From: an uncultured archaeon
Lineage (GTDB): Archaea; Iainarchaeota; Iainarchaeia; Iainarchaeales; CSSED10-239
Reading direction: 5' to 3'
DNA length: 32,000 bases
NCBI GenBank assembly: GCA_964468895.1
Contig: CAYXWT010000003.1
Coordinates: 5,157-37,156 of the forward strand
Notes under the pieces: generated by a model
What the model saw: only the letters and a program-made list of their open reading frames with translations
Database searches by the model: none
Told to the model about the DNA's origin: nothing
In this document: positions 1 through 32,000 of the stretch, piece by piece
How the letters are laid out: every line of letters starts with the position of its first letter
Position numbering within the stretch: position 1 is the stretch's first letter
Program-made: the position numbers and the translations under genes

Positions 1-339
1 GATAAGTCTGACAGTTTTATATTTTGGATAATAGGTGGGTTCCAAATTTTATTTAATTTGAGTTTTTTAATAATTTTTTTTGAATCATTTTTTGTAAAAT
101 TTGGAGGTTTTATTAATATCATCTTTTTTTTAATATCTTTTATTTTTGGGCTTTTAATTTTTCCAACAACTAGTAACTTTATAGGAAATTTATTACATAT
201 AGCTATAAGCAAAAAGTTAAAAATAATATTAATCATTTTACCAATTTTAATACTTATTTTACATACTGTTATTTTACACTTTAGTTTACATCAAGCATCT
301 AAACAGACAGTAGAAGTAATGGGTTTATTAATACATTAA
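1..339 (+). CDS. C-terminal part of a polytopic membrane protein (5' end outside window), function unknown
   Basis: Frame 1 is open from base 1 (DKSDSFIFWIIGGFQILFN...) into the listed ORF 58..339, whose listed start is only TTG. The translation is mostly hydrophobic helices (IIFFLISFIFGLLIF, IILIILPILILILHTVIL). Confidence 0.4.
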   Translation, partial: DKSDSFIFWIIGGFQILFNLSFLIIFFESFFVKFGGFINIIFFLISFIFGLLIFPTTSNFIGNLLHIAISKKLKIILIILPILILILHTVILHFSLHQASKQTVEVMGLLIH

Positions 340-372
340 GACAAAAATAATGTTTTTTTTTAAAATTGGTAT

Positions 373-1044
373 TTATATAAAATTAATCAGTATAAATGCA
401 ATTACCCCAGAAATAAAACTTGCTAAAAAATTAGTTTGATAATTGTTACTATATCCTTTTCTTTCAAGTGTTGCTCCTATATAGCTATCAATAATAGTTC
501 CTAAAAAACCAATAATACCTATTATTAGTATGGATTGAGTAGTGTAGATGAAACTTGAATTGAAAATTTGAGGTGCAATCATAAAATAAACTATAGTGAT
601 AGCCCCTATAATTGCAGCAGCTGTAAGACCTAAGATAGTAACGCCACCGTCTGTACCGGTTTTAACTTTTTTAAAAGTTGTTATTAATCTTGGTTTAATT
701 ATAGATAATCTACCAATTTCTGAAGATAAAGTGTCTGAAAAAGCAGCACAAATAGAAACTATTGCTGGTATTACTTGTCCAAATAGCATAAATATACATC
801 CAGCTAGACAATTTCCAAGTAAATTTTTATAAGATCTTCTTTTATGTTTTTTATCTAGAATAAGTGTTATACTTTCGGCAACACAAAAAAATATTAAAAT
901 ATAAATCATTGATTCAATATTTCCAAAATTTAAAAATATTGCACAAATTATAAATATTATAGAAATAGTAATTAAATCATACTTTCTAGTAATACAAAGT
1001 ATGATTCCTAAAATATAAAAAAAAAGAAAATATAACCAAAACAT
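373..1044 (-). CDS. DUF92 / TMEM19 / VTE6-like integral membrane protein (COG1836 family)
   Basis: Multi-pass hydrophobic protein carrying family-typical motifs AAFSDTLSSEIG, GTDGGVTILGLTAAAIIGA and IIDSYIGATLERKG. Confidence 0.6.
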   Translation of the reverse strand: MFWLYFLFFYILGIILCITRKYDLITISIIFIICAIFLNFGNIESMIYILIFFCVAESITLILDKKHKRRSYKNLLGNCLAGCIFMLFGQVIPAIVSICAAFSDTLSSEIGRLSIIKPRLITTFKKVKTGTDGGVTILGLTAAAIIGAITIVYFMIAPQIFNSSFIYTTQSILIIGIIGFLGTIIDSYIGATLERKGYSNNYQTNFLASFISGVIAFILINFI

Positions 1045-1046
1045 AT

Positions 1047-1625
1047 TTATTCTACTAATTGTGCTTTAGATATAAATATTTTATTTACAAAACCAATTTT
1101 GAGTAATTTCTTTTTAAGTTTTTCTCCAAATTTCTGATAAACAATGTCATTCCAATTTTCAGAAATTGTTTTAGTTTTAATATCCTCTAACATATACTCA
1201 GTAATGATTTTTTGAGCTTCTTTTCTTTGAGTTAAAGTATATCTTGCACCAGTTATAAATAAAACTTTTAATTTAATTTTTTTACCTTCTTTGGTATTTA
1301 CATAAATTATAGGTTCTATTTTGGATTTACCTCTTCTAAGTAATCTTCTTAAAAAATTAGTTTTTGTATCAAATTTAACTAATTCAGTATCAGCTTTAGT
1401 TGCTGTTACTTTATTAATTCTAAATGTTAGTTCATAATATGTATCTCTTACACTTCCTGTAAGTTCTTTAAGAGATTTTTTAACTTTTCTTCCAATCAAT
1501 TTTTTAGATTCGATAGCAACAGTTTCTGCGATTATTTTACCATCAAAGGTAGAATCTGCAAAAACTTCAAACCATCTTTTTTTTTTCCAATTATCAACAG
1601 TTCTTTTTTTAACTTTAGTAGCCAT
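1047..1625 (-). CDS. rps3ae: 30S ribosomal protein S3Ae (eS1)
   Basis: N-terminus MATKVKKRTVDNWKKKRWFEVFA is the characteristic eS1 start. Length (192 aa) and basic composition fit. It sits 11 nt downstream of uS15 on the same strand. Confidence 0.9.
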   Translation of the reverse strand: MATKVKKRTVDNWKKKRWFEVFADSTFDGKIIAETVAIESKKLIGRKVKKSLKELTGSVRDTYYELTFRINKVTATKADTELVKFDTKTNFLRRLLRRGKSKIEPIIYVNTKEGKKIKLKVLFITGARYTLTQRKEAQKIITEYMLEDIKTKTISENWNDIVYQKFGEKLKKKLLKIGFVNKIFISKAQLVE

Positions 1626-1636
1626 AAATTAAACAC

Positions 1637-2026
1637 CTATTTTATTAGTAACTTTGCAGTTTCGTCAGAATATCTCCAATTTTCAGGTAATTTTCCTTCT
1701 TTAATATAGTAATTTCTTAATCTATTAATTTTAGAAACTGTTAATTGATATCCTCTTTTACCACGCATATCTTTTTTATTATTTTCTTTATGTTTTATTA
1801 ATTTTACTGCTTTTTTAATTAAAGCAAGTAAATCATCAGGTAACTTATTACCCCTGATATTTAATTCTTCTTGTATTTCTTGAATTCTTTTCCCTGTAAA
1901 TTGATGTATATTTTTCACACCTAATTTATCTTTAATATAAAATCCAATTTCAGAATTAGATTTTCCTTTTTTAGTTAATTCTTCAATAGTTTTGTATATT
2001 TCATCTTTATTTACTTGAGTAGTCAT
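1637..2026 (-). CDS. rps15: 30S ribosomal protein S15 (uS15, eukaryotic S13e type)
   Basis: GKSNSEIGFYIKDKLGV..., LPDDLLALIKKAVKLIKHKENNKKDMRGKRGYQLTVSKINRLRNYYIKEGKLPENWRY matches the archaeal S15P/S13e pattern. An in-frame stop lies 3 codons upstream of the ATG. Confidence 0.85.
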   Translation of the reverse strand: MTTQVNKDEIYKTIEELTKKGKSNSEIGFYIKDKLGVKNIHQFTGKRIQEIQEELNIRGNKLPDDLLALIKKAVKLIKHKENNKKDMRGKRGYQLTVSKINRLRNYYIKEGKLPENWRYSDETAKLLIK

Positions 2027-2223
2027 ATCATTTCACACATTAATTATATATTGCATTCTAGAATTTATTTCAATTATTTTTTTAAAAAATATATATTCTT
2101 TAAATTTTAAAGAAACTGTAGCGAAGAAACAAATATATATTATATATAATATAGACTCGATTTATTTATATTTGTTTGTATTTCAAATTACAAATAATAG
2201 CTTTCTAAAACTTTAGATTTATA

Positions 2224-2793
2224 CTATAGATATCTACCTCTATTTTCGATATCTTTAATTTTAGGTATAATTGTGTTATTATTTGTTTTTTGCTTATAAC
2301 CTTTAATTATTTCAATCCAATAATCACTGGTTTTGCTATTACTTTCTAAAGTTTTTTTAAAAACTAATAAATCTGTAGCTTTGTCTTCTATTTTATTAGA
2401 TATAAAACCTAATCCAAAATCGATAAAATAAATTTCTTTTTTGTTTGTAATTATATTAATTAGATTTAAATCTCCATGTATAAAGCTATTATTATGTAAT
2501 GTTGCAATATTTTCACCTATATTTTTAAGACATTTAGTATGTTCATTAGTATTATCTAGTTTTTCCATATAAATAGTATTTTTTCCAACATAATATATTT
2601 TAGGAGTTTTAAGATTTATATTTTTGATTTTATTAATTAGTGTAGATTCTTGTTTATTTCTTATATTTACTATTTTAGAATCTAGTTTTTTATTTCTATA
2701 ATTTTTAAAAATTCTTTTTTTAATAATTATATCTTTAGTAAATATTTTGGTACTAAATATCTGTGCTTCAGCACCTTTAGCAATTTCTCTCAT
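2224..2793 (-). CDS. bud32: Bud32-type serine/threonine kinase (KEOPS subunit, Kae1-associated kinase)
   Basis: Small (189 aa) atypical kinase with IAKGAEAQIF glycine-loop equivalent, catalytic HGDLNLINII and FIDFGLGF (DFG). Confidence 0.8.
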   Translation of the reverse strand: MREIAKGAEAQIFSTKIFTKDIIIKKRIFKNYRNKKLDSKIVNIRNKQESTLINKIKNINLKTPKIYYVGKNTIYMEKLDNTNEHTKCLKNIGENIATLHNNSFIHGDLNLINIITNKKEIYFIDFGLGFISNKIEDKATDLLVFKKTLESNSKTSDYWIEIIKGYKQKTNNNTIIPKIKDIENRGRYL

Positions 2794-2802
2794 AAAACAT
2801 CT

Positions 2803-3297
2803 TTAATTGCAAGTTTGTATTTCTTTAAGTTTTAATTCAATTTGTTCAGAATCTTGATTTTTAAGATTTTCTATATATTGATTCCAATATATTTTTTTAG
2901 GTGTAGGATATATTGCTTCAAATTGCTTAATTAATTCTTTTTTAGAATTATTATAAGCTTGTATTTTATTTTTTAAATTATAAGTTATACATCTATTATT
3001 ATTTTCAAAATTAATTTGATTTCTAAGATTTAAAGAATCTTTGTAAAGATATGCATATTCTGTAATTGGGTCTGTAAATTCATCTAATCTTAATTGTTGA
3101 AGATCCAAAATATAATTGATATAATTATCTGGTACTAATTTTTCTGAATAAACATTGTAATAGCTGTTAGTAAATTCAATTGTTTCTATTTTGTTAGAAT
3201 TGTAGTTATTATAAATTAAATATAAAAAAAATAATGCTATTAATAGTACAATTATAAATCCTAGAAAATTTGATTTCTTTTTTTTTTGTTTTTTCAT
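2803..3297 (-). CDS. hypothetical N-terminally membrane-anchored protein
   Basis: MKKQKKKKSNFLGFIIVLLIALFFLYLIY: a basic N-terminus followed by one hydrophobic helix. It starts 9 nt downstream of bud32 on the same strand. No recognisable domain. Confidence 0.5.
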   Translation of the reverse strand: MKKQKKKKSNFLGFIIVLLIALFFLYLIYNNYNSNKIETIEFTNSYYNVYSEKLVPDNYINYILDLQQLRLDEFTDPITEYAYLYKDSLNLRNQINFENNNRCITYNLKNKIQAYNNSKKELIKQFEAIYPTPKKIYWNQYIENLKNQDSEQIELKLKEIQTCN

Positions 3298-3385
3298 ATT
3301 TTTTTAACCTTTTTATTATATTTAAATTACTTGTGATAATATATCTAATGTTACAAACTTATTAAAATTTATTCTTTAATGAAAT

Positions 3386-4030
3386 TTAGATGGTTTTATT
3401 TTGAAATCTTATTATTTTTAAAATTATCTTATAAATTTTTAATTCTTGTTTATTATCTTTAATTTTAATATTAATTTGATCTGATTTTTTAATAGCAACA
3501 TCTATTTTAAAATCTTGTTTCTTTTTACTAATATTACCTATTTTGGAATTTCTATAAACAATAGACTTATTAACAGTTTCAGTTAATTTTTTTCTGTAAT
3601 CTGGGTCTAACAAAAATGCATTTAATAGATGTTTATATTCTGGATCCATTAATATTTCTTCACTTAAATCTATATTTTTTAAATCTTCTTTATATTCTTT
3701 ATTTGTTATCTCTTTTATTTTATGTCTCCAATAATCCTTTTTGAAGTATTTAGTAAAATATATTCTTTGATAATAATTTTCTGCAGTTTTTTTTTTTTTA
3801 GTCCAATATTTTTTAAGTTCTGTTAACTTATTAATTTCATTTTTAATATCATTTATTTTTAATTTTATGTTTTCTTTTAAAGGATATTTAATCTTATTGT
3901 TTTCAAATATAATAAATCTTTTTTTGAAAAACATATTTAGGTACTTCTGTTCTTCTTCTTTTAATTCAAGATTTAAAAATTCTTTTAATTTATTTAAATT
4001 ATTAATAGTTTTATTTTTTTGATTTAACAT
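3386..4030 (-). CDS. hypothetical soluble Lys/Asn-rich protein
   Basis: 214-aa uninterrupted ORF without TM segments. No motif recognised. In this AT-rich background a long ORF is weaker evidence than usual. Confidence 0.4.
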   Translation of the reverse strand: MLNQKNKTINNLNKLKEFLNLELKEEEQKYLNMFFKKRFIIFENNKIKYPLKENIKLKINDIKNEINKLTELKKYWTKKKKTAENYYQRIYFTKYFKKDYWRHKIKEITNKEYKEDLKNIDLSEEILMDPEYKHLLNAFLLDPDYRKKLTETVNKSIVYRNSKIGNISKKKQDFKIDVAIKKSDQINIKIKDNKQELKIYKIILKIIRFQNKTI

Positions 4031-4212
4031 AATTTATCTGTAATTTACTTTTAAGATTATTTTGTTTATAATTAGTTATTTTTAAAATTATCACTTTAAA
4101 TACAACTATCTTTTTAAATATTGTTGTTGAACACTTTTAAATATATTGCGGTATCTAATATTTATTGTAACTTTTATATAAGTTATGTTATAAATTAAAA
4201 TTGAGTGATATT

Positions 4213-4560
4213 ATGATGCCAAATTTAGGTGGTATGGATCCTAGAAAGATTAGTTCTATGATGAAACAAATGGGTATTACAAATAAAGAAATACCTGCAA
4301 TCAAAGTTATTATTGAAACTGAAGATAAAAAGATTATTATCAATAACCCAAATGTTACACAAATAAGTATGCAAGGACAAGTTACTTTTCAAATACTTGG
4401 AGAAATTAGTGAAGAAGATAATATTAAAGAAATACCTTCTGATGATATAAAATTAGTTTGTGAAAATACATCTGTTTCTAAAGAAAAAGCAAAAGAATTA
4501 TTAGAAAAAACTAAAGGAGATATTGCTCAAGCAATATCTTTAGCTAGTGAAGAAAATTAA
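4213..4560 (+). CDS. nac: nascent polypeptide-associated complex protein (NAC domain + C-terminal UBA-like)
   Basis: MMPNLGGMDPRKISSMMKQMGI..., NAC beta-barrel segment VTQISMQGQVTFQILGE and C-terminal UBA-like SKEKAKELLEKTKGDIAQAISLA. The track start 4201 is TTG; the first ATG is at 4213. Confidence 0.85.
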   Translation: MMPNLGGMDPRKISSMMKQMGITNKEIPAIKVIIETEDKKIIINNPNVTQISMQGQVTFQILGEISEEDNIKEIPSDDIKLVCENTSVSKEKAKELLEKTKGDIAQAISLASEEN

Positions 4561-5852
4561 TTTTCTTCATTTCTTTTTTCATTAATCATGAAAAACATAA
4601 CTTCATTTCTAGTAGCATACAAAGTAACATCAAATTCTATTTCTAAATTATCTTTATTTGTTGGATATTGTATGTTAGTTGTAGTTATATTTTGATCATA
4701 ATTATAGACTACATTATTAATATTAGTGTCATTTATATCTATAATCGCTGATTTTGTGGTATCTAGTAAATTAATGTTTTCTGAATTTAATATTTCTTTA
4801 GTTCTATTTAAATCTATATTATCTTCATATAATTTAAAATAAATATTTTTCTTAAGTTGTTCTTCTATTTTAGAATTATCTAAATTATATTTTTCTAAAA
4901 ATATAGTTTTTAAATTACTATAACTATTTAAATCTATAAATTCTGTAAACTGAATACTTATTTGGTTACTATCAATAACAAAATCTTGTATAAATGAATT
5001 ATTTTCATCTTTTATAATTTGTAATTCTGAATTTAAATCAGAAATATTTTCTAGATTTTGCAGATTATATATTAAATTTCCATTTTGGTTTATAGTAGTG
5101 GTATAATTGTAATCTAATATATTATTGATATCTGAATTATTGTCAAATTCTGTTTTTGAGTCTATATTTATTTCTTTATTCCATTCTAATATAGGATATG
5201 TTTTGGAACCAGAAACCATTTGAGGTTGAGCACTTAAATTTTGCATTTCTATTGCAGTTAATCTATATAACTCTTCATCTTTAAAAATTGCTTGTAAATT
5301 AGCACTTATATTATCTCCTTCTAAGGTTTCATTTGAAACTATTGCTTCATATTTTTTAGTTGGTAAATAATATTCTAAAGTTTTATTTTTATCTTGAGAA
5401 TTTACAAAAACAATTTCTTGAGGTATTTCTACAAGAGCGTATTCATATATTTCTAAACCTGTAAAGAAAGATATTTCTTTTAAACTATTTATAATGTCAT
5501 CTTTATATTCTGTTGTGTATGTTAATGTTCCTAAATAAGCAATGGTATTTTCATCTATATTATTAAAATTACTTGTTACAGTTTTAATACCTTTAATTTT
5601 TTTAATATTATCTTCAATAGTTGTAACATCGTATTCATCTGTTGGACTGCTTATAATAAATTTAGAAAATTTACTTATTACGTTTGCATCAACATCAGAA
5701 GTATAATAATCTGTAGTTGTATTTTCATCTGCATTTTGTTGATTTGTATTTATAGGATCATCTTTTGGTCTATAAAGCACTCCTACGAACATACTTCCTA
5801 GAAATAGTAAAACAATAACTATTGCAAAAATTGTAGTTTTATTTATTTTCAA
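4557..5852 (-). CDS. hypothetical secreted or membrane-anchored Asn/Thr/Ile-rich surface protein
   Basis: N-terminal signal-anchor MKINKTTIFAIVIVLLFLGSMFVGVLY followed by about 400 aa of polar N/D/T/I-rich sequence with many N-x-S/T sequons. The stop overlaps the nac stop in a shared TTAA. Confidence 0.55.
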   Translation of the reverse strand: MKINKTTIFAIVIVLLFLGSMFVGVLYRPKDDPINTNQQNADENTTTDYYTSDVDANVISKFSKFIISSPTDEYDVTTIEDNIKKIKGIKTVTSNFNNIDENTIAYLGTLTYTTEYKDDIINSLKEISFFTGLEIYEYALVEIPQEIVFVNSQDKNKTLEYYLPTKKYEAIVSNETLEGDNISANLQAIFKDEELYRLTAIEMQNLSAQPQMVSGSKTYPILEWNKEINIDSKTEFDNNSDINNILDYNYTTTINQNGNLIYNLQNLENISDLNSELQIIKDENNSFIQDFVIDSNQISIQFTEFIDLNSYSNLKTIFLEKYNLDNSKIEEQLKKNIYFKLYEDNIDLNRTKEILNSENINLLDTTKSAIIDINDTNINNVVYNYDQNITTTNIQYPTNKDNLEIEFDVTLYATRNEVMFFMINEKRNEEN

Positions 5853-6004
5853 AATTAATCACATTTATATTTTTTTTAAAAAAGAATTTAATTTTTATTC
5901 TTTGTATATTTTATATTTATTATATCTAATTAATGATAGTAAAATTATATAAAGTAAGGTTACTATAATATATTATACATGCAAATATTTATAAAATTAA
6001 AATT

Positions 6005-6964
6005 ATGATAAGGTTTTTAAAAATGTGTTCTTTTAAGATTAAAAATATTAAAATTAAAAATAAAGGTATTTTAGCACCTATGATGGAACATACTAATTTA
6101 CCTTTTAGATTGTTATGTAAAGATTATGGTTGTGCGTTGATGTATACTGAAATGGTACACACTAATTATATTGTTTCTTTAAAAGACAATTTGGAAGATA
6201 TATCTTTATTACAATCTTGTGATGAAGATAAACCAACCACAATTCAATTAGTAGGTGATCTTAATAATAAAAATGAAATTTTATCTGCTATAGAAATTAT
6301 AGATAATTATAAATATTTTGATATTATTGATTTTAATTTAGGTTGTCCTTCTAATAGAATTATTTCTGGCAATTCTGGTTCTGCTTTATTAAAAAATATA
6401 GATTTAGTAATACCATTATTAAAAGAAATAAATTCTATTACTAAAAAGCCCTTTACTATTAAAACTAGACTTGGTTTTGCAAATAATGATATTGATTATA
6501 TTAGTGAAAAATTAATTAGTTGTGGTATTTCTGCTTTAACTATACATGGTAGAAGAGCAATTGATAATTATTTAGTACCTAGTGATCATAAATCTGTAGA
6601 AACTGTTGCAAAGAACAATAATATACCTATAATTTATAATGGAGATGTTACTTTAGATAATTTAGAAGAGTTTGTTAATAATGATTATTTTTCTGGAATT
6701 ATGATTGCAAGGTATGCTATGTCTAATCCTTCCATTTTTAAGAATATAGCTTTGAAAGATTATACTACAAATTATAAAGATCTTTCAAAAATATTATCTA
6801 AGTTTAATATTTATTGTGAGAAATATGATATTAAATATATTACCAAAAAAAAGATTTTATTATCGTTAGTTTCAAATTTTAAAAATTCTAGTAGAATTAG
6901 GTGTGATATTTCTAATAGTAAAAGTCCAGAGGAACTTAATATAATAATAAATAAATTAATATAA
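6005..6964 (+). CDS. dus: tRNA-dihydrouridine synthase (Dus family flavoenzyme)
   Basis: GILAPMMEHTNLPFRLLC, catalytic-Cys motif IIDFNLGCPSNRI, and TIM-barrel strand LTIHGRR. Confidence 0.85.
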   Translation: MIRFLKMCSFKIKNIKIKNKGILAPMMEHTNLPFRLLCKDYGCALMYTEMVHTNYIVSLKDNLEDISLLQSCDEDKPTTIQLVGDLNNKNEILSAIEIIDNYKYFDIIDFNLGCPSNRIISGNSGSALLKNIDLVIPLLKEINSITKKPFTIKTRLGFANNDIDYISEKLISCGISALTIHGRRAIDNYLVPSDHKSVETVAKNNNIPIIYNGDVTLDNLEEFVNNDYFSGIMIARYAMSNPSIFKNIALKDYTTNYKDLSKILSKFNIYCEKYDIKYITKKKILLSLVSNFKNSSRIRCDISNSKSPEELNIIINKLI

Positions 6965-7661
6965 TTATTGCTATTATTAAGAATAAAGTTTTGTATTTAT
7001 ATATAAATTTAAATAATTCTAAAATGATTTTAAAAATATTTACAAAAAAGTTTTTAAAATAAGTCATTTGTTTTTCTGGTTTTTTCATATCTTCAATAAA
7101 ATCGTCGAATAATTCAGAAGTTGTTTTTTCTCTAATAGGTATTTCATTAAGATTATTTATATCTCCACCTACAGCATCTAATTTATATTTGATTTTATCT
7201 AATTTTATTTTCCAGTAAGGAACCCATATTTCTATAAACCCAGTAAGTGTTACGTCTTGAATCTCAACATCGTATTTAGAACAAAGAAGTTTAGTAATTG
7301 TTTTTGCAGATTCTTCTTTATTAATTAATTTTTCTTTAATTCTTAAATCTATTTTTTCTATAGCTGGAATTAATAGTTTTTTAGTTAATTTAGGATTTCC
7401 AGATTTAAAAATTAAAGTTAAATCATCTTCAATTTTGTTTGTTTGAGCATTTAAAGATGTTTGCCCAGAAATAGTTTCAAACTTATTTCCTTTTTTGTAA
7501 TATATATCATAAAAACAGAACCAATACGGTACTATTGTCATATATAATTGTTTTTTTGTAATTTTTGTAGAATGCCCTCTATCTTTAAAAGAATTTAGCA
7601 TTGTTTCAAGGGCTTGTTCTCTACTTATATTTACAGGAAATGAGTTTTTATTTAACTCCAT
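6936..7661 (-). CDS. hypothetical C-tail-anchored protein with two 'VPYW' modules
   Basis: The C-terminal 20 aa form a single hydrophobic helix (TLFLIIAIIILIYLLLY). Two similar aromatic motifs are present (YMTIVPYWFCFYDIY and FIEIWVPYWKIKLD). Its start lies 12 nt downstream of the sepF-like gene on the same strand. Confidence 0.5.
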   Translation of the reverse strand: MELNKNSFPVNISREQALETMLNSFKDRGHSTKITKKQLYMTIVPYWFCFYDIYYKKGNKFETISGQTSLNAQTNKIEDDLTLIFKSGNPKLTKKLLIPAIEKIDLRIKEKLINKEESAKTITKLLCSKYDVEIQDVTLTGFIEIWVPYWKIKLDKIKYKLDAVGGDINNLNEIPIREKTTSELFDDFIEDMKKPEKQMTYFKNFFVNIFKIILELFKFIYKYKTLFLIIAIIILIYLLLY

Positions 7662-7673
7662 TTATTACACAAA

Positions 7674-8021
7674 TTAATTAATTTTTTTAATAATTTTTAC
7701 TTTTGAAGGTACAAGTAATAATTTAGTTTTAGAAACCATTGCTATATCTCCAGAATTATCTTTAATAAATGTTTTTATTTGAGAAATAAATTGTTTTACT
7801 CTTTGTGGATTTCTTTTTATTAAACCACTAATTTCTAGTAATACTATATTTCTTTTATTTAATTCATTTATTATTTGTTCTATATCTGCATTAGTTTGTA
7901 GACTAATTGGTTTCACATAGAAATCTACTTCTTCAGGTTCTTCTTCAACATCCATATTGTTTAAGAAATCATCCATGTCTACACCATTATTTTTAGTAAA
8001 CATATTGTCAAAAAATGCCAC
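7674..8021 (-). CDS. sepF: SepF-like cell-division protein (DUF552 family)
   Basis: Short N-terminal amphipathic segment MAFFDNMF, acidic linker, then the SepF core YVKPISLQTNADIEQIINELNKRNIVLLEISGL...GDIAMVSKTKLLLVPSKVKI. A GTG start is supported by an upstream GAGGTGG. Confidence 0.7.
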   Translation of the reverse strand: MAFFDNMFTKNNGVDMDDFLNNMDVEEEPEEVDFYVKPISLQTNADIEQIINELNKRNIVLLEISGLIKRNPQRVKQFISQIKTFIKDNSGDIAMVSKTKLLLVPSKVKIIKKIN

Positions 8022-8027
8022 TTATAA

Positions 8028-8034
8028 CCACCTC
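8028..8034 (-). promoter_or_regulatory. Shine-Dalgarno-like GAGGTGG upstream of the sepF GTG start
   Basis: Plus-strand CCACCTC at 8028-8034 reads GAGGTGG on the minus strand, 6 nt upstream of the GTG at 8021. Confidence 0.5.
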
Positions 8035-8233
8035 ATATATTAAAAATTTATAAAAATTATTTCTAAATATATATTTTTGTACCAAAATATATAAAAACAA
8101 ATTTCTTTTTATGTAAAATTAGTATGTATGTATAATTTTCAATTTTTATTTAATAAAATTTACTTTATAATCATTTTCTATTATAAAGGTATATATTTAT
8201 AAGATAATTAAATTGCAAAATTGTGAGTGTTAT

Positions 8234-9427
8234 ATGTATAATTATATTGTAGTTCATTATGATGAAATTGGTATTAAAGGTAAAAACAGACCTTTCTTTG
8301 AAAATAAATTAGTAGATGATTTAAATATAAAATTATCTAATTATTGTTCTAAAGTATTTAAAAGATATGGTAAGGTAGTTTGTAAACTAAATGACTTTAA
8401 AGATTCTAATACTGAAGATTTTGAAATATATAAATCTAAAGTAATTTCTATTTTACAATTAACTCCTGGTATTAGTTCTTTTTCTTTTGCAGTTCGTTGT
8501 TCTTTAGATCTTGATGAAATTTCTTTAAAATCTTTAGAGTTAATAGATACTAAAGAATTTTCTAGTTTTAGGGTTAATACAAAAAGAAGTAATAAAAGTT
8601 TTAAATTTACATCTTTAGATATAAATATAAAAATAGGGTCTGATATAGTTGAAAAAACTTCTAAAAAAGTAAATTTAAAAAATGCAGATTTAACTTTAAA
8701 TATAGAAATTGGAGATAAAGATAGTTATATTTATGATAATAAGTTTAGGGGTATTGGAGGCCTTGCAATAAAATCAAGTGGAAATGTCATTTGTTCTCTT
8801 TCAGGAGGCTTAGATAGTCCTGTTGCAAGTTATATGATGATGAAACGTGGTTGTAATGTGATATTTGCACACATTCAAAATGATACTCTTGCAAATAAAG
8901 AATTACAACAAAAAATTGAAGATCTTTGTAAAACACTTTGTAAAGTTCAAAATTCTTGTAAATTATATATTATTCCTTTTTCAGAAATTCAAAAAGAAAT
9001 TATTATGTATGTGCCTTCAGAATATAGAATGATAATTTATAGAAGATTTATGATGAAAATTATTACCAAAATTGCAAAACTAGAAGATTCTAAATTAATT
9101 GTTACTGGTGATTCTATTGGTCAAGTAGCTTCTCAAACTATAGATAATATTAATTGTATTTATGATTCTTCATTTTATCCAGTAGTAAGTCCAGTAATTG
9201 CTTTTAATAAAAATGAAATTATAGATATTTCTAAAAAAATAGGTACTTATAACATTTCAATAAAACCATATCCAGATTGTTGTTCATTTATGATTGCAAT
9301 ACACCCTAAAACTAATGCTCAATTAGATTATGTTTTAAAAATTGAAGAAAACATAATAAATTCAGATAAATTAATTGAAAATTCAATTGTAAATAAACAA
9401 ATATTAAATTTTAAATATGATTTTTAG
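8234..9427 (+). CDS. thiI: tRNA 4-thiouridine synthase ThiI (THUMP + PP-loop, no rhodanese domain)
   Basis: IVVHYDEIGIKGKNRPFFE (ThiI N-terminus), PP-loop LSGGLDSPVASYMM, and conserved YPDCCSFM. The track start 8213 is TTG; the first ATG is at 8234 (MYNYIVVHY). Confidence 0.85.
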   Translation: MYNYIVVHYDEIGIKGKNRPFFENKLVDDLNIKLSNYCSKVFKRYGKVVCKLNDFKDSNTEDFEIYKSKVISILQLTPGISSFSFAVRCSLDLDEISLKSLELIDTKEFSSFRVNTKRSNKSFKFTSLDINIKIGSDIVEKTSKKVNLKNADLTLNIEIGDKDSYIYDNKFRGIGGLAIKSSGNVICSLSGGLDSPVASYMMMKRGCNVIFAHIQNDTLANKELQQKIEDLCKTLCKVQNSCKLYIIPFSEIQKEIIMYVPSEYRMIIYRRFMMKIITKIAKLEDSKLIVTGDSIGQVASQTIDNINCIYDSSFYPVVSPVIAFNKNEIIDISKKIGTYNISIKPYPDCCSFMIAIHPKTNAQLDYVLKIEENIINSDKLIENSIVNKQILNFKYDF

Positions 9428-10547
9428 AATAATTATGAATTTAAATAAAAATTTAGATTTAAGTAAATTTTCTAAAAAGAAAATTGTTGTTGGTGTTTCA
9501 GGTGGTGTAGATTCATCTGTAACTTTAGCTTTACTTAAAGAAAAAGGTTTTGATCCAATTGCAGTTTATTTACAAATTCCAGTTTGGAATTCTAAAACCA
9601 ATTGTTTTGAAGTTAGTGGAAATTCTCTAAAAAATATAGAGGTAATAAAAAATATTTGTTTAAAATTAAAAATTAATTATTATATTTTAGATACAAGTAA
9701 AGATTTTGAAAAGATTGTAATAAACTATTTTTTAAAAGAATATAAAAGTATTAGAACTCCTAATCCATGTGTTTTCTGTAATAGATATTTTAAATTTAAA
9801 TATTTATTAGATTTTGCTAATAAAAATAAAATTTATTTTATAGCTACAGGGCACTATTCTAAAATTTTATTTTCTAAGAAAGAAAATACCTATAAATTAT
9901 ATAAGGCAAAAGATAATTTTAAAGATCAAAGTTATGGATTATCTTTACTGACTTCTAATCAACTTAAAAGAATTAAATTTCCTTTAGGTAATTATAGTAA
10001 AAAACAAATTTACTTATTTGCAGAAAAATATAATTTTAATATTTTTAAAAATGAAAGACAAAGTCAAGATATTTGTTTTCTTAAAAATTCTAATGTTAAT
10101 GATTATTTATCTAAAAATATTCCTAAAAAAAAAGGCCCTATCATAGATCTAAAAAACAATTGTGTTGGAAAGCACAATGGTCTTTTTTTATATACTATAG
10201 GCCAAAGAAGAGGTATAGGTTTATCTAAAATAAGTTATGTTTATAGATTTGACATATCTAAAAACCAATTAATAATTACAAATAATAAAGACGATATAAA
10301 ATGTACTGAAGTTTATTTAAAAGATTATAATTTTATTAATAATATAATTCTAACTAAACCAGAAAACTTTATGTGTAAAATAAGATATAAACATGATGCT
10401 TGTAAAGCAAAGATATTCCCACCTATAAATCATAAACTTAAAGTTGTTTTTAGTAAACCTCAAAGTTTAGTAGCTACAGGACAATATTTTGTATTTTATA
10501 AAAAAAATTGGTGTGTAGGTTGTGGAGTTGTTGAAAATTATAACTAA
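9417..10547 (+). CDS. mnmA: tRNA-specific 2-thiouridylase MnmA (bacterial/mitochondrial type)
   Basis: PP-loop VVGVSGGVDSSVT and both catalytic Cys contexts (RTPNPCVFCNRYFKF and QSQDICFL). The start overlaps the thiI stop by 11 nt; an alternative ATG lies at 9435. Confidence 0.85.
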   Translation: MIFRIIMNLNKNLDLSKFSKKKIVVGVSGGVDSSVTLALLKEKGFDPIAVYLQIPVWNSKTNCFEVSGNSLKNIEVIKNICLKLKINYYILDTSKDFEKIVINYFLKEYKSIRTPNPCVFCNRYFKFKYLLDFANKNKIYFIATGHYSKILFSKKENTYKLYKAKDNFKDQSYGLSLLTSNQLKRIKFPLGNYSKKQIYLFAEKYNFNIFKNERQSQDICFLKNSNVNDYLSKNIPKKKGPIIDLKNNCVGKHNGLFLYTIGQRRGIGLSKISYVYRFDISKNQLIITNNKDDIKCTEVYLKDYNFINNIILTKPENFMCKIRYKHDACKAKIFPPINHKLKVVFSKPQSLVATGQYFVFYKKNWCVGCGVVENYN

Positions 10548-10664
10548 AAAACCTATTTTGAAATAGATTTATTTTAAGATTTTTTCAAATTTAGTTTTTC
10601 TAAAGGTGTATTACAAAACACCTAAATGTAATGCTTTTTTAAATATTTAGGCTTATATATATTT

Positions 10665-11174
10665 ATGAAACTGGTAATTAGTGATGCATCAACTTTAATA
10701 CTTTTAACAAAATCAGAACTTATATTGCCGTTACTATCTAAATTTAAAATTATTATACCTAATGAAGTATATTTAGAAATATTAAAAGGTAAGGAAAAAG
10801 GAAAACAAGATGCTTATCAAATAGATTATTTGGTTAAACAAAATAAAATTCTAATAAAACAACCTAAAGAGGAAACAGTAAGTTTAATAAACAATTTATG
10901 TGTTTTAGATATTGGAGAACTTTATGCTATTGCTTTAGCAAAAGATCTTAATTTAAGTATATTAATTGATGATAAAAAAGGCATTAATACTTGTAATTTA
11001 TTTAATATTTATTTTTTAACTGCTTTACAAATCTTAAAGTTATTATATAAACATAAATTTGTTAGTAAAGCAAAAGCATTAAATTCATTATATAATTTAA
11101 AGAAAAATGGACGTTATAAAGAAAATGAAGTAAAAATAATTTATGATTTTTTAAAAGGTGGTTATTATGAATAA
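10665..11174 (+). CDS. PIN-like nuclease-fold protein (DUF3368 family), putative toxin
   Basis: MKLVISDASTLILL (N-terminal acidic residue after a beta strand), LDIGELYAIALAK and LIDDKKG match the acidic-residue layout of DUF3368/PIN-like proteins. It is paired with a UPF0175-type partner. Confidence 0.6.
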   Translation: MKLVISDASTLILLTKSELILPLLSKFKIIIPNEVYLEILKGKEKGKQDAYQIDYLVKQNKILIKQPKEETVSLINNLCVLDIGELYAIALAKDLNLSILIDDKKGINTCNLFNIYFLTALQILKLLYKHKFVSKAKALNSLYNLKKNGRYKENEVKIIYDFLKGGYYE

Positions 11175-11550
11175 AAAATATTCTTCAATAAGTTTAAGAT
11201 TAGAAAATGATTTGGTAGAAAAAATAGAACAAGTTTCTAGATTAGAAGATATTGAAAAATCAGTAATTTATAGACAATCTATAAAGAAAGGTATAAAAGA
11301 AATATTAAAAGAGTTAGCAATTAAATTGTATGTTGAAGAAAAACTAACAATATCAGGTGCTGCAAGACTATCTGATATGTATATAGGAGATTTTATGGAG
11401 CTTCTAGGAAAAAGAGGTATTAAAAATGAACTTCCTGATGAATATATGAGAATGGCAGATAAGAATGCGGAAAAACTATTTAAAAAAATTAACAAACTAA
11501 ATTCTCCTAAAAAGAAAGTCATTTATAAGGTTAATAAATACAAAAAATAA
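11167..11550 (+). CDS. putative antitoxin: RHH/CopG-like N-terminus fused to a UPF0175-like domain
   Basis: ISLRLENDLVEKIEQVSRLEDIEKSVIYRQSIKKGI (RHH-like strand-helix-helix) followed by LAIKLYVEEKLTISGAARLSDMYIGDFMELLGKRGI (UPF0175 signature). The ATG at 11167 overlaps the upstream stop (ATGAATAA). Confidence 0.55.
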   Translation: MNKKYSSISLRLENDLVEKIEQVSRLEDIEKSVIYRQSIKKGIKEILKELAIKLYVEEKLTISGAARLSDMYIGDFMELLGKRGIKNELPDEYMRMADKNAEKLFKKINKLNSPKKKVIYKVNKYKK

Positions 11551-11823
11551 TTATTTATTAAAAAGTATATTTATTATAGCTCCTTAGAATATTTTTTATT
11601 TTTTAAAAATTTGATATCTAAAATTAACTTACTTAATACTTTGAAAAAAATACTTGTTAATTAAAAAAGAAAGGTGTTATCCAAAAATATTGTTTTGGCA
11701 ATGCAATTTTATTATTATAATAAATAAAAAGTATATTTAAAGTATTATGTGCTATTATATATATTAAGTTCAATATTATATTTTAAACATAAAAAATAAT
11801 ATCTAATATTTAGTTGTGGTAAA

Positions 11824-13035
11824 ATGTCTGAAAATATATTTTATGAAATAATAAATCAAGATTCTGTTTTTATAGATAAAAACAAAATTTCACCACATTA
11901 TGCACCTGAAAAACTACTTTTTAGAGATTCAGAAATAAAAAATTTATCTTTATGGTTAGCTCCAGCTTTAAAAAACGCAAAACCACATAATGTTTTTATT
12001 TATGGTAAAGTTGGTACTGGTAAAACAACAGTAGTAAGACATGTTGTAAGTCAACTTGAAGATTTTGCAAAACAAAAATCTTTACCTTTAAGTACTGTTT
12101 ATTTAAATTGTAGAAATTATCAAACTAAATATGCAATTTTAATATATTGTGTACAATTATTTTATCCTAATCAAAACTTTTTTGGATATTCTAAATCTTT
12201 TGTTTATGATAAATTTTTAAAATATATTCAAGAAAAACAATTAAACTTTGTAATAACTTTAGATGAAATTGATAAAATTAAAGAGAAAGAAGTAGATGAT
12301 TTAATATACAGTTTAAGTAGATCTAATGATGAGATTGGAATTGGTTCTGTTTCTATTATTGGTATCTCTAACAATTTATTTTTTAAAACTAAATTAGATC
12401 CTAGAACTAAAAGTTCACTTTGTGAACAAGAAGCGGTGTATGCACCTTATAATGCTGAACAATTAAAAGAAATTTTAAAACAAAGAGTTGAACTTGCTTT
12501 TAAAAGTAATGTAGTTGAAGAGTCTGCAATTAATGTTGCAGCAGCTTTAGCTGCTAAAGAAAGTGGGGATGCAAGAACTGCTGTAATGCTTCTTTTAAGA
12601 GCAGGTGAGTTAGCAGATATTAATAAAGCTAGTAAAGTATATGATAGTGATGTAGTTAAAGCTAAAGAAAAAGTAGAAGTAGAAGTTATGAAAAGTATGC
12701 TGTTAACACTTCCTATTCAATTACAATTAGTTTTACTTGCTATAGCTAAACAATCTTTAAAACCAAGAGGTATACTTAAAATTACTGGTCAATTAGATTC
12801 TAATGTTCTTTATTCTGGAGAAGTTTATGAAAAATATGAAGATCAATGTAAAATTTATTCCGAAAAATGTGTTTCTATTAGATGGTTTAGAGAATATATT
12901 AATGAACTAGAAATTTATGGTTTTATTACAACAACTCTTTCAGGAAAAGGTATTAAAGGTAACACTACACTAATAAAATTAGGTGTAAATTCTAAGTTGT
13001 TGGTTAATATGATTTTAAAAGAATTTAATTCTTAG
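11824..13035 (+). CDS. cdc6: Orc1/Cdc6 replication initiator, paralogue 1
   Basis: Walker A FIYGKVGTGKTTV, Walker B VITLDEIDK, sensor-2 ESGDARTAVMLL, and a C-terminal winged-helix region. Confidence 0.9.
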   Translation: MSENIFYEIINQDSVFIDKNKISPHYAPEKLLFRDSEIKNLSLWLAPALKNAKPHNVFIYGKVGTGKTTVVRHVVSQLEDFAKQKSLPLSTVYLNCRNYQTKYAILIYCVQLFYPNQNFFGYSKSFVYDKFLKYIQEKQLNFVITLDEIDKIKEKEVDDLIYSLSRSNDEIGIGSVSIIGISNNLFFKTKLDPRTKSSLCEQEAVYAPYNAEQLKEILKQRVELAFKSNVVEESAINVAAALAAKESGDARTAVMLLLRAGELADINKASKVYDSDVVKAKEKVEVEVMKSMLLTLPIQLQLVLLAIAKQSLKPRGILKITGQLDSNVLYSGEVYEKYEDQCKIYSEKCVSIRWFREYINELEIYGFITTTLSGKGIKGNTTLIKLGVNSKLLVNMILKEFNS

Positions 13036-13055
13036 TTTTTTTTAAATCTCATTTG

Positions 13056-13105
13056 TAATTCTTTTTATTAACAATTGTATTATAATTCTTTTTATTAATA
13101 ATTGT
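13056..13105. repeat. two copies of a 23-nt direct repeat (1 mismatch), 27-nt period
   Basis: TAATTCTTTTTATTAACAATTGT (13056-13078) and TAATTCTTTTTATTAATAATTGT (13083-13105), starting 21 nt downstream of the orc1/cdc6 stop. Confidence 0.7.
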
Positions 13106-13139
13106 TAGTTATAATAAAATTTTTTAAAGTGATGTTCTT

Positions 13140-13350
13140 ATGTTTGTAAAAAATAAAAAAGTTATTTCAACAATAATTGCCGTAGTGATATTAATATTAG
13201 TTTCAGTATCCTAATGGAGATGGAATTGCAAGTTGGATTTATACTATAGAGTATCCTACTTGGGGAAGTTATGATTATAACATTTGTGTTTCAGACATTT
13301 ATGGTTCTTATTGTACTCTTATAGAAAATATAGCGTGTGATGAATGGTAA
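13140..13350 (+). pseudogene. frameshifted orphan mini-pilin-like gene
   Basis: ATG 13140 encodes MFVKNKKVISTIIAVVILILVSVS then TAA (13212). The +1 frame is open from 13201 and reads FQYPNGDGIASWIYTIEYPTWGSYDYNICVSDIYGSYCTLIENIACDEW to the stop at 13348-13350. The N-terminus resembles a class III signal/TM segment, and YPNGDG echoes YPDGDG in pilin 26011..26502. Confidence 0.3.
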
Positions 13351-13451
13351 CTTATTTCATTTTTTCTATTTTTTCTTTTTTAGTTATATTTTTATACTCT
13401 AATTGTTATTAATATATATAATGTATATTAAAAAGTTAAAAATGATGATTT

Positions 13452-13991
13452 ATGCCTGTTCAAAAACAACTTGTTGATTCTATTAGAGTTAAAATATTAT
13501 CTGCTATGACTAAAAAAAAAGCTATCACTCCTAATATTAAACAAATTAAAAAATATACAGGCTTTCATAGAACTACTATTAAATCTTCTATTAATTTTCT
13601 TGAAGAAAATAATTTTATAAATGGATATAGACCTTTACTTGATGCAGAAAAAGCAGGTTATAAATTAAAAACCAATACTTATTTACAAATTGATTTAGCC
13701 GATAAACAAAAATTTAAAGAATTTACTAAAATAGTTGATAAGGATCCTAATGTTATTAATTGTTCACAAGTTATTACCGATGAATATACTAATGTTTCTA
13801 TGTCTTATCTTTCTAAAAGTGTAGAAGATTATTATTCTAATATTCAACAAAAATATTATTTGAGCATTCCTAAGATTTTTGATTTTGTAAATAAAAGAAC
13901 TATTTATTATTTAACTAATCCTTATTATAAAAACAATAATGAAGTTGACACTGTTATTAATCTTTTAAAAAAAGAAAGAGGATTAGATTAA
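13452..13991 (+). CDS. Lrp/AsnC-like transcriptional regulator (wHTH + RAM-like domain)
   Basis: DSIRVKILSAM...IKQIKKYTGFHRTTIKSSINFLEENNFINGYRPLLDAEKAGY follows the Lrp/AsnC HTH pattern. It is followed by DPNVINCSQVITDEYTNVSMSYLSKSVEDYYSNI, which is RAM-domain-like. Confidence 0.45.
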   Translation: MPVQKQLVDSIRVKILSAMTKKKAITPNIKQIKKYTGFHRTTIKSSINFLEENNFINGYRPLLDAEKAGYKLKTNTYLQIDLADKQKFKEFTKIVDKDPNVINCSQVITDEYTNVSMSYLSKSVEDYYSNIQQKYYLSIPKIFDFVNKRTIYYLTNPYYKNNNEVDTVINLLKKERGLD

Positions 13992-13993
13992 AT

Positions 13994-14791
13994 ATGGATT
14001 TAGAAATTAGTTATAAACTTACTGTTGGAAAAAATGCTGATAACAAATATAAATTAAAACTAAAATATGAAAATAAAATTAAAGGTTTAGATATAGCTAT
14101 TGCAAATACTAGCAAAAAACTTGAAATTTTAAATAAAAATATAGATTCTAAAACTGAAAATATCAAATTTAGAAAATTAGAAAATATTTCTAAAGAGTGG
14201 TATGAAAAGTTTAGATGGTTTTTTACATTTAATAATAGTTTAGTTATTGGTGGTAAAGATTCTAAAAATAATGAGGTTGTAGTAAAAAAACATTTAGATG
14301 ATAATGATTTATATTTTCATGCAGATATTAATGGTGCACCTCATATGGTTTTAAAAAACCCACAAACTTTAGATTTAGAAGAAAGAAAAGAATGTGCCAT
14401 TTTTGCTGCAAGTTATTCTTCAGCTTGGAAAAGTAAAATATTTTCTTTAGATGTTTATTCTGTTAAATCTGATCAAGTTAGTAAAACTGCAAATCCTGGT
14501 GAATCTTTAGGAAAAGGAGCTTTTGTAATTAGAGGTAAAAGAGAATATTTTAGAAATGTAGATGTAAAATTAGCTATAGGTTATAATGCAATTTTAAAAA
14601 AAATAGTTTGTGGTCCAGTAAAATCTATTGAAAAAAGTTGTGATACTTTTTATGTGATAATACCTGGAGATACTAAAAAGTCAGATGTTGCAAAAATACT
14701 TAAAACCAAATTTGAAAATAAAGAAATATCAGTTCGTTTAGATAATTTAATTGCTATTCTTCCTTCTGGAGATACTAACATTGTTAAATAA
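13994..14791 (+). CDS. NFACT-R (DUF814) domain protein, short Rqc2/FbpA-family C-terminal-half homologue
   Basis: WYEKFRWFFTFNNSLVIGGKDSKNNEVVVKKH and LYFHADINGAPHMVLKNP are the hallmark DUF814/NFACT-R motifs. They are preceded by a coiled-coil-like Lys-rich segment. No NFACT-N region is present in this ORF. Confidence 0.75.
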   Translation: MDLEISYKLTVGKNADNKYKLKLKYENKIKGLDIAIANTSKKLEILNKNIDSKTENIKFRKLENISKEWYEKFRWFFTFNNSLVIGGKDSKNNEVVVKKHLDDNDLYFHADINGAPHMVLKNPQTLDLEERKECAIFAASYSSAWKSKIFSLDVYSVKSDQVSKTANPGESLGKGAFVIRGKREYFRNVDVKLAIGYNAILKKIVCGPVKSIEKSCDTFYVIIPGDTKKSDVAKILKTKFENKEISVRLDNLIAILPSGDTNIVK

Positions 14792-14792
14792 A

Positions 14793-14800
14793 TTTTTTTT
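14793..14800 (+). terminator. T8 run directly after the NFACT-R gene stop (archaeal oligo-T terminator candidate)
   Basis: TTTTTTTT begins 2 nt after the TAA at 14789-14791. Confidence 0.4.
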
Positions 14801-14873
14801 ATTTATGACTAGCTTAGAAATAAAAATACTATTGAACTGGTAGGGATTTAGGGATTTAGATATAATCTATATT

Positions 14874-14901
14874 TTAATTATGGCGAATTTGCCATAATTA
14901 A
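14874..14901. repeat. perfect 11-bp inverted repeat (hairpin or palindromic binding site)
   Basis: TTAATTATGGC (14874-14884), loop GAATTT, then GCCATAATTAA (14891-14901). Confidence 0.7.
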
Positions 14902-15191
14902 AAGTAAAGTTGGACTTAATAGTTATAAAATTAGTTATGAATAGAAAAACAAAATATATTCTTGTGAAGCTGATGTTTTAAATGTTGCTTTATTTAGATG
15001 TATTGTTAAAATTATTAAATAAATATATTTTTTTAAAAATAACTACTTCTTAAACTTTGCTATGGCCAAGTAGTTGGCTAAGAAATAGAAATATTATTGA
15101 GTTTATAGAAAATAATTAATAATAAAAATTTTAATTCCATCGAATTCGAGGGGTTTAGAAAGAATATTATATTAGATAACTTTATTTTTAG

Positions 15192-15321
15192 TCATAATTT
15201 TGACTTATAACTTGTATTTTTAGTCAAAAAAATGATTTTTAAGATATTTTTTAATTGAATATTGTGTTTAAATCATAATTTTGACTTATAATGTGTGTTT
15301 TTAGTCAAAAAAATAACTTTT
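15192..15321. repeat. duplicated 49-nt module (44/49 identical, 81-nt period), each copy with an 8-bp inverted repeat TTTTGACT-N16-AGTCAAAA
   Basis: Copy 1 (15192-15240) is TCATAATTTTGACTTATAACTTGTATTTTTAGTCAAAAAAATGATTTTT. Copy 2 (15273-15321) is TCATAATTTTGACTTATAATGTGTGTTTTTAGTCAAAAAAATAACTTTT. Copy 2 ends 27 nt before the likely ATPase start. Confidence 0.8.
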
Positions 15322-15347
15322 TAAACTGTTCTGTATATAATATAATT

Positions 15348-16628
15348 ATGGATGAGTTTGAATGCATTTCTTTTTTCGAAAACCACAAAAAAGAATTGGT
15401 TAAAAGTGTAGAAAATTATAATAAAAGATTAATAGTAAATGATATTGAAAAAGAAATTGTTGATTTTGAAAATGGAAGTAATAGAATTTTTATTTATTAT
15501 GGTCTTAGAGGTATTGGAAAATCAACAGCCTTATATCAAATAATATCTAAATACCCAAATTGTTTATTTATTGATGGTTCTACTATTAGAGAACTAAAAG
15601 TAGATTTTTTAAAATTAATTACAGAATACAAAAAACTAAAGAATTACAATGTGCTTTTAATAGATGAGATTAATGATATACCAAATTGGGGTAATTATTT
15701 AAAAACCTTTCAAGATATTTTAGGACTAAAAGTAATTGCTACAGGTTCATCAGCAATTAAAATATCTGCTCAAAAAAAAGAAATATTAAGAAGAGCAAGA
15801 TTTAAAGAAATGCAACCTCTTTCATTTAAAGAATATTTAAATATAAAGTATAATATAAATATAAATATTAATAAAGAGATAATTGAGACTATATTTTCAG
15901 AACCAAAAGATGCTTACCAAAAAGCTAAGCTTTTAATATTAAAAATAAAAGAAGATGATCCAAATATATGGATTCATTTTAGAGAATTTATATTTAATGG
16001 ATTTCCACAATCCTTTAAAAATTTGAATATTGATGAGTGTGCTGATCAGATAATAGATAAAATCATTTTAAATGATTTTCCAGAAATTTCAGGATTTAAT
16101 CTTACAAGTATTAAAAAAGCAAAAATGATAATTACTGCATTTTCACTTTATAAACCAGGTGACTTTTCATATGATACAATTGCTAGCAATTATTCATTAT
16201 CTAAAAATACTGTTGTAGAAATAATTAATTCATTTGTAGTGTCTTCATTATTAATTGAAACATTTACTAGTTCCAGTTTTGCAAATAAATTTAGAAAAAA
16301 AAGTAAATTTATATTTAGTTCATCTGCTATTAGATATGGTTTAATGAAAAAACATCCTGGAGTTGACCAAAATATAGGTTTTTTAAGAGAAGATAGTTTT
16401 GTTAGTGCTATGTATTACAATGGCATAGATGTTACTTATTTAAAAGATGGACGAAAGCAACCAGATTATTTAATTATAAAAGATGGAAAAAGATCTATAA
16501 TTGAAATTGGTGGCCCTTCAAAAAACACAAAACAATTACAAAAAGGTTTTTTATTAAAAGATAGTGATGTTGTTGATGTAATTGGAGATATTTGTATACT
16601 TCCTTTATATTTAGTAAATTTAATTTAA
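15348..16628 (+). CDS. COG1373-type AAA+ ATPase (AAA_14 + DUF4143 architecture)
   Basis: Walker A YYGLRGIGKSTALY, Walker B VLLIDEINDIPNW, then ATGSSAI...PLSFKEYL, typical of AAA_14. The C-terminal region has a PD-(D/E)xK-like QPDYLII...IIEIGG. I prefer the start at ATG 15348 (MDEFECISFF) because the track start 15291 lies inside the upstream repeat. Confidence 0.75.
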   Translation: MDEFECISFFENHKKELVKSVENYNKRLIVNDIEKEIVDFENGSNRIFIYYGLRGIGKSTALYQIISKYPNCLFIDGSTIRELKVDFLKLITEYKKLKNYNVLLIDEINDIPNWGNYLKTFQDILGLKVIATGSSAIKISAQKKEILRRARFKEMQPLSFKEYLNIKYNINININKEIIETIFSEPKDAYQKAKLLILKIKEDDPNIWIHFREFIFNGFPQSFKNLNIDECADQIIDKIILNDFPEISGFNLTSIKKAKMIITAFSLYKPGDFSYDTIASNYSLSKNTVVEIINSFVVSSLLIETFTSSSFANKFRKKSKFIFSSSAIRYGLMKKHPGVDQNIGFLREDSFVSAMYYNGIDVTYLKDGRKQPDYLIIKDGKRSIIEIGGPSKNTKQLQKGFLLKDSDVVDVIGDICILPLYLVNLI

Positions 16629-16825
16629 TATTTTTGTTTATTAGTTATAATTTATTTATATTAATATATATCATCTTATATTTAGATTTTTTTTAGGAAA
16701 ATTTAAAATGTAAACTCTAACAAAATTAGGGTTTTATTTTTATAAGACATTTTTATAAATGCATTCTTACATAATTATATATTATAATATTGTTAATTAA
16801 ATTCTAATTTTTAGATGTGATTTAT

Positions 16826-18976
16826 ATGGATAAAAATAATGTTTTAAAATTAAAAGTTACTGAAGCTTATGAAGAATATGTTGGAAAAAACATTGTAACT
16901 TTAGGTGTAGATATTAAACAGAAATTAAATCTAGTTTCTGGAGATGTTGTTGAGATAAATGGTAGAAGAAAAACTGTTGCTCAAGTATGGCCAGAAAAAG
17001 TAATTAAAGGTCAAGAAAATATTATTAAAATGGATCAATATATACGTAGAAATGCAGATGTTTCTATAGGTGATTTTGTTAATATTAGAAGAATAGAACC
17101 TGTTATTGCAAATCAAATTGTTTTGTCTCCTACTAAAAACATCAAATCTGAATTAGAAAATTATGAGCTAATTATTAAAAAGAACTTTTTAGGTAGACCT
17201 TTTGTTCAAGGAGATATAATGAATGTTAATCTTTTTGGAACTTCTGAATTATTTATTGTAAGTTCACTAAACCCAAAAGTCCCAGTTTTATTGTCTGAAA
17301 ATACAGATCTTATTATTTTAGATAAACCTAAAAGTAAGTGTAATACTAAACAAATAATTGGTTATGAAGATATTGGTGGTTTAAAAAAAGAGATAAATAA
17401 AATTAGAGAAATGGTAGAGTTACCTATAAAATACCCAAATTTTTTTAAAAAATTAAATATTTCTCCACCAAAAGGAATTTTATTATATGGACCTCCTGGT
17501 ACTGGAAAAACTTTACTTGCTAAAGCAATTTCTTCTGAATTAGATGCAAAATTTATTTCTTTAGATGCAACTCAAGTTATGGCTAAGTATGTTGGAGAAA
17601 CTGAAGCTAAAATTAGAAAAATATTTTCAACTGCTCAAAAAAATGCTCCAGCAATTATATTTATAGATGAAATAGATGCTATTGCTTCTAAAAGAGACGG
17701 ACTTACTACTGAAGTTGAAAAAAGAGTAGTTGCTCAATTACTTGCTAGTATGGATGGTACCAGTTCTCGTGGTGAAGTAATAGTAATTGGTGCAACTAAT
17801 AGACTTTATGAAATTGATCCTGCTCTTAGAAGACCAGGTAGATTTGATAGAGAAATAGAAATTGGTGTTCCTAGTGTTGAAGGTAGGTTAGATATTCTTA
17901 AAATACATACTAGAAATGTTCCTTTAAGTAAAAATGTGGATCTTGAAGATATTGCTAAAAAAACACATGGTTATATAGGTGCAGATCTTTCAGCTTTAGT
18001 TAAAGAAGCTGGTATTTATTGTATTCAAAATGCTGTTAATAAAATTAAATCTCCTGTAAAAGATGTAAAGCGATTACTTAGTAATTTAAAACTAAAAAAA
18101 ATAGATTTTAACTATGCACTTGATGCTGTTCAACCTTCTGCTTTAAGAGAAGTTTTTGTAGAGGTTCCAGATATTAGTTTAGATGATGTTGGTGCTCTTA
18201 AAGAACAAAAAGATATTTTAAAAAACATAATTGAATTATCTTTAAGAAAAAGAGAAGTTTTAGAAAATATTCATTTTAAAGTTCCTAAAAATATTTTGTT
18301 ATATGGTGCTCCAGGAACTGGAAAAACTATGTTTATTAAAGGTTGTGCTAAATCTTATGGTGTTAATTTTATATCTATAAAAGGACCTGAAGTTCTTAGT
18401 AAATGGCTTGGAGATAGTGAAAAAATAGTTAGAGAAATTTTTAAAAAAGCAAGAGATGTAGCTCCTTGTATTCTTTTCTTTGATGAAATTGATTCTATAG
18501 CAGGAGATAAACAAAATTCTGAACGAACACATAAAGTGCTTGATCAATTATTATTAGAGATAGATAATATTAAAACTAAAGATATTATTTTTGTAGGTGC
18601 TACTAATAGACCTGATTTATTAGATAAATCTTTACTTAGAAGTGGAAGAATTGACAAATTAATAGAATTTAAAATACCTACAGAAATAGATCGAAAAGAA
18701 ATTTTAAAAGTTTTACTTAAAAATATACCTTCAGAAAAGATAGACTTAAATGAAATTATTAGTTCAACTAATAATTATTCTGGAGCAGATTTAGATTTAT
18801 TAATAAGAGAAGCAATTCTTTTAAGTTTAAAAGAAAACAATTACGAAAAAATAAATCTACAACAAAAACACATTAACGAAATTTTAAAAAAAGTAAAACC
18901 AACAGTTTCAAAAGAACAAGCTGAGTTTTATAAATCTCTTAAAAATACAGATAAGATTGCAAATTATATTTCTTAA
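16826..18976 (+). CDS. cdc48: Cdc48/VCP-like AAA+ ATPase (N domain + D1 + D2)
   Basis: N-domain [19 protein letters not shown]...[19 protein letters not shown]1 has [16 protein letters not shown] and [12 protein letters not shown]2 has [13 protein letters not shown] and [11 protein letters not shown]. First ATG at 16826; the track start 16817 is GTG. Confidence 0.95.
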
Positions 18977-19279
18977 TTATTAATTTGCAATTATCTGTTA
19001 ATATCTGATTTTTTTTAAAATTTATAATTTGATAACCTCTAGTTTATTCTATATACTTTTTAGATGCTTTTTTTATAAAAAAAAGTATCTACCACTAGAA
19101 ATTTTTTTTTAAATTTTTACAATCTAGATTTAGTAAAAATTTAAATCTTTTGCTTGTTTTTTTAGTATATGTATTTCTATTTTCTAAATCTTCAAATATC
19201 GTATAAATTCCAGCTTTGTGGTAAGTTTTAAAGATAATACTATTACAGTTTAAAAACATTTTTAATATATATTATATTT

Positions 19280-20083
19280 ATGTTTCCAAAAAAAGTTAAT
19301 TTTATGATTACAGGAAAGTGTAATAATAATTGTAAATATTGCTATGCTGAACATAATGGTGAAGATTTAGATTTCGATAGATTAAAAAAAGCATTTCTAA
19401 TTCTTAAATATAATGGTGTATCTAAGATTACTATTTGTGGAGGAGAACCTACATCTAGATCTGACTTTAACAAAATCATTAACTTTCTGATTAAAAACAA
19501 ATTTAAAATCTTTCTAGATACAAATGGTGATTTTTTTAATAAATATAAATCTATAATTACAAAAAATGTATCTGTAATAGGGCTACCTATAGATTTTATA
19601 AATAAAAGTTATAGAGGAAAAAATAATTTAAAAAATATTAGATCTATTTTAGAACATTACAAAAATATCAATAAAAACCCAAAAATTAAGATTGGTACTG
19701 TTGTCACAAAAGAAAACTATAAACATTTAAATCAAATTGGAGATTTAATTAAAGATTATAAAGTAGATAAATGGAAAATTTATCAATTTACTGCAACTGG
19801 TGGTAATGCTAAAAAAAATAAAAAGTTATTAAATATTACTTTAAAACAATTTTATAATTCTATAAAAGACTTAAAATCAAGATATTCATCATATTTTAAT
19901 ATAGAAATATCTTCTAAAAAAGAAAGAAGTGGGTCATATTTTTTAATAAAACCAGATGGCACAATATTCACACCAATTATGGATGAAAATATTCAAAAAG
20001 AAATAATTGTTGGAAATATTTTTGAAAAAGATATAGTAGGTAAATGGAATTTACATACAAAAAACATTAATTTGATTAATTAA
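19280..20083 (+). CDS. radical SAM enzyme, viperin-like layout (candidate prokaryotic viperin)
   Basis: CX3CX2C cluster motif ITGKCNNNCKYCYA, SAM-binding ITICGGEP, LDTNG, IKIGTVV, then DKWKIYQF and SGSYFLIKPDG. No SPASM or extra Cys cluster. Order and spacing parallel the viperin motifs NYHFTRQCNYKCGFCF, NFSGGEP, FKINSV, RWKVFQC and DSYLILD, recalled from memory. Confidence 0.8.
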   Translation: MFPKKVNFMITGKCNNNCKYCYAEHNGEDLDFDRLKKAFLILKYNGVSKITICGGEPTSRSDFNKIINFLIKNKFKIFLDTNGDFFNKYKSIITKNVSVIGLPIDFINKSYRGKNNLKNIRSILEHYKNINKNPKIKIGTVVTKENYKHLNQIGDLIKDYKVDKWKIYQFTATGGNAKKNKKLLNITLKQFYNSIKDLKSRYSSYFNIEISSKKERSGSYFLIKPDGTIFTPIMDENIQKEIIVGNIFEKDIVGKWNLHTKNINLIN

Positions 20084-20164
20084 TAATCCTATGAAAACAC
20101 CCAATATAAATCTTTTGATTTTTTTATAATCTTAATTAAAAAACAAATATTTATAAAACCGTAT

Positions 20165-20250
20165 AAAAAAAGGGTTTACATATAACCCCTAAAGGCTAAG
20201 CTTCTAGTAGAAGTTGAATCTGCGATCTTAACCTTACCAAGGTTGAAGAT
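20165..20250 (-). ncRNA. candidate structured small RNA or 3'-UTR element: three GC-containing hairpins ending in a T7 run on the minus strand
   Basis: Plus-strand coordinates: GGGTT-N7-AACCC (20172-20188), CTTCTA-g-TAGAAG (20201-20213), and ATCTTAACCTT-acc-AAGGTTgAAGAT (20225-20250). The A7 run at 20165-20171 reads as T7 after the last hairpin on the minus strand. This is the most GC-rich patch of the intergenic region. Confidence 0.3.
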
Positions 20251-20388
20251 AAAAAGTAGATTAAATATAATTGTTAATTTATTTTAAAATCTTATTCTTG
20301 AAACTGGATTTTATACTAGATTTATTATTATCCTAACAAATAATTTTGTAAGATATTAATATTTGTGCTTAATAGATATTATTGTTTT

Positions 20389-20997
20389 TTAAAAAAACAC
20401 AAAAAAGAATGGAATTGCAATTGTTATTGCCCAAATTATTGGATTCCAAGCAATGACTTTTCTTCCATCTAGTGGACCTATTGGTAAAAGATTGAAAAAT
20501 GCAATCCAAAGATTAATTTGTATTCCTAGTGCTGCAATGTAATTAGGTAGTATTGTTATTGATAATATAAAAAACAATAATGCCATAATTATATTTATTA
20601 ATGGGCCTGCTAAAGATATAATACCATTTTCTCTTACACTAATTTGTTTTCCGTAAATGTAAACTGCTCCTGGAGCTATAAATATAACTCCTAAACTAAG
20701 AGACAAAATTACTGCAAAAGCAACATAATGCCACCACATTACAAATCTTGCTTTTGCTTTGTAATATATTGCAGTATATTTATGAGCTAATTCATGACAA
20801 ATAAAGGATGTTCCTGTGATAATTAAACTTATTATAAAAAATATTATAAATTCACTTAAACTATATTCTATAGTTCCTTTAAATATTCCTATTAAGTTTC
20901 CTCTTAAACTTAAATTGTTAAGAAGTATTGTAAAACATATTGATATACCAACCCAGGAAATTAATAAATCATTTATTTCTGTTTTTTTAAATTTCAT
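20389..20997 (-). CDS. site-2 protease family (peptidase M50) membrane metalloprotease
   Basis: HExxH within a TM helix (CHELAHKY) and the second motif FNLLPIGPLDGRKV. Polytopic membrane protein. Confidence 0.8.
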   Translation of the reverse strand: MKFKKTEINDLLISWVGISICFTILLNNLSLRGNLIGIFKGTIEYSLSEFIIFFIISLIITGTSFICHELAHKYTAIYYKAKARFVMWWHYVAFAVILSLSLGVIFIAPGAVYIYGKQISVRENGIISLAGPLINIIMALLFFILSITILPNYIAALGIQINLWIAFFNLLPIGPLDGRKVIAWNPIIWAITIAIPFFFVFF

Positions 20998-20999
20998 AA

Positions 21000-21755
21000 T
21001 TATTCATATTTTTCTTTTAATTTTGGAAATAATCTGCAAAAATTATTTTGCATTTTTTCTTTAAGTAATTCTAAATCTATATTATTATTTTTACAAAATA
21101 AATTGTATGCTTCTTTAATATTTAAAATGTTTTTTTCTTGATTATTATATGTTATTGGATAGTCTGTTTCTAAAAATATATTGTTTATATTTTCTAATTG
21201 ATTAGGTATTAAATTTCTATCATAATTTAAAGTAATATAATATTTATTATCTAAAGCATATTCTATTTCTTGGTTAGTTCCACTAAACCAATGTAACACC
21301 ACTTTAAGTTTAGTATAGGTTTTAAGTATTTCTAATACTCTTTTGGTTGCAAATCTAGAATGTATCACTACTGGTTTTTTTAATTTTTCTGCAATATCTA
21401 ATTGTTTTTTAAAAACCTTTTTTTGAAGTTCTTTTAATTCTTTATTTTTTGTAATTTTATAATCAACACCAATTTCGCCAATTGCTTTACAACTATTAAA
21501 ATCTATTCTATCTATATAATCATTAATTGTTTCTAAATTGTTTTTTAAAACTACATCTGGATATAATCCGTATGCAAAATAAATATTTGGTATGTTTTGA
21601 TTTTGAAGATTTTTTAATTTCAAATATGTGTCAAAATTTATATTATTAGTTAAAGATATTATTTTATTTTCTAAGAATATATTTCTTATATTTTTTAAAT
21701 TCACATTATCGTAATGTGTGTGAAAATCAATATAATATAAATTTCTATTGTTCAT
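21000..21755 (-). CDS. tatD: TatD-family metal-dependent hydrolase/DNase
   Basis: YIDFHTHYD (HxH), AIGEIGVDY, VVIHSR, LHWFSG and FLETDYP are the canonical TatD metal-ligand motifs in the correct order. The stop lies 2 nt before the M50 start. Confidence 0.8.
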   Translation of the reverse strand: MNNRNLYYIDFHTHYDNVNLKNIRNIFLENKIISLTNNINFDTYLKLKNLQNQNIPNIYFAYGLYPDVVLKNNLETINDYIDRIDFNSCKAIGEIGVDYKITKNKELKELQKKVFKKQLDIAEKLKKPVVIHSRFATKRVLEILKTYTKLKVVLHWFSGTNQEIEYALDNKYYITLNYDRNLIPNQLENINNIFLETDYPITYNNQEKNILNIKEAYNLFCKNNNIDLELLKEKMQNNFCRLFPKLKEKYE

Positions 21756-21764
21756 AATATATAT

Positions 21765-22385
21765 ATGACCAAATTATATTATAATAATTATGTTTTAGAT
21801 ATTTCTAAAACAATTTATTATCCTAGCGAAGATACATATTTGTTATTAGATAGTATAAAAGAAGATTTGTTAATAATTAAGAAAGATTGTGTTGCTATGG
21901 AAGTGGGTTGTGGTAATTCAATTTTATCTTTATATTTATATGATTTTGTAAATGATTTGTATTCAGTTGATGTAAATTCAGATGTAATAGATTATCTTAA
22001 AAATATAAAAAAAGAATATTCTCTTGATAAATTGAAAATTTTAAAATCTGATTTGTTTAAAAATATTCCTAAAGATTTATTATTTGACGTTATTGTATTT
22101 AATCCTCCTTATGTGTGTTCAAAAAGTTTAGATTTATTAAATCTAGAAAAAGAAGATCTTTGTACTCTTGGGGGTATTAATGGTAGTGAGATTATTTTTA
22201 AATTTTTAAAATCTCTGCCTAATTATTTAAATAAGAACGGAATTTGTTATTTACTTGTATCTTCTCAAAATGATCTAAAAAATATATATAAAAGCATTAT
22301 TATGCTTAATTTTAAGTATAGTATAATAAATTCTAAAAAATTATTTTTTGAAGAACTTTTTGTAATTAAAATTATTTTTAATTAA
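21765..22385 (+). CDS. HemK/PrmC/Mtq2-type N5-glutamine methyltransferase
   Basis: YYPSEDTYLLLD N-terminal motif, SAM motif I AMEVGCGNS, and catalytic VIVFNPPYV (NPPY). Confidence 0.75.
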   Translation: MTKLYYNNYVLDISKTIYYPSEDTYLLLDSIKEDLLIIKKDCVAMEVGCGNSILSLYLYDFVNDLYSVDVNSDVIDYLKNIKKEYSLDKLKILKSDLFKNIPKDLLFDVIVFNPPYVCSKSLDLLNLEKEDLCTLGGINGSEIIFKFLKSLPNYLNKNGICYLLVSSQNDLKNIYKSIIMLNFKYSIINSKKLFFEELFVIKIIFN

Positions 22386-22416
22386 TTATTAAATATTATG
22401 GTTGTGAATGTAAATT

Positions 22417-23526
22417 ATGCCTGCAAATGCAAGTTATGAGTATGGTTTGGCTCAAAAGAAATATGATGAAGCTAATACTAGTACAGACAAATTAGTTGCA
22501 CTTCAAGAGATGTTATCTACTGCCCCTAATCATAAGGGTGCAGAAAATTTAAGAAAAGATATTAGTAGAAAGATTTCTTCTCTTAAAAATAAAATGGAAA
22601 AGCAAACAGCAAATCTAAAGAAATCTGGTTATACTTTAAATGTAAAAAAAGATGGTGATGGTCAAGTAGTTATAGTAGGTCTAACAAATTCTGGAAAAAG
22701 TACTTTTTTAAAAGAATATACTAATGCAAAACCTTTGATTGCAAATTATCCTTATACTACTGTTAGGCCAGAGATTGGTACTTTAAATTATGGTGGTGCT
22801 TTAATACAATTAATAGAAGTACCTTCTTTTTTGAGTTCTGGAGAACTTGGTTCTCAAATACATTCTATGATAAGGGTTGCTGATTTAGTAATATTTACTA
22901 TTAGAGATGATGATCTAGAAGAATTAGATGGCATTATTGATTTATTAGAATCTAAAGATATATTTATTACTAAAAAAAAACCTAAAATAAATATTGTAAG
23001 AAGTAAATTTTTAGGTATTTCTTTTGTAAATGAACAAAATTTAGTAGATGATAAAAATAAAGTTTTGGATTTATTAAGAGATTCAGGCTATAAATCTCAC
23101 ACATTTATATTAAATCAAAAAACAAAAATTAAAGATATTTTATTATCTATAAATCCTAGAGCTTGTTTTATACCTTCTATTTGTGTATCTATGCCTTTTA
23201 AATCTGAAATTACAAATCTAAAATCAATTTATAGATCTGTTCCAATTTATTTATTTAAAGATAAATCTAAAGTTTGTACAAAAATATTTGCAGAATTAGA
23301 TGAAATAATTGTTTATACTAAAAAACCTGGACAAAAAGCTGATACTCATGAACCATTAGTTTTAGATAAAGGTTCTACTGTTTTAGATGCAGCTATGGAA
23401 ATTCATAAAACTATTTATAAAAATCTAAAATCGGCAAAAGTTTGGGGTAGTACTAAATATAAGGGGCAAAATGTTTCTAAAAAATATGTTCTTCAAAACC
23501 AAGATGTTGTTGAATTTATGATTTAA
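22417..23526 (+). CDS. DRG-family GTPase-like protein with C-terminal TGS domain (G3/G4 motifs degenerate)
   Basis: P-loop VIVGLTNSGKSTF, G2 context ANYPYTTVRPEIG, and C-terminal TGS-like LVLDKGSTVLDAAMEIHKTIYKNLKSAKVWGSTKYKGQNVSKKYVLQNQDVVEF. DxxG is replaced by IEVPSF, and NKxD by CVSMPFKS. Confidence 0.75.
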   Translation: MPANASYEYGLAQKKYDEANTSTDKLVALQEMLSTAPNHKGAENLRKDISRKISSLKNKMEKQTANLKKSGYTLNVKKDGDGQVVIVGLTNSGKSTFLKEYTNAKPLIANYPYTTVRPEIGTLNYGGALIQLIEVPSFLSSGELGSQIHSMIRVADLVIFTIRDDDLEELDGIIDLLESKDIFITKKKPKINIVRSKFLGISFVNEQNLVDDKNKVLDLLRDSGYKSHTFILNQKTKIKDILLSINPRACFIPSICVSMPFKSEITNLKSIYRSVPIYLFKDKSKVCTKIFAELDEIIVYTKKPGQKADTHEPLVLDKGSTVLDAAMEIHKTIYKNLKSAKVWGSTKYKGQNVSKKYVLQNQDVVEFMI

Positions 23527-23626
23527 TTTATACAAAAGTATTAAAAACAATAAGTTTGTATAATATATAGTTAAATATATTTTGTTTTAACTTTTAAATA
23601 TATTATTTATAATCTTTTATTGAACT

Positions 23627-24508
23627 ATGCCCAAGAAAAAAAAAAAATATCAAGATAGTAAGTTTGAACTAGAACTTTATTCTTTATTTATACCTATAAC
23701 TAAACATTTAGATATGAAAGATTTAGAAAAAAAATTAATGCAATCCGATTGTGTAGAAGATGTTGAATATTATCTTTCCAAATATATGTTTTATGCGTTT
23801 TTTGTATCTATTATGTTTTTAATTTTAGGTGTTGTAATTTTAGCTAATTTAGGAAAAGGTGAATTATTTTTTAACTTAATTATGTTTTGTTTTGGTGTAG
23901 CTGTTGTTGTAATAATTTATTCTTTTGTTAAACCATATTTAGATGTAGGTCAAAAGGTATCTAGTATTAAAAATAATTTAGCACTTACAATTCTAAGTAT
24001 GTCTAGTATTGCAGAAAGTGGAGCTCCACCAGAAGCTATGTTTTTAATATCTAATAATGAAACTGAAACTCCGTATATTAGTAAAGAATTCAAAAAGATT
24101 ACTAATTATATGGATAATTTAGGTTTATCTTTGTTAGAAGCAATTGATCATGTTTGTGAAAAAACACCTTCTATTGAACTAAGAAAGTTTTTAATAGAAC
24201 TTAAATCTAATATTGAATCTGGAGGTTCAATATCTGAATTTATGAAAAAGAAAGCAGAACATGCTCAGTTTCAATACCATTTAATGTTAAATAATATGAA
24301 TAAAAAAGCAGAAACTTTTGGAGATATTTATTCTGCAGTAGTTATAGCAGGTCCTTTATTTTTATTTTCTACAGTTATGTTATTAGGTATGATTGGTGGT
24401 GGTGGGTTTGCTGGTGTTGGACTTCAAACTTTATTAGTAGTTGGTATATTTTTAGTAATACCTATAGTAAATATTATATTTTTGGTAATTTTACAAATGG
24501 TATCTTAA
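23627..24508 (+). CDS. type IV pilus/archaellum platform protein, T2SSF-domain half 1 (FlaJ/TadB-like)
   Basis: TM helices flank a cytoplasmic T2SSF-like domain (LTILSMSSIAESGAPPEAMFLISN...LSLLEAIDHVCEKTPSIELRKFLIELKSNIESGGSISEFM), followed by more TM helices. Confidence 0.75.
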   Translation: MPKKKKKYQDSKFELELYSLFIPITKHLDMKDLEKKLMQSDCVEDVEYYLSKYMFYAFFVSIMFLILGVVILANLGKGELFFNLIMFCFGVAVVVIIYSFVKPYLDVGQKVSSIKNNLALTILSMSSIAESGAPPEAMFLISNNETETPYISKEFKKITNYMDNLGLSLLEAIDHVCEKTPSIELRKFLIELKSNIESGGSISEFMKKKAEHAQFQYHLMLNNMNKKAETFGDIYSAVVIAGPLFLFSTVMLLGMIGGGGFAGVGLQTLLVVGIFLVIPIVNIIFLVILQMVS

Positions 24509-24529
24509 ATTTTAAATAAAAGAAATATT

Positions 24530-25351
24530 ATGAATAAAAGATTAAAATATATTTTGGATTTTGCAATTAAAGGTATGATTGGTTCAGTTATACTTCTAAT
24601 ACTTTTATTACAAACCAAATTAGTTATTTTTGCAATTTTTCCTTTATTGATATCTGTAGGTGTTGCTTCAATAGCTTATACTAATAAAATTAAATCTTAT
24701 GAAGAAAACTTATTTATATTCATTGAAGATTTAAAAGATCTTCTTCAAGGTGGTATGAATATAGTAACTTCAATGGAAATTGTTTGTGAGCATGATTATG
24801 GATCTTTAAATGCTGAACTAACAAGATTAGCTGCTCAAATTAAAATAGGTGTACCTTTTGAAAAAGCTTTAGTAAATATTTTTAATGAAATAGAAAGTCC
24901 TATGTTTGGTAAAGTTGCACAAGTAATATCTGAAAGTACAAAGTATGGTGGTAATTTAACTAAAATATTTTCTTCAGTTTCTAATTATGTTAAAAACATT
25001 AATGAAATGTCTGAAGAAAGAAAGTCTAAAACTTTTTCAACTATATTTTCTTCATATTTTATGTTTTTTGTTTTTATAGGAATTATTTTAATTATACAAA
25101 TTGTTTTTTTACCAATGCTTTCTTCTAATGAGTTATCTTCTGTTACTGGTGGAGGTAGTGATAACTCAATGGAAGATATTAATTTTAATACGTACTTTTT
25201 GTATTTATTATTAGTTCAAGGTTCTTTTGCAGGTCCTGTAATTGGTAAAATTTCAGAAGGTAGTGCAATAGCAGGTATAAAACATACAGTCATATTATTA
25301 TCCATATCTGTGCCTTTATATGTTTTAGTATCTTTGTTTTTTATAATTTAA
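24530..25351 (+). CDS. type IV pilus/archaellum platform protein, T2SSF-domain half 2 (FlaJ/TadC-like)
   Basis: LKDLLQGGMNIVTSMEIVCEHDYGSLNAELTRLAAQIKIGVPFEKALVNIFNEIESPMFGKVAQVISESTKYGGNLTKIF is T2SSF-like and flanked by TM helices. It starts 21 nt after the previous gene. Confidence 0.75.
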   Translation: MNKRLKYILDFAIKGMIGSVILLILLLQTKLVIFAIFPLLISVGVASIAYTNKIKSYEENLFIFIEDLKDLLQGGMNIVTSMEIVCEHDYGSLNAELTRLAAQIKIGVPFEKALVNIFNEIESPMFGKVAQVISESTKYGGNLTKIFSSVSNYVKNINEMSEERKSKTFSTIFSSYFMFFVFIGIILIIQIVFLPMLSSNELSSVTGGGSDNSMEDINFNTYFLYLLLVQGSFAGPVIGKISEGSAIAGIKHTVILLSISVPLYVLVSLFFII

Positions 25352-25474
25352 ATTAAAAAATAAATTGGTTTTTAAATAAGTTGTATTTATATATTTATTG
25401 GTAATATATTGTATTATCTTGTATATATTATATAGAAATTTAATTTAAAGCTTGAAAATTGTTAGTGAAATATT

Positions 25475-25960
25475 ATGTCTAAAATAACACATGTTAAGAA
25501 ATCATTTAAAAAAAGAGCAGTATCACCATTAATTGCAACCATATTACTTGTAGCTGTATCTTTGTCTTTGGCAGGTATTTTATATTCATGGTCTTCACAG
25601 AATGCAAAAGAAACTACATCTAATCTTTCTGAGACAACAACACAGTGGGGTAATTGTAGTTCAGTTAATTTGTATATAGAAGATTGTACATATAATTCTG
25701 ATACTGGTGTTAGTTTAATTTTATATGATGATTCTCAAATAGACATTGACAATAACCTAAGTTTAATTGTAATCGATACAAATAGTGAAATAGCAACAAC
25801 TAGTTTTGAACCTAGTTTTTCTAATTCAGTTATGAGTGTTCGAACAGAAAACTTTTCTAATAGTGATGATTTTCATGATTTAGGTGAACCTATACGAAAA
25901 ATTAAGATATTTGTTGAAAGTTGCCCAGATAGAGCTGCAACAACAACAATTTGTAACTAG
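25475..25960 (+). CDS. archaeal type IV pilin (class III signal peptide, DUF1628/Pilin_N type), paralogue 1
   Basis: MSKITHVKKSFKKRA|VSPLIATILLVAVSLSLAGILYSW: a basic leader, small residue at -1, and SPLIA hydrophobic helix. Four Cys: NCSSVNLYIEDC and SCPDRAATTTIC. Confidence 0.8.
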   Translation: MSKITHVKKSFKKRAVSPLIATILLVAVSLSLAGILYSWSSQNAKETTSNLSETTTQWGNCSSVNLYIEDCTYNSDTGVSLILYDDSQIDIDNNLSLIVIDTNSEIATTSFEPSFSNSVMSVRTENFSNSDDFHDLGEPIRKIKIFVESCPDRAATTTICN

Positions 25961-25995
25961 TCTTTTTAAAAAAAAAAATTAAATTAATTTTATCG

Positions 25996-26002
25996 AAGGA
26001 GG
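25996..26002 (+). promoter_or_regulatory. strong Shine-Dalgarno AAGGAGG upstream of pilin paralogue 2
   Basis: AAGGAGG at 25996-26002, 8 nt before the ATG at 26011. Pilins 1 and 3 lack a comparable motif. Confidence 0.6.
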
Positions 26003-26010
26003 AATTAAAA

Positions 26011-26502
26011 ATGAATTCAAAAAAAGCAATATCTCCATTAATAGCAACTATTCTTTTAGTAGTTGTAGCAGTTGTATTAGTAACAATTGTTTTAAGTTGG
26101 AGTAAAACATTTTCAAATGAAAGTTTAGATGTAGCAAGTAATGTAGTAGATAATAGTTGTACTGATATGATCGGTTCTCTATATATAAGCGATTGTCAAA
26201 TATTAAGTGATGGTAATGTTACTTTCTTTTTAACAAACTCAAGTAATGATTATACATATCCTGACGGAGATGGAGTTTTGAAAATTAATTTAACTGATGG
26301 TGTTGGAAATATAGACTCTCAAGTTGATGTGAATAGTAGTCTAAATCACATTACTGCAGGATGGGGTAGTTTTGGACCTGGAGAAGTTGAATCTATTAAA
26401 ATAGATGTTGATAGTGTTGAAGACTCAAATCCTATTTACGTAGAAGTTAAATCTGTAGCTTGTCCTTCAGATGCATATGCAACAGCTGTATGTAGAGAAT
26501 AA
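26011..26502 (+). CDS. archaeal type IV pilin, paralogue 2 (likely the most highly translated)
   Basis: MNSKKA|ISPLIATILLVVVAVVLVTIVLSWS. Four Cys: SCTDMIGSLYISDC and ACPSDAYATAVC. Several N-x-S/T sequons. Confidence 0.8.
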   Translation: MNSKKAISPLIATILLVVVAVVLVTIVLSWSKTFSNESLDVASNVVDNSCTDMIGSLYISDCQILSDGNVTFFLTNSSNDYTYPDGDGVLKINLTDGVGNIDSQVDVNSSLNHITAGWGSFGPGEVESIKIDVDSVEDSNPIYVEVKSVACPSDAYATAVCRE

Positions 26503-26523
26503 ATATATAAGATTTGTTAAAAT

Positions 26524-26979
26524 ATGAGTTTAGTCAAACTAAAAGCTGTTTCACCGTTGATAGCAGTTGTATTATTAGTGATTGTTGCTGTAGCAATAGT
26601 TACTATACTGTTATCTTGGTCACAGAATTATGTTCAAAGAAGTACAGCATCAGTAGATGATGCTATTGATACAAGTTGTATAGGTGTAGATATATCTGTA
26701 CTTAGCTGTGATTATAATTCTGTGTCTGATGAATTTACTTTTATAATGGTTAATTCTGGTAATATAGATTTTACTACTAATAATACTTTTTCTTTAATAT
26801 TAATAGATTCAGATAATAATCTTACTAATAAATCTAACATTATTGATTCTGTGGCTTTTAATAAAGGTGAATCTCAAAAAGTAGTAATTGAAGATTATGA
26901 AGATGCAGAAACACCTATAAAAATGGAAATTAGAAGTAGTTCTTGTAGTGGCTTTTTTGAAACCAAAACTTGTCATTAA
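26524..26979 (+). CDS. archaeal type IV pilin, paralogue 3
   Basis: MSLVKLKA|VSPLIAVVLLVIVAVAIVTILLSWS. Four Cys: SCIGVDISVLSC and SCSGFFETKTC. Confidence 0.8.
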   Translation: MSLVKLKAVSPLIAVVLLVIVAVAIVTILLSWSQNYVQRSTASVDDAIDTSCIGVDISVLSCDYNSVSDEFTFIMVNSGNIDFTTNNTFSLILIDSDNNLTNKSNIIDSVAFNKGESQKVVIEDYEDAETPIKMEIRSSSCSGFFETKTCH

Positions 26980-27479
26980 ATCTTTTCTATTTTTATCTTT
27001 ATTATTTTTTTTTGATTATCTATAATTGCAAGAATATATTTAGCATGTATTGAATTTGCTAATCTTTCAGATTTAATTATTTCTTTCATTGTATCTTTAT
27101 ATGTTCTTTTTACATCTATGACTTCTTGAGTATGAGTATGTTCTTTACTATTTTTATAAACTCTAAAATCAAAACCAAATAAAGCACCATCTTTAATTAT
27201 TTTCCCATTATCTCTATATTCTTTAAATACAATATATTTATCTTCAAAGTTTTTAATTTTTTTATTACAAATATCTATCATTTTTGTAATATTTATTATA
27301 GAATTTAGTTTATCTTTAATTTTAATTTTTTTCTTTTCAAGTAAATAAAAGCTTTCAAATAAATCTAAATAATAATCTAAATTTACTTTGTATCCAAAGC
27401 CTTTAGATTTTAATTTACTTTTTAAAGTATTATTTTCTATTTTACAATTATTACTATTATTATTAAGTATTACAAACAT
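26976..27479 (-). CDS. endA: tRNA-splicing endonuclease subunit (EndA family)
   Basis: C-terminal catalytic domain pattern YIVFKEYRDNGKIIKDGALFGFDFRVYKNSKEHTHTQEVIDV and ANSIHAKYILAI (Tyr/His/Lys triad contexts). 167 aa. Confidence 0.7.
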   Translation of the reverse strand: MFVILNNNSNNCKIENNTLKSKLKSKGFGYKVNLDYYLDLFESFYLLEKKKIKIKDKLNSIINITKMIDICNKKIKNFEDKYIVFKEYRDNGKIIKDGALFGFDFRVYKNSKEHTHTQEVIDVKRTYKDTMKEIIKSERLANSIHAKYILAIIDNQKKIIKIKIEKI

Positions 27480-27502
27480 ATTTTTTCAACCAATTATTTA
27501 TT

Positions 27503-27790
27503 TTATTTATATAATGTGAACAAATTTCTATCTACTCCATAAAATAGGCCAATTCTAACACCTGCATCAATCCATCCATATGCATATGAATATGATGCTA
27601 AAGCTTTAACAAAATCTTCTTTTTCTTCTAAGTATTTTCCATCATTAAGATAATTAGTAGCCATTTCTAAATAATTATCTGCAATTTCTTTTAAGAAAGA
27701 TGTGTTTTTAATATTTATTTCAATAGTTGAAAGTGCTTTTTCAAGTATGTTTTTATATTTTAAACAATATTCTCTGCAATCTGTATTCAT
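27503..27790 (-). CDS. DUF357-family small helical protein
   Basis: ATNYLNDGKYLEEKEDFVKALASYSYAYGWIDAGVRIGLF matches the DUF357 signature (Y..GWLDAG). The start overlaps the dph5 3' end by 38 nt. Confidence 0.6.
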   Translation of the reverse strand: MNTDCREYCLKYKNILEKALSTIEINIKNTSFLKEIADNYLEMATNYLNDGKYLEEKEDFVKALASYSYAYGWIDAGVRIGLFYGVDRNLFTLYK

Positions 27791-28511
27791 CTATAGCCAC
27801 CTTTTCAAATTCATTTAATTCTCCACAAATAATTAATGATTGAGGATATTTATTACAATTAATTTTATTATAATCTTTAAATTTAAATGAAATAATTTCT
27901 TGTTCATCTGATCCCATTGCAGCAATTAGAACACATTCTTTTTCAGAAAGTATTTTTTCTTTATTAATATCAATTTCGGAAAGTAATTCACATGCTTCTT
28001 TTATATTCATAAGTCTATTTTCATTAATTTTAATATCTAATAAACAAAGTGTATGTGCTTTTATTTTAAGATTATCTAATATCATATTATAGAAACTAGT
28101 TGGTTTATAGTTTTTACTATGATATACAATACTTGTAGTTTTTCCAAATTTATATTCAAATAACCCACAAATTCCTTTGTAATTAAATATTGAAATTCCA
28201 AGTATTATTTTTAAAGGTATTTTTCTTTTTTTAGCTTCTTGAACTACTGTATAATGTGTAGTTGCTGATAAGGGTGAACCTATTACTAATAATGCTGAAT
28301 TATCCTTTAAATATAAAAGATCTTGTTCTAGTTCTTTTCTATTTAACAATGTTATTTTTTTGGAAATGATTTCTTCTAGTTCGCTAATATCCCCAGAACT
28401 AAATTTATTTGTATAATTATCAATATATATATCTTCACAATCTTTAATAGCATTTATTGCTTCTAAAGTAATTTGTGTAGTATTTAATCCAATTCCTATT
28501 ATATAAAACAT
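27753..28511 (-). CDS. dph5: diphthine synthase (Dph5)
   Basis: MFYIIGIGL... tetrapyrrole-methylase-fold N-terminus and LVIGSPLSATTH (the GDPxxATTH equivalent). The ATG at 28511 matches the usual N-terminus; the track start is 28520. Confidence 0.85.
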   Translation of the reverse strand: MFYIIGIGLNTTQITLEAINAIKDCEDIYIDNYTNKFSSGDISELEEIISKKITLLNRKELEQDLLYLKDNSALLVIGSPLSATTHYTVVQEAKKRKIPLKIILGISIFNYKGICGLFEYKFGKTTSIVYHSKNYKPTSFYNMILDNLKIKAHTLCLLDIKINENRLMNIKEACELLSEIDINKEKILSEKECVLIAAMGSDEQEIISFKFKDYNKINCNKYPQSLIICGELNEFEKVAIDEYRLQRILFKI

Positions 28512-28543
28512 TTTTATCACATTTTTAGGATTTATTAATTAAT

Positions 28544-28924
28544 TTAATAATATACTCCTATTTCTATATATATTTCTTTATTAGAACTTTTAATATACTT
28601 TATGGAATTAGAAATTAATCTTGTTTTAGATGTGTTTTTTAAATTTTCATTAATAATTAGTTTATTGTTATTTATTTTTATGTATGCTTTATTATTTGGA
28701 AACAGTTTTAGATAATTTTTTTTTAATATTTTTAAATCTTCTATATTTAGTTTTTGACAACTTAATAAAATATCATTTATTTTTTGAGTAATTATAATCT
28801 CTGTAATGTCATCTATATCATTATAATTATTGTAGATATAATTTTCCTTTAAAATAAAAATCAAAGATATTATTAGTATAAGTGCGAATATACTATCTAT
28901 TATCAAAACAAATCCTTTATTCAC
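28544..28924 (-). CDS. pilin-like small protein D (class III signal peptide-like)
   Basis: MNKG|FVLIIDSIFALILIISLIFIL: K-G then a hydrophobic helix with an acidic residue at +6. GTG start overlaps the stop of the upstream gene (GTGAATAA). Confidence 0.45.
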   Translation of the reverse strand: MNKGFVLIIDSIFALILIISLIFILKENYIYNNYNDIDDITEIIITQKINDILLSCQKLNIEDLKILKKNYLKLFPNNKAYIKINNNKLIINENLKNTSKTRLISNSIKYIKSSNKEIYIEIGVYY

Positions 28925-29333
28925 TAAAACAAACCTCTATAACTTTAAAAATATTGTTTTCTATAATTCCTCTATTATAACACGTAAGGGATTGTGTGTT
29001 TGAATTCAAATAAACTAAATTAGAGTTTATTTTAATATTATTAATATTTTTGAATTTTAAAATGTTATTAATTTTACTAATATCAATTTCATTACTATAG
29101 CATCTGTTCTTCTTTAATGCTAAATTGGCACTATCTTTTATAATATTATCAACTAAGAGTATTTGTTCAAGTATTTTGAGGTCTTTGTTTTTATATTTGT
29201 ATTTCAAATTATATTTTGAAAATACATTTAAACTTAAAAATATAATAAGAATTATTATAAGTAAAACTATAAATACCTCAAATATAAATATTTGTGCATT
29301 TCTATTTTTTAGGAATTGTTTTTTTATATTCAT
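28917..29333 (-). CDS. pilin-like small protein C (class III signal peptide-like)
   Basis: MNIKKQFLKNRNA|QIFIFEVFIVLLIIILIIF: small residue then Q at +1, E at +6, and a long hydrophobic helix. Confidence 0.45.
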   Translation of the reverse strand: MNIKKQFLKNRNAQIFIFEVFIVLLIIILIIFLSLNVFSKYNLKYKYKNKDLKILEQILLVDNIIKDSANLALKKNRCYSNEIDISKINNILKFKNINNIKINSNLVYLNSNTQSLTCYNRGIIENNIFKVIEVCFSE

Positions 29334-29547
29334 AAATACTATTTTTTATAAAATATTTTTCTTTTAAATAATTTAATTTTGTAATATATTTTATTTCAGA
29401 ATCTTTTGAATTATATTTATCTTGTAAATTAACTTCTATGTTTATATAAAAAAAAAGAATTGTTATGATTATTAATATATATAAAATAAATTCTATAGAT
29501 AGTTGTGCTTTTCTAGTTTTGATTTTATTTTTAATTAATGCAAACAT
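29302..29547 (-). CDS. pilin-like small protein B with QxSxEF-type class III signal peptide (DUF361-like)
   Basis: MFALIKNKIKTRKA|QLSIEFILYILIIITILFF: K-A then QLSIEF (Q+1, S+3, E+5, F+6). ATG at 29547; the track start 29556 is TTG. Confidence 0.5.
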   Translation of the reverse strand: MFALIKNKIKTRKAQLSIEFILYILIIITILFFYINIEVNLQDKYNSKDSEIKYITKLNYLKEKYFIKNSIYEYKKTIPKK

Positions 29548-30052
29548 ATTTTTCAACAGTGTAATTTTTTGGAAATAAATAGCTTAGTTCTAAATTATTA
29601 TGTTTAATTTTTAATTTTAAATATAAATTTTTATTTATAGAATTAGTTATAATATATCTTTTAACTAATAAGTTATCATTAGCTTTGTATACTATAACTT
29701 TAGTAATATTATCAAGCTTTGATAAATTTACTAATTCTTCTTTTTTAGTATTTACATTTTGTATATAAAAAAAGTTATTTTTACTTTTAAAGTAATTTAT
29801 TAGATTAACATTTATACTTTCCTTTAAAATTAAAGGATTATCAATTTCATTATTAAGATTAATCTCAATAATCTTATTTATATTAAGTATATTGTTTTCT
29901 TTTTCTAAATCTAGATAACTTACAATGCTTATATCTTTATAATCTATAAATGTGTTTTTTATATTACTGTTTTTAATTAAACTAATTATAAATATAGATA
30001 ATAGCAAAATAGATATTATGCTTACAAATGCTTTTTTGTTTTTAAAAAACAT
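29531..30052 (-). CDS. pilin-like small protein A (class III signal peptide-like)
   Basis: MFFKNKKA|FVSIISILLLSIFIISLI: a basic leader, Ala at -1, and a hydrophobic helix. First gene of a four-gene overlapping run. Confidence 0.45.
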   Translation of the reverse strand: MFFKNKKAFVSIISILLLSIFIISLIKNSNIKNTFIDYKDISIVSYLDLEKENNILNINKIIEINLNNEIDNPLILKESINVNLINYFKSKNNFFYIQNVNTKKEELVNLSKLDNITKVIVYKANDNLLVKRYIITNSINKNLYLKLKIKHNNLELSYLFPKNYTVEKYVCIN

Positions 30053-30161
30053 AGTATTTGTTGTATATTTAGTATTTATTTAACTTTGTTTTACTTTTTT
30101 TGTAATTTTTATTTTAATAAATAATAAAATATAAGAAAATAAGAAAAAGATGAAATAGAAA

Positions 30162-30350
30162 TTAACATCTTTGAAGTAACAAATCATCATTTTTTCTAAA
30201 ATCTATTTCTCCAAGTATATCTACTAACATTTTTGTTTGATCTCTATTAAGTGATTTTGTAAGATCTATTCTTTTGAACAATGTATTTTTTAATTTTAAT
30301 AGTAAAGTTGTTTGAACATTTACTAAATCTTTTCTATCTAATATTTGCAT
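30162..30350 (-). CDS. hypothetical 62-aa soluble protein
   Basis: The ATG at 30350 is preceded by GAGGTG (plus-strand CACCTC 30359-30364) with 8-nt spacing. No TM segment and no recognisable motif. Confidence 0.45.
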   Translation of the reverse strand: MQILDRKDLVNVQTTLLLKLKNTLFKRIDLTKSLNRDQTKMLVDILGEIDFRKNDDLLLQRC

Positions 30351-30521
30351 AAGTTATACACCTCTTTTTTTTAAAAACTTAATAATATTATAAGGTATTT
30401 AAAAGTGGAGTCATTTTTTGAACAGTAAGTGGCCGTAGCAAATATACATAATTATCTACCAATATTATATATTTATAATAACATCCATTTACTATTTGTA
30501 TGTACTTTAAAGTGATTTTAT

Positions 30522-31601
30522 TTGAAAAAAAATATATTTGCTGATAGAAATAAAAACCTAAAATCTATTTTTAAAGATGAAACTATTTTCTATTCAGAAT
30601 TTATTCCTGAGAAAGTAAATTGTAGAGACATACAAGTCAAAGAGCTTACCTATTTATTAGAACCTATTAATAATAAAAAAAAAGCAAGTAATATTTTATT
30701 ATATGGTCCGCCAGGAACTGGAAAAACAATGATGTCTAAGTTTGTTTTAAATGAATTAATAAATTATACTAAAAAAGCAAAATATATCATTATAAATGCA
30801 ATTCAAGATAATTCTAGAATGGCAATATATTCTAAAATTGCAACCTTATTTAAGTTACCACTTCCTAGAAGAGGACTTGCTGTAGATGAAATTATAGATA
30901 GAATTAAAGAAGAATTATCTAAGTGTGATTTTATACCTATAATAGTTATTGATGAAATTGATCAATTAGATTCTAAACAATGTTCTAATTTGTTATATGA
31001 TCTTACAAGAATTAATATTGATGATAAATATTTTTGTTTATTGTTAATTACAAATCATAAAGATTTTGTTTTAAAACTAGATCCTAGAACTAAAAGTTCT
31101 TTATTTTTAAATTCTATTGAATTTAATAAATATAGTCCTAAAGATCTTAAAGATATATTAAATCAAAGAATAAGCTTTGGTTTGATTCCAAATTCTATTA
31201 GTAGTGATTTAGTAGGATTTATTGCAGGTTATTCTTCAAGAAGAGGTGGAGATGCAAGGATTGCTATTGATCTACTATATAAATCAGCAAAAGAAAGTGA
31301 TAAGTGTGGCAATTTAGAGCTCACTAAGGATGTTATTTTGAGTTCTTCTAAGTCTATAGATTATATCAAAATTAATGAAAAAATAAATTATTTAGGAAAA
31401 GGAGAACTAAAATTACTTCATATTCTAGAAGATGGTATGTTAAGTACTGATATTTATTCTAAAAGTGAAATACCAGTACGTACTGTTAGAAGATATCTTT
31501 CAAATTTAGAAAAAGTAAATTTAATTAGATTTGAAAATATTAATTCTAATACCGGTAGAACTAGAAAATTATTTTTAAATTTTGATAAATCTATAATTTA
31601 A
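30522..31601 (+). CDS. cdc6: Orc1/Cdc6 replication initiator, paralogue 2 (shorter, more divergent)
   Basis: Walker [14 protein letters not shown], Walker B IVIDEIDQL, sensor-2 RGGDARIAIDLL, and C-terminal wH (VRTVRRYLSNLEKVNLIRF). Only a TTG start is available upstream of the Walker A. Confidence 0.85.
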   Translation: MKKNIFADRNKNLKSIFKDETIFYSEFIPEKVNCRDIQVKELTYLLEPINNKKKASNILLYGPPGTGKTMMSKFVLNELINYTKKAKYIIINAIQDNSRMAIYSKIATLFKLPLPRRGLAVDEIIDRIKEELSKCDFIPIIVIDEIDQLDSKQCSNLLYDLTRINIDDKYFCLLLITNHKDFVLKLDPRTKSSLFLNSIEFNKYSPKDLKDILNQRISFGLIPNSISSDLVGFIAGYSSRRGGDARIAIDLLYKSAKESDKCGNLELTKDVILSSSKSIDYIKINEKINYLGKGELKLLHILEDGMLSTDIYSKSEIPVRTVRRYLSNLEKVNLIRFENINSNTGRTRKLFLNFDKSII

Positions 31602-31647
31602 AATCTATATTTTAATAAATAAGTATTTTATAAAAGGAGGTTTAAAC

Positions 31648-32000
31648 ATGTTTGGTTTTTTAAAAGGAAGTGCAGATATAATTCTTGATAATTATAATTA
31701 TAAATTTGGAGACACTATTTCAGGAAAAATAGTTTTAGATTTAAAAAAGGATTTTTTAGCAAACTCTATATCTATTAGATTAATAGGTGAAAAAAGGACA
31801 ATGTCTTATAGAGGTAATTCAAGATCATCTAATAAGCAAAGATTTTTTGATTTTAAGCTTCCTTTAGATGGAAAAAAGATTTATCAAAAAGAAGAGTGCC
31901 CAATAGAATATGAATTTAAGATAGATATTCCAGAAAGTTTAAAACAAACTGAATCACAAGGAAATTTAAATAAAGTTATAGGAGCTATTAATTTACTTAA
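31648..32000 (+). CDS. partial CDS (3' end outside window), possible arrestin-fold / Spo0M-like protein
   Basis: The ATG at 31648 is preceded by AAGGAGG (31634-31640, 7-nt spacing). It is open to the window end: MFGFLKGSADIILDNYNYKFGDTISGKIVLDLKKDFLANSISIRLIGEKRT... The 'GD.I.G.I.L.L...... ISI.L.G' pattern recalls arrestin-N/Spo0M-like beta-sandwich proteins. Confidence 0.5.
   Translation, partial: MFGFLKGSADIILDNYNYKFGDTISGKIVLDLKKDFLANSISIRLIGEKRTMSYRGNSRSSNKQRFFDFKLPLDGKKIYQKEECPIEYEFKIDIPESLKQTESQGNLNKVIGAINLL

What the first reader, a model, noticed from the sequence alone, without database searches (positions are those of the whole stretch)
19280..20083. Stand-alone viperin-like radical SAM enzyme (candidate antiviral pVip) in a reduced archaeal genome
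Seen in sequence: a 267-aa radical SAM protein with CNNNCKYC, GGEP, and no auxiliary-cluster or SPASM extension. From memory of the human viperin sequence, the motif series lines up in order and spacing: VNFMITGKCNNNCKYCYA with VNYHFTRQCNYKCGFCFH, KITICGGEP with KINFSGGEP, IKIGTVV with FKINSVI, DKWKIYQF with VRWKVFQC, and GSYFLIKPDG with DSYLILDEY. The Lys/Arg and Tyr positions that contact the nucleotide triphosphate in viperin appear retained: K in IKIG, K-W-K, and Y in SYF. The gene is monocistronic and sits between long AT-rich intergenic regions, convergent with an M50-TatD operon. If it is a true pVip, it would make chain-terminating ddh-nucleotides, an innate-immunity function unexpected in a genome this compact. 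The C-terminal tail is shorter than in viperin, so substrate specificity is uncertain.
Basis: partly seen in the sequence, partly recalled or inferred. Interest (0 to 1): 0.7.

Follow-up and report, generated by a model that had tools for sequence, protein, structure and literature searches.

The report
Viperin-like radical SAM, not a viperin
The gene encodes an intact radical SAM enzyme whose closest studied relatives are the antiviral viperins, but it fails every specific test for being one and instead belongs to a large, unstudied sister family whose members are often fused to immune-type and nucleotide-processing domains.

Summary
ORF 19280-20083 (+) encodes 267 aa with CNNNCKYC and GGEP, only four cysteines and no SPASM domain. 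It stands alone between spacers of about 300 nt and is convergent with M50-TatD.

Viperin/pVip is the best profile match (NCBIfam 5e-31, PADLOC 4e-33; hhalign probability 99.9%). But the protein is not a viperin:
- It scores 108 bits against a curated cut-off of 180. Controls score 243 and 307.
- It lies outside the viperin clade, which has 98% bootstrap support.
- It has replaced residues invariant in 12 genuine viperins (H79, N122, S180, S183, N222, E293, N295).
- It lacks viperin's C-terminal nucleobase loop and R-G-G element.

It belongs to an uncharacterised family of at least 595 clusters at 50% identity. The close members come from CPR bacteria and DPANN archaea. Five close clusters are fused to an HD phosphohydrolase. 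Wider relatives are fused to caspase, TIR, PRTase-CE and WD40 domains.

The window gene is under purifying selection (dN/dS 0.25-0.32). No kinase or defence island is nearby.

Most likely it is a nucleotide-modifying radical SAM effector of an undescribed viperin-sister family. The product is unknown, and ddhNTP synthesis is unproven.

The parts
19280..20083 (+). Coding sequence of the 267-aa radical SAM protein (P0001), stop codon included
   Evidence: The AlphaFold2 model has pLDDT 91 and pTM 0.90. dN/dS is 0.25-0.32 against relatives.
19319..19342 (+). C14-N-N-N-C18-K-Y-C21, the CxxxCxxC ligands of the radical SAM [4Fe-4S] cluster
   Evidence: Invariant in all 30 family members and in all viperins and MoaA.
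19439..19450 (+). G54-G55-E56-P57, the GGEP S-adenosylmethionine-binding motif
   Evidence: G54, E56 and P57 are invariant in the family and G55 is in 29 of 30; GGE is invariant in viperins, with P in 10 of 12.
19586..19615 (+). P103-I-D105-F...Y111-R112. It aligns with viperin S180-C-D182-S183...G193-R194. D and R are kept; S180 becomes P, S183 becomes F and G193 becomes Y.
   Evidence: P103, D105 and R112 are invariant in the family.
19685..19705 (+). I136-K137-I-G139-T-V-V. It aligns with viperin F-K220-I-N222-S-V-I. The lysine is kept; the invariant viperin Asn222 is replaced by Gly (28 of 30 in the family).
19766..19789 (+). D163-K164-W165-K166-I-Y-Q-F, the beta-6 motif shared with viperin R245-W246-K247-V-F-Q. 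W and K166 are family-wide; K164 is lineage-specific.
19934..19942 (+). S219-Y220-F221. It aligns with viperin S301-Y302-L303. The tyrosine is kept in 28 of 30 family members.
19961..20077 (+). C-terminal beta-hairpin (residues 228-246) plus helices (252-266). It has a twitch/SPASM-like shape and the motif PDGxxFxP...GNIF..DI..KW but no cysteine ligands. It does not align with viperin's C-terminal extension, and it is about 12 aa shorter than in most of the family.
19215..19279 (+). About 65 nt upstream of the start codon that is conserved with the 89%-identical relative's locus (L041). This is the presumed promoter and 5' region that travels with the gene.
18977..19279 (.). Upstream AT-rich spacer between the Cdc48 stop codon and the start of the radical SAM gene
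20084..20388 (.). Downstream spacer shared with the convergent M50 gene. It contains a structured island of 34% GC.

Best explanation
The gene encodes a functional, stand-alone radical SAM enzyme. It belongs to a large uncharacterised family that is the nearest relative of the viperins but is distinct from them. The close members occur in CPR bacteria and DPANN archaea.

Shown:
- The ORF is intact and under purifying selection.
- It has the CxxxCxxC cluster site and the SAM-binding motifs.
- It gives a confident model of a partial-barrel fold, closed by a cysteine-free hairpin-helix C-terminal element.
- It lies outside the viperin clade.
- The family is patchily distributed across two domains of life, and there is no conserved partner gene.

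Inferred:
- Like its two characterised neighbours, viperin and MoaA, which both act on nucleoside triphosphates, the enzyme binds a phosphorylated nucleotide in a basic pocket. In the window protein that pocket would be formed by R112, K137 and K166, with Y220 alongside.
- It reductively cleaves SAM to a 5'-deoxyadenosyl radical and abstracts a hydrogen from the substrate.
- The residues around the viperin ribose and base site are systematically different, and the nucleobase-reading C-terminal loop is absent. The substrate and/or product therefore need not be a ddh-NTP.
- Close relatives are fused to an HD phosphohydrolase. Remoter relatives are fused to caspase, TIR, PRTase-CE and WD40 modules. 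The most likely biological role is therefore production of a modified nucleotide in a conflict (antiviral) setting, here as a minimal one-gene effector.
For: Closest to viperin:
- NF038283 scores 5.1e-31, against 2.2e-19 for the next family.
- PADLOC pVip scores 3.7e-33.
- The PDB profile search puts viperins first, at 73-55 bits, against 51 for Tes and 48 for MoaA.
- hhalign gives 99.9% probability, E 1.6e-31.

Distinct from viperin:
- 107.9 bits against a cut-off of 180. Positive controls score 243 and 307, and a proximal group scores 139-170.
- Left-out viperins score 187-327, the window 87-98 and MoaA 58-66.
- In the tree, the viperin clade has 98/100 bootstrap support and the window sits in a separate 167-member clade.
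- The site table shows the replaced residues.

Family size: 595 clusters at E <= 1e-30.

Fusions:
- An HD domain is fused in P0087 and P0051, and is homologous in P0078, P0082 and P0112, with the full H..HD..H..HD..D motif set.
- Among 41 multi-domain representatives: caspase in 4, TIR in 3, PRTase-CE in 2, WD40 in 1.
- A nucleoside 2-deoxyribosyltransferase-like gene lies 44 nt upstream of the archaeal member P0068.

Functional gene: dN/dS is 0.25-0.32 and all invariant residues are intact. The model has pLDDT 91.

Accessory nature: family members lie in unrelated contexts in different genomes, and CPR and DPANN homologues are about 50% identical.
Against: - There is no biochemical evidence of any kind.
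- The window's neighbours are all housekeeping genes.
- Across 14 family loci, only a few of 101 neighbour proteins hit defence models, and no nucleotide kinase is linked.
- The caspase, TIR and PRTase-CE fusions are in relatives only about 25% identical to the window's subfamily, so their role may not transfer.
- The HD fusion shows a link to a phosphoester, not specifically to a nucleotide.
- Fold comparison ranks the peptide maturase SkfB (TMq 0.77) on a par with viperins at 0.70-0.74.
- The neighbour-joining tree is crude at this depth. Only the exclusion from the viperin clade is robust.
Confidence: 0.55

Rival explanations
1. It is a genuine, merely divergent prokaryotic viperin (pVip). 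It would convert CTP, UTP or GTP to chain-terminating 3'-deoxy-3',4'-didehydro-NTP and protect the archaeon against viruses.
For: - Viperin is the best profile hit by about 12 orders of magnitude.
- PADLOC's pVip models match over about 90% of both the profile and the protein.
- R194, K220, N229, W246, K247 and Y302 are retained, and the window also has N7, K49 and K164 at viperin N77, K120 and R245.
- Rooted on MoaA, the family branches on the viperin side.
- Relatives carry immune-type fusions.
Against: - It scores 72 bits below the curated cut-off and far below left-out genuine viperins.
- It lies outside the 98% viperin clade.
- H79, N122, S180, S183, N222, E293 and N295 are replaced.
- The C-terminal beta-8 loop, with the Asn/Cys314 and Lys319 positions that read the base according to Shomar et al., and the R347-G-G element have no counterpart.
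- There is no kinase partner.
- K49, K164 and N7 are lineage-specific in a protein that is 28% Lys plus Asn.
Confidence: 0.2
2. It is a housekeeping or metabolic radical SAM enzyme of nucleotide, cofactor or RNA-modification metabolism. It would have been acquired by genome-reduced CPR and DPANN organisms for salvage, with no role in defence.
For: - In the window and most family loci the neighbours are housekeeping genes: Cdc48, TatD, DRG, aminoacyl-tRNA synthetases, eRF1 and TruB.
- The context is the same in every place shown for the window's population, across independent assemblies.
- The PF15891 and HD links would also fit nucleoside or nucleotide salvage.
- One member sits in a glycan-synthesis cluster.
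Against: - The distribution is very patchy: 77 clusters found by the word-indexed search of 5.8 billion proteins.
- There is no conserved operon partner.
- Context changes completely between relatives, and there is a decaying copy at 89% identity.
- No curated housekeeping family comes near its cut-off.
- Wider relatives are fused to caspase, TIR and PRTase-CE domains.
Confidence: 0.13
3. It is a peptide-modifying (RiPP-type) maturase that derives from twitch/SPASM enzymes and has lost the auxiliary cluster.
For: - The top Foldseek hit is the RiPP maturase SkfB (TMq 0.77), and SuiB also scores 0.70.
- The C-terminal hairpin-helix carries the SPASM-like motif PDGxVFxP...GNI...I..W.
- Many SPASM families appear among the weaker NCBIfam hits.
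Against: - There are only four cysteines and no SPASM or twitch ligands, and no PF13186 hit.
- No conserved small ORF lies next to the gene. The one candidate, upstream of P0002, is a Cdc48 gene fragment.
- Sequence profiles favour viperin and MoaA over every peptide maturase.
- HD and nucleotide-type fusions do not fit peptide chemistry.
Confidence: 0.06
4. It is an inactive relic on its way to loss in a reduced genome.
For: - The 89%-identical relative P0002 has a codon deleted inside the cluster motif (CNNC), GDEP in place of GGEP, and YPF in place of YQF. It sits in a rearranged locus.
- The window's subclade has lost the family's C-terminal tail of about 12 aa.
Against: - The window copy keeps all 13 family-invariant residues.
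- dN/dS is 0.25 against the 65%-identical relative.
- The identical protein recurs in nine contigs from independent samples.
- The structure model is confident.
Confidence: 0.03

Closest known systems
Viperin / prokaryotic viperins (pVip; NCBIfam NF038283, PADLOC PDLC02903/02904; structures 5VSL, 6Q2P, 7N7H, 7N7I, 9DFN)
   Same: - It is a single-domain radical SAM enzyme of about 270-300 aa with no auxiliary cluster.
- It has the same order of motifs: CxxxCxxC, GGEP, xKIxTVV, xWKxxQ, SY.
- It shares R194, K220, N229, W246, K247 and Y302.
- Viperin is the best profile, profile-profile and PDB sequence match.
- The gene is stand-alone and horizontally mobile.
   Different: - It scores below the curated cut-off, 108 against 180 bits.
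- It lies outside the viperin clade.
- H79, N122, S180, S183, N222, E293 and N295 are replaced.
- There is no counterpart of the beta-8 nucleobase loop or the C-terminal R-G-G element.
- No nucleotide kinase is linked.
- The product is unknown.
Viperin-proximal sub-threshold group (P0214, P0217, P0185, P0219, P0209, P0215; unnamed)
   Same: - It is also an uncharacterised viperin-like radical SAM group that falls below the NCBIfam cut-off.
- It is found by the same family profile, at 168-175 bits.
   Different: - This group scores 149-170 bits on NF038283 over the full profile length, including the C-terminus.
- It keeps N222 and is sister to the viperins in the tree.
- The window's clade is one step further out.
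MoaA, GTP 3',8-cyclase (TIGR02666/TIGR02668; structure 1TV7)
   Same: - It has a related radical SAM core and acts on a nucleoside triphosphate.
- It is the customary outgroup for viperin trees.
- It gives weak profile matches of 54-58 bits.
   Different: - MoaA has a C-terminal second [4Fe-4S] cluster, whereas the window protein has only four cysteines.
- The window's scores are far below the MoaA cut-offs of 284-325 bits.
- MoaA lacks the xWKxYQ motif and the Tyr302 equivalent.
- The fold match is poorer, TMq 0.56-0.67.
Twitch/SPASM radical SAM peptide maturases (SkfB 6EFN, SuiB 5V1Q)
   Same: - The overall fold matches, including a C-terminal beta-hairpin followed by a helix (TMq 0.77 to SkfB).
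- It has the PDGxVxP...GN...W sequence pattern typical of the first half of SPASM domains (my own knowledge, seen).
   Different: - It has no cysteine ligands for an auxiliary cluster.
- There is no RiPP recognition element and no precursor peptide gene.
- Sequence profiles rank these families well below viperin.

Membership tests
Viperin / pVip | Radical SAM core: CxxxCxxC cluster site and GGEP SAM-binding motif | tested here: met
   C14, C18 and C21, and G54-P57 are present. This is shared with all radical SAM relatives, so it does not discriminate.
Viperin / pVip | Score at or above the curated equivalog cut-off of NCBIfam NF038283 (180 bits) | tested here: not met
   The window scores 107.9 bits, matching profile positions 2-250 of 281. 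PGAP-annotated pVips score 243.4 and 307.3. All 30 family members match below the cut-off, and the window is the best of them by E-value.
Viperin / pVip | Placement inside the viperin clade in a tree rooted on MoaA (the criterion used by Shomar et al. and by Culbertson & Levin) | tested here: not met
   The neighbour-joining tree has 249 sequences and 100 bootstraps. Viperins are monophyletic in 98 and MoaA in 100. The window sits in a separate 167-member clade. It does branch on the viperin side of MoaA.
Viperin / pVip | Residues invariant in genuine viperins around the substrate site: N77, H79, N122, S180, S183, N222, E293, N295 (mouse numbering) | tested here: not met
   The window has N, M, T, P, F, G, then K or S, then E or K (the last two sites depend on the alignment). 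The family consensus is T/D, R, V, P, F, G, then R or S, then D or R. Only N77 matches, and only in the window's small subclade.
Viperin / pVip | Shared basic and aromatic residues R194, K220, W246, K247, Y302, plus N229 | tested here: met
   These correspond to R112, K137, W165, K166, Y220 and N146. They are conserved in 27-30 of 30 family members.
Viperin / pVip | C-terminal extension with the beta-8 nucleobase loop (Asn/Cys314 and Lys319 positions) and the conserved R347(-G-G) element | tested here: not met
   hhalign aligns family columns 4-239 with viperin columns 3-243 of 299, and the remaining viperin columns are unmatched. R347 is invariant in all the viperins aligned and has no counterpart in the trimmed tree alignment. 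The first alignment paired it doubtfully with K255. The role of the loop is taken from Shomar et al..
Viperin / pVip | Genomic association with a nucleotide kinase or a defence island (frequent, not obligatory) | tested here: not met
   The window's neighbours are housekeeping genes. Among 101 neighbour proteins from 14 family loci there is no kinase and only a few defence hits. By contrast, 2 of the 8 reference pVips have an adjacent deoxynucleoside kinase.
Viperin / pVip | Matches a defence-finder pVip model | tested here: inconclusive
   PADLOC PDLC02903 scores 3.7e-33 (113 bits) over profile positions 2-234 of 257. The library as provided carries no curated cut-off, so automatic pipelines may well label this gene pVip.
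Viperin / pVip | Produces 3'-deoxy-3',4'-didehydro-NTP and protects against viruses | not testable with these tools
   This requires anaerobic enzymology with LC-MS and infection assays.
MoaA (GTP 3',8-cyclase) | Second, C-terminal [4Fe-4S] cluster, and a score above the TIGR02666/TIGR02668 cut-offs | tested here: not met
   The protein has only four cysteines and none is C-terminal. It scores 54-58 bits against cut-offs of 284-325.
SPASM/twitch radical SAM maturases | Cysteine-ligated auxiliary Fe-S cluster(s) in the C-terminal domain, and an adjacent precursor peptide | tested here: not met
   There is no PF13186 hit and no cysteines after residue 53. The only small upstream ORF in a relative is a Cdc48 fragment. 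The fold similarity to SkfB is real, at TMq 0.77.

The most novel reading that the evidence does not exclude
The gene represents an undescribed sister family of viperins: at least 595 clusters at 50% identity, with stand-alone forms in CPR bacteria and DPANN archaea and forms fused to HD, TIR, caspase or PRTase-CE domains elsewhere. This family would use viperin-like radical chemistry on a different nucleotide substrate, or make a different product from ddh-NTP. It would then be a second family of radical-SAM antiviral nucleotide synthases, here as a one-gene immune effector in an ultra-small archaeon.
Probability: 0.3. Interest if true: 0.75.

Novelty: new variant of a known kind. Interest (0 to 1): 0.55.

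Why it matters
Viperins are one of the few immune enzymes shared by bacteria, archaea and humans, and their products are natural chain-terminating antivirals.

If this sister family also makes modified nucleotides but with a rebuilt substrate pocket, it would widen the chemistry of natural antiviral nucleotides. It would also supply new enzymes for making nucleotide analogues. And it would show that genome-reduced DPANN and CPR organisms, which carry few known defences, have a compact one-gene system.

There is a practical warning too. Permissive defence-finder models (PADLOC E = 4e-33) are likely to count such genes as viperins, while the curated NCBI model rejects them. Surveys of 'viperin' prevalence may therefore mix two families.

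Tried and rejected
1. RiPP precursor idea. A 50-aa ORF lies directly upstream of the 89%-identical relative. It turned out to be a fragment of a Cdc48 AAA ATPase, and the window has no counterpart.
2. tRNA or integration-site idea. ARAGORN finds no tRNA anywhere in the window, and Rfam finds nothing between 18500 and 21000.
3. Viral origin. tblastn against 50,697 phage genomes finds nothing. IMG/VR contigs hold only generic radical SAM relatives at <=27% identity over long stretches. The BFVD fold search is uninformative.
4. Conserved partner gene or defence island. A pooled scan of 101 neighbour proteins from 14 loci shows no recurrent partner.
5. HD partner in trans. tblastn finds no homologue of the fused HD domain in the window.
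6. Published residue-level description of the viperin CTP site. Four full-text searches, one more on the C-terminal P-loop and a look inside PMC13592299 found nothing. Three look-ups by PMC id (PMC8672371, PMC7610908, PMC8191541) also failed because the papers are not held. I therefore used the invariant columns of 12 verified viperins as the tested criterion.
7. K164 is not conserved in the family, whose consensus there is I/L/V, and the protein is 15.7% Lys. I discounted it.
8. Remoter genome hits L019-L031 as possible pVip references. All scored below the NF038283 cut-off. Reference pVips were taken instead from PGAP-annotated plasmids.
Full report
**Observation**

- It carries C14-N-N-N-C18-K-Y-C21 and G54-G-E-P57.
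- It has only four cysteines (C14, C18, C21, C53).
- Pfam hits only Radical_SAM (1.3e-16) and Fer4_12, with no SPASM domain.
- Spacers of 303 and 305 nt at 14-23% GC flank it.
- It is convergent with the M50 protease and TatD genes on the minus strand.

The window is about 22% GC. The surrounding genes are an NFACT-R protein, an AAA_14 ATPase, Cdc48, M50, TatD, a small methyltransferase, a DRG-type GTPase with a TGS domain, and two TadC/FlaJ-like proteins. I read the Cdc48, NFACT-R and DRG/TGS genes as archaeal markers. All of these are housekeeping genes and none belongs to a defence system.

The identical protein occurs on nine contigs from independent ENA, JGI and Logan assemblies. Its context is the same in every place shown.

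**Is viperin the closest family?**

Yes.
- NCBIfam's best model is NF038283, 'viperin family antiviral radical SAM protein' (5.1e-31). The next are a tungsten-cofactor maturase model at 2.2e-19 and MoaA at 5.5e-16.
- PADLOC's two pVip models give 3.7e-33 and 2.3e-32 over about 90% of both the profile and the protein.
- Against PDB sequences the top hits are fungal, cnidarian and mouse viperins. With a profile of 30 family members (A1), viperins again rank first at 2e-19 to 5e-14. Tes follows at 1.4e-12 and MoaA at 1e-11.
- hhalign of the family profile against 11 verified viperins gives 99.9% probability, E 1.6e-31.
- I verified my own recollection of the human viperin sequence against the mouse crystal chains: 633 bits, near-identical.

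**Is it a viperin?**

No, by every specific test I could run.

1. Curated score. The NF038283 score is 107.9 bits against a curated equivalog cut-off of 180. Two PGAP-annotated pVips used as positive controls score 243 and 307.

2. My own viperin profile. I assembled reference viperins: mouse, Nematostella and Trichoderma from the PDB alignments, and eight plasmid-borne pVips annotated by PGAP. Scores on a viperin profile built without the tested sequence were as follows:

| Sequence | Bits |
|---|---|
| Genuine viperins, left out of the profile | 187-327 |
| P0217, a viperin-proximal protein | 144-161 |
| Window protein | 87-98 |
| E. coli MoaA | 58-66 |

The window therefore lies closer to MoaA than to the least typical viperin.

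3. Phylogeny. I built a bootstrapped neighbour-joining tree of 249 sequences: 12 viperins, 5 MoaAs, the family and its representatives. Viperins are monophyletic in 98 of 100 replicates and MoaA in 100 of 100. The window protein sits in a separate 167-member clade. A small unnamed group (P0214, P0217 and others) is the sister of the viperins. The deeper order of branches is not reliable with this method. The exclusion from the viperin clade is.

4. Active-site residues (mouse numbering).
- Kept in the family: R194 (30/30), K220 (K or R), N229 (30/30), W246 (30/30), K247 (27/30), Y302 (28/30).
- Invariant in 12 of 12 viperins but replaced: H79 (family R, window M9), S180 (P in 30/30), S183 (F/Y), G193 (Y), N222 (G in 28/30), and E293. 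N122, invariant in 11 of 12, becomes V or T. N295, also 11 of 12, is replaced too.
- For E293 and N295 the replacing residue depends on which alignment is used.

5. C-terminus. hhalign stops at family column 239 and viperin column 243 of 299. The last 55 or so viperin columns have no counterpart. They include the beta-8 loop and the invariant R347(-G-G) element. According to Shomar et al., the Asn/Cys314 and Lys319 positions of that loop set nucleobase selectivity.

**The three viperin-like residues**

The window protein looks more viperin-like than its family at three sites: N7, K49 and K164, which align with viperin N77, K120 and R245. This explains why it has the best viperin E-value of the 30 family members. 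These states are confined to the window and its 89%-identical relative. The wider clade has T/D, A/T/S and I/L/V there. The protein is 15.7% Lys and 12% Asn.

**What is it, then?**

The word-indexed search found 77 homologues of about 280 aa. None is named viperin. The named ones come from Patescibacteria, Berkelbacteria, Parcubacteria and unclassified archaea. Species-representative genomes place close members (40-53% identity) in Patescibacteria, Saccharibacteria, Berkelbacteria, Woesearchaeota and Nanoarchaeota.

The exhaustive profile search shows that this is only part of the family. There are 595 representative clusters (50% identity) at E <= 1e-30 and 21,488 at E <= 1e-10. Genuine viperins score only 49-122 bits on the same profile.

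The AlphaFold2 model is confident (pLDDT 91, pTM 0.90). It shows the radical SAM partial barrel followed by a beta-hairpin and helices. Foldseek ranks SkfB (TMq 0.77), viperins (0.70-0.74) and SuiB (0.70) about equally, and MoaA lower at 0.56-0.67. The C-terminal element has the shape and the PDGxVFxP...GNIF..DI..KW pattern of a twitch/SPASM hairpin but no cysteine ligands. The window's subclade also lacks the family's last 12 or so residues, NYxxNxxxTFxYKF.

**Clues to function**

I found no biochemical data for this family, so the evidence is contextual.

1. HD fusions. Five representative clusters of the close family (P0078, P0082, P0087, P0051, P0112) carry a homologous C-terminal HD phosphohydrolase domain.
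- It has the full H..LHDxG..HM..HD.W..NDLD motif set.
- Pairwise identity is 29-46%, with E values of 1e-33 to 1e-56.
- Pfam HD scores reach 30 bits.
- This ties the radical SAM domain to a phosphorylated substrate or product.

2. Fusions in wider relatives. Among 41 multi-domain representatives of the wider family, the partners are:
- caspase (4)
- TIR (3)
- PRTase-CE with a receiver domain (2)
- WD40 (1)
- wHTH/AsnC ligand-binding modules (3-4)

This is the typical vocabulary of prokaryotic conflict systems.

3. A nucleoside-related neighbour. In one abundant archaeal member (P0068) the gene follows, 44 nt downstream, a nucleoside 2-deoxyribosyltransferase-like gene, which itself follows an HTH gene.

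4. Both characterised neighbours of the family, viperin and MoaA, act on nucleoside triphosphates (established knowledge). The family keeps a basic pocket.

Against a defence role:
- The window's neighbours are housekeeping genes.
- The pooled scan of 101 neighbour proteins from 14 loci finds no recurrent partner and no kinase. Defence hits are few: one type II methyltransferase, one RT/DRT and a few PDC candidates.
- Known defences are sparse in DPANN generally (PMC11291487), so this negative result is weak.

**Mobility and selection**

- Family members sit in unrelated neighbourhoods in different genomes.
- CPR and DPANN copies are about 50% identical.
- The 89%-identical relative (P0002, locus L041) shares only about 65 nt of upstream DNA with the window.
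- Upstream of that conserved stretch in L041 lies a remnant of a Cdc48 gene. This suggests that the Cdc48-radical SAM adjacency is ancestral and was disrupted there by a deletion.
- Further on in L041 are HicAB, RhuM and an AAA_14/DUF4143 ATPase.
- P0002 itself has CNNC for CNNNC, GDEP for GGEP and YPF for YQF, so it is probably decaying.
- The window copy keeps all 13 family-invariant residues. Its dN/dS is 0.25 against the 65%-identical relative and 0.32 against P0002. It is therefore probably functional.

**Verdict**

'True pVip' is not supported.

The best-supported reading is a functional, horizontally mobile, stand-alone member of a large uncharacterised sister family of viperins. Most likely it performs radical chemistry on a nucleotide, and the family has ties to conflict systems. 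The product is unknown, and ddh-NTP synthesis is possible but unproven. I give this reading 0.55. The rivals are:

| Reading | Confidence |
|---|---|
| Canonical pVip | 0.20 |
| Housekeeping nucleotide or cofactor metabolism | 0.13 |
| Peptide maturase | 0.06 |
| Relic | 0.03 |

I file it as a new variant of a known kind.

Noticed in passing
window 20150-20260: The spacer between the radical SAM gene and the convergent M50 gene holds an island of about 100 nt at 34% GC, against 15-17% in the flanks. Its + strand folds into three hairpins (MFE -24 kcal/mol against -16.5 +/- 3.0 for shuffles, z = -2.5). There is no Rfam or tRNA hit. A terminator-like hairpin lies on the minus strand at 20190-20170. 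It may be a 3'-end structure or a small RNA.
   Followed up: partly
L041:1176-2155 (relative P0002, 89% identical): This copy has a codon deleted inside the cluster motif (CNNC), GDEP in place of GGEP, and YPF in place of YQF. Directly upstream is a 50-aa ORF that is a fragment of the Walker-A region of a Cdc48 ATPase. This implies a deletion of roughly 1.7 kb that removed most of Cdc48. HicAB, RhuM and an AAA_14/DUF4143 gene lie nearby. The locus looks rearranged and decaying.
   Followed up: partly
window 1-32000: ARAGORN finds no tRNA gene in the whole 32-kb window.
   Followed up: no
window 20042-20083, and alignment A1 columns 300-334: The window protein and its two closest relatives end about 12 residues before the rest of the family. 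They lack the conserved tail NYxxNxxxTFxYKF. The DNA after the stop codon does not encode it.
   Followed up: partly
L001 / L010 (protein P0019): The contig labelled 'Candidatus Woesearchaeota archaeon' that carries this family member also encodes two sigma-70 factors, alongside an archaeal-type GatD. The bin label or the contig assignment may be wrong.
   Followed up: no
L022:4260-6917; P0095, P0157, P0104: Large multi-domain relatives combine the radical SAM domain with an N-terminal caspase-like or TIR domain and with C-terminal paired wHTH/AsnC-like modules, or with receiver plus PRTase-CE, or with WD40 repeats. I found no description of these architectures and they deserve their own study.
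   Followed up: partly
window 19095-19259 (minus strand): A 54-aa ORF antisense to the upstream spacer is called as a gene in three of the four assemblies shown (L129-L131). It has no Pfam hit, lies in 14-18% GC DNA and is probably spurious.
   Followed up: no
PDB entries 9DFN / 9DFU (seen): A second Trichoderma virens viperin-like enzyme naturally has Phe at the His79 position (NYFF). It was crystallised together with an F40H variant. This suggests that the histidine, which the window's family lacks, matters for viperin chemistry. I could not find the paper.
   Followed up: partly

Follow-up and report, generated by a model that had tools for sequence, protein, structure and literature searches.

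Probable type IV pilus genes of Iainarchaeota with no motor ATPase gene beside the platform genes

A 32-kb stretch of DNA (the window) from a tiny DPANN archaeon of the Iainarchaeota (Diapherotrites) carries two groups of genes that resemble parts of a type IV filament system, and the initial annotation, which saw neither a motor ATPase nor a prepilin peptidase with them, proposed a minimal filament of non-standard organization. Does this locus encode a machine of a new kind, or a known one in an altered arrangement? The best reading of our analysis is that it supplies the membrane platform and the pilins of an ordinary type IV pilus system of archaea, the sole unusual trait of which, found throughout the lineage, is that the motor ATPase gene does not adjoin the platform genes. 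The nine ORFs behind the proposal are all present where it placed them (Table 1), and an organization in two modules of a non-standard kind is supported; the label 'minimal' was overstated.

Table 1. Features of the locus and its neighbors in the window (arrows mark predicted cleavage sites)
Feature	Coordinates	Strand	Description
DRG-like P-loop protein	22417-23526		altered G3 and G4 motifs; adjoins platform genes
Platform, N-terminal half	23627-24508	+	293 aa; single T2SSF domain, TadB/EpdJ-like
Platform, C-terminal half	24530-25351	+	273 aa; single T2SSF domain, TadC/EpdK-like
Pilin 1	25475-25960	+	161 aa; KKRA↓VSPLIA
Pilin 2	26011-26502	+	163 aa; KKA↓ISPLIA
Pilin 3	26524-26979	+	151 aa; KLKA↓VSPLIA
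EndA, DUF357 and dph5-like methylase	26976-28520	-	housekeeping genes between the pilin modules
Pilin-like protein d	28544-28924	-	126 aa; NKG↓FVLIID, Asp at +6
Pilin-like protein c	28917-29333	-	138 aa; RNA↓QIFIFE, acidic residue at +6
Putative class III signal minor pilin	29302-29556	-	84 aa; RKA↓QLSIEF, Glu at +5
Pilin-like protein a	29531-30052	-	173 aa; KKA↓FVSI, acidic residue absent near N-terminus
Small soluble conserved ORF	30162-30350	-	62 aa; precedes the pilin-like genes a to d

Platform and tandem pilins

The two T2SSF genes (7e-13 and 1.4e-18) match successive parts of the 555-position ArlJ/FlaJ profile, namely positions 10-242 and 287-539, and are thus the two halves of one PilC/FlaJ platform protein. 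Orthologues of the N-terminal half occur at 19 Iainarchaeota loci (dN/dS 0.07-0.19). The C-terminal half (dN/dS 0.07-0.10) has relatives in 62 database clusters at 57-87% identity, all of them single-domain proteins, and those clusters that are named all belong to Diapherotrites or 'ainarchaeum'. A platform encoded by two genes is ordinary, as this is what defines the published archaeal System 1/Epd-like loci and, within DPANN, some loci of the 4A type.

The pilins downstream were scored against TIGR02537, the archaellin/type IV pilin N-terminal domain (cut-off 20 bits). Pilins 1 and 2 reach 31.1 and 30.1 bits, and pilin 3 falls below the cut-off at 16.3. Weak UpsA and Pilin_N matches also occur among the three, including both in pilin 3, and pilin 1 matches UpsA at 4e-8. 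Pilin 2 is a paralogue of the other two; relatives carry three to five tandem genes of this type, and pilin 3 has orthologues in all of them. Profile matches therefore bear out the initial assignment of two T2SSF genes and three tandem pilins to 23627-26979. Over 19 species, mature residues 2-26 of pilin 1 are nearly invariant and four cysteines fully so, while the remainder is about 50% identical. With this near-invariant hydrophobic N-terminal helix, pilin 1 is probably the main filament subunit. In its orthologue profile, predicted mature residue 1 aligns with residue 1 of the solved subunit ('VSPVIATLLL') of Iho670, an adhesion filament from Ignicoccus hospitalis (PDB 5kyh; pilin 1 SPLIATILLVAV... 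aligned with Iho670 SPVIATLLLILIAV...), although the similarity is limited to the N-terminal ~45 residues (E 0.0026) and the globular domains are unrelated by sequence.

The minus-strand pilin-like genes

Four small ORFs on the opposite strand overlap start to stop, and the 84-aa protein among them, which may start at TTG 29556 or at ATG 29547 (81 aa), makes the nearest approach to a Pfam family (Class_IIIsignal, PF04021: 20.5 bits, cut-off 23.7). PF04021 is matched by 9 of its 16 orthologues (best E 1e-6), and TadF, weakly, by 5 of the 16 (best E 0.0018). Glu19 is invariant, and hhalign gives a probability of 77% for similarity to the 'QVWVET' pilin-like family of Nanoarchaeota-type loci. Judged by its sequence, this protein is a recognizable, if putative, class III/TadF-like minor pilin.

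Proteins a, c and d match no family in a Pfam search and owe the name pilin-like to their N-termini, to the overlap between the genes and to weak scores in profile-profile comparison. Class III-like N-termini are nonetheless kept by their orthologues in 17-19 related genomes. Protein a keeps K-[GA]-F-x-S in orthologues from 17 loci (dN/dS 0.16-0.44), and protein c keeps K-[AG]-Q...D/E in 17 orthologues, with Gln14 invariant. Among the four, conservation is highest in protein d (invariant Asp10, identities of 41-50% to relatives, dN/dS 0.21-0.44), which resembles protein c with an hhalign probability of 82.5% over 101 columns. In a single-sequence AF2 model of protein d, a long N-terminal helix leads into beta strands, at a pLDDT of only 54; the model of protein a (pLDDT 41) is uninformative, and neither is of sufficient quality to bear on the fold. 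The four class III signal-like ORFs at 28544-30052 are thus as initially described, and the doubt whether they are conserved in relatives is answered by orthologues under purifying selection (dN/dS 0.16-0.44 for the set).

It is nevertheless conceivable that these four proteins, or the three without a Pfam family, are small proteins anchored in the membrane that have nothing to do with the filament and accompany the housekeeping genes, the pilus locus being the + strand operon only. The lack of family matches for the 173-, 138- and 126-aa proteins and the low confidence of the models agree with such a reading, as do profile-profile similarities to pilin-like families that are of low probability and mostly confined to the first 26-60 residues, and a distance of only 23 nt to the same-strand dph5-DUF357-endA unit. 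We consider it unlikely, as all the ORFs overlap with a recognizable minor pilin candidate and are next to the platform and pilin operon in every case. The [KR]-[GA]↓[QF] motif and hydrophobic helix are kept in 17-19 genomes, although the proteins diverge over the rest of their length, and three of the four have an invariant acidic residue at +5 or +6. Moreover, when all window ORFs of 35 aa or more were scanned for the motif, the seven pilin and pilin-like genes came up together with two artefacts and one ambiguous ORF (2803-3297), the last being the only class III-like N-terminus elsewhere in the window. The 62-aa ORF upstream matches no Pfam family; homologues of 51-64 aa hold the same position in 13 relatives, and it is possibly part of the same unit as the pilin-like genes.

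Gene order, motor ATPase and peptidase

The genes between the two modules were correctly recognized as endA, DUF357 and dph5 (here termed a dph5-like methylase), as Pfam matches indicate (tRNA_int_endo 1.6e-16, DUF357 2.8e-26, TP_methylase 5.5e-14). They occupy the identical place in all relatives, and endA converges on pilin 3 with a 4-nt overlap of stop codons. A comparison of synteny, which the initial annotation had recommended, shows the order NFACT-CDC48-M50-TatD-MTase-DRG-platform (two genes)-pilins (three to five)-EndA-DUF357-dph5-four pilin-like ORFs-small ORF-Orc1-PCNA in about 20 Iainarchaeota/Diapherotrites genomes, at platform identities of 59-87%. With dS near saturation, dN/dS estimates place all parts of the system under purifying selection (platform 0.07-0.19, pilins 0.15-0.6, pilin-like ORFs as above), which indicates that the machinery is in use.

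Where, then, are the enzymes? Profile searches found no T2SSE or A24 family member in window ORFs of at least 70 aa, tblastn of the window with the pilus ATPase of a DPANN archaeon had no match better than E=5, and neither an ATPase nor an A24 peptidase occurs in the 344 kb that flank 21 related loci. Their reported absence from the 32 kb is therefore confirmed, and relatives with long contigs, which have neither within 10 kb on either side, speak against an effect of the window edge. For the peptidase this is ordinary rather than noteworthy, because pibD and flaK, as a rule, are not linked to pilin loci. The ATPase is the distinctive case: a gene of ~507 aa lies directly upstream in 39 of 45 informative Woese-, Pace- and Nanoarchaeota loci of the same platform family, which identifies the missing partner, and within 10 kb in 0 of 17 informative Iainarchaeota relatives. 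The paper on the complete Ca. Forterrea genome, which carries the same ATPase-less locus (L024), mentions 'a secretion-related ATPase', indirectly suggesting that the enzyme is encoded elsewhere in the genome, and in a comparative study Ca. Iainarchaeum andersonii and AR10 are scored positive for type IV pili. We infer that both genes lie elsewhere in the chromosome. The full explanation, a split-platform, Epd/Tad-like filament system of the kind that occurs in DPANN archaea, served by such distant genes, appears to us rather likely.

Alternatively, the lineage may truly lack a PilB/FlaI-type ATPase, with the conserved platform and pilins working without a canonical motor; the product might be a static membrane-anchored pseudopilus or surface scaffold, or another NTPase might power it. 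The difference between Iainarchaeota and their sister lineages in nearby ATPase genes would fit, as would the N-terminal half of the platform, which at its N-terminus is ~140 aa shorter than the ~430-aa half of Nanoarchaeota-type loci; loss of this cytoplasmic extension could alter the interface with the motor. DPANN archaea do have ATPase homologues that are catalytically dead (P0246, P0278, P0288). However, we know of no type IV filament that assembles without such an ATPase, and the cytoplasmic T2SSF domains are intact and strongly conserved in both platform halves. The enzyme mentioned for Forterrea also speaks against a motor-less system. That no Iainarchaeota ATPase surfaced in any search, and neither an ATPase nor an A24 peptidase in the database listings obtained for the known long contigs, is uninformative, as these searches reached the genomes only indirectly. 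We regard the loss of the motor as very unlikely.

Recruitment of the neighboring DRG-like protein as NTPase partner of the platform is more improbable still. Its gene lies 70-105 bp upstream of the platform genes in nearly all relatives, and the degenerate G motifs remarked on at the outset are real for G3 (DxxG to E-[LV]-P-[SA]) and G4 (NKxD absent), both changes being lineage-wide and selected (dN/dS about 0.1). Yet over its whole length, TGS domain included, the protein aligns with Rbg1/DRG, a GTPase associated with ribosomes, and it has no similarity to secretion ATPases. The flanking synteny consists of housekeeping genes generally, and in Forterrea a 244-aa ORF on the opposite strand stands between the DRG-like gene and the platform, a point against functional coupling.

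Relation to known systems and proposed assembly

Neither split platforms nor mixed pilin signal types are new: both have been described for System 1/Epd-like loci of archaea and for pilus loci of DPANN, and the split platforms of methanogens and DPANN are published as System 1 and 4A (PMC4858521; bioRxiv 10.64898/2026.04.22.720090). Close counterparts are complete loci of Woese-, Pace-, Parv- and Nanoarchaeota (L033-L093, L216 and L217), with homologous split platforms at 28-35% identity and the order pilins, 'QVWVET' pilin-like gene, T2SSE ATPase, N-half, C-half, two pilin-like genes. They share the pilin N-terminus 'G/A↓VSPVIAT' and extra pilin-like genes with an acidic +5, among them the family that the 84-aa protein resembles. 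They differ in the adjoining ATPase and longer N-half, and in having archease, RtcB and giant proteins with PKD domains after them. In the window, the platform precedes the pilins, and the minor-pilin genes are found on the other strand, past EndA, DUF357 and dph5. The signals 'A↓VSPLIA' and 'G/A↓Q...E/D' also co-occur in the ATPase-containing Woese-, Pace- and Nanoarchaeota loci. The co-occurrence of two signal types noted initially thus stands, but as a trait ancestral for the platform family, and it is silent on any use of two peptidases.

System 1/Epd, the EppA-dependent pili of Methanococcus maripaludis and relatives (Makarova, Koonin & Albers 2016, PMC4858521; bioRxiv 10.64898/2026.04.22.720090), likewise has a two-gene platform, is reported in DPANN, encodes some pilins apart from the machinery and includes among its many pilins class III signal (PF04021) proteins with Gln +1 and Glu +5. 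Unlike it, the window locus has no ATPase or EppA-type peptidase, and its main subunits would be of the Pilin_N/Iho670 type, carrying a globular domain and four cysteines, instead of the short Flp-like type of EpdE; a Flp-like pilin of 62 aa is confined to some of the relatives (L011, L027). The bacterial Tad/Flp pilus (TadA/CpaF, TadB, TadC, Flp, TadE/F, TadV), regarded in the literature as derived from archaeal Epd-like systems, shares two separate single-T2SSF platform proteins and the weak TadF resemblance. The Iainarchaeota locus, however, has no TadA-type ATPase or TadV peptidase in reach, and its archaeal host lacks a secretin or outer-membrane part.

By analogy with characterized type IV filaments, prepilins would be inserted into the membrane and cleaved after [KR]-x-[GA] by an A24-family class III signal peptidase. 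A hexameric PilB/FlaI-family ATPase would bind the two-protein platform at its cytoplasmic T2SSF domains and drive subunits from the membrane into the filament, which the four minor pilin-like proteins may prime or cap; in Iainarchaeota, ATPase and peptidase would be supplied from genes elsewhere in the chromosome. The filament likely serves adhesion to surfaces or other cells. The significance of the locus is modest, in that a known system has been reorganized in a lineage-specific way, but the uncoupling of the ATPase from the platform across Iainarchaeota is a real and distinctive feature of this lineage.

Platform and pilin genes

The window has a G+C content of about 22%, and its housekeeping genes include those for S3Ae, S15, NAC, Dus, SepF, ThiI, MnmA, an NFACT protein, CDC48, TatD and a DRG-type GTPase, together with two paralogues of Orc1/Cdc6. 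The two T2SSF-type membrane genes noted in the initial annotation each contain one T2SSF domain above the Pfam cut-off and lie 21 nt apart; the first corresponds to positions 10-242, and the second to positions 287-539, of the 555-position ArlJ/FlaJ profile. They are a single platform protein split over two genes, and with ArlJ positions 10-539 jointly covered, a PilC/FlaJ/TadBC-family platform with T2SSF domains, one of the features of type IV filament (TFF) systems, is present. Relatives of the platform genes, where named, are from Candidatus Diapherotrites, 'ainarchaeum' and Iainarchaeum, and one of them is from the complete genome of Ca. Forterrea multitransposorum; the window accordingly derives from a DPANN archaeon of the Iainarchaeota.

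The platform genes are followed by the three tandem pilins of the initial annotation, whose N-termini read [KR]-x-[AG]↓(V/I)SPLIA (↓, predicted cleavage site) and two of which score above the cut-off of TIGR02537, the archaellin/type IV pilin N-terminal model. Across 19 orthologues of pilin 1, mature residues 2-26 hardly vary, whereas identity over the rest is about 50%; four cysteines are shared by all of them. In profile alignments the predicted mature residue 1 of pilin 1 falls on residue 1 of the solved subunit of Iho670, the adhesion filament of Ignicoccus hospitalis (PDB 5kyh), an alignment that speaks for the cleavage site as well as for pilin 1 being the main subunit. A further TFF feature, subunits that combine a class III signal peptide with a hydrophobic N-terminal helix, is indicated by TIGR02537, by the Iho670 alignment and, among orthologues of the 84-aa ORF described below, by PF04021.

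Features of the locus and its surroundings, in window coordinates
Feature	Position	Strand	Remarks
169-aa ORF and UPF0175 family protein	10665-11550	+	169-aa ORF PIN-like by eye, without Pfam match; 17-nt overlap
M50-type metalloprotease	20389-20997
DRG/Rbg1-type GTPase with TGS domain	22417-23526	+	G1 and G2 motifs intact
Platform, N-half	23627-24508	+	293 aa
Platform, C-half	24530-25351	+	273 aa
Pilin 1	25475-25960	+
Pilin 2	26011-26502	+
Pilin 3	26524-26979	+
EndA endonuclease	26976-27479		Between the two pilin modules
Pilin-like ORF	28544-28924	-	126 aa
Pilin-like ORF	28917-29333	-	138 aa
Pilin-like ORF	29302-29556	-	84 aa
Pilin-like ORF	29531-30052	-	173 aa
Small soluble ORF	30162-30350	-	62 aa, without Pfam family; 51-64 aa homologues head the minus-strand gene run in 13 related genomes
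Orc1/Cdc6	30522-31601		Adjoins the pilin-like operon (intervening stretch 30052-30522)

Pilin-like genes on the opposite strand and conservation of the locus

Housekeeping genes divide the locus in two, as initially described: EndA, DUF357 and a TP_methylase that we infer to be dph5. Beyond them lie four overlapping minus-strand ORFs that had been noted for their class III-like N-termini, with overlaps of 8-32 nt between successive starts and stops. The 84-aa ORF, with the N-terminus RKA↓QLSIEF, scores 20.5 bits against PF04021 (cut-off 23.7), and 9 of its 16 orthologues match this model (best E 1e-6), with the Glu invariant in all 16. The 173-, 138- and 126-aa proteins matched no curated family, a PDB profile search with the 84-aa family gave nothing meaningful, and single-sequence structure models of the 126-aa and 173-aa proteins were poor (pLDDT 54 and 41). 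The N-terminal signatures are nevertheless kept in relatives: K-[GA]↓F-x-S in the ~167-aa protein, K-G↓Q-x-S-x-E-F with invariant Glu in the ~80-aa protein, K-[AG]↓Q-x-x-x-x-D/E in the ~135-aa protein and K-G↓[QFI]-x-F-x-x-D with invariant Asp in the ~125-aa protein; at +5 or +6 an acidic residue is found in three of the four and not in the fourth. A motif scan of all window ORFs for class III-like N-termini returned the seven locus genes, one ambiguous ORF and two artefacts. Profile-profile comparison relates the 138-aa to the 126-aa family (82.5% probability over 101 columns) and the 84-aa family to the 'QVWVET' pilin-like family of sister DPANN (77% probability), the remaining pairs sharing their N-terminal 26-60 residues at low probability. 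That the three proteins without a family are unrelated membrane proteins is, in our view, unlikely.

For comparison, the locus and up to 10 kb of DNA to either side were fetched for about 20 further Iainarchaeota genomes. Among them are contigs of 688 kb (metagenome; Ga0209340_1000002), 282 kb (MAG; JASEYN010000020.1) and 671 kb (JBBISB010000001.1), as well as the closed chromosome of Forterrea. The recurring order is NFACT, CDC48, M50, TatD, methyltransferase, DRG, platform N-half, platform C-half, pilins (3 to 5), EndA, DUF357, dph5, the four small ORFs, a 51-64 aa ORF, Orc1/Cdc6 and PCNA. The arrangement is a trait of the lineage and no accident of the window's contig. A homologue of each of the four small ORFs is detectable in 17-19 loci, and selection can be gauged from the genome pairs with less saturation: the platform genes have dN/dS values of 0.07-0.19, the pilins of 0.15-0.6 and the four small ORFs of 0.16-0.44, ratios that are rough because dS is near 1 in the pairs used. 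Together with the conserved N-termini, these data indicate that the four ORFs are real, selected genes, and the reading of the locus survives this check. In one MAG (L027, 14900-15391) the 173-aa orthologue is apparently broken into an 80-aa ORF and a remnant, through either a frameshift or an assembly error.

Several features of the surroundings deserve mention. The 62-aa ORF may encode a small regulator or accessory protein, and the two ORFs at 10665-11550, one of them for the UPF0175 protein, probably form a toxin-antitoxin pair. In Forterrea, whose genome is closed, the pilin-like operon adjoins the cdc6 gene that marks the replication origin, which lies next to cdc6 (PMC5905446). No convincing ORB-type repeats were found in window 30040-30540, and the Forterrea locus (L024; CP045477.1 823861-839632) reaches its record end just beyond the small ORF upstream of the pilin-like genes. 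Some relatives carry three extra genes past PCNA (L011 17979-19105, L027 17755-18885), which encode a 171-aa HExxH membrane protein (weak Peptidase_M50B match), a 143-aa KG↓QISLEY protein and a 62-aa Flp/EpdE-like pilin (KA↓QISAEM, weak PF04021 match) seen in these two loci only; the window's closest relatives, L013 and L014, are without the trio. tRNA-splicing genes adjoin the pilus family in both lineages: EndA is wedged between the pilin modules in Iainarchaeota, and archease and RtcB ligase lie downstream of the platform genes in Nanoarchaeota-type loci (L033, L034, L040, L076, L216, L217). The proximity could be accidental or a leftover of ancient synteny.

Motor ATPase and prepilin peptidase

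The initial annotation had found neither a motor ATPase nor a prepilin peptidase in the 32 kb, and accordingly no T2SSE and no A24-family match is present among the window ORFs. Nor did either turn up in the relatives' 10-kb flanks, so that the reading of the locus stands. For the ATPase, 344 kb of fetched DNA (21 related loci with 10-kb flanks) was searched for Walker A motifs and, by tblastn, for matches to a DPANN pilus ATPase (best match E=5); in none of the 17 Iainarchaeota loci that extend far enough upstream was an ATPase found. Platforms of the same family (28-35% identity) occur in complete loci of Woese-, Pace-, Parv- and Nanoarchaeota, where a ~507-aa T2SSE ATPase (PF00437) is directly upstream of the platform in 39 of 45 informative loci, versus 0 of 17 in Iainarchaeota. 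The missing partner of the Iainarchaeota platform is therefore known, and the non-standard organization initially proposed holds across the lineage as an uncoupling of ATPase and platform.

None of several searches for an Iainarchaeota copy of this ATPase located one. The best 120 matches to a Nanoarchaeota ATPase were all Nanoarchaeota proteins at least 69% identical to it, none on the known long Iainarchaeota contigs. An exhaustive search among 50% cluster representatives gave 150 representatives, and the clusters looked up bore the names Nanopusillus, Aenigmarchaeota, Thermoplasmatales and, once, 'Diapherotrites'. This last lead (P0270/P0353) is a canonical locus of ATPase and two T2SSF genes from an organism of 42% GC, whose platforms are only ~25% identical to the window's and hence belong to another lineage. 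A codon-biased DNA pattern scan of metagenome contigs gave, among the matches listed, Nanopusillus/Nanobsidianus as the lowest-GC stand-alone ATPases, and none of the ATPase loci listed shared close homologues with the Iainarchaeota flanks. The supplementary data of the relevant publications held nothing on Iainarchaeota. Pointing indirectly to an ATPase encoded outside the locus, the Ca. Forterrea genome paper mentions a 'secretion-related ATPase', and this genome has the same ATPase-less locus; Ca. Iainarchaeum andersonii and AR10 were scored as type IV pili-positive in a comparative study (PMC8561730). It is conceivable that Iainarchaeota have no dedicated PilB/FlaI-type ATPase at all and assemble a filament or membrane-anchored pseudopilus without the canonical motor or by an unrelated NTPase, even though the split platform is strongly conserved and the three pilins and four minor pilin-like proteins are retained. 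We consider this highly improbable; the field would be greatly surprised if the gene proved absent from complete genomes.

The ATPase searches also returned three ~500-aa DPANN homologues (P0246, P0278, P0288) with a destroyed Walker A motif ('GKKDADKS', 'GKSSDVRNS', 'GDSQSRKTS'), probably paralogues without catalytic activity. Lengths of 1000-2100 aa are common among DPANN pilus ATPases (e.g. P0185, P0186, P0192, P0197), and the 506-aa query aligns with these proteins in 2-4 separate pieces, as would fit the insertion of one to three inteins; in P0188 and P0217 the insertion directly follows the 'FQGMAS' motif.

The DRG-like protein encoded upstream of the platform does have the degenerate G motifs ascribed to it, in that E-[LV]-P-[SA] stands in place of the DxxG of G3, and the NKxD of G4 is absent. 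The 19 Iainarchaeota orthologues all share both alterations and evolve under strong purifying selection (dN/dS ~0.1), which suggests that nucleotide specificity is altered lineage-wide. As a surrogate NTPase for the neighboring platform, however, the protein is hardly credible, since it aligns end to end with the ribosome-associated Rbg1 and an inserted ORF parts its gene from the platform genes in Forterrea. This ORF (244 aa; L024 8250-8984, minus strand) lies on the strand opposite to the DRG-like gene and platform N-half, between which it is inserted, in a genome that is reportedly transposon-rich.

PF01478 is absent from the window ORFs and from the precomputed Pfam lists of L011-L013, and a GxGD-type motif scan of all fetched loci was negative. 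Prepilin peptidases are normally unlinked to pilin loci, as with PibD in Sulfolobus and Haloferax and FlaK in Methanococcus, and none was found in the ATPase-containing DPANN loci examined either, so that the missing peptidase is unremarkable. The initial annotation had pointed out that the two signal types are processed by different peptidases in Methanococcus. Both occur together in sister DPANN loci and are thus ancestral to the DPANN family, neither a peculiarity of the window locus nor evidence for two enzymes. The nearby M50-type metalloproteases (the one in the window and the M50B-like gene in L011 and L027) were rejected as substitute prepilin peptidases, proximity being all that links them to the pilins.

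Relation to known systems and proposed function

Two platform genes define the archaeal 'System 1' (Epd-like) of methanogens, Thermococcales and DPANN (PMC4858521; bioRxiv 10.64898/2026.04.22.720090) and also occur in published DPANN 4A loci. DPANN pilus loci with unrecognizable pilins, and split loci with pilins far from the machinery (subsystem 4E), have likewise been described. The window shares with System 1 the two-gene platform and, in its 84-aa ORF, the class III signal with Gln +1 and Glu +5 (PF04021). It differs in that System 1 has the ATPase in the platform locus (0 of 17 here), a dedicated EppA-type peptidase in the locus (no A24-family match here or in the relatives' flanks) and a short Flp/EpdE-like main pilin without globular domain (none in the window by motif scan). 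The bacterial Tad/Flp pilus combines Flp with the pseudopilins TadE and TadF, and the TadF model weakly matches 5 of 16 orthologues of the 84-aa ORF (best E 0.0018). The window locus probably works like these published archaeal systems but fails several features of Epd proper.

The Nanoarchaeota-type locus reads: VSPVIAT-type pilins, a 'KAQVWVETVIY' pilin-like gene, the ATPase, a ~430-aa N-half, a ~280-aa C-half and a further two pilin-like genes ('RG↓LSHVE', 'KG↓WIRIVE'); archease and RtcB often come next, ahead of PKD-domain giant proteins. Its platform and pilins are homologous to those of the window, whereas gene order, ATPase linkage, N-half length and downstream genes all differ. Comparison with these complete loci indicates that Iainarchaeota rearranged the locus, with the ATPase unlinked, the pilins now downstream of the platform, the N-half shortened by ~140 N-terminal residues and the minor-pilin genes moved to the other strand beyond three housekeeping genes. 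What is new here is a lineage-specific reorganization of a known system, in which platform and ATPase are uncoupled.

The window thus probably encodes a type IV pilus system of known kind with a role in adhesion, its ATPase and peptidase encoded elsewhere. By analogy with characterized type IV filaments, the prepilins would be inserted into the membrane in a Sec-dependent manner. An A24 peptidase would then cut them behind [KR]x[GA], and a hexameric PilB/FlaI-type ATPase would act on the platform's two proteins through their cytoplasmic T2SSF domains; the genes for both enzymes would lie elsewhere. The filament would consist mainly of pilin 1, pilins 2 and 3 would serve as minor subunits or as alternatives to it, and the four translationally coupled pilin-like proteins, which presumably resemble the minor-pilin sets of bacterial systems, may form a priming or tip complex. 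The resulting filament would function in adhesion.

Comparative studies and automated detectors of archaeal type IV filament systems use ATPase-platform adjacency as an anchor, so they will under-call or mis-score a lineage of phylum rank whose ATPase and platform genes lie apart. The Iainarchaeota locus, its N-half shortened relative to sister DPANN, also offers a clean natural case for asking how a platform in two parts takes on a motor from another locus. Whether Iainarchaeota are free-living or symbiotic is disputed, and the seven conserved surface subunits are obvious candidates for their attachment structures.
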